A stretch of DNA of 64,000 bases from Felis catus (lineage: Eukaryota): the NCBI RefSeq assembly GCF_018350175.1, contig NC_058383.1, positions 7,688,001 through 7,752,000 on the forward strand. The letters run 5' to 3'. The notes beneath the pieces are model-generated. The model was not told the origin of the DNA. It made no database searches and saw only the letters and a program-made list of their open reading frames with translations. Shown here piece after piece: positions 1-64,000 of the stretch. Every line of letters begins with the position of its first letter. Position 1 is the first letter of the stretch. The translations under genes were made by a program, and so were the position numbers.

Positions 1-62
1 GAGCTCAGAGTTCCTCTGGAGGGAACTGAATGCCTGCCTTCTCTTTCTGTCTTACTTCCTAG

Positions 63-1364
63 ATACTATTTTGTGCTCTTGGCTACAATCACCTTGGCGT
101 GGTGGATGAATTTGGCCGAATCTTTATGCAGGGAAATAACAGATATGGGCAGCTGGGAACAGGGGACAAAATGGACCGAGGGGAACCCACACAGGTGAGA
201 TTCACTTTCAGTTATTCTCATCGTGGCCCCCTTCCTCCAATCCTCTACACCTTAGACCTCTCCTCTTCTCTACTTTCTTTAGAACCCACTTCTTACTCCC
301 TAGGGAAGTTAAGCCAGCCAGTATACAATGCCCGTGATACTGTTGCGTGTCTTTCCCAGGGTTGGCACTGTGAGGTCCATTCTGTGTGGTGCTTGCTGCC
401 AGTGCAATAGGAATTTAGTGAAGCAGGGAGACCTCGGTGGGCTGGTATAACTAGAAGAGGTGAGATGCGATCACGGTCTGGTGGGTTAGATCAGATTCGT
501 GTGGGTACAGGGAAAGGCATTCCATGTAACAGGGATGAGAACGAAGCTGCACATACCTGGGACCATGAAAGGACTGGTCTGAAGCAGAGAGGATGTTTTG
601 GAGATCAGTAGATATGAGGTGATACAGGCAGGGGTGAGCCTGAAAAGGTTTAGATTTTGGAAAGTCACTCCAGGTTCTGGAGCAAGAGAAGGCCCCCCTG
701 CCACACACACACACACAGATGACTGAGAACAGGTCACCTGGCCAGAGTGCACAGGAGGCCACTGAATGAGAAGCCCACTGGGAGACCATTGAGTGACAGT
801 GGCACTTGGGACAAGAGCCTGGGGCAGTGGGAATGGAAAGGAATGGATACCTGAGATGTTTTGAAAGAAAATGAATAGGTACTGGAAACTGATTAGATGT
901 GAGGAGATGGGTGTGGGACACAAGTGGCTGTCGCAGTAGACCCCTTAAAGAGAGATGGCATCACTAACAAATGTGGAAAGGGATGCTGGCTTGAGGAAAG
1001 AGGAAGAGCGTGAATTTGGACATTTTCTAAAGTGGAAATGTCTCTCTGGCATTAGATTCCATGTTGGAACAAGGCTGAAACAGACAGAAGCAGGGACAGA
1101 GGCACAAACCTGGGCAGGAGCTGATGCTGTAGGCAAAGGGAATGAAGAAGCTATCTCTGAGGCAGGAGGCACACCTTCAGGTGCCAAGTCCCAGAAGCCA
1201 GGGACACAGGGAGTGTCAAACAGAGGAGGTGATTAATGGTAACAGATAACATAGGAATATACCTGCCAACATGGAAATATGGTCAGGTCATATCTTTAGC
1301 TGAAAAACAAATTATAAAATTATTTACATAGTACAACCCCATTTTTATTTAAAAGTCTGTAATT

Positions 1365-1413
<49 letters not shown>

Positions 1414-3831
1414 GCAGCAGTGAAGAAAAATATCCAGGGATGCCTGATTGGCTCACATGGTTAAGCGGCTGACTCTCTTTTTTATTTTTAATGTTAATTT
1501 ATGTTGAGGGGGGGAAGAGCAGAGAGAGAGGGAGAGAATCCCAAGCAGACTCCACAGGAATCTACTTTTTTTTTTTAAATGTTTTTTTTAACATTTATTC
1601 ATTTTTGAGACTGAGAGAGACAGAGCATGAACGGGGAGGGTCAGAGAGAGGGAGACACAGAATCCAAAACAGGCTCCAGGCTCCGAGCTGTCAGCACAGA
1701 GCCCGACGCGGGGCTCGAACTCACAGACCGCGAGCTCATGACCTGAGCTGAAGTCGGCCGCCTAACCGACTGAGCCACCCAGGTGCCCCCACAGGAATCT
1801 ACTTAAATAAAAAATAAAATGAAGAAAGAAAAAATATCTAGCAAGATTTTTTTAAGTTTATTTTTTCAGAGAGAGAGAGAGAAGGTGCACAAGCAGGGGA
1901 GGGGCAGAGAGAAAGGGGGACAGAGGATCTGAAGGGGCTCCGTGCTGATGTGCTGACAGCAGGGTGCTCGATGTGGGGCTCGAACTCAGGATCATGACCT
2001 GAGTTAAAGTAGGACACCTAACTGACTGAGCCACTCAGGCACCCCCAGCAAGATGTTAATAGTGGGTGGTAGGATTTCCAGTGATTTTTAAATTAATCTT
2101 TGCTCTCCAAGATTTTATAACATTTCTTTAATGACCATAAATTACGTACCTATGTCTTCAAAATTAAAGCCCTCATAATCTCAGGAGAAAGCATGCAGGA
2201 GAGGCCCTGGGGTTTGGGAGCTGGAAAGTCAAGTGCATTTGGGGAGAACACATCAGTAGCTTAGTAAGCAGGGAAGCCAGATCACAAGAAGTTCAGGAAA
2301 GATGGGCTGTGGTGAGAACAAAAATGTGGTCAACCTCAGACTGGTCACATAACCAGTTCTGTTGCCTAAAAGATGGAGGTAGGAAGGGGCAGGAATCAGG
2401 TGGAAATGTTTTTGTTTTTGTTTTCTTTTGTTTTTTTTTTTTAAAACAGAGTGGCCATTTTGGGAGACAAGGATAGGACAAGTGGAAAATGCTAGAGAGA
2501 GAAGGGAGGAATAAGTGGAAGGAAGGTCCCTCCTGAAGGCTAACCTGGAATTGTACAGGGAGGGAGGGAGTCTTTAAACTTTGGGAAGAGGAAACTTAGT
2601 CCACCTCCTGAGGCTGAAAGGCAGGATGAGCCTGGACTGGCACAGGTCTGGGGTAGTAGGAAGGAGCAGGTAGCAGGCCCTGGGCGCAGGCAAGTAGCCT
2701 GTTTTCTGAGGAGCAAAGATGAGGAACCAACAGAAGTGCTAGACCCCATGCAGTCCGACAGGGGCTGCAGGAGAACTAGGGAGGGAAAGATTGCTGCTGG
2801 TCTGCCTTCTGGCTGGGTGGGGGTTGAGGGGGTGCTGAGTCTCCTTGCTTCCCTCTCCTAGTTTCCTAGAGTCTTCCCTGAGCCTTTCTGTTGCCCTCCT
2901 CCTACCTGGGCCCTCAAATCCTCGGCATTCCCACCTTAGGGATCCTGGCCCTGTGTTCTCAGGTGCATTATCTGCAACGTCCCATTGCCCTGTGGTGTGG
3001 CCTCAACCACTCTCTGGTGCTGAGCCAGGGCTCGGACTTCAGCAAGGAGCTTCTGGGCTGCGGCTGTGGGGCTGGAGGCCGCCTCCCTGGCTGGCCTAAG
3101 GGGAGTGCCTCTTTTGTGAAGCTCCACGTCAAGGTCAGAGCCAGGACATGCCAGCAGGCAATGGGGCAAGGGCAATAGAGCCTGGTGGCACACAGGACTG
3201 TAGCTGGGGCTCCTGCAAGGACCCGGGGCCCCACCCCCACCCCCAGCACTACCCACCTCCCTTTTCCGGCCACACACCATGGCTCCTGGCTCTCTCCCTT
3301 AGCAGACCCCGGTCGCCCTCTCTGACCTTACACAACCTTGGGGCTTAGCCAGCCCTAGCTCACTTGCTGGCCCAGGGCTGGTCTGAGAGGGAGGAACACA
3401 ACAGCTGGGGCTTCCTGGGAGCCCCTCAGTAAAGGCCCCTCTCAGCCACGCCCCTTCTCTCCTTTAAGGTCCCTCTGTGTGCCTGTTCCCTCTGCTCTAC
3501 CAGAGAGTGCCTCTACATGCTGTCCAGCCATGACATCGAACACCATCCCACCTACCGGGACCTACCAGCCAGCAGGGTGGTGGGGACCCCCGAGCCTGGC
3601 CTGGGAGCTGGAGCACCCCAGGACCCTGGGGGGGCAGCCCGGGCCTGTGAGGAGTACCTCAGCCAGATCCACAGTTGCCCCACATTGCAGGATCGCATGG
3701 AAAAGATGAAGGAGATCGTGGGTTGGATGCCCTTGATGGCTGCACAGAAAGATTTCTTCTGGGAGGCCCTGGACATGCTGCAGAGGGCTGCTGGAGGGGT
3801 TGGCCCGGGCCCCTCAACCCCTGAGAGCTGA
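63..3831 (+). CDS. FBXO24: F-box only protein 24, last three coding exons (RCC1-like repeat region and C-terminus); 5' part lies outside the window
   Basis: AG/GT-bounded phase-0 exons: 63-194 (ILFCALGYNHLGVVDEFGRIFMQGNNRYGQLGTGDKMDRGEPTQ, RCC1-type GxNxYGQLG), 2963-3133 (VHYLQRPIALWCGLNHSLVL...VKLHVK), 3469-3831 (VPLCACSLC...STPES*). AATAAA at 4055-4060. Position upstream of PCOLCE matches known synteny. Confidence 0.93.
1370..1410. repeat. (CA)n microsatellite
   Basis: About 20 uninterrupted CA units. Confidence 0.95.
1568..1789 (-). mobile_element. Felid tRNA-derived SINE (SINEC_Fc) with 15-bp TSD
   Basis: Can-SINE head, (CT)n and A-tail on the minus strand. CACAGGAATCTACTT duplicated at 1553-1567 and 1790-1804. 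Confidence 0.92.
1848..2046 (-). mobile_element. Can-SINE
   Basis: SINEC body; TSD AGCAAGAT at 1840-1847 and 2047-2054. Confidence 0.85.
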
Positions 3832-4054
3832 GCCCCTTTCCTAGTCTTACCCCTGGAGGGAGAGTCTGGCCCTGGGCCAGGAGCTAAGGAGAGTGGGATG
3901 GTAGCAATGAACATTGTATGTGCACGTGGGGAGGGGTGGGAATTGCTAGGCTTGCCAGGGTGGGCAGGGAACCGTTTTGTAAAATGTTCAGGGGGCTGCC
4001 CGGGAGGGACCCCCAACCTGACTATCATGGACAAGAGATTTGATGGGCAAATAG

Positions 4055-4060
4055 AATAAA
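4055..4060 (+). terminator. FBXO24: FBXO24 polyadenylation signal AATAAA
   Basis: AATAAA about 225 nt after the stop codon. Confidence 0.65.
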
Positions 4061-5102
4061 AGGCTGAAGTGAGGCCCTGTTTGGAACCCTGGGGCCTGGG
4101 AGGAAAATAAGGCAGGGGATGGGGGCCCCAATGCCCCCCAATCAGGAGGGCGATGGAAGGCAGGGGGATGGACAAGGAGGCAGAGAGAGCAGAAGTGGCT
4201 CAAGCATTCAGGTGCTGCTGAACTGACCACCTGAATCTTAGAGCTCTCTTTCCCCTCCCACTCCCAAGAGTGGTCCAGGCTTCTTGACTTGAAGTCCAAG
4301 CCCCACCTTCTGGAACAATGCAGTCAACATATGCTACTCGGTCCCCTTATGGATCCTCTGTCTGTCAGACTTACTCCCATCCTGAGGGGGCCACCTGCTT
4401 CTGACCTCGGTCCCTGTGAAGTCAGTCCCCTCCTCCCCTCTGTTTAACCTTCCTTCCCTCACTTTCTCCTCCATCCTCCTCCTCACTAAGAGGGATGCTC
4501 CCTTTATCCACATCTAACCCACTCCCGGATCTCCAAATATTTGGGAGGGAAAATGGGCGGGCAGAAAGAATTTTCTCCTTGGCCTAGTCTGGTCCAGGGA
4601 TGCAAAGAAGACAGTAGAAATTTGAAGCAGAAAATCAGCTGGAGCAGGAAAATCAGGAAGGGGGTGAGTGACTAGTTGTTGGGGGTCTAGGGAAGGACTT
4701 TCTACGGGTGCTGAGGAGGCAGGCATGGGCAGGATCATGAGGAAGGACCAGAGGCTGTATTCACGGGATGCTTGGGTACTGGACACAGCAGGCTTCCAGA
4801 TGACATTACTTGATGCCTGCATTACAGCTGAGGGTTGATGCTCCCTCTGCCTTTCGTTGCTCCACCCCCTACTTAGGTCAATATTTATGTGTCCTAGACC
4901 TAGAGAGGCCCCTGGACTCACCACTGTCCCAACTGCACTCTCCCTGTCCCGCCTTCCCCACCGCCCGCCCCGCTGGCCAGTCCCCACGCCCACACACCCG
5001 AGGCTGCCTCATCTGGCACTGATTATCCCTGCTGCTGCTGCTGCCGCTGCTAAACTCAGCTGCTGCCTCGTCTCGAGGACCCCAGCGCCTCTCCCCCCGG
5101 CC

Positions 5103-8075
5103 ATGCTGCCTGCTGCCACTGCCTCCCTCTTGGGGCCCCTCCTCACTGCCTGGGCCCTGCTGCCTTTCGCCCAGGGCCAGACCCCCAACTACACCAGGTA
5201 GGTCTCTTGGCACCTTCCAGATAGCTTGAGTGAGCTTCAAAAGCCCTGATTCTTGGGGGTTTTGCCTGTGGATCCTGTGGATCCTTTCACTAACACACCA
5301 CCCCCCCAGATTTCCCGCAGCCCCCACCCTCCCCCAGGCCCCAAGTTCTCCCTCCCTGCTCCAAGACCACTGTCTCCAGCGGGGCACCACTAGCCACCAT
5401 TCCTCCACCCTTTGTCCCCTGCCCTCTAAGTTTCCCCATCCTCCCAGACCCTTGCCCCCCACCATGGAACCTGAGAGCTCCAAGACCTTCAACTTGCCTG
5501 GTATCTGGACATCTGGATTCCAGGAGGGAATTAGAGATGGTGGGGGAAGCGAGTGGGAGACTTGGGAATCAGATACTCAAGTAGTTAGCAGGAACAGGAG
5601 CAGGGCAAAGGTTGGGAGCTGGGGGACCCTGGTCTCCAGGTTCAATATGAGGGCCATCACTGCTGCTTCTCATCTCCCCGCCCCCTCCCCCCCCCCCCCC
5701 ATGGCCTCGTGGCTGTGTCCACATCTGGAAGTAGTTAGGCGGCTCCTGTCCCCGACTGCCAGGCAGGGCGCGAGGGGGGAGAGTGAGGAACAGCCCGAGG
5801 AGGATTCCGGGAATTCCTGTGGGGGTGGGGGTGGGGATTGGGGGGTGTTGCAGAGACAGCCACATGTTCCTGATCCTCTCAATCCCAGCCTGGCTGGCTG
5901 AAGCTGCCCCAGACCCCCTTTCTCCCTCATCCCCCTGGCTTCCTTCTCTTGCCCCTCACCCTCATTACCCTATCCCTCCCAAGCTGTCCTCCACTCATGG
6001 CTGCCCCCTCTTCTGTTCTCCAGACCTGTGTTCCTGTGCGGAGGGGATGTGACTGGGGAGTCTGGTTACGTGGCAAGTGAGGGTTTCCCCAACCTCTACC
6101 CCCCTAATAAGGAATGCATCTGGACAATAACGGTGAGAAAGACCCTCTCTTCGCTACCCCCTTGTTGAAGTCTCTGAGGCCTGACTGCTAAGAGAACCCG
6201 GGTCCACCCAGCCCCTGCCACCCTCCTCCCTGCACCACTGCGCCCAGGGAAGTCCAGGCCCCCTCCCGTCTTCACTGATGGCAGCAGCGCCCACAGTAAC
6301 ATGTGGCAAAGTGTCCTCACACCTTAACTCCAGGCCTGCTCTTCTACTCCCAGTTTTATTTCTGGTCCTCGAATCTCCACAGACCCCAGGGCTTGTCCCC
6401 TGGGCAATGAGCTCCTGCAGAGCCCAGGCCCTCTGCTCTGCTGCCTGGTGGCTTCCCTTCCTGTTGAGGCCCAGTGTCCGTATGAAACACTTGGGGAAAG
6501 GGAAGTATCCTTTGCCTGGGTTGTGTGTGGCCTGACTTTGCAGGTCCTCTCCCCTGTCCTCGTCGTCAGGTCCCTGAGGGCCAGACTGTGTCCCTTTCCT
6601 TCCGAGTCTTCGACTTCGAGCTGCACCCTGCCTGCCGTTACGATGCTCTGGAAGTCTTTGCCGGGTCTGGAACCTCCGGCCAGCGGCTTGGACGTTTCTG
6701 TGGGACCTTNNNNNNNNNNNNNNNNNNNNNNNNNNNNNNNNNNNNNNNNNNNNNNNNNNNNNNNNNNNNNNNNNNNNNNNNNNNNNNNNNNNNNNNNNNN
6801 NNNNNNNNNNNNNNNNNNNNNNNNNNNNNNNNNNNNNNNNNCACCTTCGCCTTCCCCCTCTCCTGGCTCCGCCCCCGGTGCAGGCCCCACCCCCAGCCTT
6901 AACCTACCCCCCCCCCCACCAGACAAACCCTGCGCCCGAGAGCCTAGGGCCCCCATTACCTCCCTTACCCTTTTTCCTCACTAACTGCCCCTTCAGTCCC
7001 TCCTCCCCATCTTCTCTCGCCCCTCCCGCACCCACCCATCCCCTCTTCCAGGCCCCCCCCCAGGCGCGAGGCGGAAATGGGTCACCGACCCGCGGGTGGA
7101 ATGGGCGGCCTGGGGTTACTGGGACGGTGAGTAACTGCCCGCCCCCGTCCGCAATCGGGCTCCCTCAGACGGGCGCGAGGGGGTACGCCCGGGCTGGGGG
7201 ACTAGGTTCCCCCGACCCGGAGCCCCCTACACCCAGCCCAGGGCTCCCGATTGCGGTCCCATCACCCCCTCCTGGCGGCAGAAGCCTCCCCTAAAATGTT
7301 TAAGGCAGGGGCCTCGCCAAAGAGGCCTCTGGGGCTGTGCCCCAATTTGAGGGCGCCCTCACAGAGAGAGGACTCCCCAGCCTGCAAAGGGGACTTTTCC
7401 GCCGGGCGGGGGAGATGGGATCTCCCAGGGGAAGAGGAGCGAGGTGGCCGCGGGTCAGGGGGAGGGGCGAGAAGGGAGCGTGTCCAGCCAAGTCCTCCTC
7501 CCCCTTCCACCGCCTGACTGGGCGCCCGGCTCCAAGACTCCCCTGAGCGCTGGTCCTCCAAGCCCCCTCTCTGCTAACCAACCCCCTCTTTCCTACCCCT
7601 CTTCTCATCCCCTCCCGCTGAGACCCAGACGTCCGAGCTTCCAGCACCGGCTTCCAGCCTAGAGCTCTCCTCGAGCTGACCGAGGGTCTCCACCGCCTCC
7701 CACCNNNNNNNNNNNNNNNNNNNNNNNNNNNNNNNNNNNNNNNNNNNNNNNNNNNNNNNNNNNNNNNNNNNNNNNNNNNNNNNNNNNNNNNNNNNNNNNN
7801 NNNNNNNNNNNNNNNNNNNNNNNNNNNNNNNNNNNNNNNNNNNNNNNNNNNNGGTACCGATCCCCAGCCCCGGCTGCCCTCGGGGACCCAGGCGGCGTCC
7901 TCCAGCATGCAGCCAGCAGAGATTAATTGACCATCTGCTATGTCCCGACCAGTGAGCTCGCGCTGGTGGGGAGCAAAACCAGACCCAGAACTGCTTGCAC
8001 TCAAAAAAAAAAATGTAAAATTACACCTGTGACGGTCTTACGAGAGTGAGGTACACGATGCTGATATATAAACGG

Positions 8076-8136
<61 letters not shown>

Positions 8137-10017
8137 AGGCGGTGGAGGTGGATGCTGGGTCTGTTCCTTGAGAATGAGCCAGGACTAGACCTTGCCGACG
8201 ACGGCAACAGACGCCACTGAAAGGTTCCCCTGAGTGTGTGATCCTCCGAGTGGTGGTGAATGCTTTAGCGGGGGGAGGGGAGATCTCCAGGGGACGCGGG
8301 AGTGGAAAGAGGAAGCTGTGGCGAGCTTCTGGGCTTCCGGAGGCGACGCGGAGTGGAGGAGGAGAGAGGTGCAGGGCTTCCGCGCCCTCAAGCCGCCCTG
8401 GGTCCTGCCGCCAGGTGATCTCGCTGACCTTCGGGAAGTTTGACCTGGAGCCCGACACCTACTGCCGCTACGACTCGGTCAGTGTGTTCAACGGAGCCGC
8501 GAGCGACGACGCCAAGAGGCTGGGGAAGTTCTGCGGCGACACCGCCCCGGGGTGAGGGGGCGGGACCTGGGTGGACATGGGCCGGGGCGTCTCCAATTCC
8601 CCAGGGGAAACAGTGGTGGGAACCTCGCGGCGGTTGGGAGGGGCCAGGCTTAGCTGAAGAGGCGGGATCTGAACCCGGAGCCCCCACACTGGTGGGCGGA
8701 GCTAGTAGGAAGCCAGGCAAAACGGGTCCGTGGATCCAGAGGCGAGTAGGTCCTGCGAAGCAAGGAAGCTGGTACAGTCAACCCCGGGCAGAGGTCACAA
8801 GGCCCGCCTGACGCATCCCCCGCTGCCCCGCCACCCGCAGTACCATCTCCTCGGAAGGAAACGAGCTCCTCGTCCAGTTCGTCTCTGACCTCAGTGTCAC
8901 GGCCGATGGCTTCTCCGCCTCCTACAAGACCCTGCCGCGGGGTGCCGCCAAAGAAGAGCAGGCCCAGAGCGCCGGGGAGGATGCCCGGTCGGGTACCCCG
9001 ATCCTCAGCCCGGGCCCCAAGCCCGGACTCCCATCTGAGGAGAAACCAAAAGCCTCGTCTGAGGCCCAGGCAACTCCGGGGGGCCCCGGTGAGTCTGGGA
9101 AGGGGGAGGAAGGGGACGCAGACTGAAGGCAGCCGTTTCAAAGGTCTCCTTTCTGAACTCATTCATTCACTCATACATCACTCACTGGTGCCTCCTCTGA
9201 ACTGGTACTGGGTGCTGGGGCCCAAAGCTGGAAAGAGCTCGGAATGGGTCCTAATCAATGAGGCCGTTATGGGGAAAGTGGCACTTCCTACCCGCTGCGT
9301 AGGTCGCCCTCCACAAACCGCGTCCCCCTCCCTCCTAGATGTGCCCAGTGTCCCCTGCCCAAAGCAGTGCCGCCGGACAGGCACCTTGCAGAGCAACTTC
9401 TGTACCAGCAACCTGGGTAAGAAGCCCCATCTCCCAGCTTTGCTCCTCCAGCAGCTCTCACCTCCCTCTGGCCCTCAAATCCCTCCTCCTGGTTCCAGCC
9501 CTGAGCTGGCCTCCTCTCTCCTCACCGCTCACCCCCACTCTCCCACAGTGGTGACCGCAACAGTGAAGTCCATGGTTCGGGGCCCAGGGGAGGGCCTCAC
9601 TGTCACTGTCAGTCTCATTGGTGCTTACAAAACCGGTGGCCTGGACCTGCCTTCTCCACTCACTGACACTCCCCTGAAGTTTTATGTGCCCTGCAAGCAG
9701 TGCCCCCCCATGAAGAAAGGTAACAGATGTGGGTGAATGGGGAGGAGGACTTTGCCTCATGAAAATGATAGAATCTGAAGGACTCTGATGAGGAGGTATA
9801 TCTACAAGGTCTCAATAACACACTCTCAATCCCTCCCTCCCCTCCCCCAGGAGTCAGTTATCTGATGATGGGCCAGGTGGAAGAGAACAGAGGTCCTACC
9901 CTTCCTCCAGAGAGCTTCGTAGTTCTCTACCGGTCCAACCAGGACCAGATCCTCACCAACCTCAGCAAGAGGAAGTGCCCCTCCCAACCTGTCCGGGCTG
10001 CTGGGTCCCAGGCCTGA
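5103..10017 (+). CDS. PCOLCE: Procollagen C-endopeptidase enhancer 1 (signal peptide, CUB1, CUB2, linker, NTR); about 462 aa if the gap-hidden exons are of human size
   Basis: Exons 5103-5197 ([14 protein letters not shown]...TPNYTR), 6024-6132 (PVFLCGGDV...CIWTIT), 6570 into gap 6710-6841 ([15 protein letters not shown]...GRFCGT), exon 4 inside gap 7705-7852 ending about 7853, 8415-8551, 8841-9088, 9339-9416, 9549-9719, 9851-10017 (...[16 protein letters not shown]). AATAAA at 10069-10074. Confidence 0.97.
7052..7126 (+). other. PCOLCE: Predicted 75-nt in-frame cassette exon in PCOLCE intron 3
   Basis: Branch point CACTAAC at 6979-6985, long pyrimidine tract, acceptor TTCCAG ending 7051, donor GACG|GTGAGT at 7127-7132. 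Length is 3n and there is no stop in any frame. Confidence 0.6.
8080..8134. repeat. (GT)n microsatellite in PCOLCE intron 4
   Basis: About 27 GT units. Confidence 0.95.
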
Positions 10018-10068
10018 AACCCAGGCCAGCTTCCCAGCCCCTAGCCCTAGGGACTCCTTTCTTATCCA

Positions 10069-10074
10069 AATAAA
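10069..10074 (+). terminator. PCOLCE: PCOLCE polyadenylation signal AATAAA
   Basis: AATAAA about 50 nt after the stop, followed by a GT/T-rich stretch. Confidence 0.8.
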
Positions 10075-10234
10075 TGTTTCTTGACTGAGGAAGGGGTCAC
10101 ATCTCCATTTCTATGGTTTGGGGGCCCATCTAGGAGAAATCATTTATTTGTTAAACGTGACAGAGGTTTACTGTAACAGAACAATCTTTCAAGAATGTAA
10201 GACCTTGTCACCCCTTTGCTCAAAACTCTCCCAT

Positions 10235-10445
10235 ATATATTTTTTAAGTTATTTATTTTGAGAGGGAGAAAAGGGACCACAAGCAGGGAAGGGGCAGAGA
10301 GGAGAGCCAGAATCCCAAGCAAGCAGGCTCTGCGCTGTCAGCACACAGCCCGGCCCGATGCGGCGTTTTAGTTCACGACCGGGAGATCATGACCAGAGCC
10401 ACATCAAGAGTCGGCGCTTTAACCGACGGCGCCACCCAGGTGTCC
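10235..10445 (-). mobile_element. Can-SINE next to an assembly gap
   Basis: T-tail, GA-rich segment and GCCACCCAGG head. Confidence 0.8.
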
Positions 10446-11102
10446 NNNNNNNNNNNNNNNNNNNNNNNNNNNNNNNNNNNNNNNNNNNNNNNNNNNNNNN
10501 NNNNNNNNNNNNNNNNNNNNNNNNNNNNNNNNNNNNNNNNNNNNNNNNNNNNNNNNNNNNNNNNNNNNNNNNNNNNNNNNTATGTAAATCCAAATATCAA
10601 GTATATCTTAAATGTATACAATTTTTATATGTCTAAGATATTTCAGTAAAGCTATCAAAAGAGAGATAAAGAAAACCTCCCATAGTTCCCCATTAGTCTC
10701 AAAATAAAAGCCAAAATCCTACTGTAGACTCTGAGGCTCTAGGTGGTCTGCATCCAGCACACAACCCCCCCCCCCCCCCCCATCTCATCTCTGTCTATTG
10801 TCTCCTTTGCAAGTGCTTTTCCAGTCTTGGTGACTCCGTGACCAGTTCTAGTACCCTTCTGGTTGGGGGTTTTGCCTTTGCCATCCCCTCTATCCAGAAT
10901 TCTCTCCACTGATTTCTCATGGCTCATTTCCTAACTTCAATCAGATCTCAGCTCAAAGTTCATCCTAGTCACTTATTCATTTGTTCATTCCAAATGGCAG
11001 GCACTGTGGAATGAACCAGAAAACAAAACAAAGTCTCTGCTCTTGTGGGGAGGAGAGCACACTCTACTGGAGCGGAAATACACAATAAAATAAGCATGGT
11101 GT

Positions 11103-11257
11103 TGGGGCACCTCGGTGGCTCAGTCAGCATCTGACTCTTGATTTTGGCTCAGGTCATGATCTCACAGTTTGTGGGTTCAGAGTCTGCTTGGGAGTCTATC
11201 TCTGCCCCCACCCCATTTGCTCTCTTTCTCAAAAATAAATAAACTTAAAAAAATAAG
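11103..11257 (+). mobile_element. Can-SINE (internally deleted) with 14-bp TSD
   Basis: GGGGCACCTCGGTGGCTCAG head and AATAAATAAA tail. AATAAGCATGGTGT at 11089-11102 and 11258-11271. Confidence 0.85.
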
Positions 11258-11514
11258 AATAAGCATGGTGTCAAGTGAAACTATGCAATGAGAAAAACAG
11301 CCAAAAAGTATAAAGGGGTTCTACATTTGATGGGGTGCTCAGGGATGGCTTTGGGATAAAATGAACTTTGTTTTTGCTCTACTGCTAACCAATTATGTGG
11401 CCTGGGGTGAGATTCTTCACCTTGCTGAGGCCATTTGGTTTGTGAAAGGAGTTCACAAGATTCAGTGGGATGATGCAAGTGGCAGGGTTGGGAAACCCTA
11501 CTTCCTTGTGCATA

Positions 11515-11704
11515 TGTGAGTGATTTCTGAGTCCCATGAAGGAAAGGGAAACTCAGGAGAGGAGCCGTGGGCTGACATCCTGATGCTGGCAGGCTGGGTC
11601 TGCAGACCCAGCGGGGGTCCTGCAGGACCAGCCAAAAGGGTCCTTGGCTTCCCGCAGGAAGGAAATCAAACAGGAGCCAGCAGTAGGTGAAAGCAGTTTA
11701 TTGA

Positions 11705-11758
<54 letters not shown>

Positions 11759-12057
11759 ACTGGGTGTCTGGAAGACTTGGAAAGGAAAAGACCACGAGTC
11801 TCATCTTTTCTTGGGGTCTGGGGTTTTCACTGGCGATTGTACTCTGTGCACATGCCTTCTCAGGCATCCAGGAACTGGTCAGAACAAGGATAGGGTCCTT
11901 CTTAAGCCACTCGTTCCCTGAGGCCTGGGGTCTTGGCGTGGAGATATCTAGTGCCAGTGGTCTGGAATAGGCACTTGATGGCCTGCCGGGTCATTCCTAG
12001 ATATCGCCTATTGTGCTGGAAGCCTCCAAAGATATCATTATCTCTTTGTCCCTTACA
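11515..12057 (-). mobile_element. Probable solo ERV LTR
   Basis: Minus strand begins TGTAAGGGAC and ends ...CA, has AATAAA (plus TTTATT near 11697) next to a (CT)n tract, and is about 540 bp. No clear TSD, so boundaries are uncertain. Confidence 0.5.
11709..11755. repeat. (GA)n microsatellite
   Basis: About 23 units inside the putative LTR. Confidence 0.95.
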
Positions 12058-12339
12058 AGGAGAACATGGGTTTTTGCATTACGAGGCATGTGTTGAGTGG
12101 CGTGGGAATGCGGGGTCCTAGCAAGAATAGAAGCCAGAAAAGAAGCAAAGGAAAAACACGGCTTTTTTCCCTGGGGTTCCTTCAGTTTCCCTGTCTCAGT
12201 CCGAGTCCAACTGGAAGCAACCTCCCAACCAGTACTATGGAAAACGGCTATGATTGCTGCAGAGGCTTGTAGGAGAGCCTAGGACTAAAGTAAAGAAAGA
12301 GGGCTTCCCTGTGGGATGCTGATTCTAGTGATTTGGAGG

Positions 12340-12630
12340 TCTCATTGGGGAGACAGGAACAAAGCCCGAGCTCCAATCAGCCGGGGTCCCCGTCCGGTAC
12401 CTCTGAGTTCCATCATTCGAGCCGGAGTCGCCCGTCAAGTTTTACGTCACTGGGATCAAACCAATCACGTCTTTAAGTGCACCAATCGACGTACGCTTAC
12501 GGCGGAAACGAGGTCGCCCTAGCCAATGACAGGGGCCGTACGGCGGAAGTGTAGAAATGGTCTCTTGGGAAGATGGCAGCCTCAGTCCAGCCACAAGTTG
12601 ATTGGCAGGTGCGGTGACCAGAGGGTAAGC
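12340..12630 (+). promoter_or_regulatory. MOSPD3: MOSPD3 CpG-island promoter and probable non-coding first exon
   Basis: CpG-rich. CCAAT at 12373, 12461, 12482, 12523; ATTGG at about 12344 and 12601; ETS CGGAAGT at 12544-12550; YY1-like AAGATGGC at 12570-12577; donor GAGG|GTAAG at 12625. Confidence 0.7.
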
Positions 12631-13164
12631 CTTACAACTCAAGCGGCTGTTTGGAGGCTGAGGCACGAAAGAGCTGCGGGCCGAGCTCAGGGAGGGTTCG
12701 GAGGCACTTATATAAAGGTCTCCGGAGAGCTAGAGAAAGGGCGGCTCCAGAGGGGGCGGTGCGGCAGGCAAGGTCTGGCCGGAGAGCACTGACGCCCGGA
12801 AGGGGCGGAGCCTGCGGCGGGGCGGGTGGAGCTTTTGGAGCTCGGGAGCCGGGCCAGGAGACGAGGCCCGGGTTGGGAGCAGCTAGGGGCAGGGTTTATG
12901 GGGTGGGCGTGACCATGAGGTGGGGCCTGGGGCGGGGCCTAAAGGGACACGGGCCGAGCTGGAGAGGGGAAGGGTTTGGGGGGACTGGGCCTGGTCTGGA
13001 GGAGCCTCATCTAGCGGGTTTCCGACGCGGCGGCGGCAGCATCAGACCAGGCCCTGTCCCCCGATCTCATTCCGACCCCTTTCTCCTCTCTCGCTCAACA
13101 GCTCTAGACTCCAGGCCCTGTCCCCTGGGCTCTGCCTTCGGATGTCCCACCGTACACAGCCTGC

Positions 13165-15007
13165 ATGCGCCGTGGGGCGCCCCAGGACCAGGAGCTGGTG
13201 GGCCCGGGGGCTCCTGCGCGGGGGTCCCGGGGCGCCCCTCCTCCCTCGGGACTTGTCCCGGTCCTCGTCTTTCCCCCGGACCTAGTATTCAGGGCGGACC
13301 AGCGGAGTGGACCCCGGCAGCTGCTGACCCTCTATAACCCCACGGGAGCTGCGCTTCGCTTCCGAGGTGAATGGATGGGCACCTCATGCTAGGGATCTGG
13401 GTCTGGGGGCAGGACACCAGGGGACTGTGTGGGGCTGGAGGAGTGTGATGAGCAGGGTCAGATATCCAACTTTGGCAGACTGGAAGAATCAGGTCCTGTG
13501 CTCTGGGGTAGAAGGCAAGAGGGACTCTAGTGTCCCTCCCTGGGCAAGCTTGTGTAGGGTCTCTGAAGCAATGGTCGGTCTGTGTGTGCATTTATCCCTC
13601 AGTCCTGTGCACAGCACCTGCCAAATATACGGTGTTTGACGCAGAAGGATACGTGAAACCTCAATCCTGCATTGACATGTGAGTTGGGATGGTTGAGGGG
13701 ACTCGTGGGAGCCAGGGGTTGCAGCTACCTTTGTCTGAATTACCGCGCCCATGCCCTAGGGCTCAGACCTGGGTCTCTTCAACCTTTTCCCCCACCTCTG
13801 TCAGCATCCCTAAGGGAAAAGCTCCTGGGAAGTGGGCCTGGATCCACTTGGATCACTGCCTGTCATTCACTTCCTCACAATGGGCCTCTCTCCTATTTTG
13901 GGACCAGTGTGATTCGCCACGTGGCCCCCATTCCCAGCCACTATGACGTCCAGGACCGCTTCCGCATTGAGCTGTCTGAGGAGGGAGCTGAGGGTCGAGT
14001 GGTGGGGCGCAAGGACATCACCTCGATTCTGAGGGCCCCAGCCTACCCTCTTGAGCTTCAGGGACAGCCTGACCCAACGCCCCACCCAGGGCCTCCTTCC
14101 TGGACAGCACCACCCACGGCCAGACACTTCCCCGAGAGTGAGTTGGGGGATGGGAATTCTTGAGTTCTTGAGCGTTACCCTGGAGATGCACCCAGTTGGA
14201 GTGGAAGGGGTCTTCTGGTTCAGTCTCTTGCTTTTTGGCAGAAGCATTCCTAGGAGTTGAGATTTCATATCAGGTTAGGCAAAACACAGACTTTTGTAGC
14301 TTTCCCTGGTTTCTGGACTCTACTTGGAAAAGTTCTCCCTTGGCTCTAACTTCAGTACTTCCTATCATGTGCCAGCTTAGTTCAGTTCAATATGAAACCC
14401 ATACTGAAGCACTATGCTGTACCAAGTTGTGAGCTGCATATGGGAGACAGAGTTCCTTGCCTGACAATCTTGTCCACAGGAGTCAGTAATGAAGGCAGGG
14501 TGAAGAGAAAAATATGCTGAGGGACCAGAGGATAGAAGGTTTCTTGTAACTGTGGGGACAGAGGCTCCAGGGAGGAGACGACACTTGCAGTATGCCCCCT
14601 GGAAGGCAATAAGAAATAGACACACCTCCTATCTCCAACTTTCATCCTGGAGGACGGTGGGCTGGGCAGGAGGGAGGCTGGAGCTTCTGATGAGCCAGGC
14701 TTGTTTCCCAGACCCCCATCCACAACTGGCCACCAGCTCCTTCCTCCTCTTCTTGCTGACGGGCATAGTCTCCGTGGCCTTCCTGCTGCTCCCGCTCCAG
14801 GACGAACTTGGCAGCCAGCTGCCCCAAATCCTGCACGTCTCCCTGGGACAGAAGTTGGTGGCGGCCTACATCTTGGGTGAGCACAGTAGTGGCTAGGGGC
14901 GTGGGGGCCATGAGGAAGGCTAACAGAGCCCCAAGGCTGCTCATTCGGTCTTGCTCTTCTGTCCTCCTCCTCCAGGCCTCCTCACCATGGTGTTCCTTCG
15001 GACCTGA
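13165..15007 (+). CDS. MOSPD3: Motile sperm domain-containing protein 3 (MSP domain plus C-terminal TM segments), 234 aa
   Basis: Exons 13165-13366 ([15 protein letters not shown]...LRFR), 13603-13678 ([25 protein letters not shown]), 13908-14137, 14712-14876, 14976-15007 (LLTMVFLRT*). Total 705 nt, all GT-AG. AATAAA twice at 15170-15180. Confidence 0.96.
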
Positions 15008-15527
15008 GCTCCCTGCTCAACTTTTACCCACCTCCTGGGGCAGAGATGTGGATGTGTACATGAGACAGCCACTGTGATGCCCCTGCTTTGTTTCAACTTC
15101 TACTCCCTCTTCTTCCTGCCCAGCCTCTCTCCCCAACTACCCAGGGATTTGTATTCATTTTCCAAATTGAATAAAATAAATTTTTGAAATTAAACTAAGA
15201 AATGTAGGAAACAAGCCCCTTTCTTCCCACTTCATTTCTCCAGTTCCTTCTCCCATCCTCAGGGGACTTGGGGCAGTGAAGGGACCCAGTGAGGGTTCTA
15301 GTTCTGGTGCTGCACCAGAAGAAAAACCTGTGTGACCTTGAGCAAGTCATTGAACTTTTCTGAGCTTCTATTTCTACTTCTAAAATGAGGGAATTGGGGA
15401 AGTAGACTTCTTTAAGGTCCTCTTTAGCTCTAAAATAGGGTCCTTTCCCTAGGCTGATGTACTTAAACAACAAAGAAACAAACAAATGCTGCCTAATCCT
15501 ACCTGCTGTAGACATCCAGTTTCAGTC

Positions 15528-15750
15528 CTTTTTTTTTTTTTTTATTAAGTTTCATTTATTTATTCTGAGACCAACAGAGGCAGCACGAATGGGAGAGGGG
15601 CAGAAAAAGACGAGGGAGAGAGAGAGAGAATGAGAGTCCCAAGCAGGTTCTGCACTGCCAGTGCAGAGCCCAACATGGGGCTTGATCTCATGAAACTGTG
15701 AGGTCACGACCTGAGCTGGATGCTTCACCAACCAAACTACCCAGGTGCCC
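15528..15750 (-). mobile_element. Can-SINE
   Basis: Poly-T, (GA)n and CCCAGGTGCCCC head; flanked by a degenerate CATCCAGTYTCA duplication. Confidence 0.85.
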
Positions 15751-16149
15751 CATCCAGTCTCATGCTCTTGAGCCATCAGAGCCTCTTGCCAGGGTTTCCT
15801 AGGTGCTTCCAATACCCAGAATCCTTTTCTGCCTTTTTGACCCTTTATCTGCTTTTGTCTCTTCCTTTATGACTTCAACTCCTGTGAGTCAGAAACACCA
15901 AGGTACCTGCCAAGACTGGGGAAAATGGGATTGCCTGACATAACTTCCAACTCAACCAGGCAGGAGAAACTAAGGCACAGGAAAAGAATAGGATCCTCGA
16001 AAGGTAGGTGTCCAGCCCTCTCTCAGATGCAGGGCAAGGGAGAAGAAAGGAAGAGGGGCAGCCAGTGACACTGGCAGATCGTTGATTGGGGCAAAAATCA
16101 GCAAGACAATGTTAAGACAGACTCCGTCTGTTCTCTGCTTGTTGTCACA

Positions 16150-16712
16150 TCTCTAATCCTCTTGCCTCCTTCTAGAAGGACCTTACTGATGACATACCCC
16201 CACTCCCCCAATCCAGGATAATCTCCCTATTAGTTTGCTAGGGCTACACAGACGGGGGCGGGGGGGCACTTAAACACAAATTAATTTTCTGACAGTTCTA
16301 GAGGCTAGATGTTCAAGAGTAAGGTGGCAACAGATTTGATTTCTCTGGAAGCCTCTCTTTGGCTCACAGATTGCCCCCTTCTCACCATGTCTTTACATGG
16401 CCTTTCCTCTGTGTGTGCACATGCCTGATGTCTCTCCGTGTCCAATTTTCTTAAAAGGACACTGATTGGCTTAGATTAGGTCCACCCTAATGGCTTCATT
16501 TGAACTTAATCACATCTTTAAAGGCTGTGTCTCCAAATACAGACTGAGATATTGGGGGTAGGGCTTCAACATATGAATTTTTGGGGGGGGCACATTTCAG
16601 CTCAAAATACTCCCCATCTCAAGATCCTCAACCCAACCACATCCAAAAAGTCCTTTTTGTTGGGCAAGGTAACATTCACAGGTTTCAGGGATTAGCACAT
16701 GAACATCTCTTT
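16150..16712. mobile_element. Nested ERVL-MaLR (MLT1-type) solo LTRs: inner 16228-16609 inserted in an outer copy
   Basis: Outer AATCCAGGATAATCTCCC|CATCTCAAGATCC...AAGGTAACATTCACAGG is split by inner TATTAGTTTGCTAGGGCT...TTCAGCTCAAAATA. 5-bp TSD CTCCC. Confidence 0.75.
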
Positions 16713-17186
16713 TCCAGATTGCTATTCTGGACAAGGTGAAGGGCTGAGAAACCACTTTGGGAAATTTGTTCCGGACATTATGTCAGAGAAGCAAATAATC
16801 AAGGAGCATCTGACCCTGGTCCAGGCTCCTGAGAACCCACCAAGTCAGGCTCAGGGGGCATAAGAGGGGGGAAGTTTCATCCTGGAACCCAGAGCCTGGG
16901 GCATCGCAAGCTGTACACTAAGAGGCCTTCACTCCCCAGTGTCCTGAGGCGCAGGGTAGGACCTGTCCACATCAAGAGAGGACCGAGTAGCCCAGACACA
17001 GGCCCTAGTATTTATGCAGCTGCCCTTGAGTGAGGGCCAGGGCTGCCGCCACCTGAGATGTGATTAAGGGTAAAGTGGTGCAGGCAGCATTTACACTTCC
17101 CTGCCCTCCTGCAGCATCTACCTTGTTGGACAAAAACTGACCAAAGGGGACCCACGTGGAGAGGTCCCAGGGTGGGTCAGTCTAAC

Positions 17187-17188
<2 letters not shown>

Positions 17189-17229
<41 letters not shown>
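17189..17229. repeat. (GT)n microsatellite
   Basis: About 20 units. Confidence 0.95.
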
Positions 17230-17230
<1 letters not shown>

Positions 17231-18022
17231 CCCCTGCAGTCTCCCAGGGCCTATTCTCAGGAGGCCCCATGTTTGGGGGCTAATGCTCTGTGGTCACCAC
17301 CTTGAAATTCTTAATTTGTTTTATCTTTGAATTTATGTTTTGGGTCTACGGCCATGCCACCTTGAATGCGCCCTATCTCGTCTGAATTTATGTTTTTGGA
17401 AGGACAGTCCGATGGGACAATGGAGAATGTGTGGGGGTCCTGCCGCCCCTGGTCGTGTTCTTACCTGCCAGCTCCCTGCCCCCACCCAGAGACAACTGGT
17501 ACCCTCCTTTCCCAGCAGGGGCCTGGCCCCAGGCACAGGAAAGTTCCAGGTCATGGTCAGGGTCTGGCACGTGCGCCATCCGTACCAAGGTGTGGAGCAG
17601 AGCCCCAGTGCCTATGGGGATCTGCCCCAGGGTATTTCCGTCTGAAGATCCGGACATTAAATAGCAAATTAAAATCCACCATACAGGTTGAAAGACTTGT
17701 AGGAAAGAAAAAGGTTTGTTCATACCTTTTGAACAAGAGGCCCTGAAAATAATGTATCCATCCCTGGTCTCTGGAGAAGCTACAGAGCCAGCTCTCCACC
17801 CACGACGGTCTTTGGAGAAGGGCCCTCCTTATTTCCTTAGGCAGCATCCTTACTTCCTCAGGTAACAGAACAAAGTTTCCCCCATGGAGACAGCATTCCT
17901 GTTTGCATCTTCTTTGGCCCCTCTGCCCAACCCTTCCCTGTCTCAAGGGAGGGAGGATTGGGTGGAGTGAGGGTAAGGAAGAAGCATAAAAGTGCTTATA
18001 AACAACAGATGCCACCAGGTGG

Positions 18023-18028
18023 TTTATT
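18023..18028 (-). terminator. TFR2: TFR2 polyadenylation signal AATAAA
   Basis: Plus-strand TTTATT about 440 nt past the stop codon. Confidence 0.75.
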
Positions 18029-18464
18029 AAGGTCCAAACCCCAGCCCCTCCCACCACAGACCACCTGTTGGCTATAGGCTATGGTTCCAGTCATTCTCCC
18101 ACTAAGCGGACTGGTCATGTCCCAGGACCTAGGAAACCTTCCCGAGTGGTCTCTAGGTGTGGGGGCCCCTTTCCCGAAGGGTAAAGGGCTGTGATGAGGG
18201 AGCGGATGCGGCTCTCTGATTAGCTGACAGTAATGCCGACCCATTGTGGAAGTCACTCCTCACCTACTCCTACATTTCAGGGCCAGGGGTGTGGGTGTCT
18301 GCGCAGGCATCTCGGCTGGGCCCTTTGCAAGGACGGGAAAAGCTAATGAGAAACCGGTCAGCAGTGAGAGGTGGCACTAGGCACCTCTATCACCTAGAAG
18401 TCGCTCAAGCGGGAGAGCAGGAGCTCTCGGCAGGGGCATATGCTCGCCCTGCCCACCGCGGACC

Positions 18465-31454
<12,990 letters not shown>

Positions 31455-31489
31455 GCTCGTGCCCCCTCCTGAGCCTCGCCGGCTGTTCC

Positions 31490-31815
31490 CCCAACAGTGA
31501 TAAACCGTTTGTGGGAGCCCCAAGAGGGCCCCTTATCAGCCCTGGCAGGCAGCCTGAGCCTAGGCCGTTCTTGTCCCCCCCCCCCAAAGGGTGGGGGCAC
31601 AGTCCTGGCCTCAGTCCAGCCTTCCAGATATGAACCCCCAGCCCAGGCCAGAGGACAAGGGGCTGTGCCCTCCCCTGCCAATCCCTCCACAGTCCCACTT
31701 CCGCCCCCTTCCTGCAAAACAATCAATTTTTTTACCTTGGGGCAGACTTTGGCCTCCCAGTTCCCATCAGGGGTGGGGGAAGGGGACTGATGGCTGGGGA
31801 GGGCAAAGATAAGGA
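31490..31815 (-). promoter_or_regulatory. TFR2: TFR2 proximal promoter with erythroid and hepatic motifs
   Basis: WGATAA sites at 31498-31503, 31532-31538 and 31807-31812; CACCC/KLF-type GGGTGGGG boxes; ONECUT-like AATCAAT at 31721-31727; HNF4-like GGCCAAAGTCTG (minus) at 31743-31754. Confidence 0.6.
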
Positions 31816-33197
31816 TGCCCTCTCCTGCTTCCACCCCTCCCAGTGTCCTTGGGGACCCCTTCCTAAGCTCCCCACTATGAAAACCTCACCCCCTCTCAAG
31901 TCATCTGGCTTGCAGGCCCACCAGTGAGTGCCCAGCCGGTCCCTGTAACACATTAGGCTTGGCTGGGGTGATCCTAAGCTGAAGTTGCCTAAGTGGTGTG
32001 ACCTGGGGGTTGGTCTGGCCATGTGAATGCCTATCTCATTGGAATCAGGCTGAAAAGTGGGTCTGGGGCTCCTGCTAACTTCTGGGGAGAGAGGGGCATG
32101 GGTGGGAGCATATGGTCAAGTAGGACCAGTGAGTGCTCCATGTTGGGGTTCTCCTGGATCTGTGAGTCAAGGCCCACCAGGCATTGGTGGGAAGTGTCCT
32201 GGTTAAGGCCTGGGCAGAACTGGGTGATCTTCAACAAGTCATGGTCTTCTCTGGGGCACCTGCGTCTCTTTGGTGACCGGAAGACATGACTTCTACCTCT
32301 TTGGGGTCTGGGCACCCCTGGAACACATCACGGGCACAAACTGCTAAGTTTTACCCACAATTTCACACATGGGATGCAGGTCCTCAAGCCCTGCCGAGGA
32401 TCCCAAGTAGCTCTGGAATAGAAGTGCTCAGGGGCCTCGTGTCGGGTCTCCCTTGGGAAACCTCAGCTCTTACCCAAATTGGGAGAGAGGCTCAGAGCTG
32501 CTGGGGCGCACCAGTGCCCCAGTCTCCGCCCCATTCTTGCCACCGCCAAGAGCCCGGAGAAGGAAGACGAGGCGCAGCCGGCTCACCTGAGCTGCAGGTC
32601 CGGGGGGCTTAGGCACCGCCTCCCACCTGAGGCCCGAAACCCCGCCCACCTAGGGCCCGCCCCAGCCCCGTCCCCTTGGCGAGCCTTCCGCTCCGCCCCT
32701 CCCCTGCCGCGGGGTCTAGTCTCCAGCATCCGTTTCCTGCCCCAACTCGGCTCCTCGCTAGGGGCCCACTTGAGCGACTCTGCTGTGTCCTCGCTACGGG
32801 ATCCTCCCTGGATTCCCCCTTGAAACCCGAGGCTTCTGCGGCTCCTGGATCTCTGTCCCCATCCGCAGACTTTGCCCCGGCGTCCACTGTGGGATCATCA
32901 AAGGACGTAGGTGTGGGCCTTCCTCCCCTCGCTTCCCCCCAGGCTCTTGACCCCACGCCCTCCACCCCCACCAAGCAGGCCAAACTTTTTTTTTTTTTTT
33001 TCTTAAAACATTTTTACTCCTTTCAACCCAGAAACATCACATCTAAGCGGAAGAGAAGGGAGGGGAAGAGACGAGGGCATGGGGGTGGGGGCTTCGATGT
33101 GCGCTTGCGGAGGCCGAGCCGGGAAACCCTCTCCCCGCCTTTTGGCGTCCCCTATCCCACCGCGGCGGGCGGGCGAGTGGGTGTTGAGGGGACGCCC

Positions 33198-45841
<12,644 letters not shown>

Positions 45842-45884
45842 AATGCCCTCTCAGCGCTGCTCACGGCCCGTGGGCGGCGGCGGG

Positions 45885-45912
45885 ATCAGCACCGAGGCGG
45901 CCGGACAGCTCC
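45885..45912 (+). promoter_or_regulatory. Non-canonical (split) RE1/NRSE REST-binding site in the ACTL6B 5'UTR/promoter
   Basis: ATCAGCACC + 9-nt spacer + GGACAGCTCC, i.e. both RE1 half-sites in the correct order. Confidence 0.65.
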
Positions 45913-46040
45913 CGGGATCCCGGGCGGGGCGGGGCGCGCAGTGGCCAATCAGAAGGTCGGATCCCCCGCCCCCAATGGCGCCGCAGATTGGCTGCGAGGC
46001 AAGACAATAACCTGACCGGGGGCCGCTGCTTTAAAGGGGC
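45913..46040 (-). promoter_or_regulatory. ACTL6B: ACTL6B CpG-island core promoter
   Basis: Tandem GGGCGG boxes at about 45922-45935 and three CCAAT/ATTGG boxes at about 45945-45992, immediately upstream of the ATG at 45841. Confidence 0.65.
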
Positions 46041-46688
46041 AGACACCAAAACTTCAAGATTGTGGGGAGGATAGCAAAGACTTTGAGACTGACCCTAAGG
46101 GATAACCAGGTAGAGAGCTGGCTGGCGTACAAAAGAGATGGAAATCTTGTCCACCTGGAGATCAGGACGCCGCAGGATGACTGATGGGGCCCCTGCTTCC
46201 TTACTGTTTTAAATGGGGTCGAGGAGAGGACTCCGTAGTCCTGGAGTCTTCCATTCTCAGGCTCCTGAGCAAGGTTCCGTCATACCCAAGTCTGAATGAA
46301 ATCGCCCGGTGAAGGAGGGAAAGGAAGAAGGGAAGAAGAAAAGAGAGAGGTACAGGAGGGGGTGTGTCTCCATCTTCTCCCTGTTTCTTTCCACCCTCGT
46401 CTTTCTAATGGCCCCTCTTTTCCTCTCCCGTCCCTGGCGCCTGGGCCCTATACATACACACGTTTACCGTGTTCACACATTGGTGCTGAGCTAACCCATC
46501 TTTAGCTTCCTTTCCCCATCTATCTCTCCCCAGCTGTTCTCCTGGCCTGACACCACCTCCACAGCAGTTTTAATAGCAAAGGTCAGGGAGCTGCGTCTAC
46601 AGACTCGCTTAGCTGAGAGACTCTTATGTGATGTGTGCCTGGTATGTATGTGCTTACACGTGTGGGGATATGTGTGCATGTGCATATG

Positions 46689-46725
<37 letters not shown>

Positions 46726-47929
46726 ATACGTGCATGTGAATATGTGTGTGCTGAGGGCACTTCCACCTACTTTCTGGGGTGGGGGGAGAGCATGGAGACC
46801 ATGGATGGCACAGGAAGAGGGTACTGTGTGACAGCCAAAGCCCCTGAAGTTTCTCTGCTCACCAGATGCCCACTCTGGAAGAGATTCCACGTGTCTCCAG
46901 CCAAAGGACAGATAGTTTAAGATGGCTCATTGATTACCTACTGACAACAGCGGCCCTTCACATGCCCAAGGTTGGTTGGGAGTCCAGGCCTAGCTCTTCA
47001 GTCTGGAGGCATTCAGGCTTAAGTGCAAGAGGTGAGCTGTAGGGGAGAGAGCTGACTCAGTGCTGGGAAATTGAAATATTCCTGAGTGAGTTAGTCATTG
47101 GCCTCCATAAATTGAGACCTGGATGAATTGGATGAGCGCCCTCGACCTCTTGGCACCTGCATTCTTCATCTTACAAAATTATTATTATTGTTATTGTTAT
47201 TATTGCTGAGGTGAGGATTACAGGGACACTGGAGTGGAAAGTGATTCTATTCGTGACCTGCACCTCTCCTTTTGTTGACATTTGATGATGTTGCCTCACT
47301 TCCCCTGTAAATTCACCTTGTCAGTTCCCATCACCCCTCCCCTACCTCCATTAGGATCTTAGATTCAGAGACTGCCCCAAGTCAGGAGAAACCTCACTGA
47401 TCCTGGATCCAGCCCCTGGATTTTACAAAGGTTTCTGCAGATTGAAGCAAAGCCCTGTCTTGGGTCACAGAGCCCACTGGGGCAGAGCCAGGACTAGAAC
47501 TTACACCTCTTATCAGCCAGTTGAGAGATGACCTTATTTCATAACACTTTTGTGTCCTGGTCCAAGCTTCACTGTCCCCATCTATAGTACTTCTGGTGGT
47601 AAGGACTCAATCTGATGCCAGAACCAAGTGCTTGGCTAAGAGCTAGGCACACAGGACTAGTCAGTAAACGCTGGTCCTAAGAATGCTCTTGGGGAGTTTT
47701 TGAAGCTTAGGAAAGCTTATTATTCATAAGTTGGAAATCTGTAGTATTGTAATAAGAAGTGAATGTTCCTCTCATAGTTGGTGGAAAAACTATAGCTGGC
47801 CGACTACACAACTGGACTTGATTTACCTCCTAGTTAACGGTGGCCAATTTTCATTTGTCATTCCATTGTATTATGATTGTGTCATATTATGTCAGTTGTT
47901 AAGGTAAAATATTATTACTCTATTTCACT

Positions 47930-50900
47930 GTCCATTCATTGATTCAACAAACATCTTTGTACAAAGCATGGGAATAGTGAAATGCATAAGATATATTCCT
48001 GCTCTAGAGAAGTTTTGGTGTAGTGGGGAGCTCGGACATGCATGTAAGTGGGGTGAAATGGGGGCCCAGAGGAGGGAGGAGCTGCCTGTCTCTGAGAGTC
48101 CAGAGAGGCTCCTAGAAGTGAAGTTTGAGCTGAATTGTGAAGAACTAATAGGGTTCACTGGTGAACAAGGTGTGAAAGGTCTTCCACACAAAGACTGGCA
48201 TGTGCAAAGTTCTAGAGACATGAACATTTGTGGCCTATATGGAGTTAGGAGCTCAGTCTTGAAGGAGGGTTGCATATGAGCTGGTGGCAGAAACCAGAGT
48301 TAGGGGGAAATAAGACTGGAAAAGTAGTCAAAGACCAATTTGTTCATGCCTAAACTCTATTTTTATTTAGCAAACACAAAACATCTGTTTTTAAGTTTTT
48401 TAAAACAACTGTTCTAAGCACTTTATAAATGTTAAGTAGTTTAGTTCTCATCATGATCTGATTATTATCCCCACTTTGTAGGGGAAACAGGCATGGAGAG
48501 ATTATGTGACTTGCCCAAGGTCACTCAGCTGGTAAATGACAGAGCTGAGATTGGAACTGCGACATGTGAAAAGTATTGATCCTGGGGAAAATGTTGCTAT
48601 GCTTCTATTAATTTCAAGGATGTTCTCAAGGTGCCTTGCAGACACCAGGAATAAAATGGCTCATATAACTTGATGTGACTCTCCTAAGGTTTCATATCTA
48701 TCCTGGAAGATGGAGGGTTAAATAATTAATTCAATAAAGTCATCTGGAGGTTCGCACATTCCAGGCCCACAGTCAGGTTGGCCAAACCTGAACACCCGGT
48801 AATGATGTCAAAAGTAGTAGGTCCAGGACCCTCAGACCTCACACCTTGGACATGATTTGGCATCTTGTGAGGGTCTGTTCCTTGCTTTGGTGGGCTTCCC
48901 CCCCCCCCCCCCCGCCGTCCCAGTCCTCTGCCAGATAAATCAAGTGTCTTGGCTTCACGGGGAGCCCCTGCCTAGTGCAGGTGGCAAGGGCCCAGAAATA
49001 AACAGTCCAGTAAAGGCTGCAATAGGGACAGAGCCAGCACTGCAGTGGGGCACAGACAACAATGTGGTCAGGGAGGCGATATTCAAAAGAAGCTTGAGAA
49101 AATAAACAGGATTTCCCCAGCTGAAAAGGAAATAGAACTGGAGTTGGGGGGGAAGGCATTCTGAGAGGGGACAAGACCCAGCCCTGTGTGTTATGCAAAG
49201 AAGTTTGGGTCTTCTCCTGGAACCAATAGGGAACTAATGCATGGTTTTGAACAGCAAAGTTATATGATCTAATTTGCATTTTAGAAAGATATGTCTGGCA
49301 GCTATTTGGTAGACGAATAGAGAGGAACTGTCCTAGAGGACAGGATATAGGCAAAAACCAAGGTAATAGCATTCGGCATACAGTAGAAGGGATGGATTTC
49401 AGCAATATACAAAAGGTAGCATTGACAAGATTTAGCCACCAGTGACATGGATTGCTAGCCTTATATCACCAGCCATCTCCCTTTTTTCTTTATTAATACC
49501 GTTTTGGCTGTGTGTATGACGAAAGACCACCTTCCTTGCAACTGGCCAACCTCTGAGCAGAAGTTAGTGCTTCTGCTTAGCAGGAAAGAACTTGTGCTTT
49601 CCACCCTACCCCCCTTCTCAATGGACGAAATTCAGGTATGATTGTGGAAGCTGCTTGGGGCCCAATAGACACGGAGACGGAAGCTAGGGGTTCAGCATGG
49701 CAGAGATGTCCCCACAGTCCTGGAGGGTCTATTTTAAAGTGGTCTCTTCAGCCACTGAATTTTTGGGATTCTTTGTTATAGCAGCTTGGCCTATACAGTG
49801 ACTTGACCACCTTTGGATATGGGGAATGAGGGAGTGAGAAGCTCCTGAGGGGATAGTGACGCTGTTAACTAGGCCAGGAGATTCAGAGAAAGGGCAGGGT
49901 TGGGCAGGGTGGGGTGGGGTAGAAGAGGATTAATTTAGTTTTGAATGTGTTGAATGTGACATGTTTGTGATCAGAGGTGTGTAGTAAATGTTTTAACAAT
50001 CAGCCCTTCAGGCAAAGGCAGCTCTGATCTGAAGCAACTCCCAATTTCCATGGTGTAACTACTCCCACCCTGACAATTAAAAGTTACTGCTATCAACCTG
50101 ACTTCACTAAACAAGGAGTTGGGAAGAGAGGTGCACTCTGGGCTCTTGTGAGCTGGTCTGAACTGGCACAAGCTGACTCCAGCCCACCACTGTCTGGGGA
50201 CATCCAGGTGATGGTATTCAGGCTGCAGTTGGACATACACCAAGTCTACATCTGGGGAGAGATATCTGGGCTGGAGATGGAGCTTTGTGAGGTATGAGCA
50301 ATTAGGGGATAGTTAAAGTCACAGTAATAGAGGAAGTCACCAGTGAGAAAAGGAGGCTGACGTTGGGATCCTGTAGAAACTATGTTTACAGATGCCCTGC
50401 GGAGGAGGACGAGAGGACCAAGGAGAAGCCTGAGAAAGAAGAGTTAGAGGAAGGAGGAAGTGTCCCATGACTCGTGAGAGTCAGGGTCTCCACATGTCCT
50501 CTAGGGCTTCTGCTTTCTCAGACAAGTTGGTCGTCCACTGGCTACCTGTATATCCTTCTCCTCCCCCAAACCCCATCCTTCCCATTATCATCTAAAGAAG
50601 CTCCTACCAAAACCCAAATACCTTTATTTCAAATTCTCCTCTCACCACTGCCCCACCTTTCTACACCCCCTCCAAGACAAGATTCTCAGAGCTTTGGCCA
50701 CTTTGTCTCCACTGCCTCATTTCTCACCCTCAACCTATTGCAAGAAAAGCATTCATTGCAAGGGCTCCTGACAAAGTCACCCACGGCCTGCCTGTTTCTC
50801 AATGTCACGCACACTTCCCGGTGCAGGCTTGCCTCATCTCTCTGCAGCATAAAAACAGTTTTACCATTCCCTTTTTGGAATATTCTTTTCTTTTGGGTTC

Positions 50901-51425
50901 CAGAACTCCACATTCTCCTGATTTTCCTGTTAGCTCTCTGGCTTCTTCTTTGGCAGCTTCCTCTCCTCTGCCTGACCTCTAATGTTGGAGTTCCTCAGGG
51001 CTTGGTCTTAGGCCATCTTGTCTTTTCCCTGAACCTCTTTATGACTTCATCTGCTCTAAAACGCCACTCATTCTTAAGGCTCTATTCCAACTCATAGTCT
51101 TCTGCGGAGCCCCAGACCTGCGTTGACAACCACCCTCTGAGTGTTCTTCTGAGCACCTCTCCTAGGCACTGCAAACCTAACATGTCTCAACTTAAAATTT
51201 TTGATCTCCACCCTCCCCCCGCCAGTGTTCTGCTCTTAGTCAATGCACTTCCAAGCCACCAGCACTGATCGTCATTCCAACGATCATCTACCACTGCCTC
51301 CTCTGTAGATTATAACCTCCCTGCAGGCAGAGGAGGGTTCACAGTTCATGGTCATATCCTCAGTGCCCAGGACGGTGCCTGATGCATCACTGGGACTTAG
51401 GTGAATATTTGCTGAACGAGTTCAA
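47930..51425. mobile_element. Degenerate L2 and MIR fragments, including a MER63-like hAT element at 49972-50192
   Basis: L2 tails (CATTCATTGATTCAACAAAC; GAATATTTGCTGAACGA) and MIR core near 48410-48560. Degenerate TIRs CAGAGGTGTG / CCCACCACTG. Confidence 0.6.
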
Positions 51426-51525
51426 AGAAGCGTATTAGCATGGAAAGCAAAGCAAGAGGAAGCACTGTCAGATGTACTACAGAGATTAATAAAATTGGGT
51501 TCTAGTCCTAGGCGGCCAGTTTTTT

Positions 51526-51760
51526 CTTCCTTCCTTCCTTCCTTCCTTCCTTCCTTCCTTCCTTCCTTCCTTCCTTCCTTTCTTAATGTTTTATTTATTT
51601 TTGAGAGAGCACAAGTGGGGGAGGGGCAGAGAAAGAGAGAGAGAGAGGATCTGAAGTGGGCTCTGTGCTGACAGCAGTGAGTCTGATGTGGCGCTTGAAC
51701 TCATGAACCATGAGATCATGACCTGAGCCGAACTAACCGACTTAGCCACCAAGGTGCCTC
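51526..51760 (-). mobile_element. Can-SINE whose tail has become a (TTCC)n microsatellite (51526-51579)
   Basis: (TTCC)~13 followed by a SINE body. Confidence 0.8.
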
Positions 51761-52020
51761 TGGGCTACCAGTTTTTTAAGTGACTTTGGGGAAGTCACTT
51801 TGTCCATCTGTAGACTGAGAGGAAACTGAAGGAAATTATCTGTAAGGTCCCTTCCAAATGCTAATGCCTAATTGACATCTATCATCTACTGCTAATATAT
51901 CCTTGAACTGGTGAGGGCACATACATGGGATTTGTGCATAAGACTGACTTTGTTTTCTTATTTTCTGAAAAATAGTGTGCTGTGAAAACTTTTTGTAATG
52001 CCTATAAGAAGTGTCTGTTT

Positions 52021-52247
52021 TTTTTTTTTTTTTAATTTTTTTTTCAACGTTTATTTATTTTTGGGACAGAGAGAGACAGAGCATGAACGGGGGAGGGGCA
52101 GAGAGAGAGGGAGACACAGAATCGGAAGCAGGCTCCAGGCTCTGAGCCATCAGCCCAGAGCCTGACGCGGGGCTCGAACTCACGGACCGCGAGATCGTGA
52201 CCTGGCTGAAGTCGGACGCTTAACCGACTGCGCCACCCAGGCGCCCC
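52021..52247 (-). mobile_element. Young SINEC_Fc with perfect 15-bp TSD
   Basis: CpGs intact, long pure tail. AAGAAGTGTCTGTTT at 52006-52020 and 52248-52262. Confidence 0.93.
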
Positions 52248-52699
52248 AAGAAGTGTCTGTTTTGATACTTTCACTTTTCAATTGGATGAGGACTCAATGA
52301 AGGCTATTCGGTGACTTGAACCTTCCAAAGCATGTCCACAATCCGTCAGACTCTCATAACAATCCAACGTGACTTGCAGGGCAGACAGGAAGGCAACACT
52401 TTCATTCTCATTCCTTTACAGGGAGGGTCCACTGGAGGGTTACTCAAGAGGTTAGTATTGGTATCCCTGCACGTTAAGTCGCTAAAGCCACCCTGTTTCA
52501 TATCTCAACTCTGTAGCCCTAGGAATCTGTTTCCACTACTATAAAATGGGGACAATGCCAGTACTTAAATTCGCAGCACTGTCGTGAGGACTAAATAAGT
52601 ATGGACCTCAAAAAATAGGAGTTGTTATTACAGTGTCATGCAGCCCGGTAGAGTTCTACAAAAGCCCAGGGGGCAACGCTGGGGAACTTCCTGGGCATG

Positions 52700-55628
52700 G
52701 ATGGCTCCTCTCATCATTCTCAGGTTCAGGGTCCCGCACCATTCCTCGGGGACTTTCAGAAGCGTCCCTCTGCAGCCTCAAGGCCGACTGCTCCGTCCCG
52801 CGCGGGTAGGGATCTCTCGAGCTCTGTCCTGGACCTTGGAGGGGCGTGGTCTCACTGGAGCAGGGGCGTGCCTAACTCAGAACTGGGGCGTCAAGCTCCC
52901 CTACCCAGTCTGGAGCCGCCCAATCCGGGAGGGTGGGTCACGTGACCAGAGAGCGGTTTCTACCCCCCCCCCCTCCCCTGTGCCGATACCATCTCTTCCA
53001 GTCCCAGGGGGGATGTCCTGCTCCTTTTCAGAAAACGAAGCATTCTTTTTGGTCCGTTTTGCGTCGAAATAGTGTGGTGTGATATCTTTGTTGTGACGGG
53101 GTTAGTTCTTGCCCCTTAAGTGGTCTTTTGCCTTCTGGCCTCCCCCCACTAAGGAATTGGTCTCGCCCAGCCGGGCCCTGGGCGCGGCGGCGACGGCCGC
53201 GTCACTGGCGGGCGGGATCCCTCCGCTCTGGGGAGAGCAGCGCTGGACGGTTGAGTTGGGGTGACTGAGGAAATCCATCCGCGTCGCCGCCGCTGCCGCC
53301 TCCGCCGCGGAGGAAGACAGGACCTCCCGCGCTGCTCTAGCGACCCTTCGCAGAGTCCCACCGCCACAGGTACCTCCGCTGGCAAAAGGAGTCCTTCTCT
53401 CCCCCAGCCCCAAATTTCCGTGGGGGAACCTCTCTTCCTTCTGTCTCCTGGTCTGGCCTCTCGGGAGCGGACGTAGCACCCTAGACCTCCCCTCCCTTCC
53501 TCTGGCTCCGTCGCTCCCAAACCCGGAAGGGGAACTGGGGTGGGGGGGGGGACCCTTGTTCCCAGTAATGCACGCGCTCCTTGCACCGTCCGAGGCGTTT
53601 TGCCTGACCCCAGACCCTGTCGCAGCCCCTCCTGCCTCTTGCTCCCTGAGAAGTTTGGGGGCCAAATTCCGGGCTTTCTGTAGGCCCCGTCCCGCCCCCT
53701 TTCCCCCCCATCACCGCCCTCTCGTTTGCCTCTGGGTAGCACCCCTCGTGTCCTCTTTGCACCTCTGGCGGTATTCGCCTTGCAAAACTCCAGAATCTTC
53801 AGAGAGGCAGGCAAGGCCGCGAGGCCACCCTTCCCTTCGCCTCCACCCTACCCTCAGAACCCTTGGGTTCTGTCGGTGTTTTCTGGCCATATTACCCTAG
53901 ACCGGAGACCTCGGCACCCTGCTCCCTCTACTAGCCCTAACCTCAAGCCCAGCTCCTGGGCGCCCTCACCCCACGCCTAGCTTTCTTTTGGGCAAAATGG
54001 AGGTCGTGGGGGCCGAAGGGCCAGGCCCACTGCGCTTTGCAGCGCGGCACCGGCCCGCGCCTTCCAGCTGCCAGATCCGGGACCCTCCCATGTCCCCTCC
54101 CCTTCGCCCCGCCAGACCCGCGGAGGCGGTGGCACCCCTATTTCTCCTTAGGGCCCCGGCTACTGTATGCCCAGAATCCGGGGGCAGCCGAGGGGGCTCC
54201 GGCGAGTGATGGGGACTGAGGGCTGGGAGCGTCGCCCCCGCCCCCAGCGGCTTCTTCCTGGCCTGCTTCCTTCTGCCCCCAGCTTCTGGCGTTGCCGCCC
54301 GGCCTGGGCTGCTGGCGGCTAGAAGGAAGAGGCTTTGTCCTGAGCTGGGGCGGTGGAGTGGGAGACTCTGCCCCCCCCCCCCCGCTTTTTTGGAGGGGCA
54401 TCCCCCGGCGCGAGCGTAAAAAGCTGAACTGACAGAGGGGAAATGTCAGGGGGAAAGAGGAACGCCCAGGGCCTGGGGGAAGTGGGAGCTGGGTGGGGGA
54501 CGCCTGGGTCGGCAGAGTGCAGTGTGCATGGCCTGATCACACAGGTGTCCAAAGAGTGGGGCAGGACTCCGGGCCCTGGAGCGGAGCCAGCCTAGCCCCT
54601 GGGGCCCCGGCGCGGAGCCCAGGGACTGGGCTTCTGGGGTGCCGAGGGCGCGAGGCCGGGCCGCTTGGGGCCGCCAGCTCTCCCGCCCGCCCGCGCCTGG
54701 GAGAGAGCAGCTCCGCGCCTCGGGGCCAGGGACCTCTCCTCGGAGCACTAATTACTCGAGAACGGCTCCCACGGGCTTACTGCGGGCGCGCCGGGGCGGG
54801 CGGCCTCGGCGCTGGAGGGAGCAGCGACTAGGGGCTGCCTTCCCCTCCACCTTCGCCTCCGCCCGCCGGGGGCGGCTAATGGGGCGCAGCCGGCCCGGGG
54901 ATTATCCGGGGTGAGCCGTCCCGAACCTATTAGCGCCAATCGGCTTTCCCAAATCCTGTAAACAGCCACCCTGGCCGGTTCTGGGTCGGGGCGGGAGGCT
55001 GGGTCGGGCGGGGGCGATGGGGCCGGGGGTGGGGTCACCCACCCTACAGGTCTCTGCCGTGGATGCGGTTGCCTTGGCAACAGGGCTAGGGTGGGGGCAC
55101 TTCACCAATGAGGTGCTCTCAGTCCGGGTGACGGTTGCCTAGGCAACCCCACGAACAGCCCAGCTTCCCCCTCTGGTCTCCCCCACCCCAGTCGAAGCTG
55201 GGGTGTGTGTGGAGGGTGTGCGGCGTGTGGGGGTGAATTTAAAGAGGCACCGCCCCTTTTAAAATTAGGTGCTAGGAGGGCGGTGTCTGTGCGGCCCGGG
55301 AGGACGCCAGGTTTGTTTTCTAAGGGACTCTCCCCGCCCCCCCTCTCCGTCCCCCCCCCCCCTTCAGTTCCTGCCGCGGGTGTCCCGCCCGAGCTGCTGT
55401 CCGAGGGAGGGGTTTCCCCTGCGCTTCCTCTTGCACTTCCCGCTCCGTTTCCGGGGGGCGGAAGATTGGGGAAGTCAGCTTTTCCTGGGCAACATCCCTT
55501 CTGTGCCAGAGACCCCAATTCAGCCTGGGGGACCGCGGCCGCCGCTGCTGTCCCCTCCCCCCTCCGACCGGCGCTTACCCCTTCCGGGCCGGGCTTCAAC
55601 CCCGCCTTTTTCCCCCCTTCTTCTCCGG
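52700..55628 (+). promoter_or_regulatory. GNB2: GNB2 CpG island: promoter, non-coding exon 1 (about 53250-53369) and regulatory intron 1
   Basis: About 3 kb of CpG-rich sequence. Palindromic E-box GGTCACGTGACC at 52936-52947; GCC-rich leader ending CCGCCACAG|GTACC at 53369; X-boxes at 55068-55081 and 55133-55148. Confidence 0.75.
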
Positions 55629-56010
55629 NNNNNNNNNNNNNNNNNNNNNNNNNNNNNNNNNNNNNNNNNNNNNNNNNNNNNNNNNNNNNNNNNNNNNNNN
55701 NNNNNNNNNNNNNNNNNNNNNNNNNNNNNNNNNNNNNNNNNNNNNNNNNNNNNNNNNNNNNNNNNNNNNNNNNNNNNNNNNNNNNNNNNNNNNNNNNNNN
55801 NNNNNNNNNNNNNNNNNNNNNNNNNNNNNNNNGGGGAGGCTGAGCAGGCAGGGCCAGGTGGCCTGCACGTACTGGGTGGAGGGAGGGATTTGTGTGTGTG
55901 TGGCTATCCTAGTAGCTCGCTGTCTTCTCTCCACTCCCCTGTCACCTCTTTCCCTGTCTCCTCCTCGCCTCTCCTGTCTCTCTGATGGTTCTGCCATCCA
56001 TCTCTTACAG

Positions 56011-58040
<2,030 letters not shown>

Positions 58041-58384
58041 CAGCTGCCACCCCACTGAGCCCAGGCCAGGAGGGGCCCTGCCCATGCCCACACTACAGAC
58101 CGGGAGCTTTGGGGCTGGGTGCACACCAAGCCCCCCTCCCCGGGCCACTGGGCCTTGGGTCCCTGCTCCCCTACCCAGGTTTGGTTCCTCCCGGGGGCCC
58201 CCACTGTGGAGATGAAGATGGGATAGAATGGGGGGAGAGGAGGGGCAGAAAGCCCTCATCCTTTTGCTGCCCTGGGGTTGGGGCCTCATCCCTCTGGAGG
58301 GCCAGAGGCAGGAGGTAGAAACTCCAGGGGCTGGCTTTTTTAAAACTGGTTTTATTTTAATTTTTATTATATTTTCAGTTTTTC

Positions 58385-58390
58385 CATAAA
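58385..58390 (+). terminator. GNB2: GNB2 variant polyadenylation signal CATAAA
   Basis: No AATAAA in the 3'UTR. CATAAA follows a long T-rich upstream element (about 58336-58384) and has GT-rich sequence downstream. Confidence 0.55.
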
Positions 58391-58753
58391 GGAACCAATT
58401 CCAACTCTGTACCTGGTCTCTACCCTTGTGTCTTTCTCAGTGCAGATCTCTGTCCCCAGGGCAGACAAGGGGGGGTAGGGGTGGGCAGGGGTTTGGGCCC
58501 TTGTAAGTAAGGACCAGAGAGAAACTCCCACTCCTTCTCCAGCCTAAGGGGAAGTCAAGCAGGAGGACCTGCCCAGCAGGGCCACAGGTGCTCCCACACA
58601 CACACACACACACACAGCCCTCAGACTCTGGCTGGCTGACCACAGCTGCCCCGGCCCACAGCTCAGTTCCTAGCTCAGAGCTGTCTTTCCAATCACAATG
58701 CCCCTTTCCCCAAGACAAGACACAGAATCAAGAGGGGAGAACACACACCAAGT

Positions 58754-58759
58754 TTTATT
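58754..58759 (-). terminator. GIGYF1: GIGYF1 polyadenylation signal AATAAA
   Basis: Plus-strand TTTATT with a TG-rich downstream element on the minus strand; implies a 3'UTR of about 2.4 kb. Confidence 0.7.
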
Positions 58760-61133
58760 GGGGGAAGGGGAATATTTACAGGGGCAGGTAGAAGAGAGGG
58801 GAGTCACACAGGGTGAGGGTGGGGGAGATTGTGGGTCCAAGGCAGACAAGGGGATACAGAACAGCCCCTGCACCCACCCCAACCCAGGAGGGTGGGAGAG
58901 CAGCTGGGGCCCAGGAAGACGGGTGGGAAAGGACAGCAATGGGGGTGNNNNNNNNNNNNNNNNNNNNNNNNNNNNNNNNNNNNNNNNNNNNNNNNNNNNN
59001 NNNNNNNNNNNNNNNNNNNNNNNNNNNNNNNNNNNNNNNNNNNNNNNNNNNNNNNNNNNNNNNNNNNNNNNNNNNNNNNTCAAAGTCTCTTTAGCTGGGG
59101 GGAAGGGGAAGGAAGAAACAGGGAAGAGTGTCACCCCCCTCCCCTGCATTGGCTGCGGCAGGGGTGGGGGCGGTTACATTCAGTCACAACAGTACTCCCC
59201 CGACACCTCTAATGCTGCCAAATACTGGCGTGAGGAAGGGGGGAGCTGGGGGGCCAGCAGCAGCAAGACATTTCCCCCTGGCCCATCACCCCCTTATTGC
59301 TTTAGAGAGAATATTGTCTTTTCACGGACGCTAACACTGTTGAAACCAGGGAGAAGCAGGTGGAGGGTGCCCCTCCACCCCCGAGGCCAGCTTTATCCCC
59401 CAACACTGACCCAGTTGCCACTTTGGTGCAAAACAAAACAAAACAAAACAAAAAAAGAACAAAAAAAATGTGGTCTAAGAATGGATGGGGAAAGAAAATG
59501 GGCCACTCCCCATTTCCCCAGGGCAGGAAGGACAAATACATTCATGGAGGGGAGGCAGTGGCAGATTCCTGCCCTAATACTGCACTCTGAGCAATGAGGT
59601 CAATGGGAGAAGTTAGATGAGAAACCCAAAAGATACAACAAACTGTTAAAAAAAAAAGAAAAGAAAAGAAAAACACACACAAATGGAGACAAACCCAGGC
59701 AGGTGATTGGGAATGAGAAGTTGGTGAGCAACAGAAGGGTGGCCTTCCCCTGACCCAGGAGAGACAACACTTCTATTCTTGACCCCCACACCTTACCCAA
59801 CATTAAAAACGCATCAGGGGAGCAGGGAGGGGGAGAGGCCACCGGCTCCTCTCCCATTTGGTCAATGGGGGGGGGGGGGGGTTCAGAGCAGGGCTGGGTG
59901 GTCCACTTCCCACACAGCTGGCTGCAGGCGGGGGGAGCTCCATTCTGACAGCCCCCACACTGCAACCCGAAGCCCCATGCTGCCCACTCCCTTGGCCTCC
60001 TAGGCCCTCCTCTTGCCCCTTTCACAGGAGAAAACAGTCAGTAAGTGGTGCCTCTCTCTCCAGCTCCCGGAGGAACTGCTCTACTCCCACCTCGCACGGG
60101 GTTGAGGCAGAAGGCGCAGCAGGGGCTTGTGGCCCAAAGAATACATTCATGTGGCAAGGCAGGGAGCTGAGGCTTTCAGCTTCACACCCAGGCCGTCCCC
60201 CCAAATGGCAGCAGTGGGGGAAGCCCCTCACCAGGGCCAGAGTGGAAGTTCCGTCACCCTGACGGCCAGAAGAGATTGGCACCGGCTGGCCCTCTCCCCC
60301 TCCCCACCGTCAGCCAGCACAGGATGGCAGCCTAGAGAGCTGAGGCGGCCCGGCCCATTTGTGCAACTTTCCCCTAAAGCAGCAAAGCCAAGGGGCTACT
60401 TTGGCCCCCACCACGGACACCTCTGCCATGGTCACAGCAACAAAGGGAGCCGTTCACAGCGGGTCCGGCCGGCGGGGCTGAGGGGGCCTCGCTGTGCAAA
60501 CTGCTGGCACCCCAGCTTCCAGTTACCCCAATGGCCCACTCTGCGGGGCAGGGAGGGTAAGTGCAGCCTTGGGGGCCAGGCAGGACAGGTCCATGGGGCC
60601 TGTGTCCCCACTGCCCCAAAATAACAGTGTGTTTTTTTCCTNNNNNNNNNNNNNNNNNNNNNNNNNNNNNNNNNNNNNNNNNNNNNNNNNNNNNNNNNNN
60701 NNNNNNNNNNNNNNNNNNNNNNNNNNNNNNNNNNNNNNNNNNNNNNNNNNNNNNNNNNNNNNNNNNNNNNNNNNNNNNNNNNNNNNNNNNNNNNNACAGG
60801 GGGAAGGGGTGCTTAGAGTCTAGTTTTTAACAATTTTTTTTTGTCTCTCCTAACAGTTTTCTTCAATGCGGTTTAAAATGCTTTTTAAAAAACAAAACAA
60901 ACAAAAAAAAAAACCCAAAAAACAAAAAAAACCAAAAACCCTTCCCCCCCAATCTGTAAAGTGCCTCGTGGTGGGTGAGTTAAGGTGCATCGTGTGGTTT
61001 GTAACAAGTGCTGGGGACCCTGCCCCTGCTTCCTCCTATGCTCCCGTGGGGAGCCTGCAGGCTGGGGACCCAAGGGTCCAAGCCGCTGCTGCTGCCCCTG
61101 GCCTACAGCCCAGGGGCTGGTGGGACGGGCTGG

Positions 61134-64000
61134 TCAGTAGTCATCCACGCTCTCGATCTCACCAGAAGGTCCGTGCAGGGAGTACCCTGAAGCCGGGGAG
61201 AAGCTGGGTTTGAGCTCTCCCCAGGGCCCCGCCCCATACGAGTAAGAAGCCTCCTTCATGGCCGCACCCCCAAACTTACCCAAGATGCTGGGATCCGAGT
61301 GCAGCATCAGAGCCCGCCTCTTGGCCTTGCTGCCCTCCCCAGGGCCGAGTTTGGTGCTGTGGTTGGTCTGAAAGGCTGTCTGCAGGGAGCCGCCGCTCAG
61401 CCAAGCCTCCTGCGGGGCGCAGAAGGAAGCTGGGTCAGCGCAGTGTGGGGCGATCTCATCCCACCTCATCCCACCTGCCGGGGGAGCCAACGGAGCCTCA
61501 CCTGCTGCCGCTGCTGGCTGGCTTTCTGTTTGGCCCTCCGCTCCAGGAACTGTTTGGCAAATTCTTTGGCTTCCAGCGTGTCCCCCAAGCAGGACCGGAT
61601 ATAATCGTGGACATCGTAGGGGGATTCTACCTCCTTGAGGATCGCTACAGCCATGGGCACTAAGGGGCAGGAGAGGCGGGCTGTCAGGGCCCAACTGATG
61701 CAGGTCGGGAAGCCCTCGGCCAGCCCGGCACCCTCAGGGGCTGCTGCCCATACCGTCCAGGCTGCCTGTGGTGCTCAATGTGTGCAGCATCTGCTCACAC
61801 CACTGGGTGAAGCCGTCCTGGGGCCTGGGGATGCCCTGGAGCAGCTTCAGCAGCTTCTCTTCCTCCTCTGTCTTTTTGCGCACAGGCCGGCCTGACAGGT
61901 GGCTGTACGAGTCACTGAGCAGGACGGGGACGAACCGGAGGCATGAAATCTGCCGAGGCAGGTCAGGGTCTCCCCCTCCCCCGCCCCGCCGCGCAGACAG
62001 ACCCCGGCACCCACCTGAGAGACGGGCTGCTCCGGCTGTTCTTCAGGCCCAGGCTGCGGGCCAGGCTCCCGCTGCTCTTGAGGGTGTCCTCCCAGAGCCC
62101 CAGGCCACCGCTGCTGCCCCCACTCTTGTCGGGCCCGCCCCACAGTGGCCCAGCCTCAGACACCCACTGGTTCAGAGGAGCAGCGCCCAGGCCCCCGAGC
62201 TGCTACAGATGGCAGAAGTCAGGGTGACCCAAACACAGACACACGCACTCCAAACAGCTAGGTGGGGGAGGGGGGCTCGTTTAGGTGGCGGAGCGCGGCA
62301 AGGTGAGGGCCGCCCAGAAGCGAGAGCCTTCAGAGTCAGGTCTGTGCCTTGGGCTCAACCATCCCTCCCCCTGCTCCCCCCACCCCCGGTCACCCTGGGA
62401 ACTGTAACTGGAAGGGGGGGTTCCTGAGGGCTCAAGACCGGCTGATCGACCGGTGGGGGAAGGGCCGGCCCGCCTGCTCACCACACGGTGGTTGGGGGCC
62501 TGGGCCCGCGACGGCTCCCGAGGCGGGGGCTGCTTATGCAGCTGCCGCTCGCCCTCCAGCTGCAGCTCCAGCAGCGTCTTCATGGACAGCCCCTGCTTGG
62601 CCAGGCCGGCCCACAACGGTGGCGGGGAGCTGGGTGCGGGGGACGCCGGGACGGCGGCCGCTGCCTGCTGCTGCTGCAGCAGCTTCAGCAGGAGCTCCTG
62701 CTGCCGCACCTGGAGCGGGGAGACGCGGGGAGACGCGGGGAGACGCGGTGAGACACGGGAAGACGCGGGGAGAGCGCGCGGCCGGCCCCGGACCCCGGGC
62801 CCCGGGCCCCAGCCCAGCGGGGGAGGCCCAGCTGGGCACCCACCTGCTTGCGCCGAAACAGCTCCTCTTCTTCCTGCCGCCGCTTCTGCTCCTCCTGCTG
62901 CTGCTGCTGCTGCCGGCGCTTCTCCTCCCGCCGCTTGCGCTCCTCCTCCTCCCGCTTCGCCCTGAGCTCCACTTCTCTGCGCTCTTGGAACTGGCACAGG
63001 AAGCCAGCTCAGACGGCAGAGTGGGGGCACCCAGCCTTCCCCTGCGTCGGTCTGGCCCCTGCCACCCCAGGACCCCAGCCCCCTGAAGCCCACTCACTTT
63101 GTGTTGCAGCTGGAGTTGTTCTAGAATTGGACCCTGAGTCGAAGAGTTAATTGGTATGTCCCAAAGACTGGCCTCACCGCCTGCAGGAAGCAAAGCAGCT
63201 GCAGGAAGCAGCTCAGAGTGCCGCCGAGCTAGAGCGCAAGAGGGTGGGAGCAGACACAGAGCCCCTGGCCCGCCCCCCCCGGGATTGGGGCACTGGGGTT
63301 CAGAAAGTGGGGGCAGGGGACAGGCTGGCCACACACCTGACTGTGATGAGGCTGAGGTATGTATGTCCCAGAGGGGGCCCGAATCCGGCACCGACAAGGA
63401 CCGGTTCATGGTCGGGAGCAGGTTCTGGTCCCCGCCTCTGAGGAGCAGAGCGAGGATTCTCAGGACCGGAGTCCCTCTCGGCTCTGCCCACCTCCCCCCC
63501 TGCACAGACTGGCCCCGGACCTGGGCGGTTTGAGAGCTTGGAGCTGCTGTAGGAACGCAGTGAGCTGCTGCTGGGGCGGCGTCAGGTCCCCCAGAGCGGC
63601 CTTTTCCCGGAGCGCGCACTGCGGGAGCTGCCGGCTGCAGACACGGAGACTGGTGTCGAGCGGGGAGAGGCCACACAGCCGGCGCCCGGCCTGACCCACA
63701 AGGCCTTCAAGGCCCCCGTACCTGCCGACCAGCTGCAGAAACTGCTGGTGCTGCAGCTGCTGGTACAAGGCCGCGGCCGCCAGCTCCTGCTGCTTCTTCA
63801 GCCGCTCCTGGTCCATGTTGCCCTGAGTGGGGGCCAGAGCGCTTCTGTGCCTCTGACCTGGTCTCGCTCCGCACCACCCGCCGCCATCCGTCCGGCTCCC
63901 GCTTCCCCGCCCTGCTCCTCTCCAGGTGGACGTGCTCACCAGCAGTGGGGGTGGTGAGGGTCCCGGGGCAAAGGGCACGCGACCCCACATCTTGATCACC
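61134..64000 (-). CDS. GIGYF1: GRB10-interacting GYF protein 1, 3' coding exons (end of GYF domain to C-terminus); 5' part lies outside the window
   Basis: Exons on the minus strand: 63940-64000+ (VIKMWGRVPFAPGPSPPPLL), 63722-63822, 63521-63634, 63337-63437, 63098-63180, 62844-62990, 62482-62709, 62015-62202, 61754-61914, 61502-61659, 61280-61409, 61134-61186 (GYSLHGPSGEIESVDDY*). Phases are consistent; Q/E/R-rich coiled-coil region. Confidence 0.96.
62716..62773. repeat. 10-bp tandem repeat (GGGGAGACGC)~6 in a GIGYF1 intron
   Basis: Three perfect and about three degenerate units next to the acceptor at 62710. Confidence 0.9.

Follow-up and report, generated by a model that had tools for sequence, protein, structure and literature searches.

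PCPE-1, the product of PCOLCE, serves as a biomarker of fibrosis and is a drug target, with a mechanism that depends on CUB1 and CUB2 as a pair; its literature, as represented in the accessible text of a review (PMC8377038), describes one isoform. A 64,000-nt stretch of the Felis catus genome (contig NC_058383.1; the window) raises the question of whether a second form exists, since a first-pass annotation of it proposed that PCOLCE hides an in-frame cassette exon encoding a Trp-rich insert between CUB1 and CUB2. Is this exon real, does selection act on its peptide, and what would a PCPE-1 with a longer linker do?

Splice signals around the cassette exon

PCOLCE was found on the forward strand of the window, with the translations of exons 1 to 3 and 7 to 9 matching felid PCOLCE proteins letter for letter. 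N gaps cover exon 3 at its end and the greater part of exon 4, and the flanking junctions of the cassette are therefore not directly visible in the window. The features of the region are collected in Table 1.

Table 1. Features of the cassette exon and neighboring PCOLCE exons (window positions)
Feature	Position	Strand	Remarks
PCOLCE exon 2 (CUB1 start)	6024..6132	+	translation present in felid PCOLCE proteins
PCOLCE exon 3, part used (CUB1)	6570..6707	+	100% identical to P0006
Branch point CACTAAC, consensus	6979..6985	+	branch A at 6984, 67 nt before exon; predicted use
Intervening CAG	6994..6996	+	11 nt after branch A; possible frameshifting acceptor
C-rich pyrimidine tract and acceptor AG	6997..7051	+	AG-free for 53 nt (6997-7049); AG at 7050-7051
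Cassette exon, 75 nt, phase 1-1	7052..7126	+	residues 155-179 of the long isoform; 25 residues as in P0006
Basic patch R-R-K-W	7069..7080	+	
W-A-A-W-G-Y-W-D motif	7102..7125	+	two WxxW sequons (W172, W175)
Donor GTGAGT	7127..7132	+	
PCOLCE exon 5 (CUB2)	8415..8551	+	

The branch point, the TTCCAG acceptor before position 7052, the 75-nt stop-free exon, the donor position and an optional 63-nt form were all as the first-pass annotation had described them, and the exon lacks stops in all three frames. Two details were revised. The pyrimidine tract is present, but its AG-free part is 53 nt rather than about 55 nt, and an AG at 6995-96 that had gone unmentioned would, if used, create a 130-nt frameshifting exon. 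The donor (GACG/GTGAGT), which had been called perfect, agrees with the consensus at 7 of 9 positions; other PCOLCE donors, read in register, agree at 6 to 8 of 9. No fetched protein represented the 63-nt form, which would start at 7064 after a second CAG. The window, scanned on both strands, has 24 acceptor/GTRAGT pairs with a pyrimidine tract of at least 80%, and a CTAAY-type branch point lay 15 to 100 nt upstream in only 2 of them, both of which use the cassette donor. Where intron 3 can be read, its sole ACTAAY is the one within the cassette branch point. We take this ACTAAC to be a QKI-type element; QKI can compete at branch points.

The cassette region is rich in GC and CpG, and the stretch is single-copy in the genome; an origin from a copy elsewhere was rejected, with the self match accompanied only by one match at E 5.84. 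A hairpin hiding the donor was likewise rejected, as the segment 7040-7170 folds worse than its shuffles (z +1.42; 183 of 200 shuffles fold as well), with mixed predicted base pairing at the donor (0.14 to 0.81 across 7127-7132). Nor was a structured RNA recognized in intron 3, where four Rfam matches all fell far under their gathering scores.

The long form in homologous proteins

A 49-residue open frame around the cassette, used as query, returned 17 proteins, of which 15 were full-length PCOLCE proteins with a peptide 96 to 100% identical and 2 were Logan open frames running through the intron. In the full-length proteins the insert always lay between an SG[TSN]-type CUB1 end and EHQFCGG, which fixes intron 3 as phase 1. 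The phase and peptide that had been proposed were thus borne out, with the insert entering between ...SGT and EHQFC.... The in-frame placement between CUB1 and CUB2 held more widely: among 240 fetched proteins, 60 carried the insert at the predicted junction, 154 were skip forms and 26 had no readable linker. The 60 long forms (35 placental, 8 marsupial, 14 turtle, 2 snake and 1 bird) span about 56 named species, including orangutan, siamang and macaque; no human long form was present among the 15 records listed of 26 human-cluster members. Long and skip forms were annotated within one species in Neofelis, Cynocephalus, Elephas, Notamacropus, Malaclemys, Pelodiscus, Candoia and Ammospiza.

The exon was therefore hidden only with respect to the literature and the curated human, mouse and rat records examined, being already listed in RefSeq "isoform X1" models of many species (e.g. 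XP_060505326.1, XP_006504621.1) and in UniProt D3YUE2_MOUSE (493 aa). These records are the long isoform, with an identical or near-identical insert at the same junction. Most long-form records are RefSeq X isoforms, automatic or unreviewed. RefSeq X models generally rest on aligned RNA reads. Some of the records may be annotation projections, the support for expression being annotation. Projection from mammals is unlikely for the bird, snake and turtle inserts, since they are only 40 to 52% identical to the mammalian insert. None of the 60 long forms was listed with a Logan (assembled-read) source versus more than 20 skip forms, suggesting that inclusion is probably low or restricted; together with the curated skip forms, we infer that the cassette is usually skipped.

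One further record touches the exon. The chimpanzee "PCOLCE isoform 4" (P0149) begins at a Met inside the cassette in frame +1 (window 7053-7126), reads exon 4 out of frame and returns to the normal frame in exon 6; it is probably a 5'-incomplete model.

Conservation of the insert peptide

Identities were calculated as means versus the jaguar protein P0006 for 12 placental, 5 marsupial and 9 sauropsid sequences. In that order, the insert was 98.7, 83.2 and 49.3% identical, CUB1 94.9, 88.0 and 65.4%, CUB2 95.7, 88.8 and 76.3%, NTR 87.6, 71.6 and 52.3%, and the long linker 50.3, 23.2 and 18.3%. By these sequence comparisons the insert is as conserved among placentals as the CUB domains, unlike the long linker. 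Absence of peptide conservation in other mammals had been named as grounds for discarding the exon; the peptide is kept well beyond mammals.

There were 15 distinct insert variants of 25, 26 or 27 aa, all keeping the frame. W175, Y177 and D179 were unchanged in every variant, and all 15 carried an R-x-[KR]-[WS] basic patch. W178 was W in 14 of 15 and F in the bird, and W172 was W in 11 of 15 and G in the other four. The snake insert has four tryptophans at i+3 spacing. This pattern indicates that selection acts on the insert peptide.

The insert was absent from 5 teleost, 2 coelacanth, 1 caecilian and 11 lamprey records and from 7 amniote PCOLCE2 records; one parrot record could not be read at the linker. 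An amniote-only origin is provisional because the sample is small. A profile of 13 insert variants found no match outside PCOLCE among 387 fetched proteins, and a 50%-cluster search was dominated by cubilin-like proteins. Two lamprey models add four residues (KSRR) in the CUB1-CUB2 linker, and a Komodo dragon PCOLCE2 model adds seven in the same linker (together P0323, P0395 and P0343). These additions, which probably come from alternative splice sites, are unlike the cassette peptide except for basic residues.

The same conservation could in principle reflect a constraint on DNA or RNA, such as a promoter element of PCOLCE-AS1 or a splicing element, with the exon merely leaky and its peptide without a role. 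In the part of PMC10705168 available, human PCOLCE-AS1 starts at hg19 chr7:100201829, within a PCOLCE segment ending at 100201840. If that end is the end of exon 3, as it appears to be, the antisense start lies 11 bases from it and has the cassette some 0.2 kb upstream, so that the cassette may overlap the antisense promoter. The GC- and CpG-rich composition and the lack of Logan support for long forms would also suit this explanation. However, the mammalian and sauropsid peptides differ in steps of whole codons (25 to 27 aa) and the W-to-F change is conservative, while the basic patch, Y-[WF]-D and the spacing of the aromatics are retained. Moreover, both forms are annotated separately in bird, snake and turtles, whose inserts are too diverged for projection. 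A purely nucleic acid-level constraint is therefore improbable. The cassette is very probably a real, selected coding exon.

The tryptophan motif and possible C-mannosylation

The first-pass annotation also read the peptide as a WxxWxxW C-mannosylation consensus known from thrombospondin type 1 repeats. The WxxW sequons are indeed carried, but the full WxxWxxW is present in only 11 of 15 variants and is not invariant. WxxW itself occurs in 14 of 15 variants, and WxxF in the bird. In the eight long forms checked, W-x-x-[WCF] sites occur only in the insert, and the skip form P0125 has none. The mammalian sequons are WAAW and WGYW, those of reptiles WEPW, WHYW and WDYW, and the bird has WHYF only.

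According to the accessible text of PMC12990085, modification falls on the leading W of WxxW, and in WxxWxxWxxC DPY19L1 acts on the first and second W; the +1 position calls for a small residue, position +2 is tolerant and WxxF is poor. The same text indicates that most WxxW sites in solved structures are without mannose. The mammalian +1 residues (A, G) fit the small-residue rule, with no Cys at -2, whereas those of sauropsids (E, H, D, A) mostly break it. C-mannosylation of the insert is thus plausible, and judged from the sequons probable, in mammals, while the sauropsid +1 residues and the bird WxxF argue that it was not the ancestral constant. Furthermore, since +2 is tolerant and yet Y177 is invariant, C-mannosylation does not explain the constraint, and a binding surface would. 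The same points weigh on the idea that the exon is solely a glycosylation or secretion switch, whose C-mannose sites alter export from the ER, stability or half-life and recruit no new partner. The exon does supply the protein's only sequons, optimal in mammals, but Y177 and D179 are invariant despite the +2 tolerance of the transferase (in the text available on it), and the reptile and bird sequons are poor, leaving such a switch a slim chance. The supplements of PMC8256286, in the 25,203 characters available, gave no match to PCOLCE.

The link to thrombospondin type 1 repeats did not hold beyond a resemblance of motif. The i+3 Trp spacing of the insert is common to strand A of the repeat (WxxWxxWxxC) and to the cytokine-receptor WSXWS, reptile W-E-P-W resembles the repeat, and there are potential DPY19L1 sequons as in the repeat. 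The repeat, however, is a three-stranded domain of 50 to 60 residues with three disulfides, whereas the insert is an isolated linker motif with an invariant Y and D and no terminal xxC. Its 25 to 27 aa include no Cys in any of the 15 variants and no W-x-x-C, the last W being followed by D-E-H. Pfam detected only CUB and NTR families in P0006, P0123 and P0218 and none for the insert frame, and the insert had no PDB sequence match and no ESM Atlas match as a known domain.

A related proposal would have the insert dock on latent TGF-beta as TSP-1 does, its basic-aromatic patch and WxxWxxW linking PCPE-1, and hence BMP-1, to growth-factor activation. From the portion of PMC13600962 available, the type 1 repeats of TSP-1 carry KRFK and WxxW. 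The insert has a similar order of basic patch, spacer and WxxW repeats. Against this, KRFK-, RFK-, RRFR- or KTFR-like motifs occur in none of the 15 variants, and TSP-2, which has WxxW and no KRFK, does not activate (PMC13600962, same portion). We consider such docking very improbable.

Structure and possible function of the long form

The canonical nine-exon PCPE-1 (PCOC1_HUMAN, 449 aa; PCOC1_MOUSE, 468 aa) and the long form share gene, signal peptide, CUB1, CUB2 and NTR. They differ in the linker, which gains 25 residues (25 to 27 in amniotes), among them a basic patch and every WxxW site of the protein, the domains being unbroken. The first of two AlphaFold runs, built on 27 sequences, gave a poor model (mean pLDDT 64), and the second (77 sequences, mean pLDDT 74) gave confident CUB1, CUB2 and NTR domains; in both, residues 153-180 had a pLDDT below 50. 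The low values may reflect the shallow alignment of 15 variants rather than disorder. Arg and Trp are both present in the insert, as a Trp-Arg ladder would require, in a part of the model with pLDDT below 50.

In the crystal of PCPE-1 with procollagen III, the linker (mature residues 126-132) is invisible and described as flexible, and CUB1 and CUB2 touch, with procollagen chain A in their cleft (PMC6372009, accessible text). As the normal linker is both flexible and disordered when procollagen is bound, a longer one need not by its length alone abolish activity. Work by Kronenberg in 2009 reportedly found a lengthened CUB1-CUB2 linker harmless. For these two reasons we favor a long form that retains procollagen binding.

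We therefore tentatively propose, with a probability of roughly 45%, that the exon yields a minor, amniote-conserved, frame-keeping long PCPE-1 that still binds procollagen, gains a docking motif and is thereby re-targeted. The cassette would usually be skipped, with inclusion confined to certain cell types or stages, perhaps under control of the distant perfect branch point doubling as a QKI site. The 25 to 27 residues would stay a flexible linker extension. They would carry a short linear motif in which W-x-x-W-x-Y-W-D comes after a basic patch, and DPY19L1 may C-mannosylate its W172 and W175 in the ER in mammals. This motif could form a docking surface, missing from the short form, for a partner that is either an extracellular protein or a glycosaminoglycan. 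The long form would thereby be re-targeted and its CUB1 and CUB2 could continue to clamp the procollagen C-propeptide. That a linker insert is conserved across amniotes to the degree of the folded domains suggests a second function under selection, at the hinge of the PCPE-1 mechanism.

A bolder version is that the C-mannosylated Trp/Tyr motif docks on BMP-1/tolloid or a non-collagen partner and that this amniote-new exon switches PCPE-1 from enhancer to inhibitor or adaptor in a specific tissue, which is unlikely. If PCPE-1 did hold two jobs, splicing would be an unrecognized control point for collagen maturation and fibrosis.

In the main rival reading, the long form might instead be switched off, so that it enhances weakly, serves as a decoy or binds BMP-1 as PCPE-2 does. 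The insert could fold back onto either the CUB1/CUB2 cleft or the calcium-dependent faces that bind procollagen, where its Arg/Lys would mimic procollagen lysines. Alternatively, the basic patch could make the linker easy to cut and so separate the CUB domains. The insert adjoins the cleft at the CUB1-CUB2 contact, which receives procollagen chain A (PMC6372009, as above), and the basic patch is present in 15 of 15 variants. PCPE-2 (PCOLCE2), an endogenous BMP-1 inhibitor on the same scaffold, shows that CUB1-CUB2 can switch role, and in the available portion of 10.64898/2026.09.22.752281 the PCPE-2 scaffold can inhibit BMP-1 and needs linked CUBs. PCPE-2 is, however, the product of a separate gene with no such insert in the seven amniote records. 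A furin-type R-x-[KR]-R site occurs in only 2 of 15 variants, both from turtles and none mammalian, and neither AlphaFold run placed the insert with confidence. Plain inactivation, moreover, would not require an invariant W-x-Y-W-D, and linker lengthening is, as noted above, reportedly harmless. Loss of activity thus appears somewhat unlikely. Where the first-pass annotation had offered an inactive, dominant-negative or re-targeted isoform, the last seems the better fit to the conservation pattern.

Standing of the long form in the literature

Full-text searches of the open literature yielded no description of a long PCPE-1 isoform. The accessible parts of PMC8377038, PMC11567036, PMC10696041 and 10.64898/2026.09.22.752281 make no mention of a PCPE-1 splice form, and those of PMC9310463, PMC5474519 and 10.1101/2024.02.06.578872 held nothing relevant to the cassette exon. 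D3YUE2 occurs in one serum proteomics paper (PMC8241050, in the text available). Excerpts of PMC9516339 describe a validated Pcolce exon change in mouse stem cells, and those of PMC10705168 and 10.64898/2026.09.30.755812 report PCOLCE splicing changes; the exon is not named in the first and the cassette exon not in the other two. From its coordinates in the portion available, the event of PMC10705168 would map to the exon 3 region, not the cassette exon. The cassette yields a true, deeply conserved, annotated and apparently unstudied splice variant of a known protein. Its existence bears on those antibodies, ELISAs and knockouts that fail to distinguish short from long PCPE-1, and the exon would exemplify how splicing can turn on C-mannosylation sites.

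Other observations at the PCOLCE locus

Intron 4 contains a long (TG)n microsatellite at about 8078-8135. The translations of exon 5 and exon 6 (8841-9088) matched none of eight felid proteins exactly; relative to P0006 they have A for V in CUB2 and T for P at the exon 5/6 junction. Intron 7 (9417-9548) is 132 nt long, in frame and without a stop, and it is kept in a Leopardus model (P0020, 506 aa), where it inserts 44 residues into the NTR domain.
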